Part shown: positions 1-64,000 of the stretch, in pieces
Position numbering within the stretch: position 1 is the first letter of the stretch
Layout: every line of letters begins with the position of its first letter
The notes under the pieces: model-generated
Told to the model about the DNA's origin: nothing
The model's database searches: none
Seen by the model: the letters and a program-made list of their open reading frames with translations, nothing else
Program-made: the position numbers and the translations under genes
Source of the DNA: a virus
Lineage: Duplodnaviria > Caudoviricetes
IMG/VR virus record: IMGVR_UViG_3300044655_001017
Strand: one strand, 5' to 3'
DNA: 64,000 nucleotides

Positions 1-2
1 CC

Positions 3-467
3 GAAGTTGCACAGAACATTCTTGCTGATCTTACTATTGCAGTAGAACAAGAATGTCCAATTGCTAAACAACTTGGTGCAGAAGGGGTCGGCGAGGGAAT
101 TGTTTGGCAATGTGTTACTCCTGGTTACGAACAATCACGCTTTATGTTTAAAGTTAAAGGTGAAAAACACAGTTCATCTAAAGTTAAAACACTAGCAAGT
201 GTTGATATTGAAAAGGTTAATTCTATTAATGAGTTTGCTGATACAGTAGTTACTGAATCTAGACTTACTCAAGGTTTAGAATACTTAAAAGTACACAACA
301 TTAGTATTGAACCTAAAAGCACTCCTGTATTCTTAAAATGGATTGCAGATGATGTTGTTAAAGAAGAAACTGATACGCTAGTTGCAAGTGAACTAGAAAT
401 CAAAGATGTAATAACAAGAGTTAAATATGTTGCACGTACATGGTTTTTAGCCCAAGAGGAAATGTAA
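3..467 (+). CDS. RNA ligase (Rnl2-like nucleotidyltransferase), 5'-truncated by window edge
   Basis: Frame is open from base 3; translation contains ligase motifs IV and V (GEGIVW ... FMFKVKGEKH). Confidence 0.7.
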   Translation, partial: EVAQNILADLTIAVEQECPIAKQLGAEGVGEGIVWQCVTPGYEQSRFMFKVKGEKHSSSKVKTLASVDIEKVNSINEFADTVVTESRLTQGLEYLKVHNISIEPKSTPVFLKWIADDVVKEETDTLVASELEIKDVITRVKYVARTWFLAQEEM

Positions 468-616
468 TGGAATTTTTAATAATGATAGCAATAGCGTACT
501 ACATAGCAGGTGCACTTTTTGCAACGTTGTCATTTGATAACAGTGATGATGCTGGAAGTTTAGTGTCATGGACACACCGCATGGTCTTTTGGCCAGTAGT
601 AATGTGGAGATGTTAA
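467..616 (+). CDS. small membrane hypothetical protein (49 aa)
   Basis: ATG overlaps the ligase stop (TAATG); hydrophobic MEFLIMIAIAYYIAGALF... Confidence 0.5.
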   Translation: MEFLIMIAIAYYIAGALFATLSFDNSDDAGSLVSWTHRMVFWPVVMWRC

Positions 617-619
617 GTA

Positions 620-853
620 ATGGTATCAACAGATGTAATTGTGATAGGAATGCTAAGTATTTCATACTTAATATTAGGGGCCGGGTGTGCTACAATTTTA
701 TCAAATGCACCAGTTGTTAAGCATAGTCCGTTTCGCAACTACTTTATTGTGATAGGATTCTTTTGTTGGCCACTATCACTCTTTTTAATTATAGCATTTG
801 GAATATATTATCCATTTGAAATACTATATAATTTACTAAAAGGAGAAAAATAA
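620..853 (+). CDS. small membrane hypothetical protein
   Basis: ORF track; two hydrophobic segments. Confidence 0.55.
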   Translation: MVSTDVIVIGMLSISYLILGAGCATILSNAPVVKHSPFRNYFIVIGFFCWPLSLFLIIAFGIYYPFEILYNLLKGEK

Positions 854-1119
854 TGCCACTAGTACCAATAGCGTTAGCAGTAGGAACTTTATTTGGAATT
901 GCAATTACTAAAACAGTTGCAGCTTTCAAGGAGATACAAAGACTGGATGAGTTAAAGAAATGATCAATAAAGGGTTAGCAGCAGGTATATTGTTTTATGT
1001 AACTTTATTAATGTATATACATGATAGTGGATACCTGTTGTCACCTATTGAATATTTAGTATTATCATTTAGCTGTTTACTTATTGGTGAAATGTTATAT
1101 CCAAAAGAATAAAAAACAC

Positions 1120-1147
1120 TTGACAAACAATTTTATTAGTGTATAAT
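1120..1147 (+). promoter_or_regulatory. sigma70-like early promoter
   Basis: TTGACA-16 nt-TATAAT upstream of groES; near-identical copy at 7134-7161. Confidence 0.75.
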
Positions 1148-1178
1148 ATGCACATACTAAACAACAAAGGTACACAAC

Positions 1179-1484
1179 ATGGCAGTAACACAAGAAAACG
1201 TAATTCCTTTGCACGATCGTATTGTTGTAAGACAAGATCCTGCAGAAAGCGTAACACAGGGTGGTATTTTAATTGCACCTGTTTCAAAAGAGAAATCTGT
1301 AATTGGAACAGTACTAGCAATAGGAACAGGGAAACATATGGATAATGGTCAGTTCCGAGAAATAAAAGTTGCAATTGGCGATAAAGTGTTATACGGAAAG
1401 CACGCTGGAGAGCCTATTAAATTACATGATGATGAAGTTATCATTATGCGTGAAGATGAAGTATTAGCTATCCTAAGAGATTAG
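1179..1484 (+). CDS. groES: co-chaperonin GroES
   Basis: PLHDRIVV..., GGILI, GTVLAIGTG, GDKVLYGKHAG, IMREDEVLAI motifs. Confidence 0.95.
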   Translation: MAVTQENVIPLHDRIVVRQDPAESVTQGGILIAPVSKEKSVIGTVLAIGTGKHMDNGQFREIKVAIGDKVLYGKHAGEPIKLHDDEVIIMREDEVLAILRD

Positions 1485-1496
1485 CAAAAAGAAAAT

Positions 1497-1615
1497 AGGT
1501 TTCCTACAGCAACAATTTAATATCTCAGTGTGTCGCAGGTTCAAATCCTGCACTGCTCGCAAGAGCGGTTAGCTCAGTTGGTAGAGTAATTGATCAAAAT
1601 TGTGAAACCTGTTAA
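1497..1615 (+). ncRNA. Y-RNA-like scaffold copy A with circularly permuted tRNA module
   Basis: AGGTTTC/GAAACCT stem, CTACAGCAA bulge; inside: T arm GCAGG-TTCAAAT-CCTGC, acceptor ACTGCTC-GCAA-GAGCGGT, D arm TAGCTCAGTTGGTAGAGTA. Confidence 0.75.
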
Positions 1616-1641
1616 AACTCCTTAAAAAATTAAAAAAAGTG

Positions 1642-1670
1642 TTGACACAGCAGTAACAATGTAGTACAAT
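1642..1670 (+). promoter_or_regulatory. sigma70-like promoter driving small-RNA cluster
   Basis: TTGACA-17 nt-TACAAT immediately 5' of scaffold copy B. Confidence 0.7.
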
Positions 1671-1676
1671 AGTTTT

Positions 1677-1734
1677 AGAATGTTAACAGCAACTTAAAAT
1701 CATTTTTGAATATGACTAAAATACATTCTGTTAA
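1677..1734 (+). ncRNA. Y-RNA-like scaffold copy B
   Basis: AGAATGT/ACATTCT stem, TAACAGCAA bulge, GTTAAA tail. Confidence 0.65.
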
Positions 1735-1744
1735 ATAGTTTTTT

Positions 1745-1823
1745 AGGTTTCCTACAGCAATACTTTGCAGAAGTGCGGAAAAGATGTTCCGTACATATTT
1801 GTAACACTATGTGGAACCTGTTA
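1745..1823 (+). ncRNA. Y-RNA-like scaffold copy C (three inner hairpins)
   Basis: AGGTTTC/GGAACCT stem, CTACAGCAA bulge, GTTAAA tail. Confidence 0.65.
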
Positions 1824-1829
1824 AAAAGT

Positions 1830-2072
1830 TTATTAAAAAGAACCCAACTATTGAAAAAACTTTTGCGCAAGCAAGCACAATGTGTTCTCCGGAAGGGGCA
1901 CAGTGGGTAGTTATAGACTGCGAGTTGTAATGAGTGAGAGTTTCAGGCAATTACAGTGCTTTGATTCTAGTTACTATGGTAGTCATGTTGGCGGAACTAG
2001 TAAAGGGCGTCTGTAAAACGTTGACCGCATCAGCTCGATGAAACCAAAACTTTACGGGGTTCTTTTTAATAA
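1830..2072 (+). ncRNA. unclassified structured RNA (~245 nt)
   Basis: Perfect 16-bp closing stem TTATTAAAAAGAACCC/GGGTTCTTTTTAATAA, several internal hairpins, no long ORF. Confidence 0.5.
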
Positions 2073-2077
2073 GTTTT

Positions 2078-2205
2078 AGAATGTTAACCGCATCATAATT
2101 TAATGGAAACTGGTGTCCTTAGGACGTGTAGGTGCAAGTCCTACAATGCAATATTGCATTTGGCGAAAGAGTAGACGCACTGGTAAATAAAATGCATTCT
2201 GATAA
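2078..2205 (+). ncRNA. Y-RNA-like scaffold copy D with permuted class-II (Leu-like) tRNA module
   Basis: AGAATGT/GCATTCT stem, TAACCGCAT bulge; variable-arm hairpin, T arm GTAGG-TGCAAGT-CCTAC, closed acceptor AATGCAA/TTGCATT, D arm TGGCGAAAGAGTAGACGC. Confidence 0.7.
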
Positions 2206-2220
2206 ACACATGAGGTAACT

Positions 2221-2433
2221 ATGAATACAGATTACGCACATGCAGAAGGATTTGCTACATTTACAGGGGATGTAAAAAGAGCATATGAAATATCAAGTTG
2301 GTGCAAGGATCGCAAATTAGTACACGAAGTTGATTATAAATATCATTGTCAACGAAGAGAAAATACTAACACGATAATATTTCAATTTAAAGATCCAAAG
2401 CAAGCTACATTAGCAAGATTGGTTTGGATTTAA
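2221..2433 (+). CDS. hypothetical protein
   Basis: ORF track; GAGG RBS. Confidence 0.6.
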   Translation: MNTDYAHAEGFATFTGDVKRAYEISSWCKDRKLVHEVDYKYHCQRRENTNTIIFQFKDPKQATLARLVWI

Positions 2434-2440
2434 CAGTTTT

Positions 2441-2504
2441 AGGATAGTAACAGCAACAATTTACATCGGACTCTTAATCTGGCAAGTAAATTCTATCCTG
2501 TTTA
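2441..2504 (+). ncRNA. Y-RNA-like scaffold copy E with Lys(CUU)-like anticodon hairpin
   Basis: AGGATAG/CTATCCT stem, TAACAGCAA bulge, inner CGGA-CTCTTAA-TCTG. Confidence 0.65.
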
Positions 2505-2519
2505 ACAACAAATAAACAT

Positions 2520-2810
2520 ATGACCAAATTATCTAAATTAACTAAAAGAAAATCAGATATTAGTTTTATTGATCCAACTACTATGGAAGTTAGATGCACA
2601 TTTAATCAGTGTGTTGATAAGTTTACAATTGGTGAATATGAAACTATACCAAAAGCTAACGGAAACGAGTATACTGTTTTTTATCATAAGTGCGCAGAAT
2701 GCGGTCAACGTGTTAAAGGACGTGGTGATAGTACAAAGGGTTGGTTTAAACATATAGACCGAGTAGTTGACGGCAGCAACAAGTTTTATTCTTCAAATAA
2801 AGAAGAATAA
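2520..2810 (+). CDS. hypothetical protein (Cys motifs, possible Zn-binding)
   Basis: ORF track; CAEC motif. Confidence 0.6.
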   Translation: MTKLSKLTKRKSDISFIDPTTMEVRCTFNQCVDKFTIGEYETIPKANGNEYTVFYHKCAECGQRVKGRGDSTKGWFKHIDRVVDGSNKFYSSNKEE

Positions 2811-2816
2811 GATTTT

Positions 2817-2905
2817 AGAATAGTAACAGCAAATTATTTAATGGTTCGATTCCATTATTGCTATCTTAGCGATAATGCTCAATGGTGAGCAAGCTATTCT
2901 GTTAA
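2817..2905 (+). ncRNA. Y-RNA-like scaffold copy F with minimal permuted tRNA module
   Basis: AGAATAG/CTATTCT stem, TAACAGCAA bulge; T arm AATGG-TTCGATT-CCATT, acceptor ATTGCTA/TAGCGAT closed by TCT, D arm GCTCAATGGTGAGC. Confidence 0.7.
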
Positions 2906-2907
2906 AG

Positions 2908-3022
2908 TTGTTATATTAAAATGTACTACAGCGTCTGATATCAACGTAAGTGTGGAGCACTGCTAGAGTCGCCCTTTAGTATACGGTTCGATTCCGTGAT
3001 GTAGTACATTTTAATATAACAA
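2908..3022 (+). ncRNA. tRNA-like RNA without canonical anticodon loop, in a 23-bp stem
   Basis: Perfect 23-bp inverted repeat (2908-2930/3000-3022) enclosing four hairpins including T arm ACGG-TTCGATT-CCGT. Confidence 0.5.
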
Positions 3023-3034
3023 AAGGAGATTAAT

Positions 3035-3217
3035 ATGGCCGGTAAAGGTAGTAGAGCAAGACCATTAAGCGTTAGCAAATCTCAGTTTGATGATAACTGG
3101 GATAAGATTTTTGGTAAGAAAGAAGAACCCAAAACAGAAATCATTTCAAACTCACACGGCAGTCATGCTAATAACGAAAATTTAGATAAAGGAACACAAG
3201 ATGGCGAACATCAGTAA
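3035..3217 (+). CDS. small hypothetical protein
   Basis: AAGGAG RBS; MAGKGSRARP...FDDNWDKIFGKK. Confidence 0.65.
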   Translation: MAGKGSRARPLSVSKSQFDDNWDKIFGKKEEPKTEIISNSHGSHANNENLDKGTQDGEHQ

Positions 3218-3434
3218 AGCAAATAGAACTGCAGATCCAAAAGTAACACGTAATGGCAGACCTAGACTTAAATTGCTAAACTTAGCTCAAGCTAAGACAG
3301 CACTTGAAAAAGCAGGTCGTGGACGTGATAAAAATAAAATTCGTAACAGAATTGTACTTTTAGAAAATCGTGCTAAAAAATTAGGTGTGTTAGATTTAGT
3401 CACAACTACAACTAATCATGCAGAACTTGTATAA
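3201..3434 (+). CDS. small basic hypothetical protein
   Basis: ORF track; overlaps the previous gene. Confidence 0.6.
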   Translation: MANISKANRTADPKVTRNGRPRLKLLNLAQAKTALEKAGRGRDKNKIRNRIVLLENRAKKLGVLDLVTTTTNHAELV

Positions 3435-3445
3435 ATAAAAAATAT

Positions 3446-3531
3446 GGGCAAGCGTCGCAGTAGGAGAGGCGAGATGGACTGTAAATTCATTACCACGTGT
3501 TGAGTAGATTCGATTTCTACCTTGCCCACCA
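3446..3531 (+). tRNA. tRNA-Tyr(GUA), long variable arm, atypical D arm
   Basis: GGGCAAG/CTTGCCC acceptor, loop CTGTAAA, TTCGA T loop, encoded CCA; TATAAATA late promoter at 3430-3437. Confidence 0.8.
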
Positions 3532-3546
3532 AATAACTAATATAAC

Positions 3547-4161
3547 ATGAACGTATGTAAACACTGCCAACAACCTGCACTTTATCCTCCAAAAACAAAA
3601 TGGGGAGGTTGGTGTTGTGTTGAAAGATTTTATGATTGTACTGGATTTAAGTTAAAACAAAAACTTGGAAAAGAACAATCATCTAAAATTACCGGATTTA
3701 TGCCTAACAATGTTCCTTGGAATAAAGGTAATATAGGTAATGGAACATTTAATGGAAAAACACATACTGAAGTAACTAAAATTTCTATTTCAAATTCAAT
3801 GAAAGGTAATCGAAATGCAAATCATCGAGGTGATCGGCAAAGTTATTACAATAACATTAGAATGGATTCAAAATGGGAAGTCGGTGTAGCTAAGTATTTT
3901 GACAACAATAAAGTTGAATGGAAATATAATGTACAAGGGTATCAATTATCTAATGGCAACTATTATTACCCAGACTTTTTTATATATGAAAATGGAAATT
4001 TTGTAAAATTAGTCGAAGTTAAAGGTTATTTTAGAGAATCAAACAAGGCTAAATTTGAAATGTTCCTTAATGAATATTCACATATTCAAATAGAGCTTTG
4101 GCAAAGAACAATGCTCTATGATTTAGGAATAATAAATAAATCAGGTTATGTTATTGAATAA
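3547..4161 (+). CDS. free-standing endonuclease, PD-(D/E)XK-like with NUMOD-type linker
   Basis: N-terminal Cys cluster, PWNKG motif, YYPDFFI...LVEVKGY catalytic pattern. Confidence 0.65.
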   Translation: MNVCKHCQQPALYPPKTKWGGWCCVERFYDCTGFKLKQKLGKEQSSKITGFMPNNVPWNKGNIGNGTFNGKTHTEVTKISISNSMKGNRNANHRGDRQSYYNNIRMDSKWEVGVAKYFDNNKVEWKYNVQGYQLSNGNYYYPDFFIYENGNFVKLVEVKGYFRESNKAKFEMFLNEYSHIQIELWQRTMLYDLGIINKSGYVIE

Positions 4162-4181
4162 CAGAAACCACCAATTATAAG

Positions 4182-4255
4182 TGTCCTTTAGTGTAATGGT
4201 AGCACAGCAGATTTTGATTCTGCTAGTATAGGTTCGAGCCCTGTAGGGACTGCCA
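4182..4255 (+). tRNA. tRNA-Gln(UUG)
   Basis: Cloverleaf, GCAGA-TTTTGAT-TCTGC anticodon arm, GGTTCGAG, CCA. Confidence 0.9.
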
Positions 4256-4263
4256 AATATTAT

Positions 4264-4338
4264 TCCCTAATAGCTCAGTGGTAGAGCAGGCGACTGTTAA
4301 TTGCCCGGTCGGTGGTTCGAGCCCATCTTAGGGAGCCA
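4264..4338 (+). tRNA. tRNA-Asn(GUU)
   Basis: TCCCTAA/TTAGGGA, loop CTGTTAA, CCA. Confidence 0.92.
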
Positions 4339-4343
4339 AACAA

Positions 4344-4647
4344 GTTTATTGGGATGTAGGCTTAAAAGCAGCCATCATTTAAAGAGTGACCCGCAAACTT
4401 TGCTAAAGTGATACTTAAACTTACGGCAGTGCGAAAGCAACCTGTGAGCGTATGTAACTGCGTTAATATAGAGTCCGGCAATATGCCTTAATGGCTGTTA
4501 CGAGTCTAAAGTGATTGCTATATTAAACGGATGAGGGAGGTACACCCTAATGTTAAGGATGTTTTTCCTAATAGTTAAACTTAACATGTCCGAGAGTTAA
4601 TTAGGATGTCGCAGACAGGTCTTTGGCGTAACAGCACACCACTAAAC
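4344..4647 (+). ncRNA. 23S rRNA L11-binding domain (H43-H44) mimic with ~240-nt insertion
   Basis: GGGATGTAGGCTTAAAAGCAGCCATCATTTAAAGAG (4351-4386) and GCGTAACAGCACAC (4626-4639) match the two halves of 23S nt ~1055-1105. Confidence 0.7.
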
Positions 4648-4748
4648 AACAGAAAACTTTCTCCATCAACGAAAGTGTAGTAGTTGTCATTTTTAAATGA
4701 TAGCTATTACTAAAGCACTAAATATCAAGTGTTTTAGTAATAGTTATT

Positions 4749-4824
4749 GCCAAAGTAGCTCAATAGGTAGAGCACTTCACTTGTAATGAAGATGTTGCGG
4801 GTTCAATTCCTGTCTTTGGCTCCA
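4749..4824 (+). tRNA. tRNA-Thr(UGU)
   Basis: GCCAAAG/CTTTGGC, loop CTTGTAA, CCA. Confidence 0.92.
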
Positions 4825-4832
4825 TATATTTA

Positions 4833-4920
4833 GGAAGGTTGCCAGAATGGTTAATGGAGCAGTTTGCTAAACTGTCGACCTGAAAAGGTCGTATAGGTTC
4901 GAGTCCTATACTTTCCGCCA
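4833..4920 (+). tRNA. tRNA-Ser(GCU)
   Basis: GGAAGGT/ACTTTCC, loop TTGCTAA, long variable arm, CCA. Confidence 0.92.
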
Positions 4921-5006
4921 TACAATAAATGATTTAATTAGTACTTGACTTATACAAAATTTAATGTATAATACACGCATTAGTTAAACAAATTACAGAT
5001 CATGTT

Positions 5007-5585
5007 ATGGAACAATACAAAAATAGTAACGGAACATATACTAGTCCAAAAAATAACAGGACTTATAAAAGTTTAAAAGCATTTACTGCCCACTGGCATT
5101 ATGCACACACAACAAATCCTAATGCATTTGCTGAACGATTATATAATGTAGCATGTCAGTATTGCAATAAAGAATATATGATTAGTAATCATAAACGACA
5201 TGAAGTTGCATGTTATTTAAATCCAATTAATATAAAAAAGTGCTGTGTTTGTGATAAACCAATTAAGAATTACAAGTACAGTAAAGGTACATGTTCTCAT
5301 AGTTGTTCTAATACACATTTTAAAGAGTTAAGAAATAAACCAGAAAAATATACGCAATATGCAACAATTTGTTGGTACTATCATGTTAAAGAATGCATAG
5401 TATGTAAAGAATCAAATATTGTAGCAGTACATCATTATAATGAAAATCATAATGATAATACACTATCAAATTTAGTTCCATTATGTCCTACTCATCACCA
5501 ATACATGCATAGTAGATTTAAAATCCAAATTCAACACATTGTTGATGAGTATGTATTAAATATGAAAATAAAATTTAGAGAATAG
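5007..5585 (+). CDS. HNH endonuclease with Zn-binding N-terminal region
   Basis: CIVC...VHHYNENH...NLVPLCPTHH HNH signature. Confidence 0.8.
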   Translation: MEQYKNSNGTYTSPKNNRTYKSLKAFTAHWHYAHTTNPNAFAERLYNVACQYCNKEYMISNHKRHEVACYLNPINIKKCCVCDKPIKNYKYSKGTCSHSCSNTHFKELRNKPEKYTQYATICWYYHVKECIVCKESNIVAVHHYNENHNDNTLSNLVPLCPTHHQYMHSRFKIQIQHIVDEYVLNMKIKFRE

Positions 5586-5595
5586 TGTGTTGTGT

Positions 5596-5668
5596 CAGGG
5601 TATAGCTGAGGTTGGTTTAGCACCGCGTTTGGGGCGCGGAGACGGGAGTTCGAATCTCTCTATCCTGA
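5596..5668 (+). tRNA. tRNA-Pro(UGG), no encoded CCA
   Basis: CAGGGTA/TATCCTG, loop TTTGGGG, GTTCGAA; followed by ACACAA rather than CCA. Confidence 0.85.
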
Positions 5669-5720
5669 CACAATACATTACTAAATGTAACCCAACATAG
5701 TACGCGAATACTATAGTTTT

Positions 5721-5773
5721 TGAATGCTAACAGCAATTATTACTTTCAATGGTGAATTTAATGCATTCAGTTA
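5721..5773 (+). ncRNA. Y-RNA-like scaffold copy G with Glu(UUC)-like anticodon hairpin
   Basis: TGAATGC/GCATTCA stem, TAACAGCAA bulge, inner loop CTTTCAA. Confidence 0.65.
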
Positions 5774-5795
5774 TAGTATTTGCATACAACAGTTT

Positions 5796-5853
5796 TGGAT
5801 GCTAACTGCAACTTTAAACTTTCTTTTTATGAAACTTAAAATGCATCCAGTTA
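5796..5853 (+). ncRNA. Y-RNA-like scaffold copy H
   Basis: TGGATGC/GCATCCA stem, TAACTGCAA bulge, inner TTTC-TTTTTAT-GAAA hairpin. Confidence 0.65.
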
Positions 5854-5864
5854 TTTAATCATAT

Positions 5865-5938
5865 GCGGGATTGGCATATGGGTTGTGCAATAGCCTTCCA
5901 AGCTATCTAAACGAGTTCGAGTCTCGTATCCCGCTCCA
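5865..5938 (+). tRNA. tRNA-Gly(UCC)
   Basis: GCGGGAT/ATCCCGC, loop CTTCCAA, CCA. Confidence 0.92.
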
Positions 5939-5963
5939 ATTAACAATTACATATAGGTATAAC

Positions 5964-6356
5964 ATGAAACTAACTATTACTGATAACAGTACGTTAAAAG
6001 AAGTAAGAACACGTACTCATAGAAGTAAAACTCAGCATAGTGCGCCAATTAAACATTTTAAAGGTAAAATAGATGGATTGCGTGTAATAGTAACTGAAAC
6101 AATAACAGGTAAGAAATTTTACTTTGTTATTCCTCATGCTGCATATCAACACATGAGATCTACTACATCAATTGAAATACTATTTGAACTAGATGGTTCT
6201 CCTTCTAAACAACGTCCTAGTACTAGTTATAATGCTATTCCGAATTGGTGGATATATCAAGTTCCATCAGAATGCCATATGTATGCTTATAGAATAGATA
6301 ATAGATCAAAAATACCAGTAAATTCAACTTTTAACAATCAATACAAAGAGGACTAA
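5964..6356 (+). CDS. hypothetical protein, possibly a degenerate endonuclease
   Basis: In-frame ATG at 5964 after tRNA-Gly; basic; no clear catalytic motif. Confidence 0.45.
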   Translation: MKLTITDNSTLKEVRTRTHRSKTQHSAPIKHFKGKIDGLRVIVTETITGKKFYFVIPHAAYQHMRSTTSIEILFELDGSPSKQRPSTSYNAIPNWWIYQVPSECHMYAYRIDNRSKIPVNSTFNNQYKED

Positions 6357-6357
6357 T

Positions 6358-6633
6358 ATGACATCAATTCAAGCAAAACACATTTTAGTAGAAACAGAAG
6401 ATCAAGCAAATGACTTGTATAATAAAGTAGTTAACGAAGGTGCAGACTTTGGCGCACTTGCTGCTGTAAATAGTAAATGTCCAAGTGGCCAAAACGGTGG
6501 TGACTTAGGACCGTTTGGTCGCGGTCAGATGGTTAAACCATTTGAAGATGCAGCTTTTGAATTAGGAATTGGTAACTTTAGTAAACCTGTTCAAACACAA
6601 TTTGGTTGGCACGTTATTCAACGTACTGGCTAA
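6358..6633 (+). CDS. ppiC: parvulin-type peptidyl-prolyl isomerase
   Basis: AKHILV, DFGALA...SKCPSGQNGGDLGPFGRGQMVKPFEDAAF, VQTQFGWHVI. Confidence 0.95.
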   Translation: MTSIQAKHILVETEDQANDLYNKVVNEGADFGALAAVNSKCPSGQNGGDLGPFGRGQMVKPFEDAAFELGIGNFSKPVQTQFGWHVIQRTG

Positions 6634-6640
6634 CAATTTT

Positions 6641-6741
6641 GGTATAGATACTGCAACACAACTATAGCTGGTCTGTGGTTTCACAGATAATCCTAGGACT
6701 CTTTACCTAGTATAAAAAAAGTAAGAACTACTATACCGTTA
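6641..6741 (+). ncRNA. Y-RNA-like scaffold copy I
   Basis: GGTATAG/CTATACC stem, ATACTGCAA bulge, two inner hairpins, GTTA tail. Confidence 0.6.
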
Positions 6742-6746
6742 AAAAT

Positions 6747-6886
6747 AGGATAGGTTCAGCAAACAGAATTTGTTAGTTTAATAACTAGCTTTCTGATTAG
6801 CTTGCACTAGAGGTCATTGTGCAAGCAGCAGTCGAGGGGCAATGCTCGACTGTAAAATAAACAACTAAACGCCCAAACTATCCTGC
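6747..6886 (+). ncRNA. Y-RNA-like scaffold copy J
   Basis: AGGATAG/CTATCCT stem, GTTCAGCAA bulge, inner hairpins GCTTGCAC/GTGCAAGC and CAGTCGAG/CTCGACTG. Confidence 0.6.
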
Positions 6887-6918
6887 ATTCTTCCACTAAC
6901 AACTTATAGAGGTATATT

Positions 6919-7095
6919 ATGTCTAATGAAGACGACGATGTATTTTTTACACTTGAACCAGATACACTTGCAGAAATTTTTGCAACTACTCATCAAAAAT
7001 TAGTAGATGGAGAGATTACACTTAATGAAGCCAATCGCATAGGAAGTAACATGCCAGAAGGTTGGGAATTTGAGTTTGAAGACGAAGAAGAATAA
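6919..7095 (+). CDS. small acidic hypothetical protein (58 aa)
   Basis: GAGG RBS; MSNEDDDVFF...EFEFEDEEE; followed by a terminator-like hairpin. Confidence 0.55.
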   Translation: MSNEDDDVFFTLEPDTLAEIFATTHQKLVDGEITLNEANRIGSNMPEGWEFEFEDEEE

Positions 7096-7133
7096 ACCGC
7101 TTAACACGCGGTTTTTTATTCTCTAAAAAATAG

Positions 7134-7161
7134 TTGACAAACAATTTTAATAGTGTATAAT
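7134..7161 (+). promoter_or_regulatory. sigma70-like promoter of the TROVE-like gene
   Basis: TTGACA-16 nt-TATAAT. Confidence 0.75.
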
Positions 7162-7178
7162 ACACAACATAAACAATA

Positions 7179-7217
7179 AGTTTATTAACAGCACATAATT
7201 TAATATAAACTGAGGAG
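7179..7217 (+). promoter_or_regulatory. scaffold copy K in the 5' UTR abutting the RBS (putative autoregulatory operator)
   Basis: AGTTTAT/ATAAACT stem, TAACAGCAC bulge, 3' G is the first base of GAGGAG. Confidence 0.6.
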
Positions 7218-7224
7218 AACACAC

Positions 7225-8637
7225 ATGAGTACATTTATCGAAGCAATTGCAAATCAAGAAGATCGTACCACTAACGGTATGAAAGCACGTAAATCAACCT
7301 CAAGTGCATTAGTCGATCTCTTCTTTAAGGCAGGTGCCTCGAGAGGTAAAAACATCACACCTGAGTTTGTTGCCGCCTATGTAGAAGATAAAGATCTTGC
7401 ATTACGTATTGCAGCTTGGGTACGCGATGTACGTGGTGGTGCAGGCGAACGCCAGTTGTTTAGAGATATTTTATTGTATCTTGAAAACTCAGATCCAGAT
7501 GCTGCTAAGAAACTTGCAGCTAAAGTTCCTGAACTTGGACGCTACGATGACTTACTTGTGTTCAAAACACAAAACTTAAAGGACTATGCATTTGCGTTAA
7601 TTAAAGATGCATTAGAAGCGCAAAATGGACTTGCTGCTAAATGGATTCCACGTAAAGGAGATACTGCGGTACAGTTACGCAATTACTTAGGGTGGTCTCC
7701 TAAACGTTATCGCAAAACACTTGTTTCACTTACTAAAGTAGTTGAAACACAAATGTGTGCTAACCAATGGGACACTATTAACTTTAGTCATGTTCCATCT
7801 GTAGCATCTTCACGCTACAAAAAAGCATTTGCTCGTCACACTGACAAGTATGCTGAATACATTGCTAAATTAGTTAAAGGTGATGATCCAACTGTTAAAG
7901 TTAACGCAGGTGCGATCTATCCATATGAAATCGTTAAGGGTTTAAGTGGTTGGTCTCAACCATCACTACTTGAAAAACAACACATTATTGCACAATGGGA
8001 CGCGTTACCTAACTATGTTGGTGATGCAAGCATTTTACCATTAGTTGATGTATCAGGATCCATGGGTTGTTCTGCAGGTAAAAGCAAAACTGTTACTTGT
8101 ATGGATGTTGCATTATCTTTAGGAATATACTTAGCAGATAAAAATGCTGGTAAGTTTAAAGATACATTCTTAACATTTAGCTCTAAACCAGAGTTAGTTA
8201 CACTAAACGGTAATGTAGTTGAGAAGTATGCGCAGATGTCAAAAAGTGATTGGCAAATGGGCACTAACTTACATGCAGCTTTTTCTAAGATTTTAGAAGT
8301 TGCAGTTAATGGTAATGTACCTGTTGAAGAAATGCCAAAGATACTTTTAATATTATCTGACATGCAATTTGATGCTTGTGTAACACATGATGATTCTGCA
8401 ATAAAAATGATTTGTCGTAAGTATGAAGATGCAGGATATACAGTACCACAAGTTGTGTTTTGGAACTTAAACTCACATGACAATGTGCCAGTTAAGTACA
8501 ATGCAAAAGGTGCAGCATTAGTAAGTGGATTTAGTCCAAGTATTATGACAAGTGTACTTGCAGCTGATATGGATGACTTTACTCCACAAGCAATTATGTT
8601 ACAAACAATTATGAATCCTAGATATGATATAGGATAA
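7225..8637 (+). CDS. DUF2828-family protein (TROVE/Ro60-like helical domain plus vWA MIDAS domain)
   Basis: RDVRGGAGERQLFR, LAAKWIPRKG, DVSGSM MIDAS, ILSDMQFD, VFWNL, VSGFSPS motifs. Confidence 0.8.
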   Translation: MSTFIEAIANQEDRTTNGMKARKSTSSALVDLFFKAGASRGKNITPEFVAAYVEDKDLALRIAAWVRDVRGGAGERQLFRDILLYLENSDPDAAKKLAAKVPELGRYDDLLVFKTQNLKDYAFALIKDALEAQNGLAAKWIPRKGDTAVQLRNYLGWSPKRYRKTLVSLTKVVETQMCANQWDTINFSHVPSVASSRYKKAFARHTDKYAEYIAKLVKGDDPTVKVNAGAIYPYEIVKGLSGWSQPSLLEKQHIIAQWDALPNYVGDASILPLVDVSGSMGCSAGKSKTVTCMDVALSLGIYLADKNAGKFKDTFLTFSSKPELVTLNGNVVEKYAQMSKSDWQMGTNLHAAFSKILEVAVNGNVPVEEMPKILLILSDMQFDACVTHDDSAIKMICRKYEDAGYTVPQVVFWNLNSHDNVPVKYNAKGAALVSGFSPSIMTSVLAADMDDFTPQAIMLQTIMNPRYDIG

Positions 8638-8788
8638 ATTCTACTGCAGATCCAGCACTTACTTTAAGTACTCTGCCTCGGCTGAAGCGAAATGACTGGA
8701 ATGGGCTGCTCTCACGGGGTTTAGTAGTTGTACCTGACACAAAAGAACAACTACACTTTTATCAACTAACTAACTACGAGGAAACACT

Positions 8789-9745
8789 ATGACAACTCAT
8801 CTAACGATAGCAGCAAAGCAAGGCGATTCTATATATGCTTATGTAGTAGAAAAAGAATATCCAAATACTACAATTACCTATAACTGGTATCGAGACGGAG
8901 AATGGTTACCTGGTAATCATTTAGATACCTATCTTTTAACACAAGCAGATGTTGGCCATGTTATACAAGAAAACACTACATTCACAACTGTTATTCCTGG
9001 CGTTATATGGTCGCAACGAACTGAGCCCGGATCATATGAACTTGGATTTAAAGTTCTTAATGTAAACGACTTACCAGAAGGTGAAGTAACTATTTCTGGA
9101 ATTACTGATGTTGCGCAAGCAGGAACATTATTAACTGCAACTAATACACTTAGTGACATTGACGGTTTAGGGTCTATTCGTTATCAATGGTTGCGAAATG
9201 GTAAAGTTATTACAGGAGCAACTTCTGATACTTATGCATTATCTGCAACTGATAATAATAAGAATATTAGCGTTAAAGCAAGTTACACTGATGCATTTGG
9301 TGCTAAAGAATCTGTTACTAGCGATAGTAACTTATTTAAAGTTGCAACTTTACCAAAAACAGGATACACATACGGTAATGACATAATTTTAGGAACACCA
9401 TTAGTTGATTTATTAACTGGTGGAAGAGGTTCTGATATTTTCGTATTTACTACGCCAAGTGCTAATAAATTAGTAATTGATACTATTACTGATTTTAAAT
9501 CATATCAAAACGATAAAATTGATGTAGCTGGCATTGATGCAAATACAACTAACGATGCAGTTACGCTTTATAACGATTCGTTTCAGTTTATTGGAACCGA
9601 TGAGTTTTCAGAGCCTGGACAGTTAAGATTTGATCCTATCACCCAGTTGTTAACTGGAAACACTGATTTAGATAGTACTCCTGAGTTTTCAGTAGTACTA
9701 ACTGGTGTTAAAAGTTTAACTGCTGCAGATTTTGCTGCACTATAA
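8789..9745 (+). CDS. Ig-like repeat protein with RTX/serralysin-type Ca-binding C-terminal domain
   Basis: YQWLRNG Ig-like repeats; LTGGRGSDIFVF, DTITDF, FIG...GQLRF...DLDSTPEFSVVLTGV C-terminus; no signal peptide. Confidence 0.7.
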   Translation: MTTHLTIAAKQGDSIYAYVVEKEYPNTTITYNWYRDGEWLPGNHLDTYLLTQADVGHVIQENTTFTTVIPGVIWSQRTEPGSYELGFKVLNVNDLPEGEVTISGITDVAQAGTLLTATNTLSDIDGLGSIRYQWLRNGKVITGATSDTYALSATDNNKNISVKASYTDAFGAKESVTSDSNLFKVATLPKTGYTYGNDIILGTPLVDLLTGGRGSDIFVFTTPSANKLVIDTITDFKSYQNDKIDVAGIDANTTNDAVTLYNDSFQFIGTDEFSEPGQLRFDPITQLLTGNTDLDSTPEFSVVLTGVKSLTAADFAAL

Positions 9746-9774
9746 ACTAACCATACATTTTAAACCATACACAC

Positions 9775-9803
9775 ATGCGCTGTAACAAGCGCATTTTTTT
9801 TAT
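9775..9803 (+). terminator. intrinsic terminator
   Basis: ATGCGC/GCGCAT hairpin followed by a T-run. Confidence 0.6.
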
Positions 9804-10108
9804 TTGTAGTATGTACTAAGTAACTTTAGCTCTGCGCTAGTTAAGTTGTTTTTGGCGCGATTTGCTTTCATAGACATAAACTGTATATTATCTTTTACAT
9901 ATCCTCTGGTTGAATCTATTCTATCAATAGAATAAGAATCATCTTCAGCTTTTCCATTATGCCACTTTAATGGCATTCCTAAAATAGGACATGAGATTGG
10001 AATTCCAATTTCGTCTAAATCTAAAGTAGTTAAATTAAAATCAAGTCCGCGTTTTTTAGCAGATTGTCTTAATCGATTAAGTATGATGTTTAAATCTCGT
10101 GGTTTCAT
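9800..10108 (-). CDS. HNH-like endonuclease (SIDRIDS..GY family)
   Basis: CPILG...SIDRIDSTRGYVKDNIQF...ANRAK. Confidence 0.7.
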   Translation of the reverse strand: MKPRDLNIILNRLRQSAKKRGLDFNLTTLDLDEIGIPISCPILGMPLKWHNGKAEDDSYSIDRIDSTRGYVKDNIQFMSMKANRAKNNLTSAELKLLSTYYK

Positions 10109-10180
10109 GTAAATATTTATTGACAAATGCATTGTACAATATATAATATGCACATACTTAACAACTACACAGGAGCTTAC

Positions 10181-10609
10181 ATGAAACGTTTACTTTTAGC
10201 AGCAACACTTGGTTTAACTACATTAACTACACATGCAATTTGTCCATCAACGTTAACTGGTAAGTTTTCAGGATCAGGGCAATATACAGAACAAGCAGTT
10301 ATTAGTAACACACCTATAATTAGTTATATTGAATATCATGTAGTGTCAGTTATATTTACAGGATCTACTATGGAAGTAGTAAGAGAATACTTTGCTGCAA
10401 CCGGTAGTGGCCAGCCTGCAGCACAAGAAATGCCAGGTGCGTCAACTGTAATGTATGATAAAAATACGTGTACTGGACAAATTGGCGGATATAAAGATCC
10501 TTTATATTTTGTAGTTAGTAATAGCGGAAACACTATTAAAATAGTACACGGCAAAGCACCAAATTCAAAAAATTTGTATGCAGAAACATGGGAGTTAAAC
10601 AAACAATGA
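10181..10609 (+). CDS. secreted hypothetical protein
   Basis: AGGAG RBS, signal peptide MKRLLLAATLG; sigma70 promoter upstream. Confidence 0.7.
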   Translation: MKRLLLAATLGLTTLTTHAICPSTLTGKFSGSGQYTEQAVISNTPIISYIEYHVVSVIFTGSTMEVVREYFAATGSGQPAAQEMPGASTVMYDKNTCTGQIGGYKDPLYFVVSNSGNTIKIVHGKAPNSKNLYAETWELNKQ

Positions 10610-11067
10610 GTACACTATATATGTTAGTAGGAGTCCCTAGTTCAGGTAAGTCAACATGGGTTGAACAACAATTATGGGCTAAGAATTGTGTGCATCTTAG
10701 CTCGGACAAGTTTATTGACGAGTATGCAGCTTCAGTTGGAAAAACATACAATGAGGTTTTTGATGAGTATATTAAAACTGCAACTCAACTTTTAACCAAA
10801 CGAGCTATTACTACAAACGTAGCTGAAACAAATGCAATTTGGGATCAGACTAATTTAACCGTTAAATCGCGTTCAAAAAAGTTAAAAATATTCTCGTGTT
10901 ATAAAAAGATTGCTGTTGTATTTGCAACACCAGACTCGGCTGAACTTGCAAGACGATTAGCAAGTCGTCCAGGTAAAACCATATCTGATGCAGTTATAGC
11001 ATCTATGACTAGTATATTTCAAATGCCAACTGAAGAAGAAGGCTTTGATGAAATTTGGCATGTATAG
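10606..11067 (+). CDS. P-loop kinase (AAA_33 / polynucleotide-kinase-like)
   Basis: GVPSSGKSTW Walker A, DQTNLT..SR, P.EEEGFDEI. Confidence 0.85.
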   Translation: MSTLYMLVGVPSSGKSTWVEQQLWAKNCVHLSSDKFIDEYAASVGKTYNEVFDEYIKTATQLLTKRAITTNVAETNAIWDQTNLTVKSRSKKLKIFSCYKKIAVVFATPDSAELARRLASRPGKTISDAVIASMTSIFQMPTEEEGFDEIWHV

Positions 11068-11075
11068 GAGAGTAA

Positions 11076-11606
11076 ATGGCAGATGTGTATGTGATTTCAG
11101 ATCCGCATTTTGGACATGTAGGTATTTGTAATTTTTTAAGACCAGACGGTACTAAAGTGCGTCCATGGGATACTTACGAGGAAATGGATGAAGAACTCGT
11201 TAAAAGGTTTAACGAAACTGTAAAACCTAATGACAAATTGTATATCCTAGGTGATGTTGCAATCAATCGTAGAGCATTACCTACACTAGCAAGATTACAC
11301 TGTAAAGATATGGTACTTATTAAAGGTAACCATGATATCTTTAGACTTAATGAGTATACTCCATATTTTAGAGACATTAGAGCATATCATGTTCAACAAA
11401 ATGTATTGTTAAGTCATATTCCAATTCACCCGTGTGAAATGAGTAGATGGCGTGGTCAGTTACACGGGCACTTGCATAGTAATGTTGTAATGAATGGAGA
11501 TGTACCTGATACTAGGTATGTAAATGTATGTGTTGAACACCATGACTTTAGACCAGTATTACTAAATGATATGATTGCACTAGTTAAAGAGCTAAATAAT
11601 AGTTGA
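11076..11606 (+). CDS. calcineurin-like metallophosphoesterase
   Basis: SDPHFGH, LGDV, GNHD, LSHIP, HGHLH motifs. Confidence 0.9.
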   Translation: MADVYVISDPHFGHVGICNFLRPDGTKVRPWDTYEEMDEELVKRFNETVKPNDKLYILGDVAINRRALPTLARLHCKDMVLIKGNHDIFRLNEYTPYFRDIRAYHVQQNVLLSHIPIHPCEMSRWRGQLHGHLHSNVVMNGDVPDTRYVNVCVEHHDFRPVLLNDMIALVKELNNS

Positions 11607-11665
11607 CGTAGCACATAAAATGTACTATAATATTACTTTACTTACACAACATGCGAGGTAACTAT

Positions 11666-11992
11666 ATGAAACACGTTTTATTTGCTACATTGTTATTAAC
11701 AGCAATTACATCAGTTGCAGAAGAATCACCTTACAATAAATTTAGTGCAAAAAATAACTTCACTAACAACACAAGTGTAGAATGGGTGCAAGTTGATGAT
11801 GTACGTGTAGGTTGTGATAATGAAAGTAGAAGACGTGGGTTGCCCGGGTATCCAACCGAAGTAGAAGCATGTTCATTTTGGAACAATTCATTGTTTGGAA
11901 ATACATGTATTATTATAACCCCACGTAACGTTTCGTATTGGACTTTTGGGCATGAGTTACGTCATTGTTTCCAAGGCAGATTTCATAAATAA
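11666..11992 (+). CDS. secreted protein with HExxH motif
   Basis: Signal peptide; GHELRHC near the C-terminus. Confidence 0.6.
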   Translation: MKHVLFATLLLTAITSVAEESPYNKFSAKNNFTNNTSVEWVQVDDVRVGCDNESRRRGLPGYPTEVEACSFWNNSLFGNTCIIITPRNVSYWTFGHELRHCFQGRFHK

Positions 11993-12004
11993 TTTAGGAG
12001 AGAC

Positions 12005-12223
12005 ATGAGTAAAGAAGACATAATAGAATTTCAGGGCAAAGTAGAAGAAGTATTACCGGGTAACATGTTTAGGATCAAAGTTGATAATAGTGAACATGTG
12101 CTAGTATGTTATACTAGCGGTAAACTTAAACGACATAAGATTAGAGTTATACAAGGTGACAGAGTTAAGATTGAAGTTTCCGGTTATGATTTGAACAAGG
12201 GTCGTGTAACGTATAGATTATAG
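12005..12223 (+). CDS. infA: translation initiation factor IF-1
   Basis: MSKEDIIEFQGKVEEVLPGNMFRIK...SGKLKRHKIRVIQGDRVKIE...GRVTYR. Confidence 0.95.
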   Translation: MSKEDIIEFQGKVEEVLPGNMFRIKVDNSEHVLVCYTSGKLKRHKIRVIQGDRVKIEVSGYDLNKGRVTYRL

Positions 12224-12231
12224 GAGGATTG

Positions 12232-13008
12232 ATGAAAATCGCGTATGCATCAGATTTGCATTTTGAATTTAGAGATTTGCATTTAGAAAACATCAAACCT
12301 GCTGATGTTTTAATCCTTGCAGGAGATATATTAAATGTTAGTAAACTTAAACGTCAGGCAGCAAATCATAAACGTGATAGCATTGATACTATCAATTTTT
12401 TCAATAACGTTACTGCTGCTTTTAAGCATGTTATTATGGTTATGGGAAATCACGAATATTATTCTTCAGATCTCACCACGGCGGTAGATGATCTAAAAGA
12501 GTTATTACCCTATCCTAACTTACACATCTTAGACGGTGAGTATTTAGAAATAGATAACAATTTGTTTATTTGTGGCACATTGTGGACTGACTTTAACAAT
12601 GAAGATCCATACACCGTAATAGGTGCCCCTAGGATGATAAATGATTTTAGAGTTATTCTTAATAATGGAAAAAAGTTATTTCCTGATGAGATCTTAGCAA
12701 GACACAAACACTTTGTTAAATGGGTTACTCAAGTTGACAAAATAGGGTACGAAAATGTTATACTTGTTACTCATCATTCACCTTCATATCAAACAATTGC
12801 AGATCACTATAAACATGATTATGCAATGAATGGACTGTTTGGATCTAATTTAGATCATTTGTTAACAATGTTTGACTATGCATTTTTTGGACATCAGCAT
12901 GATCCTAAAACTCCAGTTATACATGATTGTGTACTGCTTAATAATGCAAGGGGATATCCACACGAATCTTCCTTTACTGATTTCAAATTAAAATATATTA
13001 CTATATGA
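12232..13008 (+). CDS. calcineurin-like metallophosphoesterase
   Basis: SDLHFE, AGDI, GNHEYY, THHSP, FGHQH motifs. Confidence 0.9.
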   Translation: MKIAYASDLHFEFRDLHLENIKPADVLILAGDILNVSKLKRQAANHKRDSIDTINFFNNVTAAFKHVIMVMGNHEYYSSDLTTAVDDLKELLPYPNLHILDGEYLEIDNNLFICGTLWTDFNNEDPYTVIGAPRMINDFRVILNNGKKLFPDEILARHKHFVKWVTQVDKIGYENVILVTHHSPSYQTIADHYKHDYAMNGLFGSNLDHLLTMFDYAFFGHQHDPKTPVIHDCVLLNNARGYPHESSFTDFKLKYITI

Positions 13009-13015
13009 GGATACT

Positions 13016-13348
13016 ATGGATACAAAAAACTTAACACTAGCTCAGATAGATGCTCACATTCAAAGTTTAGAAGAAAAAATTAAAGATCTTGAAGGTCAAA
13101 TTCATGATTATCAAACTATTGTTAATGGATCAACAAAAACATGGAAAGATATGCTGCGAACTGAAATTATTCGTATGCTAGTTGAAAAAGATGACGACAT
13201 TAAAAACATTGGTTCAGATTCTGAACATGTTTTAATTAAAACTGCACTTGAGTTTAATTGTAATAAACGTCAGGAAACTGCTACAATTTTAGGGTATGGC
13301 CGCAATACTATTACTAAAAAAGTAGCCGAACTTAATATTGAAATCTAA
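13016..13348 (+). CDS. coiled-coil plus NtrC/Fis-type HTH protein
   Basis: C-terminus LIKTAL...KRQETATILGYGRNTITKKVAEL resembles the NtrC DNA-binding domain. Confidence 0.7.
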   Translation: MDTKNLTLAQIDAHIQSLEEKIKDLEGQIHDYQTIVNGSTKTWKDMLRTEIIRMLVEKDDDIKNIGSDSEHVLIKTALEFNCNKRQETATILGYGRNTITKKVAELNIEI

Positions 13349-13356
13349 AGGATACT

Positions 13357-13521
13357 ATGTCAGAAGAAAAATTATCAGTAAGCGATATGCTTAGAACTAC
13401 ATCAACAAACACTAATAACTTTTTAATTCAAGTTGCAGATCACATTGTTAACCTAGAACAACGAATTATTGAATTAGAACAAGAACTATTGGAGGCTAAA
13501 TGCAAAGACGAGAATATGTAG
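13357..13521 (+). CDS. small coiled-coil hypothetical protein
   Basis: AAGGA RBS; MSEEKLSVSDMLR...IIELEQELLE. Confidence 0.55.
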   Translation: MSEEKLSVSDMLRTTSTNTNNFLIQVADHIVNLEQRIIELEQELLEAKCKDENM

Positions 13522-13733
13522 ATGATACATGTGAGATCATTTGCGAAGATAACGGTAAAAAAATGGTAGTAGCTGTTGAATCGTTTAAGGAAAAGAAACA
13601 CCTTAACGTAGTAATTGATAAAAACGTTAAGTTGCATCTTGACTGGAATGGTCATCAATTTGAAGGCTATATGGGACAACTAAGTTTTGTTAGTAATGGT
13701 CCAGATATTACGGTTGTCAACGCTAAACGTTAG
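13500..13733 (+). CDS. hypothetical protein
   Basis: ORF track; GGAGG RBS. Confidence 0.65.
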   Translation: MQRREYVDDTCEIICEDNGKKMVVAVESFKEKKHLNVVIDKNVKLHLDWNGHQFEGYMGQLSFVSNGPDITVVNAKR

Positions 13734-13797
13734 TATTGACAAACTGTAACATTTACTGTATAATTATATTTTTATTACTTAACAAGGAGATACATAT

Positions 13798-14385
13798 ATG
13801 CCAGCTTTAATCCCAATGGTTGTAGAGTCGGAAGCAAAAGGTGAACGTTCATATGACATTTATAGTAGATTGCTCAAAGATCGGATTCTTATGCTTGATT
13901 CAGATGTTAACGAGCATTCTGCAAGTATTATTGTTGCTCAGTTGCTTTTTTTAGAAAGTCAAGGCAACGAAGATATTAGTTTCTTTATTAACAGCCCAGG
14001 CGGCGTTGTAACAGCAGGACTTGCAATTTATGATACTATGCAATTTATTAAACCAGATGTTGCAACTATAGTAATGGGTCAAGCATGCAGTATGGGTTCA
14101 TTGTTAGCAACAGCAGGTGCACCAGGTAAGCGTAAAATGCTACCAAACGCAAGACATATGATCCACCAGCCCAGCGGAGGCGCACGTGGTCAAGCCACTG
14201 ACATGTTAATTCAAGTTGAAGAAATCTTAAAAATGAAAAAATCTCTAACACAGATTTACGTTGATCACAACAGTAAAGGCAAAACGTTTGAACAGTTTGC
14301 TGCCGACATGGAGCGCGATTGCTTTATGTCCGCTACAGAGGCTTTGGAATATGGACTTATTGATGAAATTATTACTCGTCGCTAG
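13798..14385 (+). CDS. clpP: ATP-dependent Clp protease proteolytic subunit
   Basis: [45 protein letters not shown]; sigma70 promoter 13736-13764. Confidence 0.96.
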
Positions 14386-14536
14386 TATATTTTTAGCGGC
14401 ATACTTGTCTACAGGCTGTGTTGAACAGCCTGTACATCGTGAGTATTTACGTGATGGTAACTTTGATCACTACTACGAGCGACACTACAAACATCCAGGA
14501 CATCATCTTCCTTTAGAACATCATAAAGAAAGATAA
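14363..14536 (+). CDS. small His-rich predicted lipoprotein
   Basis: [19 protein letters not shown] lipobox-like signal; 8 His in the 39-aa mature part. Confidence 0.5.
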
Positions 14537-14545
14537 AAATAGTTC

Positions 14546-14619
14546 TTGACTTATGCGCTAGACCGTGTATAATATAGACTAAATTAATAACTGAGTAAAC
14601 TACTCAGTTATTATAAATA
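14546..14619 (+). promoter_or_regulatory. tandem early (sigma70-like) and late (TATAAATA) promoters of pmoC
   Basis: TTGACT-16 nt-TATAAT at 14546-14573; inverted repeat ~14585-14613; TATAAATA at 14612-14619. Confidence 0.6.
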
Positions 14620-14691
14620 CACTTAACTCGAGTTGAAGTTTAACGGGCGTTAGACTTCGTTTTTTATTTTCCCTTGCTTAGGAGAATTTTT

Positions 14692-15693
14692 ATGTCAGCT
14701 ACAATTGAAACGGTAAAAGCAGAAGCTAAAGAAGCTTCACTTTTGAACAAACCAGCTATGCTCGCAGGTGCAGCACTATATATAGTGTTTTACGGGTGGG
14801 TTCGTTGGTATGAGGGTGTTTATGGATGGTCAGCTGGTTTAGACTCATTTGCGCCAGAATTCGAAACATACTGGATGAACTTCCTATATATTGAAATGGT
14901 ACTAGAAATCGTAACCGCTTCTGTATTATGGGGTTATATCTGGAAAAGTCGTGATCGTAAAGTGATGTCAATCACACCACGTGAAGAATTGCGTCGTCAT
15001 TTCACACATTGGGTATGGTTAGTAATGTACGGTATCGCAATTTATTACGGTGCTTCATACTTTACAGAACAAGACGGTACATGGCATCAAACGATTGTCC
15101 GTGATACTGATTTTACACCAAGTCACGTTATTGAGTTTTATCTAAGTTATCCTATTTACATCATCACAGGCGTTTCTGCATTCTTATATGCTAAAACACG
15201 CTTGCCTACCTACCAAAAAGGTTTACCATTACAATACTTAGTATCAGTAATTGGACCTTTCATGATTCTTCCAAACGTTGGTTTAAACGAATGGGGTCAT
15301 ACTTTCAACACAGGAAGCTCATTATAGCAATGTAATGATGAAAACTCTGTGAAAACGGTGAACATCCAGAACGGACAATACCGTGCCAAGCTTAGAAATA
15401 AGAAGGTGTAACGACTATCCCGAAAGGGAGTACACTCAAGTGAGTGGAAGCGCAGAGCAACCTAAATGGTTGATGAGATAGTCTGCTCTAACTGGGAACA
15501 GTTAGCAGTTCATAAGAGAACGGTATAAGCGTAACGAACTTATATGAACATAGGCTGGTTTATGGAGGAGTTGTTTGTAGCCCCTCTACATTACGGGTTT
15601 GTATTTTTTGGATGGGCTGCACTTGGTGTATTAGGTGTAGTAAATATCGAAGTACAAGCAATATCTAAATTGTTGAAAAGCGATTTAGCTTAA
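14692..15693 (+). CDS. pmoC: particulate methane monooxygenase subunit C, two exons (14692-15305 and 15555-15693; 250 aa spliced)
   Basis: EQDGTWHQTIVRDTDFTPSH and LNEWGHTF|WFMEELFVAPLHYGFVFFGW PmoC signatures; AGGAG RBS before ATG 14692. Confidence 0.93.
15306..15554 (+). mobile_element. ORF-less group I intron (IA2-like), 249 nt
   Basis: 5' exon ends in U and intron ends in G; P3 CTCTGT/GCAGAG, P4 ACGGT/ACCGT, P7 GACTAT(15413)/ATAGTC(15478), P7.1, P7.2, P8, P9; removal restores the frame. Confidence 0.9.
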
Positions 15694-15700
15694 TTGATTA

Positions 15701-15724
15701 GAAAGGGGACCTAGGTCCCCTTTC
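15701..15724. terminator. bidirectional terminator-like palindrome between pmoC and the endonuclease gene
   Basis: Perfect 24-bp palindrome GAAAGGGGACCTAGGTCCCCTTTC. Confidence 0.6.
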
Positions 15725-16364
15725 TGCTTTTACAATTATCAAAATGATATCTTGTCATATTTCCTCGACCTTGTTTATTACAATGCGGGCAGGTTAGCAT
15801 ATCAGTTTCTTTATACTTTGGATTTTGTTTACAGTTATTAAAATGAAATCTTGTCATTACTGCTTTATTTCCAGATACTAAACAATGTGGACATTTTACT
15901 GGTATCATTGCAAGTTTAGATTCAGACACTTTTTTATTATGCTCAACTGTTTTAGGTTTACTCATACGTAATTTAGTTATATCAGATTTAATTCGTCCTT
16001 TTAACGATTCTGATAATTTTTGTTTATGTTGCATTGATAAAACTTTTCCTGTATTATCAGGTCTCGACAATGCTATCATTTGATTAACATACAACGGTGA
16101 TTCTACTACATTTAATAACGTATGCAATTTTTGTTCTTTTAAATACGCATCATCTCTCGTAGTATGTGTTGAAATGATATGTGTTTTAAATGAAGCAGGA
16201 TTATTTAATATTTCATCATCCCATAGTTTTTTATATTTTGTTGATGCTACAGAACCGTGATAATCACGGTTTACTAATTTACAAGATGACGAACCTATAT
16301 AAAACGGTGGTAATTTATTGCCAGTGTATACAGTTAGGTATACACAAAAATTATAAATATTCAT
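15711..16364 (-). CDS. free-standing GIY-YIG homing endonuclease with NUMOD3-like repeats
   Basis: CVYLT...FYIGSS, conserved E and N, HKQKLSESLKG / HNKKVSESK repeats, CPHC Zn modules. Confidence 0.85.
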   Translation of the reverse strand: MNIYNFCVYLTVYTGNKLPPFYIGSSSCKLVNRDYHGSVASTKYKKLWDDEILNNPASFKTHIISTHTTRDDAYLKEQKLHTLLNVVESPLYVNQMIALSRPDNTGKVLSMQHKQKLSESLKGRIKSDITKLRMSKPKTVEHNKKVSESKLAMIPVKCPHCLVSGNKAVMTRFHFNNCKQNPKYKETDMLTCPHCNKQGRGNMTRYHFDNCKSRKGT

Positions 16365-16613
16365 GTTGATACTCCTCTAAAGTATTAAAGTAGTTGGGAC
16401 GGCAATCCGCGAACTACACCTTTATTTATTATACATACTACTTTGAGGGGAGGAAAGTATGGTTAACATAGCAGACGAATTTGGAGCAGTAATGATTGCG
16501 ATAATCTTTACAATTATAACATTGATGGTTTTATTAGATTGTGACGAATAATTAGTTGACATTAATTGTTTATTGCTGTATAATAACATTTTTAATAATT
16601 ACTAGGAGTACAC

Positions 16614-17972
16614 ATGATCACTGCAATTTTAGAAGAGTTAGCTAATGAACCAAAAACTAACAGCAAAATTGATATTCTTAAACGCAACAGCACTAACGAA
16701 TTATTGAAAGATGTGTGCTTTTGTGCCACTAATAAATTACTTCCTTTTAACATCAAAAAAATTCCTGATTACACACCTAACACAGGAACACCTACAATGC
16801 TTCTTGACGAAGCAATTGTTCACTTACATGCATTAGCTGACCGTACTTATACAGGTCACGCAGGCATTGATCATCTTAAAAATATTTTAGAATCTGTAAC
16901 AGAACGTGATGCACAAGTTGTTATTAAAGTTATAAATAAAGACTTACGTTGCGGTGTACAAGCAGCTACAGTAAATAAAGTATGGAAAGGATTAATTCCA
17001 GAATTTCCATATCAACGTTGCTCATTACCTAAACATGTTAAACTTGATACTTGGCCCTGGTCTAAAGGCGTGTATTCACAGTTAAAAGCAGATGGCATGT
17101 ATATCAATGCTAACTTCTATGAAGACTTGTCTATTGAGTTATTAAGCAGAAGTGGTAACCCGATGCCATTAGAACCGTTTAAAAACATCATTGATTACAT
17201 GCAACGTAAAATGCATTGTAATACACAAACACATGGTGAACTTGTTGTAAAACGCGATGGTTTTATTTTACCACGTGAAATTGGCAATGGCATCTTAAAC
17301 AGTATAGCAGATGGCGGTTCGTTTGCTGAAAATGAAGAACCTTTATTTTTAATATGGGATCAAATTCCATTAGATGTTGCTGTACCAAAAGGTAAATGCA
17401 CTGTAGAATATGCTGATAGATACCACCCATTAAAAAATCAAGTTGCATCGCAAGCAGTAACTGATCGACAACATGTCAAAATGATTGAAACAAAATTAGT
17501 GTTTTCATGGGATGAAGCATTTAAACATTATCTTGAGTTAGTAGAACAAGGACTTGAAGGTACTATTATTAAACGTCCAGATGCTAAATGGCGTGACGGT
17601 ACAAGCAAAGATCAAGTTAAACTTAAACTTGAAGTAGATGTTGATTTAGAAATTGTAGCATTTACAGAAGGTAATGGTAAGAATGCTGCATTGTTTGGAT
17701 CTATTACATGTCAATCATCAGATAGCAAGTTAGTAGTTAACGTATCAGGATTTACAGATGATTTACGTAAAGACATCTTTAATCGCAAAGATGAATTATA
17801 TGGAACAATTGTAACAGTTAGATCCAACAACATTATGCCGCCAACATCAAGCAATCAATATTACAGTTTGTTTTTACCAAGATTTGTAGAATTCCGTAAA
17901 GACAAAACAGAAGCTGATTCATTAGAAAGAGTTCAGGATCAGTTTGATAGTGCAATGGGAAAGACTAAATGA
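16614..17972 (+). CDS. ATP-dependent DNA ligase
   Basis: QLKADG motif I, EGTIIK, WRDG...VKLK, LFLPRFVEFRKDK. Confidence 0.93.
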   Translation: MITAILEELANEPKTNSKIDILKRNSTNELLKDVCFCATNKLLPFNIKKIPDYTPNTGTPTMLLDEAIVHLHALADRTYTGHAGIDHLKNILESVTERDAQVVIKVINKDLRCGVQAATVNKVWKGLIPEFPYQRCSLPKHVKLDTWPWSKGVYSQLKADGMYINANFYEDLSIELLSRSGNPMPLEPFKNIIDYMQRKMHCNTQTHGELVVKRDGFILPREIGNGILNSIADGGSFAENEEPLFLIWDQIPLDVAVPKGKCTVEYADRYHPLKNQVASQAVTDRQHVKMIETKLVFSWDEAFKHYLELVEQGLEGTIIKRPDAKWRDGTSKDQVKLKLEVDVDLEIVAFTEGNGKNAALFGSITCQSSDSKLVVNVSGFTDDLRKDIFNRKDELYGTIVTVRSNNIMPPTSSNQYYSLFLPRFVEFRKDKTEADSLERVQDQFDSAMGKTK

Positions 17973-18163
17973 CCACACAGTCATACGACGCAGTAACAGG
18001 AAACCAGTGTCCGCGTTGCGGCGCTGGGATGCTAATAATAGTATCTAGGGATATGTTTATATGCGTGGATTGCCACGTAGAGTTTATAAAAGAACCATAC
18101 GTCCGACCTAAACCGGTCGGATGTGTTACACCAACCCTAACCAAAGACATTAAAAATGAATGA
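17969..18163 (+). CDS. small Zn-ribbon protein
   Basis: CPRC...CVDC. Confidence 0.55.
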   Translation: MTTQSYDAVTGNQCPRCGAGMLIIVSRDMFICVDCHVEFIKEPYVRPKPVGCVTPTLTKDIKNE

Positions 18164-18243
18164 AGAAGAATTGACAAGTATGCAAAGAGAATTTAAAATG
18201 TTAGAAGAATGCGCGTTAATATACTCAGCAATGGAGCCGGAAG

Positions 18244-18441
18244 ATGATGATTGATATTATAATTGTGTTTGCGGCAATGTTGACATTTTTTATATACTTT
18301 GCTCCAACACTAATAGCAAGCGAACGTGGACATAATAACTTTATGCCAATTTTTATTTTTAACTTCTTAGCCGGCTGGTCTGTAGTAGTATGGATTATTT
18401 GCTTAGGCTGGGCATTTTCAGACAACACTAGAAACCACTAA
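18244..18441 (+). CDS. superinfection immunity protein (T4 Imm-like)
   Basis: YFAPTLIA..RGH.N...IFIFNFLAGWS...W...L.WA pattern. Confidence 0.8.
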   Translation: MMIDIIIVFAAMLTFFIYFAPTLIASERGHNNFMPIFIFNFLAGWSVVVWIICLGWAFSDNTRNH

Positions 18442-18454
18442 TAAAAGGAAAACA

Positions 18455-18826
18455 ATGACAAACGTATTTACAGATCAAAAAACATTTATGATCGCCGGTG
18501 ATCAAACAGTTGACAATTACAACGAATCACAATATAATATGTACTTAGACTTAATCAAAGAAGAAGTACAAGAACTACAGGACGCAGTTGATCAAGATGA
18601 TAAAGTTGAACAACTTGATGCATTGATTGATATTTTAGTTGTAGTTGTGGGCGCGTTACATTCATTAGGTGCAGATGCCGAAGGTGCATGGAATGAAGTA
18701 ATTAGATCAAATATGTCTAAAGTAGATCCGGCTACTGGTAAAGTTATTAAAAGGGAAGATGGTAAGGTTCTAAAACCAGCTACATATTCCGCTCCTGAAC
18801 TAACACCATTTTTAACAAGAGGATAA
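18455..18826 (+). CDS. MazG-like / PRA-PH nucleotide pyrophosphohydrolase
   Basis: LIKEEVQEL...LDALIDILVV...SNMSK...REDGKVLKP. Confidence 0.85.
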   Translation: MTNVFTDQKTFMIAGDQTVDNYNESQYNMYLDLIKEEVQELQDAVDQDDKVEQLDALIDILVVVVGALHSLGADAEGAWNEVIRSNMSKVDPATGKVIKREDGKVLKPATYSAPELTPFLTRG

Positions 18827-18830
18827 ACAA

Positions 18831-19631
18831 ATGAGAAGTAACTATTGGTCATGCGGTAATTTTGCGGATTGGATCCGTGGTACAAAATATCCAGAATATG
18901 AGTCTAGTGAAGGGTGGAACTCTATTCAAAAACTTGCAAAGGCTACCCACCCACTTCGCTTTTGGATTGCAGAAGAACTACTTGATAAGATTCAAGATGT
19001 ATACATGTTTCCATCAGATACTTTTTACAATATTAAGTATTATATTGAAAACAGATGGGTTAGTCGTACACACGGGTTAACTGCACATCCTAAAGACATT
19101 AAACCAGGTAACTGGTGTGATGTTGGTTATAGATTTTTACCTTGTATGTTTAATGAACTAGTTGACTTTGTTGAAGTTGAACTTGCTTGGAGTTTTATTC
19201 GTTGGGATGATAAAGCACAATACGAAAAGTACAATGTTCCAAACTTTCATTGGAGATCATGGCGTAGTAAACAAGCCGGTTTAGATTACTTAGATTGGGC
19301 ATCAGAGTTAGTTTACGAAAATAAAGACAAAACACATTACGATCTATCTCCGCAAGCACTTGCTGCAATTGAAATAAAAAAATTGTACTTATGGTGGACT
19401 GAAGAATATCCTAAACGTAAAGATCCAATAGACGAATCAGGTCTTGGTGATTTTTACAATTACGAAGAAGAAAAGTATGGTACCATGTTTAACAATAACC
19501 GTACTAAAGAGGAAGAAGAAACATCATTAAAATTATTACTGCTTAGTAATGCTATCGAAGTAGCACAAGAACAAGAAGACGAAGATATGATGATTAGACT
19601 CATTAAAGTTAGACATCACATGTGGACATAG
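18831..19631 (+). CDS. hypothetical phage protein
   Basis: ORF track, 266 aa, Trp-rich. Confidence 0.75.
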   Translation: MRSNYWSCGNFADWIRGTKYPEYESSEGWNSIQKLAKATHPLRFWIAEELLDKIQDVYMFPSDTFYNIKYYIENRWVSRTHGLTAHPKDIKPGNWCDVGYRFLPCMFNELVDFVEVELAWSFIRWDDKAQYEKYNVPNFHWRSWRSKQAGLDYLDWASELVYENKDKTHYDLSPQALAAIEIKKLYLWWTEEYPKRKDPIDESGLGDFYNYEEEKYGTMFNNNRTKEEEETSLKLLLLSNAIEVAQEQEDEDMMIRLIKVRHHMWT

Positions 19632-19638
19632 GAATAAT

Positions 19639-20844
19639 ATGGCACTTAAGAAAAAAACAAAAGTAACCTCTGTTACAATACGTGAAAATGCTAAAAAGGA
19701 TAGCAGTCCTGTTTGGGACAACTGGGAAGATTGGACGCCTACTGAATATAGAAAAAAATGGCATAACGCTATGCAATACTATAACCTGCAGTTTAGCGTA
19801 AAAGATTTAAAACCTGCAGTTGTTAAATGGATGACACTAAATGGATGTAACACAGAATATATTAACACTTATAAAGCTACTAAAGATTGGCGCACAAGTA
19901 CTACTATGGGTTCTATTGCTTCTTGTCTTATCAGAGGTATGCCAGCTGTTCATGACACTTTTAATAACGGAAGAGATGCGTCTGCTTGGTTAAGAGATGC
20001 CATTGCTGCTACAGTTGAAGCAGGTGAAGTAGACATTGAGCCAGAAGAAGAAGGTGAAGTTAAAAAGCCAGCTGCAGTTATTAATATACAAGCTCGCGTA
20101 AAAGAAGCTGCAATTGGTATGACAGAAGTTATTGAAGATGCTGTAGACCAATGGATAACTAACGCAGCTACGTTTGATCCTAAAGCTATTAAAGTAATAA
20201 ATGCGCTTAAAGCTAAGGAAGCAAAAGCAGCGCATGCACGTATTATTAAAGACATGTACTCGCGTAATTTGTTGGAATTAGAAGAGCTTGCTGCTGGCAA
20301 ACCTGATGATGAAGAAAAGCACGATGCATATGAACAGTTACAAGAAGCATATAAACACAGAAGTAAAAGAGAAATTAAAAATTTAATTGCATTTTATAAA
20401 GAAGTTGAATCTGCGTGTACTATGTTAATTGAAGAAAGTAAAGTTAACAAAGCACCGCGTACTAAGAAAGCAGTACCTAAAGATAAGCTAGTTGAAAAAT
20501 TAAAATACTTAAAAATATTTGAACCATTAAAACTTGTTTCTATTAATCCTACTGAGATAGTAGGAGCTAAGACACTATGGGTTTACAATACTAAAACTAG
20601 ACGAATTGGTAAATTTGTAGCAGATGAGATGACAGGGCCATTAACCGTTAAAGGTTCTGCAATTTTAGGTTATGATGAGCATATGAGTATTCAAAAGACT
20701 ATTCGCAAGCCAGAGGAAAAACTTAAAGAGTTTAAAGCTGCTAATAAGATTATGCTACGAACGTTTATAGAAGACATTAATTCGACCGATACTAAAATGT
20801 CCGGTCGAATTAATGAAGATACTATTTTGTTAAAAATAGGTTAA
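19639..20844 (+). CDS. hypothetical phage protein
   Basis: ORF track, 401 aa; AGGA RBS. Confidence 0.8.
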   Translation: MALKKKTKVTSVTIRENAKKDSSPVWDNWEDWTPTEYRKKWHNAMQYYNLQFSVKDLKPAVVKWMTLNGCNTEYINTYKATKDWRTSTTMGSIASCLIRGMPAVHDTFNNGRDASAWLRDAIAATVEAGEVDIEPEEEGEVKKPAAVINIQARVKEAAIGMTEVIEDAVDQWITNAATFDPKAIKVINALKAKEAKAAHARIIKDMYSRNLLELEELAAGKPDDEEKHDAYEQLQEAYKHRSKREIKNLIAFYKEVESACTMLIEESKVNKAPRTKKAVPKDKLVEKLKYLKIFEPLKLVSINPTEIVGAKTLWVYNTKTRRIGKFVADEMTGPLTVKGSAILGYDEHMSIQKTIRKPEEKLKEFKAANKIMLRTFIEDINSTDTKMSGRINEDTILLKIG

Positions 20845-23800
20845 GAAATTTGCAAACTAAACGATCCCGACAGCGTCCCGGTATATCCTCTTACGCTAAT
20901 TGCAACTTCAGCTCCTACTGTAAAAGCTAGTGATATTGACTCGCCAATGTTTTGATTTTGTGCATTTCTTACTTGATCGAGATCATATTCAGTACCATTA
21001 ACTGCTAATACTACGTCAAACGGCACAACAGATGTTCCCATTACGGTAAACGTGTATGTTCTAGTATGCGTAGCTGTATAAAAATAAGACCATGGTGAAC
21101 TAGGAGTTATTGATCCGGAAACAAGTATTCCAGTAAATGGAACCACCGGTGCTGACACTGTTAATACTTGTGTACCACTAGTATAATTAACAATTCCTAT
21201 AAAATATGCTGATGCAAGATATGTATGGTCAGATCTGGCTGTATATGATGCAGTATTAAGTGTCCAAGATATAGTTTGTGGATTTGATGTAATTAAAGTC
21301 GACACCTCGGTACTCCAAGTACCAGCAGAAGTAGCAACTATAGCTATTGAACCGGTTAGTCCTACCCCGCCACTTAACGATCCGCTAAACGTTGATGAGC
21401 CTCCATTAGCAACAGGGTTTGGACTCCATGCAAATGTACCAATTGTTGGAGTAGTAGTAGCCTTAGTAGTAGTTGCCGGTGTAGCAGCTCCTATTGAATT
21501 ATACGGAGTAACATATATTGAGTAAGAAGTACTATGGGTTAATCCAGTAAAGGTATAATTTCTAGTACTTGCAGCTAATGCATTAGCGCCTGTAGTAACA
21601 TTAGTCGGTGAAGTAGCACCTACTTCCCATCCAGTTTCAACCCCACCGGTAAACGTTGCTGACCATGATATTGAAATTGACACTGCAGTTGATGTTACTG
21701 ATGATATCGTAGGCGTACTTGGTGCAACATTTACAGTAGTTGTTGCAAATGTTGCTGTTCCGGTTCCTACTGTTAATGATATATACCTTGACGTTAACGG
21801 TGATGTAGCCGATCGTACATACGGTATTAGTGTAAATGTGCCAGTGCTACTAGTTATAACATCTCCATATCCGCTTCCTGAAACTGTAAATTGTGAGGTA
21901 TTTGGAGAACTTGCTTGAAACCCAAAAGCTGTAGCATTTGATCCAGTAATTGTTATTCTAATAGAATACGACGATTCTAACCCTGTTACTGTGAATGCAT
22001 CCGGACTTATATTTGTATTAAGTGCAACTCCGGTTGTATTTCCAGAAAATGTAATTGTATTTGGTGTAGTAACCGGGGATCTATTAGTAATACTAAATGC
22101 ACTAGTATTTGTTTTAGTACCGACAGTAAGTGATAATGTGTTAGCACCACCCCATGTACTCGATGTGTATGCTGAAAATCCTATATAAATATCGCCACCA
22201 GATGTCGCAGTTACAGATATTCCAGACGATGGTATACTGTTAATGCCAGTAAGTCCGTGCATTAGGTACGGACTACTAAATCCTAATACCGACCACGATA
22301 TAAAAACTGTCGCGTATGGAGTCAATCCCGTTATAGTTGTAGCTGCACCAGTAACCGAACTTGGGGCAGGCGAAGTACTGGATCCAGGGGTTAATGTAAG
22401 AGCAAAATCATTCGGAGTAGTATCTGGATTAACAGTAAGTGTAACTGTAGTTCGTGTATGACCGTTAGGACTAAATGTAACCCTAAACTTGCAAGTACCA
22501 GAATTAACAGTAGGCGCTGTTATACTCCAACTACCGTTAGAATCTACAGACCCACTTATAAGTGCATTAGCGTCAGTTATATAGCCAGTTGATGAAATCC
22601 TGTCTATTACAAATGTGTTGTTAGCATATGCTCCCGAAATAGTTAATGTTGCTGAAGTTCCTGCTGTAAGTGATGTAGGACTCACTGTAAATACTTCGTC
22701 TGGTGTTGTTACTATAGTCCACCCGCCTTGGGTTGTGCCGCCTACACTAAACTCCATGCTAACTGCAGTTTTATAACTTCCACTAGCAGTACGTCTAAGA
22801 TATAATGTAAATTCACCTGAACCATTTGAAGTAGCATTACCTGATGTTGCATAGCCTGCCATTCCTGTAGCAAAAATAGTTCCGCTAAGACAACTAACGG
22901 GTATTGTTGTCCAACTAGGTTCGACTCCTTGAACTAATACTGAGGTATTTTGCTCACTGAGAAGATCACAGTCAAACCTTACTGGTAAGTCTCCTACGCG
23001 AGGTGATGGAATTAAGACTGGATTTAATGAAGTATCTCCAACTGTCATACTAATATTTCCATTTGAAAAATCGCCAATCGGAGATCCAGTTAATTGAAAC
23101 GTTATTGTTTCAGGACCTTCAGTTAAGTGATCTGCTGCCATCAAAAACGTTAATGATGCAATATTATTGTACACTACAAAAGATCCTGATGTTGCTAACG
23201 GCGCTATATTGTATGTATTATTAGCACCAGAAGTTGTCATTGATGAAAAATCAGCCGCCGATACTCCTGATATACTCCAGTTATAAGAAGTATTATTACT
23301 TACATTTGTTGTACTAATGCCAAATGTTGCAAAGCCACCGCCTTCGTCTACTGATGCTGCACTTCTTGTATATGTAAATACAGGCATTGGAGTTACACTT
23401 GCAGATGCTGTTGACGGTGAACTAGTGCCACCTAATGCATTTCTAGCAGATACTGAAAATGTTATATTACCACTAATGCGTGTACTAACTGAATCACCTA
23501 AGACTACTGATCCTACATTAGAAACAGTTTTTGATTGACCGCCTCCTGATACTATGTAAGTATATCCTAAATTAGTCCAACTAATAGTTGCAATACCTAT
23601 TCCTCCAGTTGCACTTACTCCTGTAGGAGGATTTGGATCTCTAGTAGTTACTGAAAATGTTCTAGTTCCGTCTCCTATCGCAAAAGTACTTGTAACAGTA
23701 GTTGTTTCACTAGATGACGCATTCATTCGAGCTTTGAAAACAATGTTACCACTTCCATCCGGAATTACAGTTGCAGTTGACACCCAACCAGTTGTTAATG

Positions 23801-25568
23801 AACTAGTACCAGCCTGGAACTGACCATTTGATGCCAATATTGCAATACCCGGTGTATTGTACCCTGGTTGGAACGTACCAATAGTAACTTGCGACATTTC
23901 AACATTAGTTGCACCTGGTTCTTGAATTGCAACCGAACCAATAGACCCGGTTTGTGGATCTGGTCTAATATCTGCAAGTGTGGTCATGTCAGTGTCTATA
24001 TATACTGATCCTGCTCTGTTATAAGTGTATATACGAATTGTATATTGTGTCCACCCAACTAATTGTGTAGCAGTATTTGATGTATTTGTTGTAGATGATA
24101 ACAACGCACTAGTGTCAACTGGGGTAGACATATTAGTTTTTAGATATGTGAATACTCGATAGTTATCTGCTGTTCTAGTTGAAGTAGTTGCAGCTAGAGT
24201 CCATTGTGATGAAATGTTGTTCATACCCGGAGTTAGTACAACATTAGTAACTGCAACTGGTAATTCTGGCCACGATCTTTCAGAAGTTGCTGTTGATAAT
24301 ACTGATTCGCCACTAACGTTAACTGCTGAAACTTGATACGAATGTAAACTATATACAGTTATACCAGTAGTGTCGTTTATTGGTGATGTTTTAGTGCCTA
24401 ACGATACTCCGTTCCTGTACAATACATAAGAATCTGCACCAGTAGTTGATCCCCAAGTAACTGTTATAGCAGTTTGACTTGTTGCAGTTGCAGTAGGAGC
24501 TGCAGGTTGCGCAGTTTTAGTAGTAAATGATGTTGTTGTTTCAGCCGTACCTGCTTCGTTGATAGTCTGAACTTTTACAGTATATAACGTAGCAGGATTA
24601 AATGACGCTGCTGGAGATGACGTAGAAGATGGATCAAGTGATCGGAACAGATTTGAAATTAACCCACTATTATAAACTTCAGTAAACGGCGACACGGCTA
24701 ACGTTGCAATTACTCTATAATTAATAACAACTGGACTAGTCGATGCTGACCAAGTAACTCTAACCGATGACGAAGTGATAATGGTACATGTAGCTGTTGA
24801 CACTGCAATTGGGAAATCTGGTAACGATCTTGTTGGAGCAGCTGCAGCAGACATTGGACCTACCCCGCCGGTACTCCTACCGGTAACCTTATAGGTATGT
24901 AATGAATAAGTTAACACAGTATGGTCATACGGCATTTGAACACCGGTTACAATTAACGTATCTGTTCCAGAAATAACTTCATAAACATCATAAGAAGATG
25001 CGTATGTTGCAGATGCTGTAACTCTTAATATATTTTTACTAATAACATTAACTACTGGGGTAGTTGGAGTTAGTGGCACGTTTTCTAATGTTAATAAATC
25101 TGCAATTGTTTCTGCAGTTGGTAATGGGGTAATTGCAGTGTTTGACGCTAACAAGTGAACTTTAAATGATGTACCTGCAGTTAACTCTGTTAAATTAGCA
25201 AATAGCTGTAACGGAATGGTTGTAAACTCTTGTATTGGACCATATACAATAGAATCAGTTGCTGCGTCTTTAACTGTAACAGTGTACTTATTACAAATAC
25301 CATCTGATGCTCCCCATGACACTCTAGCAGTAGTTTGGTAAACTAGTGTAAATTGCGGATTTTTTGGTTTACCAATATTTGATTTACCAAATCCGTCCCA
25401 AAGTGAAATTAGTGCTTGATCGTTAGGCTTTTGAAACAAATTACGCACAGTAACTTGATTTAATGAAATAGGTGTATTTGGCGCAAAAAACAATTCAACA
25501 TTAACTTGAGACATTGAAATCGAATTCTGAGCATTAGTAGATGGATTTCGTTCTAATGGTAGTGTCAT
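20841..25568 (-). CDS. fibronectin type III / Ig-repeat tail-associated protein
   Basis: 1575 aa, Thr/Ser-rich, repeated W...Y.V FN3 patterns; N-terminal ISMSQVNVEL motif typical of tail-fibre-associated proteins. Confidence 0.7.
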   Translation of the reverse strand: MTLPLERNPSTNAQNSISMSQVNVELFFAPNTPISLNQVTVRNLFQKPNDQALISLWDGFGKSNIGKPKNPQFTLVYQTTARVSWGASDGICNKYTVTVKDAATDSIVYGPIQEFTTIPLQLFANLTELTAGTSFKVHLLASNTAITPLPTAETIADLLTLENVPLTPTTPVVNVISKNILRVTASATYASSYDVYEVISGTDTLIVTGVQMPYDHTVLTYSLHTYKVTGRSTGGVGPMSAAAAPTRSLPDFPIAVSTATCTIITSSSVRVTWSASTSPVVINYRVIATLAVSPFTEVYNSGLISNLFRSLDPSSTSSPAASFNPATLYTVKVQTINEAGTAETTTSFTTKTAQPAAPTATATSQTAITVTWGSTTGADSYVLYRNGVSLGTKTSPINDTTGITVYSLHSYQVSAVNVSGESVLSTATSERSWPELPVAVTNVVLTPGMNNISSQWTLAATTSTRTADNYRVFTYLKTNMSTPVDTSALLSSTTNTSNTATQLVGWTQYTIRIYTYNRAGSVYIDTDMTTLADIRPDPQTGSIGSVAIQEPGATNVEMSQVTIGTFQPGYNTPGIAILASNGQFQAGTSSLTTGWVSTATVIPDGSGNIVFKARMNASSSETTTVTSTFAIGDGTRTFSVTTRDPNPPTGVSATGGIGIATISWTNLGYTYIVSGGGQSKTVSNVGSVVLGDSVSTRISGNITFSVSARNALGGTSSPSTASASVTPMPVFTYTRSAASVDEGGGFATFGISTTNVSNNTSYNWSISGVSAADFSSMTTSGANNTYNIAPLATSGSFVVYNNIASLTFLMAADHLTEGPETITFQLTGSPIGDFSNGNISMTVGDTSLNPVLIPSPRVGDLPVRFDCDLLSEQNTSVLVQGVEPSWTTIPVSCLSGTIFATGMAGYATSGNATSNGSGEFTLYLRRTASGSYKTAVSMEFSVGGTTQGGWTIVTTPDEVFTVSPTSLTAGTSATLTISGAYANNTFVIDRISSTGYITDANALISGSVDSNGSWSITAPTVNSGTCKFRVTFSPNGHTRTTVTLTVNPDTTPNDFALTLTPGSSTSPAPSSVTGAATTITGLTPYATVFISWSVLGFSSPYLMHGLTGINSIPSSGISVTATSGGDIYIGFSAYTSSTWGGANTLSLTVGTKTNTSAFSITNRSPVTTPNTITFSGNTTGVALNTNISPDAFTVTGLESSYSIRITITGSNATAFGFQASSPNTSQFTVSGSGYGDVITSSTGTFTLIPYVRSATSPLTSRYISLTVGTGTATFATTTVNVAPSTPTISSVTSTAVSISISWSATFTGGVETGWEVGATSPTNVTTGANALAASTRNYTFTGLTHSTSYSIYVTPYNSIGAATPATTTKATTTPTIGTFAWSPNPVANGGSSTFSGSLSGGVGLTGSIAIVATSAGTWSTEVSTLITSNPQTISWTLNTASYTARSDHTYLASAYFIGIVNYTSGTQVLTVSAPVVPFTGILVSGSITPSSPWSYFYTATHTRTYTFTVMGTSVVPFDVVLAVNGTEYDLDQVRNAQNQNIGESISLAFTVGAEVAISVRGYTGTLSGSFSLQIS

Positions 25569-26659
25569 TATTCTCTACCTTTTAACTCGTTAATTTCTAC
25601 TTGTTGTGCTTTAATACATTCAATTAACAACGGTATTAATTTTGAATAATCAACTGCTAACATGCCATTATCACGTTCATTAACTGCTTCTGGTAATACT
25701 GATTGCACTTCTTGTGCAATTACGCCAACATCGTATTTTTTAAATAACGCTTGGTCCTGTGTTGCATAAAAATCATCATTCCAGTTAAACGTATTGCCAG
25801 ATAATGCATTTAACTTGTTAATTGGATCATTAATAGGAGTAATATTTTCTTTTAATCTTTTATCTGATAAACTATACGCAGTAACGTTACCAGTTGCTGA
25901 AAAATCCCCGCCAACAGTTACATTACCGGTTGTTGCAATAGCTAACGGAGTAGCAAACGTACTAGTTGCAGTAATAGCCGCTGCAGCAGTAGTCGATGTA
26001 AATGTAGGCGATACTGCATATGCAACGGTACCGGAACCATTAAATGTAACTGTTGCTGGATTACTGTTAGTTGTATTAAAAGTTAATGTTGAGTTTAATG
26101 TTAATATTTTCCCATCAACACCATCAAATGTAAGTGATTTTTCAAAAGTTAACGTTTTATTATCAATCGTGCCAGTTGACGTAAATGTAAGAGATTTTTC
26201 AACACTTAACGTTTTTCCAGTTGCAATTGTTAATGTTGTAGTTGCACTTGACCCTGCAGAAGGAGCAGTAATAACTACTCGATTTATAGTATCTGAATAA
26301 CTAGGGTACCATTCATTACCGTTTATGCTGTCTACTACATACGTTAAATATATTGGTTTAAATACCTCAGCCGATACTGAAATTGAAACGTTACCTGTGC
26401 TAGCAATACTAAATTTTCCAGTTGGTATTAGCGTAAGTTGACCACCATTAACAAATGTTGGAGGAGGTATAATATTAACTATTTGTACAGTGCCACTAAC
26501 AAATGAAATTTGAGTAGTAGGTGAAATATTTGTAGCAGATGCAAGCGTTGGAGTAGCTGTTCCAACATCAGCTACTCCTACATAATCTAAAAATGCCAAT
26601 CGACCTAAATCGCCATTAGTTGGTACTTGGTTTGGTTTATTTCCAATAAAACTACTCAT
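25568..26659 (-). CDS. tail fibre protein with C-terminal S74 intramolecular chaperone
   Basis: SDKRLKENI, GVIAQEVQSVLPEAV, VDYSKLIPLLIECIK. Confidence 0.88.
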   Translation of the reverse strand: MSSFIGNKPNQVPTNGDLGRLAFLDYVGVADVGTATPTLASATNISPTTQISFVSGTVQIVNIIPPPTFVNGGQLTLIPTGKFSIASTGNVSISVSAEVFKPIYLTYVVDSINGNEWYPSYSDTINRVVITAPSAGSSATTTLTIATGKTLSVEKSLTFTSTGTIDNKTLTFEKSLTFDGVDGKILTLNSTLTFNTTNSNPATVTFNGSGTVAYAVSPTFTSTTAAAAITATSTFATPLAIATTGNVTVGGDFSATGNVTAYSLSDKRLKENITPINDPINKLNALSGNTFNWNDDFYATQDQALFKKYDVGVIAQEVQSVLPEAVNERDNGMLAVDYSKLIPLLIECIKAQQVEINELKGRE

Positions 26660-26722
26660 TATTTCAACCCTTTAATAAATGTGTGTATATCTTTAAAACT
26701 ATATTTTGTCATATTTAATTCC

Positions 26723-29700
26723 TTATTGAGTTGTAATCGATTGTATTTCTGCGTTAGTTAACTGTTTTGGATAATATGCAAATCTTGCAATTGTTTGCGC
26801 ACCTGCGTTATTACCAATGTTTAATCTAATCATACTACTTGTAATTATTGCAAGATTATCTGTTTCTGCTACAGTTCCATCATAGCTATATGCACATAAA
26901 TTAGCTTTATATGATAACGCGTGTGTTACTACACTATTTACTGTTGAGGTTGTTAATCCAGTAAAATTAAACTGTGTAAGCGACGCAGAAGTCCCATATG
27001 CATCATATACTAACGAACCTGATCCATTTGAACTACACCGTAGCGACATTACTGATGATGTATTAATATTTGCAATAGTGGCAGCACCGTAATCATTTAC
27101 TGTAGCCGAAATTGCAGTTGCACTATGCGACACAATTAATGTTCCTTCATCCGATCTATACCAGCTAGAAAAATTATTGCCATCAACATATGCATCATCT
27201 GAATTTCGTAACACTGCTAACGTAGTAGTTGGAATATAACTTGTTACAAATGCACCTTCTTCTAACTGAGCACCCCACATAATAATAGAATCACCTGATG
27301 TTGCAATTTTTATTGCAACACGATTGTCAGATGTTGAATTAGTAAACGTGTATCGAGTTAATGTTGGAGTGATAGTAACTGGATACCAGTTAGTTCCATT
27401 ATCCATTGTTATACTAATAATACCTGTTCCTGCTACACGTTGCAACCATACAGAGAATGTTCTATATACAGGCCCATTGTCAACACTACCTGATATTGCT
27501 ACAGTTGCATTTGCAGCCAATGCAGCAAATTTAATTGCAGTAGTGCCATCTGGTGCAATTACACCAGAATCAAGTGTTCTATCAATACTAGTATCAGTCC
27601 ACACTTTTGCTGCGCCAGTTGTTTCAAATGTTGCAGAAAATGTTAATTGATTAGTACGAGGTTCTTCAAGTAACAATCCGTTTGATACTCCAGTTACTGG
27701 GTTGTAATCAAATCTTGGTTGGCCTGCAACTGCAGTTTTTAAAATACCTTCTTCATTATAATAAGTTCCAATTGTATTACGAACAAACGTAATTCTTGGA
27801 TCCAATGTTCTGCTATTTGCAAAATCAAATATTACAGACGGTCTAATCTTTGGTCTTGATACACTTGCTGTTAACCCTTCAGCTGATGAATTAAATGTAC
27901 CGTTTGAAGTATCAAGCGAACTACCAGCAGCTAATTCCCAGGTTCCTGTAATTGTACCAGCAGTAGCAGTTGCACCAGTAGTAAGTGTAGTTGATTTTAA
28001 TGTATTATTAGTTCCGGAAATATCTAATGTTCCGTAAACTGTTGTAATATTATTTGTATTTGCATCACCTACTGATGTTAAGAAATCAAAGTTACCAGGA
28101 GTTGTTAACACTAATTTAGTTGTTGCTGGCGTATTTAACGCAGTAGATACAGTATCAACAATTTTATATCCGTCAACTTTTAATTGTTTAGTATCGATTT
28201 CACCTAACGACCCTGTTTGTACAATTTTTGAATTCTCACCAGTTGTAGTATACCCAATAACTGTATATGCACTAGCTTTGCCTGACGTAATGGTAGATGC
28301 AACCATAACACCTACTGATGTAAATGATGCATTTTTAACACCATCGCCTGCAATAACTATTGCTCCAGGAGTTAGTGTAGTTACTGCGCTATTTCCAGTC
28401 CCTGTTGTTAAGTTACCTAAAATTGTGCTATTTGGAATAAATTGCAACTTATCAATTGTAACACCTGTAGAGGTTGTAGTTGATGTGAGTAATTCAATCC
28501 ATCCGTTTGTTGCTACAAATTGAGCACTATTAAAACTTGCTACACCTAAATCTACTTGAGCAATACCAGTTGCATTTGCTCTAGTTGATGCTGCAGATAA
28601 CGATAGTTTACTCTGTGCAATTTGAGCAGTTGTACTAACCATGCTATTAACAATTTTACTAGATCCAATAGATGCTGTTAATATACCACCACTAAACGAT
28701 AATGATACGTCACCATTTACAGTTTCATTTAGCCATTTGCTTGTAACAGTATCATAAATTAAAACTTGTGCAGATGATAACGCCGAAACTGTAATGTTTA
28801 CATCGTCCATTTCTGAAATAGTATTGTTTGAATCAATTAAATCATCAACGTAACCTTTAGTAGCAGCATCAGTTGAAATTGCAGGAGTTAATACACCTGT
28901 TATACGATGTCCACCTAATGGTAAATCACCGATCATTGTTAACCCGCCATTTAATGGCATAAATCCTGGACCAATAAATGATGCAAACGGTAATGGAGAA
29001 CCACCGTGATCTAACCCTAGTCGTTTATCAATATATCCACGTACTGCACTTTGCACTGGAACCGAGTCAGCGGCATTGTTAGTCATTGATGAATCTGATG
29101 AAAACTCGTTAACTACTACTCCTCGACTAAAACCAAATCCTTCAATATTTGATAACGAGATTTTAGCACTAAAAGTTACAGTACCAGTACCTTGGTCTAC
29201 TGAGAAGAAACGTCCTACTCTAAATATACCATCTTGGTTAGTTGACACATAGAAACACCGTCCTACACCTTCGTCAAGTGTTTCATTTGAAATTTGACGA
29301 CTTAATGCAGGTTCACCATAAATTGAATATGGAATGTTAGTTGTGCTGTAACCTCCAGTACCGATGTCGCAGAAATCATGTCCAGTAGCACGACATGTAC
29401 TAATACGAGTTGTTACTTGAGCACCTACATTAATTGCATAACCAACTACTAATGTATATGATGAATTTGTATCAAATGGTTTACTAATACCTAGTGTACT
29501 ACTTGTTCCAGCTGTATTAGCTTTAGAAATTGTTGTTGTCCCAGATCCATAAGTACCTGGATTAAACGGATAAAATACAGTAGCATGAGTTGTGTCCGCT
29601 GCAGAAATTACTTGAACAAAACCATTGTATAACGTGTTGCTGTTACCTAGTATTTGGTACCATGTGTCAACTGTTGGAGTTTCACTTAACGCTTGGCATG

Positions 29701-32700
29701 TAAATGCTACCGAATACCCAGCAACACTATTATACGTTACCTCAGTTGGTGCACCTGCTGCAGTTACATTTTTTGAAGTATTTGTTCCAAATGTTCCAGG
29801 ATCACCTGAATATAATAACGACATTTGAGTTACTGTAATACCCGAAGATGATGTTGAGTCAATATAAACCGGAGTTGATAATACTACCGTTAATACTGCA
29901 GGAGTTCCTGTAAACACAGTACCCGGTGCAGGTGTAATAGTAACAGTTGGTTGTGTAGTATAACCGTACCCGCGTAATACAACTTTAACTTCGTTGATTG
30001 TACCATTAACTATTGTACACGTTGCAGTTGCTTGTTGAGTTGGCGACCCTCCCTCAATTGTTAACAACGGTGCAGCATCATACCCGCTACCACCTGTTGT
30101 TACATCAATTCTTAACACACTAGCAGCTAATGTTGCTCTAATAGGAGAGCCGTTTGGTGCCCAACATGACGGACTTACTACAATTTCATTAGTTGTTGGA
30201 TTAACTGATTGTACAATTGACCCTGCACTATTCATACGTGCTGTTTTAGGTGTTTGAATTGCAATTTGTAATGAAGTACCATTAGTAAAAGTAGTTAACT
30301 GCGGACCGCCTGCTGATGCACTTAATGTAAATGTAGTACCTGCAGGAGTAGTTTTTACATAATACGTAACAGTTGAATCTAACCCATTAGTAGTTGAAGT
30401 TGATGTAATTGGATCATTTACTACTAATTGATGACTAATACTAGTCGTAAATAAATTTGATGCAATAGTTGTAATAGTAACCTGTGATGTTACAACCATA
30501 CCTGCAACATAACCAGTAGTAGAACCAATAGTCAACGTAGTTTGATCAACTACGGCAGTTACACGATGTGAACCATTATATGCAGTATTTGAATTTCCTT
30601 CAACTGTGATAAAACTATCAACTTTTGGTAACAAATTATATTTGTTATAAGGAACATCAAAAGTTACAACTTTATTAACAACACTTCCAGTTTGTAATGT
30701 ACTACTGTTAAACGACATTGCAGGAGCTGCAGTTCCGTCGGCACTATTATTAATAATAGCATTAGATGAAACTTCAATATATCCATTAGCATTAACACCA
30801 AATGAGAAAATACTACCTGCCGACGGAGACCCAGTACCACCGCTTACAACTACTTCAGTTAACGCACTTGTGCTATTATATGTAGAACTTACTACAGTAC
30901 CTATAAATTCAATAACACTAGTACCTGCATTTTTACCAATAATTAACGATCCATCTTCAATAGTGCCTGCACTTCCTGAAACAGTTAATGTCGTTGACAC
31001 ATAACCAACAAATGTTCTAATTGCTGCAAATGTTGGAGATACATAACGTAAAACACGGTGTAATCGTCCGTTCCATGCAGTTATATAAGTACCTTTATTA
31101 ATTTGGTTAATTACTGCTAATTGTGATATTTGAGATATTGCAATTTTAGTATCACCAATTTTTGAACCTTGTGTAACAAATGAAAAGCTAATAGATTGAG
31201 TTGGTGTACTAGTTGGTGTTGCACTTAACGTAAGCGTTAGTGTTCCTGAACCAGAAACAGTTAATACAGTTTGTCCAGCAAACCCGATACCTGTAATAGT
31301 ATGTCCGGGTAAAATTGTTCCAACTACATTGTTAACTGTAATTGTAGTACTTGATGTACTACCGGACACGATTGTTGCAGTTATACTAGAATTTGGATCA
31401 CCGTTAATAATATTAATTGGATCAACATAGAAACTATAATATGCAAATGAATTATCACTTTGTAAAATTGCAATATTATTACCTAATAAGTCACCTGTAG
31501 ATTCTGTTAAGTTATATGCAATGATACGATATACATCATTTAAATTATCATTATATTGTAACGCAGTTGATGGTCTTGTTGGTTTAACGTTATCAACATT
31601 AATAAACTTCATATTTTTCATTGAACGAATCGTTACTACTTGCCCATGGTATAACTCTTTTGCTAAACCAGAAGTTGTAGTATTTGATTCACCCGATGAG
31701 CTTAAATTTAACTTAAGAACAATTTGGTTTGAAACTTGAATAGTTGTATACTCAACTGATGTGATTGAGTACTTAGTAATAATACCACCGTTAACTGTAT
31801 GGTCAATTTCTAAATTTGCACCATTAGTTGGGATATAATCATAACCAATGATCCATAGTGCAATTGCGGGAGAAGTGGCAGTTGGTGTCATTTCTGTACT
31901 AACTAGCCCTTGTTTATAAACCCGTGCAGTTTGAATCATATGATTCGCTAAGTTAGTACTGTCTGGTAACTCAGTTACGTCATAACCCGACGCCCTCATA
32001 CCGTAATTACCAAACGTGTTAGAACAACCAACACCTCTAACGTTACTACCGTTATTAGCCCATAACCCTGTGTGCGCATAATACGTAAATGTACATACCT
32101 GTTCAGTAAACGCACCATTTGTTGCAATAACACCATATGCTAAGTCGTTAAGCATAGCAAAGTCGTTACCTAACATCGAACGGTTACCGCCTGTTTCTAA
32201 ATTAACTCTTAAGTTAGCACCGTTATTTAAGAAAGTTGTTACGGTTGTTGCAACAGTTGTCATTGCAGCAGTCATTGTGTTATATGCAGTAGTATTTGCA
32301 CCATCTGCTAACGTTGGAAATACAACAGTTGGGGCAGATGTAAACGCACCATCTGCAATGTAATCAATTAACAGATCACACAATGAATTAACTGAAGTAA
32401 CATAGCTAGCTGGGGAACTAGGTGGGTTTGCGGTAATTTGTGTTAAATTGTTGCCAGGAGATTTAATCCAACTAGTGTTAGCATTGATGATGTATCCAAG
32501 TATAGTTTTTAACCGTGTTTGTGCACCTGTGCATACTAAAGTTATACCTTGAATGATAGCAGTACCATTAAAATAAAAAGAAATTGCACTATCGTAGGTT
32601 TGGCTATTACCGCCATAGAACACGTCATAAGTAATTGCATCAACAATATACCCGATATCACGTTCGCTAGTTAGCACGTTGTACTGCGGATAGTTACTAA

Positions 32701-35700
32701 GTGTAAAATTGCTTGCAATCCACGAACTAATTTCTGAGTTAATAAATGACTTATTAAGTTGAATAATATCACGAACTTTATTTTTATCAGCAGTTGCACT
32801 AGTTGACCATGTTAATGTTGGAGTTGCATTTACCCCATTCGATAGCATACTTGTTACTACACGCACATTATCTGTTAAAATAGATGTATTTGAAAAATAT
32901 TCATTACCTAGCGATGTAGCCTTATTAATACCTGCAACTGTTAAATCTTGCAATCCGCCAATCAACGCACTTGAATAAGGTCTTAAGAATGCTCTACCGG
33001 CATGTACTGAACGATAATTAGTTCCTAAAATAACATCAGTTGCAGCAGCATCAAGCACATATCCTACATCTCTCTGTGCTTTAACCTCATCATAACTAAG
33101 AGCTTGTGTGATTGGGTCATACATATAAGTAGTTGACGTATTTAATCGTAATACTACAGTTTTAGATGTTGCATCAAAACTTACAATATCATCAATCTGA
33201 TATCGTTTACCTCTTACATAAAACGAACATGGAGGTTGAGGTGGCCTAATATCAAGACCACTATTTGTTTCACCTACTACGGTTATAGTAAGACCGTAGT
33301 CTTCAATTTGAGTAATAGTTCCATATACCCTTCCGGCAAATCCGTCAATGAACATCCCGCCAGCAAATCGTTTATAGTTGTTACTTTGTGAAAAACTAGA
33401 ACATTCTTGAATATAAGGAGACTTAGTTTTAATGTTACCTTCTGGATCAAGTACCATACCAAATCCGCCATGTCCTTGGAATGTAACACCAATAATACGA
33501 TTTCCTTCATTACATAAGAATACGTCAATTAATTTATTATTCTTAGCAGTACTTGTTACATCTAATGGATTAGTTAAATAATGACGTCCATAATTGATAG
33601 TTCCAAATATTTTCCAATCATTGGCTTCATATAAACCGGCATTTGTAAACGGATAAATTACTGTACAGTTAAACGTATTACCGCTTACAGAGTCAATTAC
33701 GGCTTTACCTCGTTTTGCATTACCATTAGTAACATTGGTATCGGCAACAACTTTTCCAACCCAACTTAACAATGCTTGATAATTGTCACTTAGAGTAACA
33801 ACAATCTTATTAGTAACACCATCAAGTGTTGCAGTGATACCTTCAGGAGCGTAATTTGTTCCAGTGTAATCAACTAACCCAACTTCTAAACCATCAATAA
33901 CTGCATCGCGATAGAAAAATATTTTACGCCATGGACTTTGACTGATTCGATCTTTAGGACGAATTAGTGTCCTACGCATTTCATCACCACGTATTGAAAC
34001 GTTTGGTGGAAGTCTTAATGGATAATCTTCGTAGTAAATACCGCTTTCAACAAAAATTGTAATATTTAAATCTTGAACAGTTTCGCCAAATTCTAATTGT
34101 TCGTTAACTTTAAAAAATCCCGGTTTAGTTAACCGAACTTGAATAGTGTCAACATCTGGTAATACACCAACACCGGATGTATCTTCACCTGGTGCATATT
34201 TTACAATACTTGCATACGCCTCAGATGCTATAATTGACGGAGTTACACCAACTGCTGGCGCGCCAACGCCTACTACTACTTTTGCAGGAAAAATATCATT
34301 GTTTAACGGAGATCCTTGATCTACGAACCCACGGCCGCCATTATCAACAGCAATATGCCATATGCCAGTACCGTACGACGGTGTTGATGCTGCACTTATA
34401 CCAAATTGGATAATATTAGTAATAGTTTGCATACCTGATAAAAATTCATCTTGTGTTGTTTCGTCAGTGACACTAGTAGTTGTGCCAGTTACTCCAATTG
34501 ATGCAGACGGACATTGCGATATAGATGAGAACGAATATACTTGTGCAATTAGTTGATACCTGATTGCAGAAGTTTTAGTTAACACTTGTAAACCAACTCT
34601 AGTTGCAAATTGCAATGCATCTAGTGATTGTAAATAATGTGTTCCTCCAACTGCAATAGTTCTTGCGCTTGCATTTTTATAAAAACTTTTTCCAGAGGTA
34701 ACTGACTGTAACGTTCCTCCAGTAATTAAATCAATTGATAACCCGTCAATAATGTTACCTATATCTCTAAAACAGCGTGATTCGTCATATACAAATCCAC
34801 CTGCAAACTTTTCAGACACATATGTTGTAGTGCTAGTAGTAATTGCAGTAATATTAGATAAAATTAAATTACGCAACCGAATTGATGTAGTGTATGTACT
34901 ACCAACAAATGTTTCTAAATTAACAGGCACTGCTTCAGTAACTGATAAGTTTAATACTCCTATAATTGAATTAAATTTAGTATCAATTAACAACGCAACT
35001 TTGTTTGTTGTATCGCCGGTTATATTACCAGTAATATACGATAATGTTTTAGTTCTTGCAGTATTAATCACGTCTTGAGTAATAAGGGTAGATCCAATAA
35101 TGCTAAGTTGTTGAGCTGCACGAAAACTTGCAGTAGTTCCGCCAAATGTTATATCATAACAAATTGCAACAACAATATTGTTAACTTCTTGTATAAGTTT
35201 TGGAACATTGATTGTAATATTAGATGCAGTACCAGGACCGTATGTAGCAACAATTCCGCCAGGACCGCTAACAGTGTCTGTTGCAATAGTACTAATTACT
35301 GAATACGTAAGTATTGATCTTGCTTGTGATATCATTGCAGTAGTAATGCCAGTATTAACTGTTACTGTTAATAATGGATAACTTGGTAATTGTGTTGGTA
35401 CAGAACCAGATTCAACAATATCAATAATTGTTTGAAATAACGTTGCAATCTTATCTTGATTGTCAGTATCATTAATTACTGGGTAAAACTGATCCATATA
35501 CCACGAAGTTGATGTAGTTAATCCAGTAGTATAAACACTACGAGTAGTTTCAATTGCAGTAAACACTGTTTGTAATTCAACTGCACTGGTTAAAATATTT
35601 GGATACGCAATGCTTACTGGAACATTTAAAAAGTCAGTTACTATAGTTGCAATCAACTCAACATTGTTAGTTACTGAATCAGTTGCAACTTCTCCCTGCA

Positions 35701-38272
35701 GTAATGTGTCATTTCTGTATTGCCTAACTGATTGCTGATATGTAACTCCTACAATATCGTTTGCAATAATAGGCCGTACTAAACTAGATATATTCCTAAT
35801 TGCCGCAATGCATGCTTCTTTTTCTGAAGAATTAAGGTAGCTAGTAGTTGGTGTAGGCCAGTATTGTTTAGCAGCATACACGCTTTGACTGTTTCCACCG
35901 TATGTTAAATCGTATACTAAACTCCAAATAACATATTTTACATCTCGATTAGATAATGCTCTATCATATATTACATTTGGATATTCAGAACTTAAAAATG
36001 CTAATGTTTCTGCTTGAATAAATGCAATATTTTCTAACAATAGCTGTTTAGCTGATGCATGTCCAATTGGGTCCCAGGTTAGTCTACCAGTTCCATTAGT
36101 AGTTAACGGGATTGCACTGCCGCCTAATGACGTTGCTAATTTAAAATTGTTAGTTGTTCTATTAACTACATAATAATTAGTTTGAATTGAAATGCCAGTA
36201 GTTATTGATATTTGTTCAAATGATATAATATCACCATTTGCAAAACTGTGATTTAATAATGTAACTAAGTCACCCGAATCAGTAAATGAAACTGCTTTGC
36301 CTAACGGTGTAAGTTGTGCAGGATAACTTACATTTGGTAATATGCCATCAACAACATATTCTGCTATTAATTTAGTGTTTGCTTTGATTAACGCAGTTGC
36401 AACTGGCAAATTCTTAACTGCCGGAGTTAACAATAAAATATTAATTAAATTGTGTCTATCAATTGTGCCAACTACGGTAAATTGATCAACAATTAATCCC
36501 GTAGTGCCTTTATCAAAACTAATTGACGACGCAGTAGCAGCAGTCACAATGTAAGAAATAACTGCCCCACCGCTTAACGATGTTAATGTAACCGGAGATG
36601 TCGTAATGGTTTTGCTTGTAAACGTTGCATTAATATGAACACGGCTACCTACTGGGTAAATTATTGACGATTGTGTAGCAAACGTTATTGTTATAATTGA
36701 CCCATTACATACTGCAGAAACTAATGTAATTGGATTAACAGTTAACATTGATGCTAACTCAGTAGCACTTATTTTAGTATTAGCATTTTTAAATGCAATA
36801 CCTGCTTGGATACTTTGATAATTTGACTGAAATAATGCATCATATGCAAGTGCATCAATTATTTGTCCAGTATATGTTTGTAATGCTGCGGGGTTGTATG
36901 AAAAATCAATAATTTGATCTCTTACAAACTTAATTGTTTCAACCCACTGTATTAATCCATCACTAGTTGGATAATCGTGTATGTAACTCACACCTTCCCA
37001 GTATGAATTGTAATTAGTACCTGATACACTTGAATTTGGATTTGTAGAACCTAATAACACATCGTTTCCAATGCTTGTTAACAACGATGAAATTTTAGAT
37101 GCAAGTTCGGCATGATTATATACATACGGATTAACATATTTTTTATTAATGTATGCAATAGTTTCAGCTTGAATAAACTCACGATTTGCTTGCAATAAAT
37201 TAAAGGCCGACACATAACTAGCAGTTCCGCTATTTCCGCCGGTTAATGTAACTTTTTGAATTGTTGAAAAACTTTGATCCGGCCCGACAGTATACGATAC
37301 ACGTTGTTTATAAGGGCCTGGTTCTTGACTTGCAATTGATATCAATGATTCAGCGTGTAATAATGCAGACCCGAATGATTTAAATGCATAATTCCAAAAT
37401 CTACCTTCTTTACCTACAGGAGTTCTTGATTGTAAATCATCGCCACTAGTTGCAACAAATAGATTAACAGTACTTGAAAATGTTTTATTATCAACATAAA
37501 ATGCAGTAGCCGCTTGTAGATCTTCTTTATTATCAGCACCAATCGTTCCTGCTAAATCTTTAGGATGATCGTTTAGATATAATGGACCAGACATTGTATC
37601 ACCACCGCGATACACTGCATTTTTACGAGGTAATACTTCAGTTGATAAGTAGTTGCCAGTTAATGTTGAATCATATGCAGGATTAGTAGTATCAGGTACT
37701 GTTGGTTCGTTTCGTGCATTAACCGGACCAGGTACAATTACCCCTGTTGAATCTACTATACCGATTGTGCCATCTTCAGTTAATCGAACATAATTTCGGT
37801 TAGCATACCCAACGTTAACTGGTAATTGATCAAATGTTGTTTGTGTATCCCATACAAGATTAAATGCATCAACTATTTCTTGGCTTGGGTCAGGAACACG
37901 ACCTACCGGATTTAAATTTATGTTAAGTGGAAATTTAATTTCAGGTGAAATATCATCCGAAATCTTTGCAGCACGTGATGAAAATGTTACAGTATGAGTA
38001 TCTGTTTCAGTGTTATCTGCAATAACAATATCAATGTTTGTGCCTGGAATAATGGTTCGAGCAGCTAGTCTACTGCCATCTGCACTACCCATAATAAGTT
38101 GGTTTCCAACGTACTCGGTTCCATCACCTAATTGTGAAAGTGTTATGCGTCCTTGACCAAAAATACTATAAATTTCATTAAAGTTTTCGTTAACCTTACG
38201 AAACGAGTCACGTATACTGTCACCAGTTCCGTCGTTACCTTGTACTCCGATATCAATTATCTGTTTTGCCAT
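26723..38272 (-). CDS. giant structural (tail/baseplate fibre) protein with C-terminal LamG/ConA-like domain
   Basis: 3849 aa; N-terminal IDIGVQGNDGTGDSIRDSFRKVNENF motif; repeated RDxGYxxDAxxYD helical units. Confidence 0.75.
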   Translation of the reverse strand: MAKQIIDIGVQGNDGTGDSIRDSFRKVNENFNEIYSIFGQGRITLSQLGDGTEYVGNQLIMGSADGSRLAARTIIPGTNIDIVIADNTETDTHTVTFSSRAAKISDDISPEIKFPLNINLNPVGRVPDPSQEIVDAFNLVWDTQTTFDQLPVNVGYANRNYVRLTEDGTIGIVDSTGVIVPGPVNARNEPTVPDTTNPAYDSTLTGNYLSTEVLPRKNAVYRGGDTMSGPLYLNDHPKDLAGTIGADNKEDLQAATAFYVDNKTFSSTVNLFVATSGDDLQSRTPVGKEGRFWNYAFKSFGSALLHAESLISIASQEPGPYKQRVSYTVGPDQSFSTIQKVTLTGGNSGTASYVSAFNLLQANREFIQAETIAYINKKYVNPYVYNHAELASKISSLLTSIGNDVLLGSTNPNSSVSGTNYNSYWEGVSYIHDYPTSDGLIQWVETIKFVRDQIIDFSYNPAALQTYTGQIIDALAYDALFQSNYQSIQAGIAFKNANTKISATELASMLTVNPITLVSAVCNGSIITITFATQSSIIYPVGSRVHINATFTSKTITTSPVTLTSLSGGAVISYIVTAATASSISFDKGTTGLIVDQFTVVGTIDRHNLINILLLTPAVKNLPVATALIKANTKLIAEYVVDGILPNVSYPAQLTPLGKAVSFTDSGDLVTLLNHSFANGDIISFEQISITTGISIQTNYYVVNRTTNNFKLATSLGGSAIPLTTNGTGRLTWDPIGHASAKQLLLENIAFIQAETLAFLSSEYPNVIYDRALSNRDVKYVIWSLVYDLTYGGNSQSVYAAKQYWPTPTTSYLNSSEKEACIAAIRNISSLVRPIIANDIVGVTYQQSVRQYRNDTLLQGEVATDSVTNNVELIATIVTDFLNVPVSIAYPNILTSAVELQTVFTAIETTRSVYTTGLTTSTSWYMDQFYPVINDTDNQDKIATLFQTIIDIVESGSVPTQLPSYPLLTVTVNTGITTAMISQARSILTYSVISTIATDTVSGPGGIVATYGPGTASNITINVPKLIQEVNNIVVAICYDITFGGTTASFRAAQQLSIIGSTLITQDVINTARTKTLSYITGNITGDTTNKVALLIDTKFNSIIGVLNLSVTEAVPVNLETFVGSTYTTSIRLRNLILSNITAITTSTTTYVSEKFAGGFVYDESRCFRDIGNIIDGLSIDLITGGTLQSVTSGKSFYKNASARTIAVGGTHYLQSLDALQFATRVGLQVLTKTSAIRYQLIAQVYSFSSISQCPSASIGVTGTTTSVTDETTQDEFLSGMQTITNIIQFGISAASTPSYGTGIWHIAVDNGGRGFVDQGSPLNNDIFPAKVVVGVGAPAVGVTPSIIASEAYASIVKYAPGEDTSGVGVLPDVDTIQVRLTKPGFFKVNEQLEFGETVQDLNITIFVESGIYYEDYPLRLPPNVSIRGDEMRRTLIRPKDRISQSPWRKIFFYRDAVIDGLEVGLVDYTGTNYAPEGITATLDGVTNKIVVTLSDNYQALLSWVGKVVADTNVTNGNAKRGKAVIDSVSGNTFNCTVIYPFTNAGLYEANDWKIFGTINYGRHYLTNPLDVTSTAKNNKLIDVFLCNEGNRIIGVTFQGHGGFGMVLDPEGNIKTKSPYIQECSSFSQSNNYKRFAGGMFIDGFAGRVYGTITQIEDYGLTITVVGETNSGLDIRPPQPPCSFYVRGKRYQIDDIVSFDATSKTVVLRLNTSTTYMYDPITQALSYDEVKAQRDVGYVLDAAATDVILGTNYRSVHAGRAFLRPYSSALIGGLQDLTVAGINKATSLGNEYFSNTSILTDNVRVVTSMLSNGVNATPTLTWSTSATADKNKVRDIIQLNKSFINSEISSWIASNFTLSNYPQYNVLTSERDIGYIVDAITYDVFYGGNSQTYDSAISFYFNGTAIIQGITLVCTGAQTRLKTILGYIINANTSWIKSPGNNLTQITANPPSSPASYVTSVNSLCDLLIDYIADGAFTSAPTVVFPTLADGANTTAYNTMTAAMTTVATTVTTFLNNGANLRVNLETGGNRSMLGNDFAMLNDLAYGVIATNGAFTEQVCTFTYYAHTGLWANNGSNVRGVGCSNTFGNYGMRASGYDVTELPDSTNLANHMIQTARVYKQGLVSTEMTPTATSPAIALWIIGYDYIPTNGANLEIDHTVNGGIITKYSITSVEYTTIQVSNQIVLKLNLSSSGESNTTTSGLAKELYHGQVVTIRSMKNMKFINVDNVKPTRPSTALQYNDNLNDVYRIIAYNLTESTGDLLGNNIAILQSDNSFAYYSFYVDPINIINGDPNSSITATIVSGSTSSTTITVNNVVGTILPGHTITGIGFAGQTVLTVSGSGTLTLTLSATPTSTPTQSISFSFVTQGSKIGDTKIAISQISQLAVINQINKGTYITAWNGRLHRVLRYVSPTFAAIRTFVGYVSTTLTVSGSAGTIEDGSLIIGKNAGTSVIEFIGTVVSSTYNSTSALTEVVVSGGTGSPSAGSIFSFGVNANGYIEVSSNAIINNSADGTAAPAMSFNSSTLQTGSVVNKVVTFDVPYNKYNLLPKVDSFITVEGNSNTAYNGSHRVTAVVDQTTLTIGSTTGYVAGMVVTSQVTITTIASNLFTTSISHQLVVNDPITSTSTTNGLDSTVTYYVKTTPAGTTFTLSASAGGPQLTTFTNGTSLQIAIQTPKTARMNSAGSIVQSVNPTTNEIVVSPSCWAPNGSPIRATLAASVLRIDVTTGGSGYDAAPLLTIEGGSPTQQATATCTIVNGTINEVKVVLRGYGYTTQPTVTITPAPGTVFTGTPAVLTVVLSTPVYIDSTSSSGITVTQMSLLYSGDPGTFGTNTSKNVTAAGAPTEVTYNSVAGYSVAFTCQALSETPTVDTWYQILGNSNTLYNGFVQVISAADTTHATVFYPFNPGTYGSGTTTISKANTAGTSSTLGISKPFDTNSSYTLVVGYAINVGAQVTTRISTCRATGHDFCDIGTGGYSTTNIPYSIYGEPALSRQISNETLDEGVGRCFYVSTNQDGIFRVGRFFSVDQGTGTVTFSAKISLSNIEGFGFSRGVVVNEFSSDSSMTNNAADSVPVQSAVRGYIDKRLGLDHGGSPLPFASFIGPGFMPLNGGLTMIGDLPLGGHRITGVLTPAISTDAATKGYVDDLIDSNNTISEMDDVNITVSALSSAQVLIYDTVTSKWLNETVNGDVSLSFSGGILTASIGSSKIVNSMVSTTAQIAQSKLSLSAASTRANATGIAQVDLGVASFNSAQFVATNGWIELLTSTTTSTGVTIDKLQFIPNSTILGNLTTGTGNSAVTTLTPGAIVIAGDGVKNASFTSVGVMVASTITSGKASAYTVIGYTTTGENSKIVQTGSLGEIDTKQLKVDGYKIVDTVSTALNTPATTKLVLTTPGNFDFLTSVGDANTNNITTVYGTLDISGTNNTLKSTTLTTGATATAGTITGTWELAAGSSLDTSNGTFNSSAEGLTASVSRPKIRPSVIFDFANSRTLDPRITFVRNTIGTYYNEEGILKTAVAGQPRFDYNPVTGVSNGLLLEEPRTNQLTFSATFETTGAAKVWTDTSIDRTLDSGVIAPDGTTAIKFAALAANATVAISGSVDNGPVYRTFSVWLQRVAGTGIISITMDNGTNWYPVTITPTLTRYTFTNSTSDNRVAIKIATSGDSIIMWGAQLEEGAFVTSYIPTTTLAVLRNSDDAYVDGNNFSSWYRSDEGTLIVSHSATAISATVNDYGAATIANINTSSVMSLRCSSNGSGSLVYDAYGTSASLTQFNFTGLTTSTVNSVVTHALSYKANLCAYSYDGTVAETDNLAIITSSMIRLNIGNNAGAQTIARFAYYPKQLTNAEIQSITTQ

Positions 38273-38351
38273 ATTAAGTTACACCCCTTCTGTGAACATA
38301 TCGTTTATGGTATTTATCAAAAAAATTTTATAATCTTAATGTAAATACAAT

Positions 38352-38639
38352 ATGGTCATCTCTACTGAATACATAACAACATTATATGCTCGCACTAGTA
38401 AACTAGGTGTAGAGCATACATATGTTCGAAAGAAAACTATTATAATTTTACGATGTGATAGTTGTAGTACAATTTTTAATCGTGAAAAAGGTTCAATGGA
38501 TCCTGCAAGATTATCTAATCAATTTTATCATGTTTGTAGTAGTTGTGATGCTAAAAAATTTGCACAATCAAAAGGAGTTGAACGAAGAAAAATATGGGAA
38601 ATGCCAGTTAGTAGTCTAAAGACATTAGGCCAATTATAA
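38352..38639 (+). CDS. Zn-finger hypothetical protein
   Basis: CDSC...CSSC. Confidence 0.65.
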   Translation: MVISTEYITTLYARTSKLGVEHTYVRKKTIIILRCDSCSTIFNREKGSMDPARLSNQFYHVCSSCDAKKFAQSKGVERRKIWEMPVSSLKTLGQL

Positions 38640-38658
38640 ATATGAAAAAGGAGATTTT

Positions 38659-38991
38659 ATGTTTAAATTTATTAAATCATTATTTAAAAGAAAACCAACT
38701 AACACTGAAGTAGAATCAAAATGTCCGTTCTTAGTACATACTGATATTGGTGAAAGTATTGTCATTAAAGAAGTTAAATTGGAAGATGTAAAACCAAAGA
38801 CACGCAAACCAAAAGCAACACAATTAAAAGAAGTTAACTTAGTTGAAGATCCAGTAGTAGCTAAAGGAGTTAAACCTGCAGCTAAGAAAACCAAACCTAA
38901 ACAAGTTAAATCTGAACCTGCAAAAATTGTGCAACTTGTACAACCGTTACCAACTAAGAAAAAAGGTCGTCCTAAAAAAGATAAGGTATAG
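38659..38991 (+). CDS. Lys/Pro-rich hypothetical protein
   Basis: AAGGAG RBS; TATAAATA upstream. Confidence 0.65.
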   Translation: MFKFIKSLFKRKPTNTEVESKCPFLVHTDIGESIVIKEVKLEDVKPKTRKPKATQLKEVNLVEDPVVAKGVKPAAKKTKPKQVKSEPAKIVQLVQPLPTKKKGRPKKDKV

Positions 38992-39065
38992 TAGATACAT
39001 ATAAATTTGCAATATTTGCACAAGTATGTTATTATAATACTTTATATTAACTAAGAGGTGCTACT

Positions 39066-40061
39066 GTGAAAAAAATTGGATTTGCTTGCAAATATGTTAA
39101 TAGAACTAAAACTGGATTTGAATCTGTTAAAGAATTAAATATGGGTGCTACTACAGTTGCATGGTTAGGACGCCAATCTACACAAGTAGCAGAAAAAAAG
39201 TTGTGGGACATTGCAATGCAAAATCTCACAGCAACTTCTAATCTCATTAGAAAGGTAGGTACTTTAGATGAACACTTACGTATGGTTCGTATTGGGTCTG
39301 ATGTTATTCCAATGTATACTCATGAGTTATATCGCAGCTTTTGGCAAGAACCATCAAGAATTAAAATTATCGAACAAAACTTATCTAAGATTGGACAATA
39401 TGCTAAAGATGCTAATATTCGTCTCAGTTTTCATCCTGGTCAGTTTGTCTGCATTGCTAGCGACAGAGATGATGTCATTACTCGATCTTTGGAAGAACTT
39501 GAATATCATGCTGACATGGCAAGATTTATGGGATTCGGTCAGTCTAAATTAGATCTTAAGATTAATGTACATGTTAGTGGTAGACGTGGCATAGCAGGTT
39601 TTGATGCTGCATGGCAACGAATGAGTCCAGAACTGCGTAACTGCTTAACATTAGAGAACGACGAGTACCAACAAGGTTTAGATGAGTTGTTAGCGTTGAA
39701 AGACAAGGTCGGTATCGTGCTTGATATACATCATCATTTTATTAAAACAGGCGAATATATAAAAGCATCTGATCCTAGAATACAAGGTGTACTTGAAAGT
39801 TGGCAAGGTGTTAGACCAACATTCCATTACAGTCAATCAAAATCAGAATTAATACCTCGTACTGGTATGACAACTATGGAAACATTACTTGAATCTACTT
39901 CTAAAAGTAAATTACGAGCTCATAGTGATTTTTATACAAATAAAGATATTAACAGATGGGCACTAACACATCTTGAATGGGGTAACATGATGGCGGAATC
40001 TAAAGCTAAGAACCTAGCATCATTTGAACTGTTTGACCAGTTTAAAGAAGAATTTATGTAA
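39066..40061 (+). CDS. uvsE: UV DNA damage endonuclease
   Basis: GFACK, RIGSD, RLSFHPGQF, LTLENDE, LDIHHH, PTFHYS, RAHSD. Confidence 0.9.
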   Translation: MKKIGFACKYVNRTKTGFESVKELNMGATTVAWLGRQSTQVAEKKLWDIAMQNLTATSNLIRKVGTLDEHLRMVRIGSDVIPMYTHELYRSFWQEPSRIKIIEQNLSKIGQYAKDANIRLSFHPGQFVCIASDRDDVITRSLEELEYHADMARFMGFGQSKLDLKINVHVSGRRGIAGFDAAWQRMSPELRNCLTLENDEYQQGLDELLALKDKVGIVLDIHHHFIKTGEYIKASDPRIQGVLESWQGVRPTFHYSQSKSELIPRTGMTTMETLLESTSKSKLRAHSDFYTNKDINRWALTHLEWGNMMAESKAKNLASFELFDQFKEEFM

Positions 40062-40066
40062 TCAAT

Positions 40067-40095
40067 AAAAAAGGCAGCTTACGCTGCCTTTTTTC
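40067..40095. terminator. bidirectional terminator
   Basis: AAAAAGGCAGC-TTAC-GCTGCCTTTTT between convergent genes. Confidence 0.75.
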
Positions 40096-40629
40096 TTATC
40101 CTGTATATCTACAATGGCTTTTGCGAGTTTCCCACAGCTCAACTGCAGTAACCTTTGCTACATCACCTATACGTGATTGAGCATATTCAAACAAATACTT
40201 ACAAATGTTTTCACTAGTTGGTACAAAATCTACTAGTACAAAACTGTTATAATGTAATTGTTCACCTTCAGTTAATCCAACCCAGTTGTAACTTCCTAAG
40301 TTAGTAAAGTTTGCAAATGGGTGTTTGGCTTTGCTCCATTCGTTACCTGTAATTAACTTAAAGTTTGGATCATTGATATCAATCATAAACTTATGATCTA
40401 GCACATCATCTACAAATTGTTTCATAAAGTTTAAATTCTTAAAGTCTGTAACCATTTCTGAATGATCTAACGTATCAGAACCTAAAAATACTTTAATTGA
40501 ATAGCTGTGTCCGTGTAAATGCTTGCAGGCACAGTCAGTTGAAATACTTAACTCAACATGATTTAATTTTTGTGCCCATACTCTGTGTCCCATTTCAAAA
40601 TGAAACTCTTTATCTATTTCCCATTTCAT
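40096..40629 (-). CDS. queD: 6-carboxytetrahydropterin synthase (QueD/PTPS family)
   Basis: KEFHFEMGHR, CKHLHGHSY, LDHKF, PTSEN, LWET. Confidence 0.9.
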   Translation of the reverse strand: MKWEIDKEFHFEMGHRVWAQKLNHVELSISTDCACKHLHGHSYSIKVFLGSDTLDHSEMVTDFKNLNFMKQFVDDVLDHKFMIDINDPNFKLITGNEWSKAKHPFANFTNLGSYNWVGLTEGEQLHYNSFVLVDFVPTSENICKYLFEYAQSRIGDVAKVTAVELWETRKSHCRYTG

Positions 40630-40686
40630 ATAATTGCCTGTCTATTAAAAAGCTATATTATATAATCATTGCTTCAAGAAGTCAAC

Positions 40687-41064
40687 CTACTTCTTCATAT
40701 CAGCACAACTATCTACTGCTGGACTGTTGCCAGTTGTTTCTTTACAATTCACAATAATCTTTATTTGGTCAAGATCTGATGTAATCTCATTTAATATTTG
40801 ATATTCAGAATGCACCGCCCTAACTATTTTACCAATTGCACTAACTGTCCAATACCACCAATTTACACTAACTATTAAACTAACCGAAATAATTCCCCAC
40901 CAAATTAAATTATTATTAAAACTAGAAAGATAAAACCAACTAACAATTATACCAATAACTGCTACTACTACTAACGAACTAGCATATAACCATAATCTAC
41001 GCTGCTGATAGATCACTTCTAACTCGACAGTATGATCTGTTATTTTATTTCTCACATCATCCAT
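40687..41064 (-). CDS. membrane hypothetical protein
   Basis: Two TM-like segments; ATG overlaps the upstream stop. Confidence 0.6.
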   Translation of the reverse strand: MDDVRNKITDHTVELEVIYQQRRLWLYASSLVVVAVIGIIVSWFYLSSFNNNLIWWGIISVSLIVSVNWWYWTVSAIGKIVRAVHSEYQILNEITSDLDQIKIIVNCKETTGNSPAVDSCADMKK

Positions 41065-42521
41065 TACGCTCCTAATAAGCCAAACGGTTTCCACTCTCCC
41101 GGGGTGCCCGATTGTATACATATCCAGCCAACGTATCCATTAGTTGTTGGATTTTCATTCCAACAAATGTCACCTTTACAAAAGGATCCGTTGGATGGAA
41201 TACTTACACTATTTACAAACTTCTTATTGTTAAAACTTACAGTTCCATTAACTGATAAACTAACAGTAGGATCAGGATTAGAAATACCAATAGACAACGG
41301 CCCAAATACTTTAACTGGCCTGCGCATATCTTTAGTTGACCCTACAATTATTTCAGTTGCAGTAGCATACATTACATCGGTATTATTTGCAAGAATTGAT
41401 ATACTGTCATTTGAAGAAACAGTACTTACAGTAATTGCATCTACAGTTAACGGGTTTGCTAATGTAACTGACCCATTTAACCATGTACTGCCGTTTACTG
41501 TTAACTCTGTTAATTTACCTAATGTAACTAACGACGAATTTATTACCTTTAACCCTAATGCATTACTAGTAAGTACTTCTTCTCCGTTAATAAAGTATGA
41601 GTTTCCATTAGCTATGTCAAAAGACTCAGATGACCACACTCTTGATGGATCATCTATTAATACTAACTTCTTAGAAGAACTAGCAGAGTTCCACACTAAC
41701 CCTTTGTCGTAAATATTATTGTCTTTAGTAGCATTAAATTCTACAGAACTTGACCGATTAATTCGTACATCGGATACTATCGAATCTGCATATATTGAAC
41801 CAAAAACTCGTAACACTCCTGACTTACTAATTTGATCACTAATGTGAATTTCGCCAGAATTTTTTATAGTCATGCGAGCAGTATTATCACTAATAAATGC
41901 AATATCATGATTTGAATGAGTGCCAATCGATGCTAACCCGGATGCCGGACTACCAATAGTAATTTCAACATTATTATCTAAAATACTAATAGCTGCATTT
42001 GGTTCGTCTGTGCCTAACCCTAACCTTGCAGTAGTTTCGTCAAAGAATGCAAACCCGCCTAATGATGCAGTACCAATTACTGATAATGCAGTTAACGCAC
42101 CAACTTGTCTAAGGTTACTTCTAGTAATAGTTTGTCCTAAACTATTTGAACTTAGCACTGGAATGTTATCAATCATATATGACGAATCTACTGATAAGTC
42201 AAAGTTGCTATTTGTCCATATACGATTACCTGTACGGTAAATTAGTTGCACTGATCCTGCATCGCAATTCCAAGTAATCCCCTTGCCGTTGAGTTCGTCA
42301 AACGTCTTTGCATGCCAGTTACCAAAATCAGTAGTCTCAGAAATTAATTTTTTAACTCGCAAAACATCAGCTGTAATCTCACGTGATGATAAATCACCAT
42401 TGATATTAACCGATCCGTATGCAATGATATTGCCTTTAATAGCAAGGTTACTGTGTATTTCGGATACTGATAATTTATTAATAATAACAGTATCGTCTTG
42501 AATAGTAAATAAATGTGTCAT
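41064..42521 (-). CDS. structural hypothetical protein
   Basis: 485 aa with an internal duplication (KGITW/KGLVW); C-terminal GDICWN...GWICI..GTPGEWKPFG. Confidence 0.65.
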   Translation of the reverse strand: MTHLFTIQDDTVIINKLSVSEIHSNLAIKGNIIAYGSVNINGDLSSREITADVLRVKKLISETTDFGNWHAKTFDELNGKGITWNCDAGSVQLIYRTGNRIWTNSNFDLSVDSSYMIDNIPVLSSNSLGQTITRSNLRQVGALTALSVIGTASLGGFAFFDETTARLGLGTDEPNAAISILDNNVEITIGSPASGLASIGTHSNHDIAFISDNTARMTIKNSGEIHISDQISKSGVLRVFGSIYADSIVSDVRINRSSSVEFNATKDNNIYDKGLVWNSASSSKKLVLIDDPSRVWSSESFDIANGNSYFINGEEVLTSNALGLKVINSSLVTLGKLTELTVNGSTWLNGSVTLANPLTVDAITVSTVSSNDSISILANNTDVMYATATEIIVGSTKDMRRPVKVFGPLSIGISNPDPTVSLSVNGTVSFNNKKFVNSVSIPSNGSFCKGDICWNENPTTNGYVGWICIQSGTPGEWKPFGLLGA

Positions 42522-42608
42522 AGTTAAGTCTCTTTTTAATATTTATCATAACTATGGCGAAGTATTATACACGCAGAAATCTTATAAATACTGCAAACGA
42601 GAACAAAT

Positions 42609-44963
42609 ATGGCACTAACTGTTTGGACACAATCCTCCGGGTCTCTTGGAACATTTCAAGAAGGCCTTAATTTTGAATTACAATTACCTGTTGCTAATGA
42701 CAACGGTGTTACATACACTAAAATATCTGGTGAGTTGCCTAACGGCTTATGGTTAAGTGATAATCGCATTCTTGGTACTCCGTACGAAGTTTTGCGAGAT
42801 ACATCATCATCATTCTGTATCCGCGCTAGTAAAAATAATCAAATTTCTGATAGAACATTTACTATCACAGTTACTGGCCCAGATAACCCAGTAATATTAA
42901 CACCTGCAGGATTATTAGATATTGGCATATACAAACAACTTTATGTTGTAGACGATGCGTTTGTAAACTATCAAATAGACGCATTTGATTCTGATATAAT
43001 TGCCGGACAACGGTTAACTTATTATATCACCAACGGCACGTTGCCGCCAGGGTTATCACTTACTCCTGATGGTAAAATTTACGGTGTAGTTGAATCTGTT
43101 ACTACGTTACAACCTGCTGAAGGAAATGGAACATACGATCACGGGTATTATGACGCCGGACCTTATGATTTTGCAAATCAACAACGACAAAATGGTTATG
43201 ACGAACTAAAATATGATTATATTGGGTACGATTTCTTTTTTGTAAATCAACCTCGAACACTTAACAGATTTTATGAGTTTGTAGTAGCAGTAACTGACGG
43301 TGATACATTAACTCCGCCGCATCACACATTTCAAATTTACGTAGTTAATCCTGATACGTTTAGGGCAGATTCTGAATCATTAGTTTCTAATGCTAAATGG
43401 TTTACGTCCGATGTATCTTACATTCAAGCTCCGGTATGGCTTACTCCTTCTGACTTAGGAACATTTAGAGCAAACAATTATGTTACGTTTGTGTTAGATG
43501 TTTTTGATACAACTGCTGTATATTATGAAGTTGACGACATTACAAAGTTGCCACCTAATATGAACATTGACTTAATAACAGGCGAAATATACGGCCGTGT
43601 TCCTGTACAACCGGCAGTTACTACAACCTACACGTTTACAGTAACTGCTATTAGATATGGAGACGTTGACACTGACGAAACAAACCGTGCGTCAAGAACA
43701 TTCACTGTTAAAATTATAGGCGAACTTGATAGTATTATTACATGGAACACTTCAGCTAACCTGGGACGAATTAATGCAGGTTATGTATCAACGTTTAACA
43801 TTAATGCATCTAGTTCTATAAAAGATGCACAAATAACATATGTGATAACAGGTGGAAAATTACCACCCGGATTAACCCTATCATATGACGGTGAAATATT
43901 AGGTACAGTATCACAATTTTCTAATCAGATTAATTTTGACAATAGAACTACTGTATTTGATGTTAATGCATCAGTATATCGAGTTACGTTTGACACGTAC
44001 AATTTAAAGAAAGCGCCCGGTCAACATCTTAACATAACTGATTATATGTTAACTCCAAATTTAGGTACTCGTGCTCATAATACATTTTTTGATTCTAATG
44101 CAACAACTATCGGAAAAGCAATAAATTCAACTACGTTTAATAACTCTAATATTAAAAATGGTCTTATATCATTTGATCTAACACCTATTACTAAAACAAC
44201 ATTTGATAACAACAATACTACTATTGATCGTGTTTATAATTTTACTGTTGAAGCATACGACCAGTATTTCATTAGTGCAATTTCTAAAACTTTTACTATA
44301 GCAGTTGATACACCAAATGAAATTGATTACAGTAACATATATGTTAAACCGTATATGACACCTAGTCATAGGGCAATATGGTCTAAATTTATTAATAACC
44401 CGTCTATTTTTACTCCAGATAACTTATACAGACAATACGATTCAATGTTTGGGTTACAATCAACGTTATCTATGATAATATATGCTGGCATTGAAACTAA
44501 ACATATTTCAGCTTATAACGAATTATTATCTGAACAGGTTAAACGATTTAAATTTGGAAATTTACAAAAAGCAATTGCATATATTTCCGGTACTAAAACT
44601 CCGGTATACGAAGTAATTTACGTTAATATGGTAGATCCATTATTAGAAGACACATTGTATGCAAAGGACAACGTTACTATGTGGAGATCGCAAATATCAA
44701 ATGTTGGTGAAGTTAGGTGGGATTACTTACCATTATGGATGCGATCTATACAACCGGGTGATAGAAAACAATTAGGTTTTGTATTAGGGGTGCCACTCTG
44801 TTATTGTAAGAATGGCGCAGCTGACGAGATTTTATTAAACATTAAATATAGTAATTTTGATTTTAAATTACTTGATTATACAGTTGACAGATTTACAATA
44901 ACTAAAGTTAACGGCTACGATGCCGATAAATATATTGTATTTAACAATAGGAACCACATATGA
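42609..44963 (+). CDS. baseplate-like structural protein with putative Ig (He_PIG) repeats
   Basis: G.LPPGL.L...G.I.G repeats; TATAAATA late promoter ~42584. Confidence 0.65.
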   Translation: MALTVWTQSSGSLGTFQEGLNFELQLPVANDNGVTYTKISGELPNGLWLSDNRILGTPYEVLRDTSSSFCIRASKNNQISDRTFTITVTGPDNPVILTPAGLLDIGIYKQLYVVDDAFVNYQIDAFDSDIIAGQRLTYYITNGTLPPGLSLTPDGKIYGVVESVTTLQPAEGNGTYDHGYYDAGPYDFANQQRQNGYDELKYDYIGYDFFFVNQPRTLNRFYEFVVAVTDGDTLTPPHHTFQIYVVNPDTFRADSESLVSNAKWFTSDVSYIQAPVWLTPSDLGTFRANNYVTFVLDVFDTTAVYYEVDDITKLPPNMNIDLITGEIYGRVPVQPAVTTTYTFTVTAIRYGDVDTDETNRASRTFTVKIIGELDSIITWNTSANLGRINAGYVSTFNINASSSIKDAQITYVITGGKLPPGLTLSYDGEILGTVSQFSNQINFDNRTTVFDVNASVYRVTFDTYNLKKAPGQHLNITDYMLTPNLGTRAHNTFFDSNATTIGKAINSTTFNNSNIKNGLISFDLTPITKTTFDNNNTTIDRVYNFTVEAYDQYFISAISKTFTIAVDTPNEIDYSNIYVKPYMTPSHRAIWSKFINNPSIFTPDNLYRQYDSMFGLQSTLSMIIYAGIETKHISAYNELLSEQVKRFKFGNLQKAIAYISGTKTPVYEVIYVNMVDPLLEDTLYAKDNVTMWRSQISNVGEVRWDYLPLWMRSIQPGDRKQLGFVLGVPLCYCKNGAADEILLNIKYSNFDFKLLDYTVDRFTITKVNGYDADKYIVFNNRNHI

Positions 44964-45571
44964 GTAGTATTATAACCAACACAATTCTTACTAACTATCC
45001 AGTAGCAGGAGTTGATAACGATAGTCAAGGATTCCGTGATAATTTTACGAGAATTCAAGCAGCATTGGCACAGGCTAAAGCCGAGCTTATACAATTTGAA
45101 AATAAAGCATTATTAAAAACTAATTTAAATGCCACTGACACAAATCCAGTTACTAGTGATTTAGTTGGGGGAATTATTTTAAATGGAAGATACAATAAAT
45201 TCTATGGTGCTAGTAATTACTTAGTTAATGAAGAAGTTGACGGCGTCGGTGTTAGTGATGTTACCGTTAGTATTTCGTTATGGGATGGAATATATCAATC
45301 TTTTGCATTGGCTCAAGATACAACAGTTACATTTATTCAATGGCCAGATGACGGACAATACGGAAATATTAGAGTGCAGTTTACTGCATCAACGTCGACT
45401 GATGTAACCTTAACTTCAATTACGTCGTCAAATGGCGGAACAGTAATTCCAGATGTGTCGTTTCCTGCATTAACAATTACTAATGATGCGTATTATGTAA
45501 TTGAAGCATGGAGTGTAGATCACGGTGCAACTGTATTTTTAAAATACATTGGTAAATTTAATAAACCATAA
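44960..45571 (+). CDS. structural hypothetical protein
   Basis: YPVAGVDNDSQGFRDNF N-terminus typical of jumbo-phage structural genes. Confidence 0.65.
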   Translation: MSSIITNTILTNYPVAGVDNDSQGFRDNFTRIQAALAQAKAELIQFENKALLKTNLNATDTNPVTSDLVGGIILNGRYNKFYGASNYLVNEEVDGVGVSDVTVSISLWDGIYQSFALAQDTTVTFIQWPDDGQYGNIRVQFTASTSTDVTLTSITSSNGGTVIPDVSFPALTITNDAYYVIEAWSVDHGATVFLKYIGKFNKP

Positions 45572-45579
45572 AGGTAATT

Positions 45580-45810
45580 ATGCATCCATTAGTAAACGAT
45601 TTATCAACATTAAAAACTGCTGATATTGAAGCTAAAATAAATGATTTAACAAAAAAGTATTTTATGACTTCAAATTTTGAAGTACAATGCCAAATCTCAT
45701 CTATATTAGACTCTTACAAAGAAGAAGTAGGAAGACGACAAGCTGAAGAATGGAATAAAGTGATGGAATCAAGAAATAAAGGACTTGACAAATTAATAAA
45801 TGTAAGTTAA
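45580..45810 (+). CDS. hypothetical protein
   Basis: ORF track. Confidence 0.65.
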   Translation: MHPLVNDLSTLKTADIEAKINDLTKKYFMTSNFEVQCQISSILDSYKEEVGRRQAEEWNKVMESRNKGLDKLINVS

Positions 45811-45819
45811 AATACATAC

Positions 45820-46326
45820 ATGAAATTAGACAAATTTGCAAATCCAATTTTTAACGAAGCTGATGTGTTTGATGCCCTGTATGCAGGGCATCAGTCAGCA
45901 ATCTCAAATATCGTAGTTGAAGATAACTACGAATTTTTACAATTATCAAACATAGCAGAAATAACCTTTGCTAAAAATTTAGAAACATTAGACACTACTG
46001 TTGAAGAGTACGACAGTATTAATCAACAACATTGGTTTATGCCTGAACAGTATTATACATTTAATATACAAGAATATTGCATTAGTAAATGCAACTCCTT
46101 AGATGAACAAACTAGGGTTATTGAAGAATTGGCTGAATTTAAAAATAGAAATTTAATGCAAGTATTACAATGGTTAAAATATTTTGTCGATACTTGTTTA
46201 GCTGAAAACATAATATGGGGTGTAGGTAGAGGGTCTAGTGTTTCAAGTTTTGTATTATATTTGTTAAATGTTCATAGAATTCATAGCATTAAATATAATT
46301 TAGACTGGCGAGAGTTTCTAAGATAA
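45820..46326 (+). CDS. stand-alone fragment of DNA polymerase III alpha (DnaE-like)
   Basis: WGVGRGSSVSSFVLYLL.V.RI.SIKYNL..REFL corresponds to the DnaE GRGS region; only 168 aa. Confidence 0.7.
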   Translation: MKLDKFANPIFNEADVFDALYAGHQSAISNIVVEDNYEFLQLSNIAEITFAKNLETLDTTVEEYDSINQQHWFMPEQYYTFNIQEYCISKCNSLDEQTRVIEELAEFKNRNLMQVLQWLKYFVDTCLAENIIWGVGRGSSVSSFVLYLLNVHRIHSIKYNLDWREFLR

Positions 46327-46352
46327 GTATACACAACAATAAGGAGAATAAT

Positions 46353-46679
46353 ATGTCAGATTTTCATAAATCAGCTAGAGGTAAAGTCGTCGATATGAAT
46401 CGACTAATGAGTCAAAATGAACTAATGGTTGCAGTTAGCAATGTTAAAATTAATGCACGCGGGGATGAACTCGGGCCAGGCGGGCAAATTATTCGTAATC
46501 AAAATAGTGGAGAATCTAGCTATGTAGGGGTTCCGGTTGAACACCGTTCATTTGGAAATAATTTAACGCAACCACTAGTACGCCCTGAAGTAGTTACAGA
46601 AGCGCCAAATGCATTAGTACAACCAATTCCTGAACCTATAGAAAATAAACCATTAGAAAAAACATCAAAAGGCAAATAA
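46353..46679 (+). CDS. hypothetical protein
   Basis: AAGGAG RBS; NARGDELGPGGQII motif. Confidence 0.7.
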   Translation: MSDFHKSARGKVVDMNRLMSQNELMVAVSNVKINARGDELGPGGQIIRNQNSGESSYVGVPVEHRSFGNNLTQPLVRPEVVTEAPNALVQPIPEPIENKPLEKTSKGK

Positions 46680-47059
46680 TGATTAAAGGTGAGTTAGATA
46701 CAATTCATGATAACGTACTTGTTACAGATATGAATTTTGCAGAACAAGTTACTACAGGCGGCATTATTGTCGGAAGTGACAACGGTAAAACTGAAGGTAT
46801 TAAACCTCGATGGGGTAAAGTATTCAAAATTGGTCCAGACCAACATGATGTAAAAGTTGGTGATTGGATCTTAGTAGAACACGGTCGATGGACTCGAGGA
46901 GTTCAACTCGAAGATGAAAACGGCAACGTTGCTACTATTAGACGAGTTGAAACTACATCAATTTTAGCAGTCTCTGATCATTTACCTACGGATATTAATC
47001 TAGGCGCGTCAAACGCATCAACTGTACAAGAGTTCGACTTTAGTCAACCAATGTACTAA
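46679..47059 (+). CDS. GroES-like co-chaperonin (second paralog)
   Basis: DNVLV, TTGGIIV, RWGKVFKIGP, VKVGDWILVEHGRW. Confidence 0.8.
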   Translation: MIKGELDTIHDNVLVTDMNFAEQVTTGGIIVGSDNGKTEGIKPRWGKVFKIGPDQHDVKVGDWILVEHGRWTRGVQLEDENGNVATIRRVETTSILAVSDHLPTDINLGASNASTVQEFDFSQPMY

Positions 47060-47135
47060 TCAACATGAGTAATGGAGAACTTGACATTCTCCATTACTTA
47101 CTATATAATATACTTTTTAAACACAACAAAAAGGC

Positions 47136-48062
47136 ATGCAAATGGCAACAACATCATTATGGGTTGAAAAATATCGTCCAAATACAATAGATAGCTACGT
47201 ATTTAGAGATCAGCAGCAAAAAAATCAAATAGACGGGTGGATTAAACAGCAAAGCATTCCACATCTACTGTTTAGTGGTAGTGCCGGTATTGGTAAAACT
47301 ACACTTGCAAAAATATTGTTTAATGAACTAGATATTGAACCATTAGACATTTTAGAAATTAACGGATCAAGAACTAACTCAGTTGACGACGTTCGTAACT
47401 TAATTACTAACTTTGTACAAATGATTCCGTTTGGTGACTTTAAAGTTGTATTATTAGACGAAGCAGATTACTTATCAGTGAATGCACAAGCAGCATTGCG
47501 TGGGGTTATGGAAGAATATCATAACACTGCAAGATTTTTACTTACATGTAACTATCCGCATAAAATTATTCCTGCTATACATTCAAGATGTCAAGGGTTT
47601 CATATTGAAAAAGTTGATATTGTAGAATTTACTGCAAGGGTAGCTACTATTTTAGTAGAAGAAAATGTTGATTTTGATTTAGACACACTTGATACTTTTG
47701 TTAAAGCAACTTACCCAGATCTACGAAAATGTATTAATACAGTACAGATGAACAGTTTAAGTGGTACGCTTGCGTCACCATCATATAGCGATACTGGTAG
47801 CGGCGACTATAAAGTAGAAATGGTAGAATTATTTAAAGCAGGTAAAATATCCGATGCCCGTAAACTGCTATGTTCTCAAGCACGACCAGAAGAGATGGAA
47901 GAAATCTATAGATGGTTATATGATAATGTAGAAATATTTGGTAACGAGACACTACAAAATAAAGCTATCCTTATTATTAAACAAGGACTAGTTGATCATA
48001 CTATTATTGCAGATGCAGAGATTAATTTATCTGCTACATTAATACGATTAGGCAATCTGTAA
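47136..48062 (+). CDS. clamp loader small subunit (RFC-like AAA+)
   Basis: LWVEKYRP, GSAGIGKTT, LLDEADYL, AIHSRC, DLRKCIN. Confidence 0.92.
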   Translation: MQMATTSLWVEKYRPNTIDSYVFRDQQQKNQIDGWIKQQSIPHLLFSGSAGIGKTTLAKILFNELDIEPLDILEINGSRTNSVDDVRNLITNFVQMIPFGDFKVVLLDEADYLSVNAQAALRGVMEEYHNTARFLLTCNYPHKIIPAIHSRCQGFHIEKVDIVEFTARVATILVEENVDFDLDTLDTFVKATYPDLRKCINTVQMNSLSGTLASPSYSDTGSGDYKVEMVELFKAGKISDARKLLCSQARPEEMEEIYRWLYDNVEIFGNETLQNKAILIIKQGLVDHTIIADAEINLSATLIRLGNL

Positions 48063-48123
48063 ACTTGCAGTAATGCATTTAATATAGTATAATATGTTTT
48101 TATTTAATTACTAAGGAGCAACT

Positions 48124-48333
48124 ATGTTGTTAATTTATTTTAAGGTGCTAGCTGTATTATTATTCTTTCTACTACAGTTTATTTTTGTACTACCGTACTA
48201 CATGTCATCAAACGAATGGTGGGAATTTACACTAGGTTGGTTTATTTTATTAATCATTGATCCAATTGTAATTTACAAATTATGGAAGGATGCAGTTAAA
48301 CCCGTTGACGAACTTTTTAAGGATGTGAAATAA
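48124..48333 (+). CDS. membrane hypothetical protein
   Basis: AAGGAG RBS; two hydrophobic segments. Confidence 0.55.
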   Translation: MLLIYFKVLAVLLFFLLQFIFVLPYYMSSNEWWEFTLGWFILLIIDPIVIYKLWKDAVKPVDELFKDVK

Positions 48334-48380
48334 TAACTACACTATTATTTCTCAATTATCTTTACCTCAGGTGATTACTT

Positions 48381-48812
48381 ATGAAACTTAAATTCAAACA
48401 ATACTATATGAATATTGCATACGAATCTGCAAACTTATCACATGCGATAAAATTAAAAGTTGGAGCAGTAATTGTTACCGAAACCGGGGTTATGCTTACT
48501 TCGTGGAATGGAACTCCGATTGGGTGGGATAATGTCTGCGAAGACGAAATGGATACAATTCAAACTAGTAATTCATATCTTAAAACTAAACCAGAAGTTA
48601 TTCATGCTGAGAGCAATTGCATATCAAAATTAGCAAAATCAACTGAAACTGGTAAAGGTGCTTTTATGTTTATTACACATGCTCCATGCATTGAATGTGC
48701 TAAATTAATATATCAAACTGGAATTACTAAAGTATTCTACACAGAAACTTATCGCAGTGCCGCCGGACTTGAGTTTTTAGAAAAATGTGGTATAACTGTT
48801 GAAAAATTATAA
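48381..48812 (+). CDS. dCMP deaminase family protein
   Basis: KVGAVIV, NGTP.G, HAESN, HAPCIEC. Confidence 0.9.
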   Translation: MKLKFKQYYMNIAYESANLSHAIKLKVGAVIVTETGVMLTSWNGTPIGWDNVCEDEMDTIQTSNSYLKTKPEVIHAESNCISKLAKSTETGKGAFMFITHAPCIECAKLIYQTGITKVFYTETYRSAAGLEFLEKCGITVEKL

Positions 48813-48815
48813 AAA

Positions 48816-48839
48816 TAGCAGCTGACTAGTCAGCTGCTA
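48816..48839. terminator. bidirectional terminator-like palindrome
   Basis: Perfect 24-bp palindrome TAGCAGCTGACTAGTCAGCTGCTA between convergent genes. Confidence 0.6.
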
Positions 48840-48856
48840 GTTCTATTTTAAAACTT

Positions 48857-49588
48857 CTAACTTTCCCCGTAGAGTGCCAAAACCTCTTTTACTGCGTTAT
48901 GGCGTTCAATATCTTTATGCGTAAAATACGCAACATCAATATGGCTTAATGCCGTTTTATTATTATCTAATCTATCAATAAATTCTAATAAACCGTTATC
49001 GTGCAAGCGATCAGCTTGTGCTAAATCTCCTGTTACAACCATACGTGAATTTTCCCCTAATCTAGTAAGAGCCATCTTCATTTGATTAGGAGTTGTATTT
49101 TGAGCTTCGTCAAAAATGATATACGCATTTTTGAAAGTTCTCCCTCTCATATAACTTAGTGGACTAATTTCAATATCACCCTCAGCTAGAAATTTTGCAA
49201 TGTCTGTCTGATGGTAATACTCTCCGAATACATCAAAAATAGGTCTTGTCCATGGCGCCATCTTTTCATTTAATGTGCCTGGTAAGAACCCTAATTCTTC
49301 ATCTACCGATACTGCTGGTCTAGTTACAATAATCTTATCTATTAACCCTTCCTGAAATAATTTAATCCCATTTTGAACTGCTAACATCGTTTTCCCTGTA
49401 CCTGCCGGTCCAACTGCAAACACAATGCTAGTATCTTCATCTTGTAGCATTGCGACATATTCTTTCTGACTCTGGTTGCGCGGGTTTAATGTTACGCTGT
49501 ATCTTTTTGGTTTAATCAATTTTGGTTGTTGAAACTCAACTATGTTAACTTGCGATGTGAAACGTTTTTGTACTCGTTTTTGGGCCAT
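48857..49588 (-). CDS. phoH: PhoH-like ATPase
   Basis: GPAGTGKT, LGFLPG, YMRGRTF, DEAQN, GDLAQAD. Confidence 0.95.
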   Translation of the reverse strand: MAQKRVQKRFTSQVNIVEFQQPKLIKPKRYSVTLNPRNQSQKEYVAMLQDEDTSIVFAVGPAGTGKTMLAVQNGIKLFQEGLIDKIIVTRPAVSVDEELGFLPGTLNEKMAPWTRPIFDVFGEYYHQTDIAKFLAEGDIEISPLSYMRGRTFKNAYIIFDEAQNTTPNQMKMALTRLGENSRMVVTGDLAQADRLHDNGLLEFIDRLDNNKTALSHIDVAYFTHKDIERHNAVKEVLALYGES

Positions 49589-49738
49589 ATAGTGTAACTC
49601 CTAGTTTTTTGTTAGAATGGTAGTACCCACAGCGACATGGATACTACACAGTTATTTAATGAAAGGGAGTTAAATATAAAGAAATACCGGTTGATTTTAA
49701 ACCAGGATAAATAAGTGTAAACGTTTTAGGATATTATT

Positions 49739-50326
49739 ATGCAACACGATGTATTAGATATTATTAAAAACATTCAAGATCTATATGAAAACAACTCAAG
49801 TCTAGCAGTATTAAAAGATTTTGAACGAGTGCTTGACGAACTAGATTTGTATGTTTATGACAACTGGGAAGATGGAGAATTAGCATATGGACCAAAAGTA
49901 GACCGTCATTGGATTACTGTTGGATTTATGTGGCCAAGAGATAAAATGCCTAACCCGGACGGTGGAAAACGATTAGTTGATTTAGGATGTAAAGTTAAGT
50001 ATCAAAAATCACATATGGTTGAGCCAAGAAACATTAAAACACCAGAAGACATACGACCGGGTACTAAAAAAGGTAAATTAGACCGACATCCAATTTGGAT
50101 TGTAGAAATGCAAATGCCAAAAAAATTAGCATTTGATATGTATAAAGGTTATATGGATAAGCTAAAAAATGAAAACATAGAACCACCAAAAGAACCAGCA
50201 CAGCCAGCTCCTGCACCGGGCGGAGCACCAGCACCGGGCGGAATGCCTCCAGCAGCAGGCGGAATGCCTCCAGCAGGCGGAATGCCTCCAGCAGTAGGCG
50301 GGGCACCAGCTCCTGCACCAATGTAA
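49739..50326 (+). CDS. conserved jumbo-phage hypothetical protein with Pro/Ala/Gly tail
   Basis: DFERVLDELDLYVYDNWEDGEL...MPNPDGGKRL; GGMPPA repeats. Confidence 0.75.
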   Translation: MQHDVLDIIKNIQDLYENNSSLAVLKDFERVLDELDLYVYDNWEDGELAYGPKVDRHWITVGFMWPRDKMPNPDGGKRLVDLGCKVKYQKSHMVEPRNIKTPEDIRPGTKKGKLDRHPIWIVEMQMPKKLAFDMYKGYMDKLKNENIEPPKEPAQPAPAPGGAPAPGGMPPAAGGMPPAGGMPPAVGGAPAPAPM

Positions 50327-50334
50327 GGACAAAC

Positions 50335-51063
50335 ATGATTACAGAAAGCTTACACTCGCAGGATCTTAAAAACTTAGTTAAAAAAGTTTTTGAAATTGAC
50401 TCTTATAAAAGTAAAATAGGTGACGACCAAGATGTGGTAGTGTTATCGTTTACTGTTGATCACGAAGACCCTGCAAAAGATTTAGAAAATTTTGTAGAAA
50501 TGGGTTATGATTTTGTACTTGATGCAGATGTTAGTCCCGGTGAAACTGATGACGGTAATTACAAAGTGTTTATTGAATTAGAACGCAGTAGACATACTGC
50601 TGAACAAATTTTAGAGTTATTAACCGGCATTGAAAAACTAACAGGAATGTCTGATATGAGATTTAGATATTTTAAAAGTTTTAAAAGCCAAGATGCTAAT
50701 TTAGAAAATTTAACCTCAACTATTCCGGTTGATAAAAATGCATATGATATTGCAACTAAACGAGACAAATTAGACAACTTTAGTAATTTCTTTTCAAATA
50801 GTTTTTCAGACAAGGTTGAAGTAACTAACGAATCTATTACATTTAAAAGAATATGGACCGAGCCATTGTCATTTGAGATAATTACTAGTGGTCCTAAACA
50901 AACAGTTTATAACGCAATACAAGGTCCAATTATGTTGGAAGGTAGTTCTATTGCAGAAGTAATGTACTTTACAAAATGCATAGGTAACTACAATATTACC
51001 AAGGTTGGTAATACATTTATATTTGAAAACAGCGGATGGGCTGTTGCATTGGAGAAAAAATAA
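50335..51063 (+). CDS. hypothetical phage protein
   Basis: ORF track, 242 aa. Confidence 0.75.
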   Translation: MITESLHSQDLKNLVKKVFEIDSYKSKIGDDQDVVVLSFTVDHEDPAKDLENFVEMGYDFVLDADVSPGETDDGNYKVFIELERSRHTAEQILELLTGIEKLTGMSDMRFRYFKSFKSQDANLENLTSTIPVDKNAYDIATKRDKLDNFSNFFSNSFSDKVEVTNESITFKRIWTEPLSFEIITSGPKQTVYNAIQGPIMLEGSSIAEVMYFTKCIGNYNITKVGNTFIFENSGWAVALEKK

Positions 51064-51683
51064 TGGCATTTACATTTACAGAAGCACACTTGGCAAAAAT
51101 TATTCCAGGTAACTCATACATTTCAGAATGGTATGACGCGTTATCATCTATCTTACCAGAATACGATATTAACACACCGGAACGTGTTGCAGCATTTCTT
51201 GCACAAACTGCACACGAAAGCGGTAACTATACTGCATTAAAAGAAAACTTAAATTATAAAGCAGCAACATTACTAAAAGTATTTCCTAAATATTTTCCAA
51301 ATGCAGCATTAGCAGAATCATATGCAGGTAAACCAGAAAAAATTGCTAGCAAAGTATACGGCAGTCGTATGGGCAACGGCGATGAATCTACAGGCGAAGG
51401 ATTTAAATTTTGTGGTCGTGGACTTATCCAATTAACAGGTAAAGATAACTATACACGTTTTGCAGAAAGTTTAGAAATGGATATTAACGAAACAATTGAA
51501 TACTTAGAAACATTTGAAGGCGCTGTACAAAGTGCTTGCTGGTTTTGGGAAACTAATAACTTAAACCAATGGGCTGATAAAGGTGATATCGTTACACTTA
51601 CTAAACGCATTAATGGCGGAACTATTGGTTTAGAAGACCGCAAGCACCACTACCAGAATGCAATCAAAGTATTGAGTGCATAA
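51063..51683 (+). CDS. glycoside hydrolase family 19 endolysin
   Basis: AAFLAQTAHES, ENLNY, GRGLIQLTGKDNY, TKRINGG. Confidence 0.92.
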   Translation: MAFTFTEAHLAKIIPGNSYISEWYDALSSILPEYDINTPERVAAFLAQTAHESGNYTALKENLNYKAATLLKVFPKYFPNAALAESYAGKPEKIASKVYGSRMGNGDESTGEGFKFCGRGLIQLTGKDNYTRFAESLEMDINETIEYLETFEGAVQSACWFWETNNLNQWADKGDIVTLTKRINGGTIGLEDRKHHYQNAIKVLSA

Positions 51684-52183
51684 TGTTTATCTTACATTTC
51701 CTCCCTGATTCATATTTACTTTGGGCGGTTAACACAATCCTGCTATTAGGTGCTATTGGTACTATAGCAGGATTTTTTATTAAGTTTATTCCATTTTTAA
51801 ATCATTACAAACTATTGTTAAATATACTGTCAACATTTTTACTAGTTGTAGGAGTTTACTTTAAAGGTGGTTATGGTGTTGAGATGGAGTGGCGTAACCG
51901 TGTAGCAGAACTTGAACAAAAAATAGCGATAGCAGAAGCCCAATCAAAAGAGGTTAATATCCAAATTGAAACTCGTGTGGTGGAAAAAGTAAAAGTTATT
52001 AAGGAAAAAGTATATGCAACCAAAAAAATTATTCAAGAACACAAAGAGATTATTAACGCTGAGTGTACTGTTCCTGATGTTGCAAGGGTGCTCTACAACA
52101 GTGCCGTTAACAATGAGCTTCCCGCAGGTACCTCCGTCCTTGATGGAGCCAGCACCAACGTTAAAGACATTATCTCAAACTAA
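51683..52183 (+). CDS. inner-membrane spanin (Rz-like)
   Basis: N-terminal TM segments plus coiled coil, directly after the endolysin. Confidence 0.6.
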   Translation: MFILHFLPDSYLLWAVNTILLLGAIGTIAGFFIKFIPFLNHYKLLLNILSTFLLVVGVYFKGGYGVEMEWRNRVAELEQKIAIAEAQSKEVNIQIETRVVEKVKVIKEKVYATKKIIQEHKEIINAECTVPDVARVLYNSAVNNELPAGTSVLDGASTNVKDIISN

Positions 52184-52313
52184 ACCAGAACTAAGTGATA
52201 TATTAGAAAATGCTAGTGAGAATTACGGTTCTTACTATGAACTACGAGAACGATATCTTGCATGGCAAGATTGGTACAAACAACAAACGAAAATATATGA
52301 GGACGTAAAATGA
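52014..52313 (+). CDS. outer-membrane spanin lipoprotein (Rz1-like), overlapping
   Basis: Shifted-frame overlap with the previous gene; LQGC lipobox followed by a Pro-rich segment. Confidence 0.6.
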   Translation: MQPKKLFKNTKRLLTLSVLFLMLQGCSTTVPLTMSFPQVPPSLMEPAPTLKTLSQTKPELSDILENASENYGSYYELRERYLAWQDWYKQQTKIYEDVK

Positions 52314-52714
52314 AAAGAGTATTAGCAGTTATTTTACTTAGTATGCTATCTGGTTGCGCAGCAATGGATGCGTATTTTATGGCAAAATTTGATCAAAACG
52401 AATATCAATTAATCAATGACGTTCGGAGTCTTTCGCAAATAGGATCAGAGTTTTGTAGTAATCAACAACAAATGGTTCCTATTGTAGATCGTATATATTT
52501 AAAAAGTATTGAATTTAAAAACTATGCTGAATTTATACCAGAAAACAAAGTAACTATGAAACTATCAGAATCATTAATGGATTTAACAGAACCATTACAT
52601 GTACGATATCATAAAACAGAAAAAATAAGTGAAGCATATTGTAAACAAAAAATGGATATTTTAACAAAAGCGGCAACTACAATTGCCCAAACTATAGGGA
52701 GTAAACCACGATGA
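52310..52714 (+). CDS. lipoprotein, hypothetical
   Basis: LSGC lipobox. Confidence 0.65.
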   Translation: MKRVLAVILLSMLSGCAAMDAYFMAKFDQNEYQLINDVRSLSQIGSEFCSNQQQMVPIVDRIYLKSIEFKNYAEFIPENKVTMKLSESLMDLTEPLHVRYHKTEKISEAYCKQKMDILTKAATTIAQTIGSKPR

Positions 52715-52980
52715 GTACACAAGATATTTTAAATAGTTTAAGCGGATACGATACTGTTAAAAGTCACGCTCTTGCAGATGCAGCAGCAGAACTTAAAGGA
52801 TTAACTGAAGACTTTCAAAACGGTGTAATTAGCGCGTCTGAATATGAAGAACTATTACAAGATATTTCTACAACTGGAATTATCATCGAAGATGCGGCAG
52901 CACTTAACGCACAAACTGAATTAAACAAAATTATAAACACTGCAATCACAATTGCATCAACCGCTGCAAAAGCAATTTAA
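52711..52980 (+). CDS. hypothetical protein
   Basis: ORF track. Confidence 0.65.
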   Translation: MSTQDILNSLSGYDTVKSHALADAAAELKGLTEDFQNGVISASEYEELLQDISTTGIIIEDAAALNAQTELNKIINTAITIASTAAKAI

Positions 52981-52997
52981 ATACAAGGAACGTACCA

Positions 52998-53468
52998 ATG
53001 GAACAAAACGAGGATTTTATGACAAAATACTGGCGCCCAATGATGGCAATGACATACATGATTACATGTTTGTTTGACTTCGTGCTAGGACCGATATTAT
53101 ATAACATTTTGCAATACTACAACCCAGGTCAAAACTTAGACATGTGGCAACCATTAACATTACAAGGTGGTGGGCTTTATCACATTGCAATGGGTGTTGT
53201 ATTAGGTATCTCAGCACACGGCCGTACACAAGAAAAAATTGCTGGTCCTAATTTACCAGATTTTAGCAGCTTTACTCCACCGCTAGCGGCTCCAGCACCT
53301 GCGCCCGTATATGCTCCAGCACCTGCGCCTGTATATGCTCCAGCACCTGCGCCTGTATATGCTCCAGCACCCGTAGTAGAAGCAGCGCCGGAACCAGTAG
53401 TTGAAAAGGCTCCTGTTAGAAAAAGAGCAATAGCAAAACCAATTCCAAAATCAGATGACCCAATCTAA
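52998..53468 (+). CDS. putative holin with PAPVYA repeat tail
   Basis: WRPMMA TM, HIAMGVVLG...GRTQEK pattern; located in the lysis cluster. Confidence 0.55.
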   Translation: MEQNEDFMTKYWRPMMAMTYMITCLFDFVLGPILYNILQYYNPGQNLDMWQPLTLQGGGLYHIAMGVVLGISAHGRTQEKIAGPNLPDFSSFTPPLAAPAPAPVYAPAPAPVYAPAPAPVYAPAPVVEAAPEPVVEKAPVRKRAIAKPIPKSDDPI

Positions 53469-53477
53469 GGATAACTT

Positions 53478-53708
53478 ATGAAAAAACTATTATCACTAAT
53501 TATTATTAGCATGTTAGCAGCACCAGTTGCGTATGCAAATCACGAAGAAGGACACGTTGGTCCAACTACTAAAGAAGTTTGCAAAACTGTAAAAGGTAAG
53601 AAACAATGTAAAACTATCAAAGTTCATAAGAAATTTGAAGGTAAAAAAGTTCCACCTAAAAAAGCAGTTGTAAAACCTGCTCCAAAAAAAGTAGTAAAAC
53701 GTAAATAA
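53478..53708 (+). CDS. small secreted basic protein
   Basis: Signal peptide, Lys-rich, two Cys. Confidence 0.6.
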   Translation: MKKLLSLIIISMLAAPVAYANHEEGHVGPTTKEVCKTVKGKKQCKTIKVHKKFEGKKVPPKKAVVKPAPKKVVKRK

Positions 53709-53782
53709 TCAAAATATTGACAGGTCAGGTCTTGTATAGTATAATTACTATACAAACTGACCTTTTTTATGAGAAATTAACC

Positions 53783-54616
53783 ATGACAGACTTTTATTCA
53801 AAATTAGGTGTGTCCAACGACGCATCACAAGACGATATTAAAAAAGCATATCGTTCGTTAGCAAACAAACATCACCCTGACAAAGGCGGAAACCAGGCAA
53901 CGTTTAAAGATATTTCAGTAGCGTATGATACGTTAAGTGATCCACAAAAACGTCAAGAATATGACATGCAACAAAATGGACACCAATTTAGTGGATTTGG
54001 AGGGGGACAACATTTCCATTTTGATATGAATGATGTATTTGGACAGCATGCGCATTTTACAAATATGTTTGGAAATGGGTTTAGACAACAACAACGTAAT
54101 AAAGATTTAAATCTACAAGTGCAAGTAACATTAGTTGAATCATTTAACGGTAAACAAGTAGATGCAACATTTAATTTACCCAGTGGTAGACCTCAAACCG
54201 TTTCTATAAACGTACCTGCAGGCATTGATCACGGAGACGCTATCCGATATAACGGATTAGGTGACGATTCTATCTCCGGTATTCCTCGAGGAAATCTTAA
54301 TGTTACTATTCATGTACTGCCAGATCGTAACTTTAGACGTGAAGGTAATGATTTATATACTACATTAGATATTAATCCAATTGAAGCAATGATTGGATGT
54401 ATTAAACCGGTTAACACTATTACCGGAGGAACTATTGATTTAACAATTAGACCTGGAGTAGAAACAGGAACAAAATTTGCAAACGGTTCCGGTTTTACTA
54501 ATTTACATAGTAAACAAGTTGGACAATTTATTACAATTATTAATATTAAAGTTCCTGCAATTACTGATCCTTCATTAATTTCACAATTAAAAATATTAAA
54601 CAGTCAAATAAATTGA
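53783..54616 (+). CDS. DnaJ/CbpA-type co-chaperone (J domain without Zn finger)
   Basis: DFYSKLGV...KHHPDKGG, G/F-rich linker, DnaJ C-terminal domain. Confidence 0.92.
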   Translation: MTDFYSKLGVSNDASQDDIKKAYRSLANKHHPDKGGNQATFKDISVAYDTLSDPQKRQEYDMQQNGHQFSGFGGGQHFHFDMNDVFGQHAHFTNMFGNGFRQQQRNKDLNLQVQVTLVESFNGKQVDATFNLPSGRPQTVSINVPAGIDHGDAIRYNGLGDDSISGIPRGNLNVTIHVLPDRNFRREGNDLYTTLDINPIEAMIGCIKPVNTITGGTIDLTIRPGVETGTKFANGSGFTNLHSKQVGQFITIINIKVPAITDPSLISQLKILNSQIN

Positions 54617-54674
54617 CTTTTAATTGTAATAGTGTATAATATAACTTTATTAACAACTACACAAGGAACTTATT

Positions 54675-56969
54675 ATGGTTGAACCAAGCGAAAATTTACA
54701 AGCAATTTTTGATAAAGCTATCTCGTCTGCAAAAAATATGCATCACGAGTATGTAACACTTGAGCATGTATTGTTCGCAATGCTCATGGAGGATAAAGCA
54801 TTTACTGACTCACTAGACCATTTTGGTGCTGACACTTTATTTTTAAAAAATGTAGTTCTTGACCATTTGCAATCAAAATGTCACGAAATTACTACAGTTG
54901 ATGTAGTCGTTAAACCTAAGAAAACACAAGCAGTTGAACGCTCATTAAATCGCGCATTTACGCAAGTGTTGTTTAACGGTGGCACACGTATTGAACCGGC
55001 TGACTTCTTTTTAGCTATGTTGGGAGAAAAACGATCTTGGGCGTTTTATTATGTAGCACAAGTAAACATTACTAAAGAGAAATATGCCGAATACGTTCAA
55101 AATGTTACGTTAGATGAAGATACACCTGCAGGTGCAGCTAAACCTAATTCACAAACACACAAAGCGTTACAGGCGTATACTACTAATTTAAACGAGGAAG
55201 TTAAGAATAGTAAAATTGATCCTGTTATTGGCCGTGTAGATGAATTAGAACACATCGCACTAGCACTCGGACGTCGCAGTAAAAACAATGTTATTATGGT
55301 AGGTGATCCGGGCGTAGGTAAAACTGCAATTGCTGAAGGGCTTGCATTTAATATTGTAAATGGATCAGTTCCTGAGTTCCTTATAGATTATACTGTGTAT
55401 AATTTAGACATTGCTGCAATGTTAGCAGGTTCTAAATACCGAGGTGATTTTGAAGAACGTTTTAAACAAGTAATCAAATCATTACAAAAACTTGGTAAAT
55501 GCGTATTGTTTATTGATGAAGCACACATGATTAGTGGCGCAGGTGCATCAGGTAGTTCATCAAACGACTTAGCAAATATGATGAAACCTGCATTAAGCAA
55601 AGGCAATATTAAAGTTATTGCATCAACTACATGGGACGAGTATCGTAAACACTTTGAGAAAGATCGGGCATTGATGCGCAGATTCCAACGTATTACAGTT
55701 GATGAACCTACTCAAGAAATGACTTTACAAATTCTTAAAGGTATTAAGAAATATTACGAAGGACATCACAAACTTAAAATTAAGGACGAGGCATTGCAAG
55801 CGTCAATTAAATTATCTGTAAAATATCAAGCAGATAAAAAATTACCTGATAAAGCAATTGACTTAATTGACTGTGCGTGTTCACGATTTAACTTAAAAAT
55901 TGCTGATCAACGGGTAGTTACTGAAGCTGATATTCAGTTTGAATTAGCTAAAATGGTTAACATGCCAGTTGAACAAATTATGCAAACTGAAACTAGTTCG
56001 CTAATTACCCTACAAGAAAAACTTGAAGCTGAGGTATTTGGTCAAGATACTGCGTTAACTGAAATTGTTGATAAAATTATGGTTGCACAAGCAGGTTTAA
56101 AATCAGAAAATAAACCAATTGGCAGCTTTGTATTTATGGGGCCTACCGGTTGCGGTAAAACTGAGACTGCTAAGGCACTTGCTAAACATTTAAATACTAA
56201 ATTATTGCGATTTGATATGTCAGAATATCAAGAGAAACACAGTATTAGTAAACTGATTGGTAGTCCTCCTGGTTATGTAGGATTTGAAGATAATGCAGGT
56301 CTTTTGATTACACAAATTCAAGAGAATCCTAATGCTGTACTATTGTTTGACGAGATTGAAAAATCGCATCCTGACGTATCTACTGTATTATTACAAATGA
56401 TGGACAACGGGTTTATTACAGGATCAAATGGTAAACAAGCTGATTGTCGTCACATTGTATTAATTTTAACTACTAATGCCGGCGCTCAAACTGCAGAAAA
56501 GAATCAAATTGGTTTTGGTGCTCAAGAAAAAGACTATTCAGATGCAGATCTTAAGAAATTCCTATCGCCTGAATTCCGTAACAGATTAGATGGTGTTATT
56601 ACATTTAACAAGTTAAGTAAAGATTCAATGGTAAAAGTTATTAACAAGTTCATTGATGAAGTACGTGATCAGGTTAAAGACAAAGGTATTCGTATTAAGA
56701 TTGATAAGTTTGCAACTAATTGGTTGTTAGAAAAAGGTTTTGATCCTAAAATGGGTGCTAGACCACTACATCGCATTATTGATAAAGAGATCAAACGTGA
56801 TCTTGCTAAAATGATGTTATTTGGTGATCTTAAAACTGGCGGGTGGCTAACTGTTACAGTAGTAGATGATAACATTTCACTTGTTGCTAAACCTAAGTTA
56901 GCTAAAGTACCACTACTTACTGCTAAAGAAGTACTTACTAGTGTATTTAGTGTTGAAGATGCAGATTAA
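54675..56969 (+). CDS. clpA: ATP-dependent Clp protease ATP-binding subunit (ClpA-like)
   Basis: Clp N-domain, GDPGVGKT and GPTGCGKT Walker A motifs, IGF loop, no ClpB middle domain. Confidence 0.9.
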   Translation: MVEPSENLQAIFDKAISSAKNMHHEYVTLEHVLFAMLMEDKAFTDSLDHFGADTLFLKNVVLDHLQSKCHEITTVDVVVKPKKTQAVERSLNRAFTQVLFNGGTRIEPADFFLAMLGEKRSWAFYYVAQVNITKEKYAEYVQNVTLDEDTPAGAAKPNSQTHKALQAYTTNLNEEVKNSKIDPVIGRVDELEHIALALGRRSKNNVIMVGDPGVGKTAIAEGLAFNIVNGSVPEFLIDYTVYNLDIAAMLAGSKYRGDFEERFKQVIKSLQKLGKCVLFIDEAHMISGAGASGSSSNDLANMMKPALSKGNIKVIASTTWDEYRKHFEKDRALMRRFQRITVDEPTQEMTLQILKGIKKYYEGHHKLKIKDEALQASIKLSVKYQADKKLPDKAIDLIDCACSRFNLKIADQRVVTEADIQFELAKMVNMPVEQIMQTETSSLITLQEKLEAEVFGQDTALTEIVDKIMVAQAGLKSENKPIGSFVFMGPTGCGKTETAKALAKHLNTKLLRFDMSEYQEKHSISKLIGSPPGYVGFEDNAGLLITQIQENPNAVLLFDEIEKSHPDVSTVLLQMMDNGFITGSNGKQADCRHIVLILTTNAGAQTAEKNQIGFGAQEKDYSDADLKKFLSPEFRNRLDGVITFNKLSKDSMVKVINKFIDEVRDQVKDKGIRIKIDKFATNWLLEKGFDPKMGARPLHRIIDKEIKRDLAKMMLFGDLKTGGWLTVTVVDDNISLVAKPKLAKVPLLTAKEVLTSVFSVEDAD

Positions 56970-57564
56970 TACTACTAAAAAATTATACAAAGGCAAATAC
57001 CAGTACAATATTGTGCTGGTATGCGCATTTAGTCATGTATTTAGAGGTCCTGATAGTAATGCATATTTTAATAGAATTAATCGTGAAGAAAAGTTACTTA
57101 ACACTAATAACACATGGCGATCACCGTTAGATCTAGCATATACTATGGAGATTTATAACAAACTAGCAGATATGGATGACTACAGTACTCGAGTTGAATT
57201 TCCTACAGTTACAATTTACACTAATGAATATAGCAACATTATTAGACTACGTGATATTAATGTAGATAAAGTTCGCAGTATTAGTATGCCGCCTGCTAAT
57301 TTAACAGCAGGTACAGTTTACATGCCAACAATGAACTACGAATTTCGTGTTACTATTGGCAGAACTGAGAAACAGTATTTAGATTTCTTAGAATGGGCAG
57401 ATGCTATTAACAAATTACGAGTTACTAACGGCTGTAGAGAAATGTTGTTGCAGCAAGCTAGTTACGGCGGCGGGCATTTTTACGTAACCGGTGAAAATAT
57501 GTTGCTCATGTGTAAAATGCAACTTGCAGGTATAAAACTTACAGTTGACCGGATAGTGCATTAA
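56959..57564 (+). CDS. hypothetical phage protein
   Basis: ORF track. Confidence 0.7.
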   Translation: MQINTTKKLYKGKYQYNIVLVCAFSHVFRGPDSNAYFNRINREEKLLNTNNTWRSPLDLAYTMEIYNKLADMDDYSTRVEFPTVTIYTNEYSNIIRLRDINVDKVRSISMPPANLTAGTVYMPTMNYEFRVTIGRTEKQYLDFLEWADAINKLRVTNGCREMLLQQASYGGGHFYVTGENMLLMCKMQLAGIKLTVDRIVH

Positions 57565-57595
57565 GTATAAATATACTAATAACACGGGATTAACT

Positions 57596-57970
57596 ATGCG
57601 TATTAAAGATCTACTTGAAAATGCTCACTTTAAAAGTGAAGAGTTTATTAAACAATCTGAGGACGGTAATGAGATTGATTTTGATTTAACCGAAGATTTA
57701 GTTTTCTTTTTAAACAACGACGACGATGCGTATCGCCGGCACCTTTTACCTGCAGTGTATAACTTTATTGATAAACAAAAAGCAGGTAACAACCCTAAAT
57801 ATACTATTTTTAAAACTGCAGTAGCAGATGGTTATAAACGGTATACTAAAGAATACCCTATGCGAGAGCTACCAACTGAAATAGATACTAAAATTTGGAA
57901 GTTATCTTGTAAGAAAATCTTTAATGACGTATCTAAAGATATGAAAGACGGTACTTACGACCACACTTAA
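57596..57970 (+). CDS. hypothetical phage protein
   Basis: TATAAATA upstream; ORF track. Confidence 0.7.
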   Translation: MRIKDLLENAHFKSEEFIKQSEDGNEIDFDLTEDLVFFLNNDDDAYRRHLLPAVYNFIDKQKAGNNPKYTIFKTAVADGYKRYTKEYPMRELPTEIDTKIWKLSCKKIFNDVSKDMKDGTYDHT

Positions 57971-57990
57971 CATTATATAGAGGTAATAAC

Positions 57991-59706
57991 ATGGCAGGAA
58001 TTGCACATCCTGAAGATCTTATCATTAATGAAGGATCTAACGGCGCCCATCGAGCAGTTAATGAATTAACTAGTCTTTCTTATAACACTAACACATTAAC
58101 TATCAAATGGGACGGGTTTCCTGCTATAGTTTTTGGTCGCAACAGTAACGGCACACTAGTGTTTGTTGATAAACACATGTTCAAACAAATCGCCGCTGGC
58201 AAACTCAACTTTACTACTATTAGAGATTACGATAATGCTCGTAACGTTAATCGTAGTGACCTATGGGACAAAGAAGATATCTTACGCCCTGCATTAGAAA
58301 GAATTATCCCAAACGTAACTGATACTTATTATATGGGCGACTTGTTATGGGCTGGGATTCCTTCTAGTAATACTAATTCATTTGTCTTTAAACCTAACAC
58401 TGTTGAGTATCAGGTTAAACATAACAGCGACCTAGGACGATCAATTTCTAACAGTGTAGGAGGAATTGCAGTCCATACCTTTTTTCCAGGATTAACTGCA
58501 GAAGACGAGCCTATTACTGGATTTAACGGATTTTCAGAATGTAAAGATATTACGTTTATTGCAACTGAGATGACAACTAAACCAATTATTAGTATAAACA
58601 ACGCATTATTATTAACTGCACAACACGCAATAACAACACACAGTAACGCTGTAGACGCGTTTATTGCTAAATTAACAGAGTTAAAATGTAAATGTGTAAT
58701 TACTGCAATAGGTCCATTTATTTCTAGTATGATTGAGTCTGGTAATATAGAAACTAATATAGTTTTAAGATTTATTGAATTTGCAACACCTAGATTTACT
58801 CAATCTGCTCGCACTAAACTGTTTTCTCCAAATGGAAACTTACGCAACGACATTTATATTGGTATTGTAGGATTATGGGAAATATGGAGTGCAATTTATA
58901 ATCTTAAATTAGATATTAAACGTCAGATAGATGTCCATCAACTGTACAGTGCTGTACAACCTGTAATAAATAGTATTATAAGTCACGAAGGCTATGTGTG
59001 CGGTGCCGGTGTTAACAAAATAAAAATTGTTAATCGATTAGAATTTAGTCGTGCTAACTTTTCTAAATACAAAGTTTCTGCAGAGGAAATTAAAGAAAAA
59101 AGTAACATGCCAATGGCAACTTTTTGCTTTGGTAGAATGAATCCTCCTACAGTTGGACATAAGAAAGTTATACAACAAACGGTAGCACTTGGAAAAGAAC
59201 ATGCATATATTTTTGCAAGTAATAAACATGACCCTAAAAGTGATCCATTAGAGTACGATGTTAAAACCGAATTTATTAAAAAAATTTATCCTGATTATTC
59301 TAACTTTATGGTAACTGAATATGTTAGAGATCCATGGCAAGCTGCATGCTGGTTGTATGATAGAGGATACCGACACATGACTTTTGTTGCAGGCAGTGAT
59401 AGACTAGGAAACAATACTAGAAGTTTAGAAACTGCACTTAACAATTGGAATAGTGGTCCATCTCGCACAACTGATTATGCTCGCGGCCCAAACGGTAGAG
59501 AACATGTAGTATTAAAATTTGTTAGCAGTGGAGATCGTAAAGATGAAACTAATAACGCTAGTGGTACATTAGCACGTGAATACGCTAAAATAGGTGACAA
59601 GATTAATTTCCAACTAATAACTGGTGTAAGTGAAGATATTACAGTGTGTGGTAAAACCTTATATGAAGCTACTAGAGAGGGAATGAATGTACAACGGAAT
59701 GAATAA
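57991..59706 (+). CDS. two-domain protein: N-terminal KWDG (DUF6267-like) domain plus C-terminal cytidylyltransferase-like domain
   Basis: HPED...TIKWDGFPAIVFG; FGRMNPPTVGHKKV, VAGSDR, SGT..RE. Confidence 0.7.
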   Translation: MAGIAHPEDLIINEGSNGAHRAVNELTSLSYNTNTLTIKWDGFPAIVFGRNSNGTLVFVDKHMFKQIAAGKLNFTTIRDYDNARNVNRSDLWDKEDILRPALERIIPNVTDTYYMGDLLWAGIPSSNTNSFVFKPNTVEYQVKHNSDLGRSISNSVGGIAVHTFFPGLTAEDEPITGFNGFSECKDITFIATEMTTKPIISINNALLLTAQHAITTHSNAVDAFIAKLTELKCKCVITAIGPFISSMIESGNIETNIVLRFIEFATPRFTQSARTKLFSPNGNLRNDIYIGIVGLWEIWSAIYNLKLDIKRQIDVHQLYSAVQPVINSIISHEGYVCGAGVNKIKIVNRLEFSRANFSKYKVSAEEIKEKSNMPMATFCFGRMNPPTVGHKKVIQQTVALGKEHAYIFASNKHDPKSDPLEYDVKTEFIKKIYPDYSNFMVTEYVRDPWQAACWLYDRGYRHMTFVAGSDRLGNNTRSLETALNNWNSGPSRTTDYARGPNGREHVVLKFVSSGDRKDETNNASGTLAREYAKIGDKINFQLITGVSEDITVCGKTLYEATREGMNVQRNE

Positions 59707-60110
59707 TGAAACGATATACAACTGAAGATATACGAAAATTTGAGATTGCGGTAAATGAAATGAAACGTAGTTTAATCCGTGAAGGTAAACTACGTCAATC
59801 CTCAAAAGATGCAGCATCTGGGTTAGATGTATGGCCTGCATTAAATAACAACAATAATCCATACGATGCTTATAGATTTGGTATTGCACTGGCAGGGGCG
59901 CCTGATTTTAAAACTGATAAAAAAGGTCCAAACGGTGGAGATTTTATGACATTGTCATTTACTAGTGGCGATGAAGAAATATTAAATTCAGCTGCAAAAC
60001 AAATGGGCGTTAGCAGATCATCTGTTGCATCAAAAAAATCTAAAGAAACAGATGATGTACATAAAGTTAGTCCAGTTGCTAATAAAAAGCGTAACCGGTA
60101 TGGGGTTTAG
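59706..60110 (+). CDS. hypothetical phage protein
   Basis: ORF track. Confidence 0.7.
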   Translation: MKRYTTEDIRKFEIAVNEMKRSLIREGKLRQSSKDAASGLDVWPALNNNNNPYDAYRFGIALAGAPDFKTDKKGPNGGDFMTLSFTSGDEEILNSAAKQMGVSRSSVASKKSKETDDVHKVSPVANKKRNRYGV

Positions 60111-60113
60111 AAT

Positions 60114-60374
60114 GTGAAACAATATAAAATAACATCTGAAAATATATTACAAGACAGTCCTGATGACTGTTTTCTTGCACCCGACGATCCAATACAAGAA
60201 CTAAAGATCGCTCATTATTTAGGTGGACTTGGTGCCGATGCTAGATTACACGAATATCGCGCAAAGAAAACTGAACAAAAAACGTTCAGTGATGAGCGCG
60301 GTAAATATCAACGCGAAAATAATATCAAACCCGGAACTCCTGCATGGTTTGAACTATGGAGTAAACCGTTATGA
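60114..60374 (+). CDS. hypothetical phage protein
   Basis: GTG start; IKPGTPAWFELW C-terminus. Confidence 0.65.
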   Translation: MKQYKITSENILQDSPDDCFLAPDDPIQELKIAHYLGGLGADARLHEYRAKKTEQKTFSDERGKYQRENNIKPGTPAWFELWSKPL

Positions 60375-60622
60375 AAATTAGAGAAATTATATCAGAAACT
60401 GCATCAGCAGGTGCTACTAGTTCTGCAAGTATTGGTACAGTTCCTAACCCACATATTAGCCCAGGTACCGCTAGAGGCAAAAAATCATATACAGGATCGC
60501 CCGGAAAAAGCGGAACTAAATCGCCTCCTCAGCCATCACCAACAAAACAAAAACCAACTGACAATGCATTAGATATGAAGGGTGTTAGCTTATTTGGTGG
60601 CGGAACTATTAAAAGAGGCTAA
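60371..60622 (+). CDS. hypothetical phage protein
   Basis: MKIREII; ASAGATSSASI motif. Confidence 0.65.
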   Translation: MKIREIISETASAGATSSASIGTVPNPHISPGTARGKKSYTGSPGKSGTKSPPQPSPTKQKPTDNALDMKGVSLFGGGTIKRG

Positions 60623-60644
60623 ATATACAATAACGGAGTTTACC

Positions 60645-62192
60645 ATGACACACAGAAAAAAACTTTCAGAATTTGCAGGTCTCGAAGTAGAGTTGCCAAA
60701 AATTGAATTATCAGAACCGACTGTTGACATTGCATCAAATGAACTACAGCAGGATACACACGACGTTAATGCTGACGACGAAGGTGCAATGATGAAAGCT
60801 GACTTATACAAGTTAGCAAAATACAGCGTTAAATTATTTAAAAAAATAGAAGACGAAGATCAATTTGAATCTTGGGTACAGGCTAAAATTACAAAAGCTG
60901 CAGATTATATTTCTTCAGTTTACCATTACCTAGAATACGAAATGAAGTTTAGCGAATACGGCGATAAGATAGAGAATAGCGATATGTACTCAGAAAGTGA
61001 AAAAAGACAAATGAAAAATGCATTAATGGAAGCAAAGAAATCTCTTGCTGCCCTTAAAATTAACCAAGCTGACAAACTTAACCCGTTATCAGAAGCTAGA
61101 CGTAGTAGTAGCAAACCAGAAGTTAACTTTACTAAAGATGATTTAACCAGTTTACAAAACATTGCTGATTTAAACACATTAAAAACTAGAGCACTTGATT
61201 TAATCACAACACCCTCTAAACATCCAGTTACTCCTGATCTAGTTAACTATTCTAAGAACGCACTTGAAAATTGTAAAACACCGGCTGCAGTAATTATTTT
61301 CATGTACAATATGTTGTTAGGTGGTGAAGGGCTTGCAGTTATTGGTACACGCCACGGTATGGATGCTAGTCATTACAGAAAATCACGCGGTGGACTTAAA
61401 GATCCTGGTGAATTTAAAGAAGGCTTTAACGAAGTGTGTAGCGCATGCGGTGGTGCAGGCCATGTTGAAAAGAAAATCCCAGAAGCTACTAGAGTAAAAG
61501 TTGAAAAATATAATCGTCAAGCTAAAGCATTTAGTGCTGCTTCAAAACGGTTAGATAAAAATAAAAATGGTATTCCGGATGATATGGAAAGTGATGCCGG
61601 TGGTGAAGAATTTACTGCTACAAAAAAAGCAGCTCCAAAAAAATCATCGCCATTTGATAAAGAAGAATCTAAACCAAAAAAATCAGCTCCTAAAAAATCA
61701 TCTGATAACGAAGACGATTGTGACTCAGATAGTGAAAAACCTGATTCAAAAAAATCAGCTCCTAAAAAAGATAGCGGAAATCCATTTGCAAAAAAATCAG
61801 CTCCTAAAAAAGAAAAATCTGAAGAAGGTGATTCTAAAACAGAAAGCATGTTTGGCGGATCAGTATATGGTGAATCAGTAACACCTGTTAAAAAAACAAG
61901 TGGTGTAGCTGATAAAAAAGGCGGAAATCTATTTGCTAAAAAAGATGATGCTAAAAAAGACGGCGGCAAAGAGTTTGGAAAAGCATTAGACAAAGCTAGA
62001 GCAGATGTTAAAGAATCTGCTAAAGAAAAAGCTAAAAAAGATTACGATAAAGATGGCAAAATTGAAACCGGCAAAGAAGAACATAAAGGTTCTGTTGATA
62101 ATGCCATTAAATCATCTAAAGAAAAAGAATGCATGAACGAATCAGTTGAGTTAACACGTTTGAGAGAAATTACTTCACGAGTGATTAGATAA
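60645..62192 (+). CDS. hypothetical phage protein with KKSAPKK low-complexity repeats
   Basis: GGAG RBS before ATG 60645; WVQAKITKAADYI domain; single CxxCxGxG. Confidence 0.75.
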   Translation: MTHRKKLSEFAGLEVELPKIELSEPTVDIASNELQQDTHDVNADDEGAMMKADLYKLAKYSVKLFKKIEDEDQFESWVQAKITKAADYISSVYHYLEYEMKFSEYGDKIENSDMYSESEKRQMKNALMEAKKSLAALKINQADKLNPLSEARRSSSKPEVNFTKDDLTSLQNIADLNTLKTRALDLITTPSKHPVTPDLVNYSKNALENCKTPAAVIIFMYNMLLGGEGLAVIGTRHGMDASHYRKSRGGLKDPGEFKEGFNEVCSACGGAGHVEKKIPEATRVKVEKYNRQAKAFSAASKRLDKNKNGIPDDMESDAGGEEFTATKKAAPKKSSPFDKEESKPKKSAPKKSSDNEDDCDSDSEKPDSKKSAPKKDSGNPFAKKSAPKKEKSEEGDSKTESMFGGSVYGESVTPVKKTSGVADKKGGNLFAKKDDAKKDGGKEFGKALDKARADVKESAKEKAKKDYDKDGKIETGKEEHKGSVDNAIKSSKEKECMNESVELTRLREITSRVIR

Positions 62193-62194
62193 TC

Positions 62195-62749
62195 ATGGAC
62201 ATGAAGAAAATTCTACAGGCAATGGATTCAGTTAAAACATCTGCTCCTATAGAAAATACAAATGACATGAAACAATTTATGTCAATTGTAACCGAAGGAT
62301 CTAATCCTCATAAAGTTGCATTGCCTATACAAATGGCAATGCAACACTATGCTAAACCAGTTGAAGAAGAATTAACTACAAAACAAACTAGACCATCATT
62401 ACTTAAACAGTATATGGCAGAAGCATCTGCAGAACAAGATGCAGTTCAATCTACTAAAGATGCTAGCCTTAAAATGTATGCTCAAAAGATTGCATATAAA
62501 GTAATGGGCGAGTCTGCAGATCTAAGATTAGGACCGCCAAACGCCGAATCTAATCCACAAGACGTGGTCAAAGTAGACATTCCGTTACTAATGCGTTTAT
62601 TAGAATACGCTAGAGAAGATGCACAAACTGACATAGATTTACACAATGTAACAGAAATGTTAATTAAGTTGAGTGCAAAAGGTAATGTTCTAACAATGGA
62701 TCATTATAATCAAATCGTAAGCAATCAGAGGACAGACGATGAATTTTAG
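62195..62749 (+). CDS. hypothetical phage protein
   Basis: DIPLLMRLLEYAREDA domain. Confidence 0.7.
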   Translation: MDMKKILQAMDSVKTSAPIENTNDMKQFMSIVTEGSNPHKVALPIQMAMQHYAKPVEEELTTKQTRPSLLKQYMAEASAEQDAVQSTKDASLKMYAQKIAYKVMGESADLRLGPPNAESNPQDVVKVDIPLLMRLLEYAREDAQTDIDLHNVTEMLIKLSAKGNVLTMDHYNQIVSNQRTDDEF

Positions 62750-64000
62750 AGAATTAATGGACACTCTCGATAAGATTAATAAACCAATGTTATCAGAAGC
62801 GTTAACACTATCGGCAATTATTGCAATAACATCAGGATATGAACAAGATGACAAAGTTCGTATTCCTAAGTTAGCAGATCTTGCTAAACAAAACGGGTTA
62901 GAAGGGTTAGTTGATCCAGTAACTGGTCATTATATTAGTAACGAAGGCGATGAAGATGACGAAGTTCCCTTTGAAGTTGGCCAAAAATTAGCACAGGCTG
63001 GGTTACTTCCTAAAAATGCTAGATTAGAACAAGCAGGTTGGTTTGATAATCAAGACGTTTGGAATAAAGCAAATGCAGGATTAGTTGATCAAAGTTCGCA
63101 GATATCAGGTCAAGCAAATGATCTTGCTGACAAGATTAAAAAATTACAAGAGTTGTTTGGCAAATATGTTGAATTGTATAATAAAAAACATTCTGTAAAA
63201 ACAGGTGCTGCTCCAGTAGCAGGTGCTACTCCTCCTGGAATAGTTCCGCAAGGCGCACAAAATGTAATGAATCAAGCACACACTATGTTTAACAATGCAA
63301 CTGCAAATATGCCAGGAATGCAAGCTGCAATGAATAATATTCCAGGAATTAACAATATTCCTCCTGCAGTGAAAGAATCACAAGGTTTATCAAATGCGCT
63401 AATTGAGTCATTTGGGTACAATGTAGTAACAGAGGATGCTACAAGTGATCTAGCTGCAAAAGCAGTAGGTAAACGAATTCCCGGTTTAGGGTTAGCATTT
63501 GGTGCAAAAGACGCATATGACAGAGCTCAAAAGGGCGACTGGGCCGGAGCCGGTATAGCCGGTCTTTCAGGTCTTGCGTCGACTATTCCAGGTCTTGGTA
63601 CTGCAGCATCAATTGGATTAGATGGAGTTAACGCTGTTCGCGATTATGAATCAGATGATTCTAACGATATAGCCCCTACTAGTAACCCAATTGCACAACT
63701 ACAACAAATAATTGGTGCAACTCCTGATGGAAAATTTGGTCCAAAATCAGCAAAAGCATTGTCAGTTTGGCAAGAAAAAAATGGATTAATCCCAACTGGA
63801 AAACCGGATGCGCAAACATACGCAAAAGCAGGAATTGATATGAAACAACAAACTGTAGCAGAATCAATTGCATCACTACGTGACAGATTAGAAGCAATTG
63901 AAAACCAACCACATTTAGATGAAGGTGTAGGCGATTGGCTTAAAACTGGCTATAACGCAGCCAAAACTGCAGGAAAAGAATTTATGGGCGGATTTAACCG
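62739..64000 (+). CDS. large protein with peptidoglycan-binding domain, 3'-truncated by window edge
   Basis: Open frame MNFRELMDTLDKI... to the end; LQQIIGATPDGKFGPKS...WQEKNGL..TGKPDAQT. Confidence 0.7.
   Translation, partial: MNFRELMDTLDKINKPMLSEALTLSAIIAITSGYEQDDKVRIPKLADLAKQNGLEGLVDPVTGHYISNEGDEDDEVPFEVGQKLAQAGLLPKNARLEQAGWFDNQDVWNKANAGLVDQSSQISGQANDLADKIKKLQELFGKYVELYNKKHSVKTGAAPVAGATPPGIVPQGAQNVMNQAHTMFNNATANMPGMQAAMNNIPGINNIPPAVKESQGLSNALIESFGYNVVTEDATSDLAAKAVGKRIPGLGLAFGAKDAYDRAQKGDWAGAGIAGLSGLASTIPGLGTAASIGLDGVNAVRDYESDDSNDIAPTSNPIAQLQQIIGATPDGKFGPKSAKALSVWQEKNGLIPTGKPDAQTYAKAGIDMKQQTVAESIASLRDRLEAIENQPHLDEGVGDWLKTGYNAAKTAGKEFMGGFN

What the first reader, a model, noticed from the sequence alone, without database searches (positions are those of the whole stretch)
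7179..7227. A minimal copy of the scaffold sits on the RBS of the TROVE-like gene
Seen: between the promoter (7134-7161) and ATG 7225 lies AGTTTAT-TAACAGCAC-loop-ATAAACT-G, whose final G is the first base of the GAGGAG Shine-Dalgarno. This is the best internal evidence linking the RNA motif to this specific protein. Known: RNA-binding proteins (e.g. ribosomal proteins, T4 gp32) often repress their own mRNA through a mimic of their target site. Inference: translational autoregulation titrated by the ten decoy RNAs.
Basis: partly seen in the sequence, partly recalled or inferred. Interest (0 to 1): 0.78.

Follow-up and report, generated by a model that had tools for sequence, protein, structure and literature searches.

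The report
Partner-RNA handle on Ro60-like gene's RBS
The messenger RNA of a phage's Ro60-like RNA-binding protein begins with a stripped-down copy of the "handle" found on the phage's own small RNAs, placed right against the ribosome-binding site and kept there across many related phages, so the protein probably senses and limits its own production, though nobody has tested this.

Summary
Observation confirmed. Between a perfect sigma-70 promoter (7134-7161) and ATG 7225 lies AGTTTAT(7179-85)-TAACAGCAC-10 nt-ATAAACT(7205-11), and G7212 starts the Shine-Dalgarno GAGGAG.

It is a true member of the window's stem+ACAGCAA small-RNA family. A covariance model built only from leaders of other clades ranks it first in the 64-kb window (34.9 bits, E 1.5e-5), followed by the intergenic copies.

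It is under selection. Across relatives down to 74% protein identity, 17+12 nt (stem, motif, SD) never change. The 9-nt loop remainder varies freely, and only 19% of fourfold sites are invariant.

In about 80 of 85 related loci a copy ends 10-15 nt before this gene's ATG. The stem shows compensatory changes and the cargo is optional. Leader copies recur in distant phages (phiM7, cyanophage B23, KVP40 group) but not in all (Felix-like, Listeria, LeBron).

The protein models as a Ro60/TROVE+vWA ring.

Interpretation partly supported. The link between motif and gene is strong. Translational autorepression is the best fit (about 0.45) but untested. The main rival is a co-transcribed, excised partner RNA.

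This scan has already noted the RNA family and its pairing with this protein on other DNA. I found no published description.

The parts
7094..7117 (+). Intrinsic terminator ending the upstream 58-aa ORF. It isolates the Ro60-like gene as its own transcription unit.
   Evidence: 7-bp stem with 4 GC pairs, then a T run; conserved in relatives
7134..7161 (+). Sigma-70-type promoter TTGACA-16-TATAAT. The transcription start inferred from it is near 7167-7169.
   Evidence: 12/12 match. The hexamers are invariant in 7 distinct relatives while the spacer varies. The start site is inferred, not mapped.
7179..7185 (+). 5' arm of the handle stem (AGTTTAT)
   Evidence: invariant in the clade. The stem covaries across clades: T:A to G:C in L019; 3 of 7 pairs carry compensatory changes.
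7186..7194 (+). Conserved single-stranded motif TAACAGCAC (family consensus NNACAGCAA), flush to the 5' arm; the presumed protein-recognition element
   Evidence: (C, G, C, A invariant in 54 leader copies)
7195..7204 (+). Loop remainder standing where other copies carry a cargo domain. A7195 is invariant; 7196-7204 is hypervariable.
   Evidence: RNA-library contigs of a relative differ in the leader only at 7196 and 7199.
7205..7211 (+). 3' arm of the handle stem (ATAAACT)
7212..7217 (+). Shine-Dalgarno GAGGAG. G7212 occupies the position of the conserved G that follows the 3' arm in all family members.
7225..8637 (+). Gene for the 470-aa DUF2828+DUF7788 protein, which has a Ro60/TROVE+vWA-like fold
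   Evidence: (PHROG 850)

Best explanation
The 5' UTR of the Ro60-like (DUF2828/DUF7788) gene carries a cargo-less copy of the stem+ACAGCAA handle that marks the phage's partner small RNAs. The model has three steps.

1. Free protein binds this weak hairpin and stabilises it.
2. The helix ends on the first base of the Shine-Dalgarno sequence, so the bound 53-kDa ring blocks 30S access and lowers translation of its own mRNA.
3. When the abundant handle-bearing RNAs take up the protein, the leader is freed and synthesis resumes. Protein is thereby matched to RNA, as in ribosomal-protein or ThrRS feedback.

Shown here: the element exists, belongs to the RNA family, is under purifying selection, and keeps its position relative to the RBS across the phage family.

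Inferred: protein binding, repression and titration.
For: (1) Family membership: model R1, built without the window clade, ranks 7178-7212 first in the window, followed by the intergenic copies.

(2) Selection: in 7 distinct relatives (74-99% protein identity) 7179-7195 and 7205-7216 are invariant. Positions 7196-7204 vary, and only 24 of 126 fourfold sites are invariant.

(3) Position: in about 80 of 85 loci a copy's 3' arm ends 10-15 nt before this gene's ATG, with the SD 0-4 nt after the arm. Under the strict scanner the gap from the G to the ATG peaks at 11-15 nt in 64 loci. Other copies are not placed this way. Strand bias is 249:5.

(4) The cargo is dispensable but stem, motif and adjacency are kept. 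Cargo-less leader copies occur in several clades with different stems, five of them directly behind their own promoter.

(5) The stem covaries: 96.8% paired against 81.9% in shuffles, and 62 double-change cells against 24.6.

(6) In this window a terminator and a promoter separate the gene from the RNA array, so the copy is not a by-product of array read-through.

(7) Recurrence at 38-50% protein identity: phiM7 has promoter + AAAACG-aca-ACAGCAA-13 nt-CGTTTT-GAAAAGGA. Cyanophage B23 has its 3' arm 7 nt from the ATG. BUCT-ZZ01 has it 21 nt away. In the KVP40/nt-1/1.081.O leaders GACATT could pair with AATGTC of the start codon.

(8) The hairpin alone is weak (-2.8 kcal/mol), as expected for a site that needs a bound factor.

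(9) The protein's fold matches Ro60/Rsr/TROVE: the top 12 PDB hits, E 3e-7 to 2e-3.
Against: No binding or expression data exist.

In the window clade the stem does not pair with the SD or AUG, so repression would have to be steric.

The commonest leader type in relatives carries a cargo hairpin and ends CUGU, like a stand-alone RNA. It directly follows another copy, so it could simply be the last RNA gene of a co-transcribed array.

Felixounavirus Alf5, Listeria phage LP-124 and mycobacteriophage LeBron have copies near the gene but none at the RBS. Feedback therefore cannot be universal in the protein family.

Bas63 gp130, by its description a member of this family (homology not checked here), works when expressed alone from a plasmid or from T7 (10.1101/2024.10.10.617714). 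This shows the leader is not needed for function, though it does not bear on regulation.

The stem is invariant within the window clade, so covariation comes only from between-clade comparison, on an alignment fitted to the model.
Confidence: 0.45

Rival explanations
1. The leader copy is just another partner RNA, transcribed with the protein gene and cut out of the 5' UTR at the CUG(U) end. This would deliver RNA and protein in fixed proportion, with the minimal form acting as a cargo-less 'gate' RNA. It would not be a translational operator. It could also hold together with the operator model.
For: Most relatives have a full copy with a cargo hairpin and a CUGU end at this place, directly after another copy. 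Y RNAs encoded upstream of the gene and processed from one precursor are known for M. smegmatis Rsr (PMC4201824) and lie upstream of Thermus phage phiLo Ro60 (PMC12135203). An earlier scan note on another genome (e1-3753721) read a leader unit as a stand-alone RNA.
Against: In the window clade, phiM7 and others the copy has lost its cargo and stands alone behind its own promoter. Cleavage at CUG would leave an mRNA that starts on its SD. In the KVP40-type leaders the putative 3' arm is the start codon itself, so excision would destroy the mRNA. The narrow 10-15 nt spacing to the ATG is not needed for co-transcription.
Confidence: 0.3
2. The hairpin is a general 5' UTR element acting without the Ro60-like protein, for example an mRNA stabiliser or an RNase processing signal shared with the RNA array.
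For: It lies about 11 nt from the inferred 5' end. 5' stem-loops are known to stabilise bacterial mRNAs (established knowledge, e.g. ompA). The same stem+motif flanks every RNA of the array, as a processing signal would.
Against: The hairpin is too weak to protect by itself. The two other copies of the same promoter type (1120, 10120) lack it. The element tracks this one gene across phages of proteobacteria, cyanobacteria and rhizobia, whose RNases differ. The invariant single-stranded 9-mer suggests sequence-specific recognition.
Confidence: 0.1
3. The inverted repeat is a DNA operator for a dimeric transcription factor downstream of the promoter.
For: It is a perfect 7-bp inverted repeat just downstream of a consensus promoter.
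Against: Arm spacing varies from 19 to about 60 nt among homologous leaders. Arm sequences change while staying complementary. The conserved motif is asymmetric. The same signature shows a 249:5 strand bias in RNA arrays.
Confidence: 0.03
4. It is a chance resemblance or a decaying remnant of a former full copy with no function.
For: It lacks cargo and the usual GUUAAA tail, and its last motif base is C rather than A.
Against: 29 invariant positions stand against 19% invariance at neutral-like sites. R1 gives E 1.5e-5. The placement recurs in distant lineages.
Confidence: 0.02

Closest known systems
Autogenous translational control by target mimicry: E. coli ribosomal proteins (S8, L1, S15, L20, S4), ThrRS on the thrS leader, T4 gp32 and RegA, MS2/R17 coat protein operator (established knowledge)
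   Same: The protein's own mRNA carries, at or next to the RBS, a reduced copy of the RNA site the protein binds elsewhere. The abundant primary ligand would compete with the operator and set stoichiometry. The thrS case is closest: a mimic of part of tRNA-Thr directly upstream of the SD, with steric competition against the 30S subunit.
   Different: Binding and repression are untested here. The protein is a Ro60-like ring, for which no autogenous control is reported in what I could search. The mimic is an exact family member minus its cargo, not a loose structural mimic. The SD itself is unpaired.
Ro60/Rsr with Y RNAs: D. radiodurans Yrn1, Salmonella and Mycobacterium YrlA/YrlB, Thermus phage phiLo Ro60 with Yrl1/Yrl2 (PMC4201824, PMC12135203)
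   Same: A ring-shaped TROVE+vWA-like protein (fold match) is encoded beside several small RNAs on the same strand. Some RNAs have tRNA-like modules: the cargo of copy A hits Rfam YrlA at 35.8 bits. In several of these systems the RNAs lie upstream of the gene.
   Different: The protein is DUF2828/DUF7788, not Pfam TROVE, and has no sequence-level PDB match. The RNA handle is a stem plus single-stranded ACAGCAA, not the GNCGAA/GGUCCGA bulged helix. The element studied here is a cargo-less copy inside an mRNA leader, not a Y RNA.
Dictyostelid Class I RNAs (Rfam RF01414; Kjellin et al. 2021, PMC7919456)
   Same: The layout is the same: start (A/U)AG, a 6-8 bp terminal stem that covaries, a conserved unpaired ~11-nt motif ending ACAGCAA next to the 5' arm, a variable middle, and an end CUG(U). 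RF01414 hits leader or scaffold copies in four phage lineages at 23-30 bits over the full model length.
   Different: All hits are below the gathering score of 41.5. The window's own leader gives no RF01414 hit at E<=10. Class I RNAs are eukaryotic stand-alone RNAs whose known direct binder is an RRM protein (Rnp1A). I could not check whether dictyostelids have a DUF2828 protein.

Membership tests
Stem+ACAGCAA handle RNA family of DUF2828 phages (uncatalogued) | 6-9 bp terminal stem whose outer pairs are (U/A)AG...CU(G), covarying between copies | tested here: met
   AGTTTAT/ATAAACT followed by G; R1 full-length match; covariation
Stem+ACAGCAA handle RNA family of DUF2828 phages (uncatalogued) | Unpaired motif NNAC(A/N)GCA(A) flush to the 3' side of the 5' arm | tested here: met
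   TAACAGCAC 7186-7194. The 8-mer TAACAGCA is identical to copies B, E, F and G. The last base is C instead of the usual A.
Stem+ACAGCAA handle RNA family of DUF2828 phages (uncatalogued) | Variable cargo domain between the motif and the 3' arm | tested here: not met
   Only 10 unstructured nt (7195-7204). The same cargo-less state is found in leader copies of L019, L027, L031, L040, L042, L050, L058, L073 and L078.
Stem+ACAGCAA handle RNA family of DUF2828 phages (uncatalogued) | 3' tail G-UUAAA after the 3' arm | tested here: not met
   The G is kept (7212) but the tail is replaced by the SD, GAGGAG.
Autogenous translational operator (target mimicry) | The cis element in the protein's own mRNA resembles its primary RNA ligand | tested here: met
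   That the family is the protein's ligand is itself inferred from co-location across phages.
Autogenous translational operator (target mimicry) | The element overlaps or abuts the ribosome-binding site | tested here: met
   The 3' arm ends at 7211 and the SD starts at 7212. The spacing is conserved in about 80 loci.
Autogenous translational operator (target mimicry) | The protein binds the element and represses translation; the primary ligand relieves repression | not testable with these tools
   Needs EMSA, reporter fusion and toeprinting.
Y RNA / YrlA (Rfam RF00019, RF02553) | Ro-binding helix with GNCGAA / GGUCCGA motif; a tRNA-like or large internal-loop module | tested here: not met
   No Rfam hit on the leader at E<=10, and no CGAA motif in 7168-7224. 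Only the cargo of copy A resembles YrlA, below threshold.
Ro60/TROVE protein family (for the gene product) | HEAT-repeat ring plus vWA domain fold | tested here: met
   AF2 model pLDDT 71.4, pTM 0.70. The top 12 Foldseek PDB hits are all Ro60/Rsr/TROVE over the full length, TM 0.36-0.55. The model is of moderate quality.
Ro60/TROVE protein family (for the gene product) | Sequence match to Pfam TROVE (PF05731) or to solved Ro60 chains | tested here: not met
   Pfam gives DUF2828 + DUF7788 and weak VWA_2 only. phmmer against the PDB finds nothing at E<=1.
Dictyostelium Class I RNA (RF01414) | Score at or above the Rfam gathering threshold (41.5 bits) | tested here: not met
   The window leader gives no hit. 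Relatives' copies score 23-30 bits and copy A 17.5 bits.

The most novel reading that the evidence does not exclude
The stem+ACAGCAA handle is the universal ligand of DUF2828 Ro60-like proteins. Its cargo-less copy on the RBS forms a Nomura-type feedback loop that sets the protein-to-RNA ratio in phage-infected cells. This would be the first autogenous control described for any Ro-like RNP. The leader would also define the minimal binding module, which matches the conserved core of the unexplained Class I RNAs of social amoebae and so points to a Ro-like partner for them.
Probability: 0.2. Interest if true: 0.85.

Novelty: new variant of a known kind. Interest (0 to 1): 0.62.

Why it matters
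Ro60-type rings with their small RNAs are studied in autoimmunity, bacterial stress and, recently, phage counter-defence. A Felix-like phage's Ro60-like gp130 counters the ppl defence system (bioRxiv 10.1101/2024.10.10.617714).

For the very large DUF2828 branch (over 700 sequenced phages; thousands of metagenomic proteins) neither the RNA ligand nor any regulation is published.

This leader offers a natural minimal binding site of about 35 nt for biochemistry and structure work. It gives a directly testable feedback circuit. It also provides independent genetic evidence that the stem plus ACAGCAA, and not the cargo, is what the protein reads.

Cultured relatives with the same arrangement (KVP40, phiM7, Synechococcus phage B23) make the experiment practical.

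Tried and rejected
- Megablast of 6600-9000 against phage records found no match.
- Rfam at gathering score, and at E<=10 on 5680-7240, found nothing on the leader.
- Thermodynamic folding of 7168-7260 is not better than shuffles (z 0.69), so stability alone gives no support.
- My first loose stem+core scanner gave 113 hits in the window and was discarded as too permissive. It was replaced by a strict one with a 249:5 strand ratio.
- The MAFFT alignment of all 54 leader copies misaligned the short ones (A3) and was not used for a model.
- The window's own assembly is not held.
- R1 found nothing at E<=1 in the whole records of KVP40, phiM7 and BUCT-ZZ01. The model is tuned to the TAGGTTA-type stem, so this says little.
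- A genome-wide regex scan of KVP40 was near noise (12 against 22 hits per strand), with three plausible copies at 175.1-176.7 kb.
- Metatranscriptome contigs from 4 runs in 2 studies cover the leader and gene of a close relative. They break at the duplicated promoter, and being contigs they cannot show a transcript start, processing or expression level.
- The S13, phiAS5, Ahp1 and Erwinia SNUABM19 leaders show no clear motif.
- Avesson et al. 2011 (proteins bound to Class I RNA) is not held.
- The protein atlas gave only viral clusters, with no information on eukaryotic DUF2828.
- No complex prediction was run, because that tool does not take RNA.

Full report
WHAT IS THERE

The window is part of a large freshwater phage. 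It holds a tRNA cluster at 3446-5938, a group I intron and many sigma-70-type early promoters.

The gene at 7225-8637 (+) encodes a 470-aa DUF2828+DUF7788 protein of PHROG 850, annotated 'RNA-binding protein'.

Upstream of it, in order:
- an intrinsic terminator (7094-7114 plus a T run) that closes a 58-aa ORF;
- a perfect consensus promoter (TTGACA-16-TATAAT, 7134-7161);
- AGTTTAT (7179-7185), TAACAGCAC (7186-7194), ten further nucleotides (7195-7204), and ATAAACT (7205-7211);
- G7212, which opens GAGGAG;
- ATG at 7225.

IS IT A COPY OF THE SCAFFOLD?

The window holds ten intergenic elements with one architecture: a 5' arm, (T)TAACAGCAA or a close variant, a variable cargo, a 3' arm, then G and usually TTAAA. 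The cargo of copy A matches Rfam YrlA below threshold (35.8 bits).

To test the leader without circularity I built a covariance model (R1) from nine cargo-less leader copies found in other clades of the phage family, leaving out the window clade. Searched with filters off over both strands of the 64-kb window, R1 puts 7178-7212 first (34.9 bits, E 1.5e-5). Scaffold copies E, B, F, A and G follow, and unrelated hits score 13 bits or less.

The leader hairpin and the intergenic RNAs therefore share one signature. The leader is a member that lacks cargo and the usual tail.

IS IT SELECTED?

Relatives were fetched from IMG/VR and from assemblies holding homologous proteins.

Seven distinct leaders from the window clade span 74-99% protein identity. 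In these, AGTTTATTAACAGCACA (7179-7195) and ATAAACTGAGGA (7205-7216) are invariant. Positions 7196-7204, the promoter spacer, the stretch between start site and hairpin, and the SD-ATG spacer all vary. Fourfold-degenerate sites in conserved codons of the gene are invariant in only 24 of 126 cases.

At 71% identity (L019) the stem is AGGTTA/TAACCT, a compensatory T:A to G:C change at the third pair.

On 50 R1 matches across the family, 96.8% of stem cells pair against 81.9% in shuffles (0 of 500 shuffles reach it). Three of the seven pairs show changes on both sides, and slid controls pair at 21-42%. That alignment is fitted to the model, which favours pairing somewhat.

IS IT TIED TO THIS GENE AND TO THE RBS?

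In 85 of 90 related loci a copy is detectable just upstream of the gene. In about 80 of them the 3' arm ends 10-15 nt before the ATG, and the SD (TAAAGG, AAAGGA, TGAGG, AGGA, GGAG) begins 0-4 nt after the arm.

A strict scanner finds 249 family members on the gene strand and 5 on the other strand in 396 kb. The distance from the post-arm G to this gene's ATG peaks sharply at 11-15 nt in 64 loci, and other copies are not so placed. In the window, copies D and E lie 19 nt before the small ORFs at 2221 and 2520.

The commonest leader type carries a ~30-nt cargo hairpin and directly follows another copy. Several clades instead have cargo-less copies with different stems, five of them right behind a private promoter as in the window.

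So the cargo can be lost, but the stem, the motif and the adjacency to the RBS are kept.

DISTANT RELATIVES

The protein family occurs in 706 phage records.

Leader copies near the RBS:
- Synechococcus phage BUCT-ZZ01 (50% identity) has three copies upstream, the last ending 21 nt before the ATG.
- Synechococcus phage B23 (38%) has a copy ending 7 nt before the ATG.
- Sinorhizobium phage phiM7 (40%) has a promoter followed by AAAACG-aca-ACAGCAA-13 nt-CGTTTT-GAAAAGGA.
- KVP40, nt-1 and Vibrio phage 1.081.O share CGACATT(T/A)(T/A)ACAGCAA 8-10 nt before the SD. There GACATT could pair with AATGTC of the start codon. That pairing is unverified because the 3' arm is constrained by coding.

Copies near the gene but none at the RBS:
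- Felixounavirus Alf5 has four copies downstream among tRNAs.
- Listeria phage LP-124 has three copies upstream, then a terminator-like hairpin.
- Mycobacteriophage LeBron has two copies downstream.

S13, phiAS5, Ahp1 and an Erwinia jumbo phage show no clear leader motif.

Equally, the arrangement is not universal.

THE PROTEIN

An AlphaFold2 model built on 12 sequences (pLDDT 71.4, pTM 0.70) matches, over its full length, only Ro60/Rsr/TROVE structures in the top 12 Foldseek hits. These include Thermus phage phiLo Ro60 (9kop, 9l5y), Xenopus Ro60 with RNA (1yvp, 2i91) and Deinococcus Rsr (2nvo), at E 3e-7 to 2e-3. vWA domains follow lower in the list.

There is no sequence-level match to Pfam TROVE or to PDB chains. 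'TROVE-like' is right at the level of fold only.

MECHANISM

The hairpin is weak on its own: -2.8 kcal/mol, stem pair probability 0.15-0.19, and a competing hairpin at 7169-7174/7180-7185 that is not conserved. This argues for a trans-acting factor.

Three things favour RNA-level recognition over a DNA operator: the invariant asymmetric 9-mer, the covarying stem and the 249:5 strand bias.

The best-supported model is that the Ro60-like protein binds stem and motif, and that because the helix ends on the SD the bound ring competes with the 30S subunit. Handle-bearing RNAs made from the nearby early promoters would compete for the protein and relieve repression. This is the logic of ribosomal-protein and ThrRS feedback (established knowledge).

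My confidence by step:
- the element is a selected cis copy of the handle: about 0.95;
- the protein binds it: about 0.7;
- binding represses translation: about 0.45.

The main rival (about 0.3, and not exclusive) is that the copy is a partner RNA co-transcribed with the gene and cut out at its CUG(U) end. This happens for Y RNAs upstream of M. smegmatis rsr (PMC4201824) and is possible for phiLo Yrl1/2 (PMC12135203). The cargo-bearing leader copies of most relatives fit it. The cargo-less promoter-proximal copies, the tight spacing and the KVP40-type arrangement fit it less well.

WHAT IS KNOWN

The published work I could search describes:
- Y RNAs next to TROVE-type Ro60 in bacteria and 22 phages (PMC4201824);
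- a phage Ro60 structure with two upstream Y-like RNAs (PMC12135203);
- speculation that abundant ncRNAs upstream of a Listeria phage Rsr-like gene are Y RNAs (PMC12282133);
- a Ro60-like Bas63 gp130 that counters the ppl defence system (10.1101/2024.10.10.617714).

None of these describes the stem+ACAGCAA handle, and none describes autogenous control of a Ro-like protein.

Earlier notes of this scan had already reported the handle, its pairing with DUF2828 proteins and its likeness to Class I RNAs in other genomes, and had seen leader copies. They are unpublished AI notes. I reached the same points from my own calls (36, 73, 78) and add the quantitative evidence on conservation and spacing for the RBS-abutting copy.

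VERDICT

This is a real, selected, conserved cis element. Autoregulation is the most likely reading, is readily testable and is unproven. In kind it is a new variant of a known mechanism (feedback by target mimicry) in a protein-RNA family where it has not been described.

Noticed in passing
window 1498-1611; L059:1422-1473; L035:370-422; L101:1338-1398; L105:866-921: Rfam Dicty_Class_I_RNA (RF01414) is the only non-tRNA, non-YrlA family that repeatedly hits the handle RNAs. The hits are full length, at 17.5-30.3 bits, in four phage lineages, all below the gathering score of 41.5. Class I RNAs share the layout: AAG start, 6-bp covarying stem, 11-nt motif ending ACAGCAA next to the 5' arm, variable middle, CUGU end (PMC7919456). 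I could not check whether dictyostelids encode a DUF2828 protein.
   Followed up: partly
window 1512-1606; L026:825-947: The cargo of scaffold copy A, and a cargo in a relative, match Rfam YrlA (Y RNA-like, tRNA mimic) over the whole model at 35.8 and 40.1 bits, below the gathering score of 69.
   Followed up: partly
window 2196-2223 and 2493-2522: Scaffold copies D and E end 19 nt before the starts of two small ORFs (2221-2433, 70 aa, with a GAGG SD; 2520-2810, 96 aa). This is looser than at the Ro60-like gene, but it raises the question of whether other genes are also under the handle's influence.
   Followed up: no
window 4621-4636: The exact 9-mer of the leader, TAACAGCAC, also occurs in the long structured RNA between tRNA-Asn and tRNA-Thr. 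Its apparent 3' partner is the acceptor stem of tRNA-Thr, so this is probably not a scaffold copy.
   Followed up: no
window 1110-1148 and 7124-7162 (also 10120-10165): The promoter of the Ro60-like gene is a 92% identical duplicate of the promoter that heads the RNA array region. The sequences downstream of the -10 differ, and only the 7134 copy is followed by the handle.
   Followed up: partly
L105 (Listeria phage LP-124) 866-1110: Three handle copies (..TAACAGCAA, ..TAACAGCAA, ..ACACAGCAA) lie within 350 nt upstream of the DUF2828 gene. This fits the 'three highly transcribed regions' upstream of the Rsr-like gene reported for the related phage CKA15 (PMC12282133).
   Followed up: partly
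L104 (Escherichia phage Alf5) 2950-3700: Four copies with the arm AGAAGACC followed by ..ACAGCAA or ..TCAGCAA are interleaved with the tRNA genes just downstream of the DUF2828 gene. In the related Bas63 the Ro60-like gp130 counters the ppl defence system (10.1101/2024.10.10.617714).
   Followed up: partly
L103, L110, L111 (KVP40, nt-1, Vibrio phage 1.081.O), 50 nt before the gene: The conserved leader CGACATT(T/A)(T/A)ACAGCAA precedes the SD. GACATT is complementary to AATGTC spanning the start codon, which would enclose SD and AUG inside the handle stem. No covariation is available to test this.
   Followed up: partly
window 6354-6887: Freshwater metatranscriptome contigs of a close relative cover the region of scaffold copies I and J as single long pieces in three runs of one study. 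Contigs cannot rank expression, so this shows presence only.
   Followed up: partly
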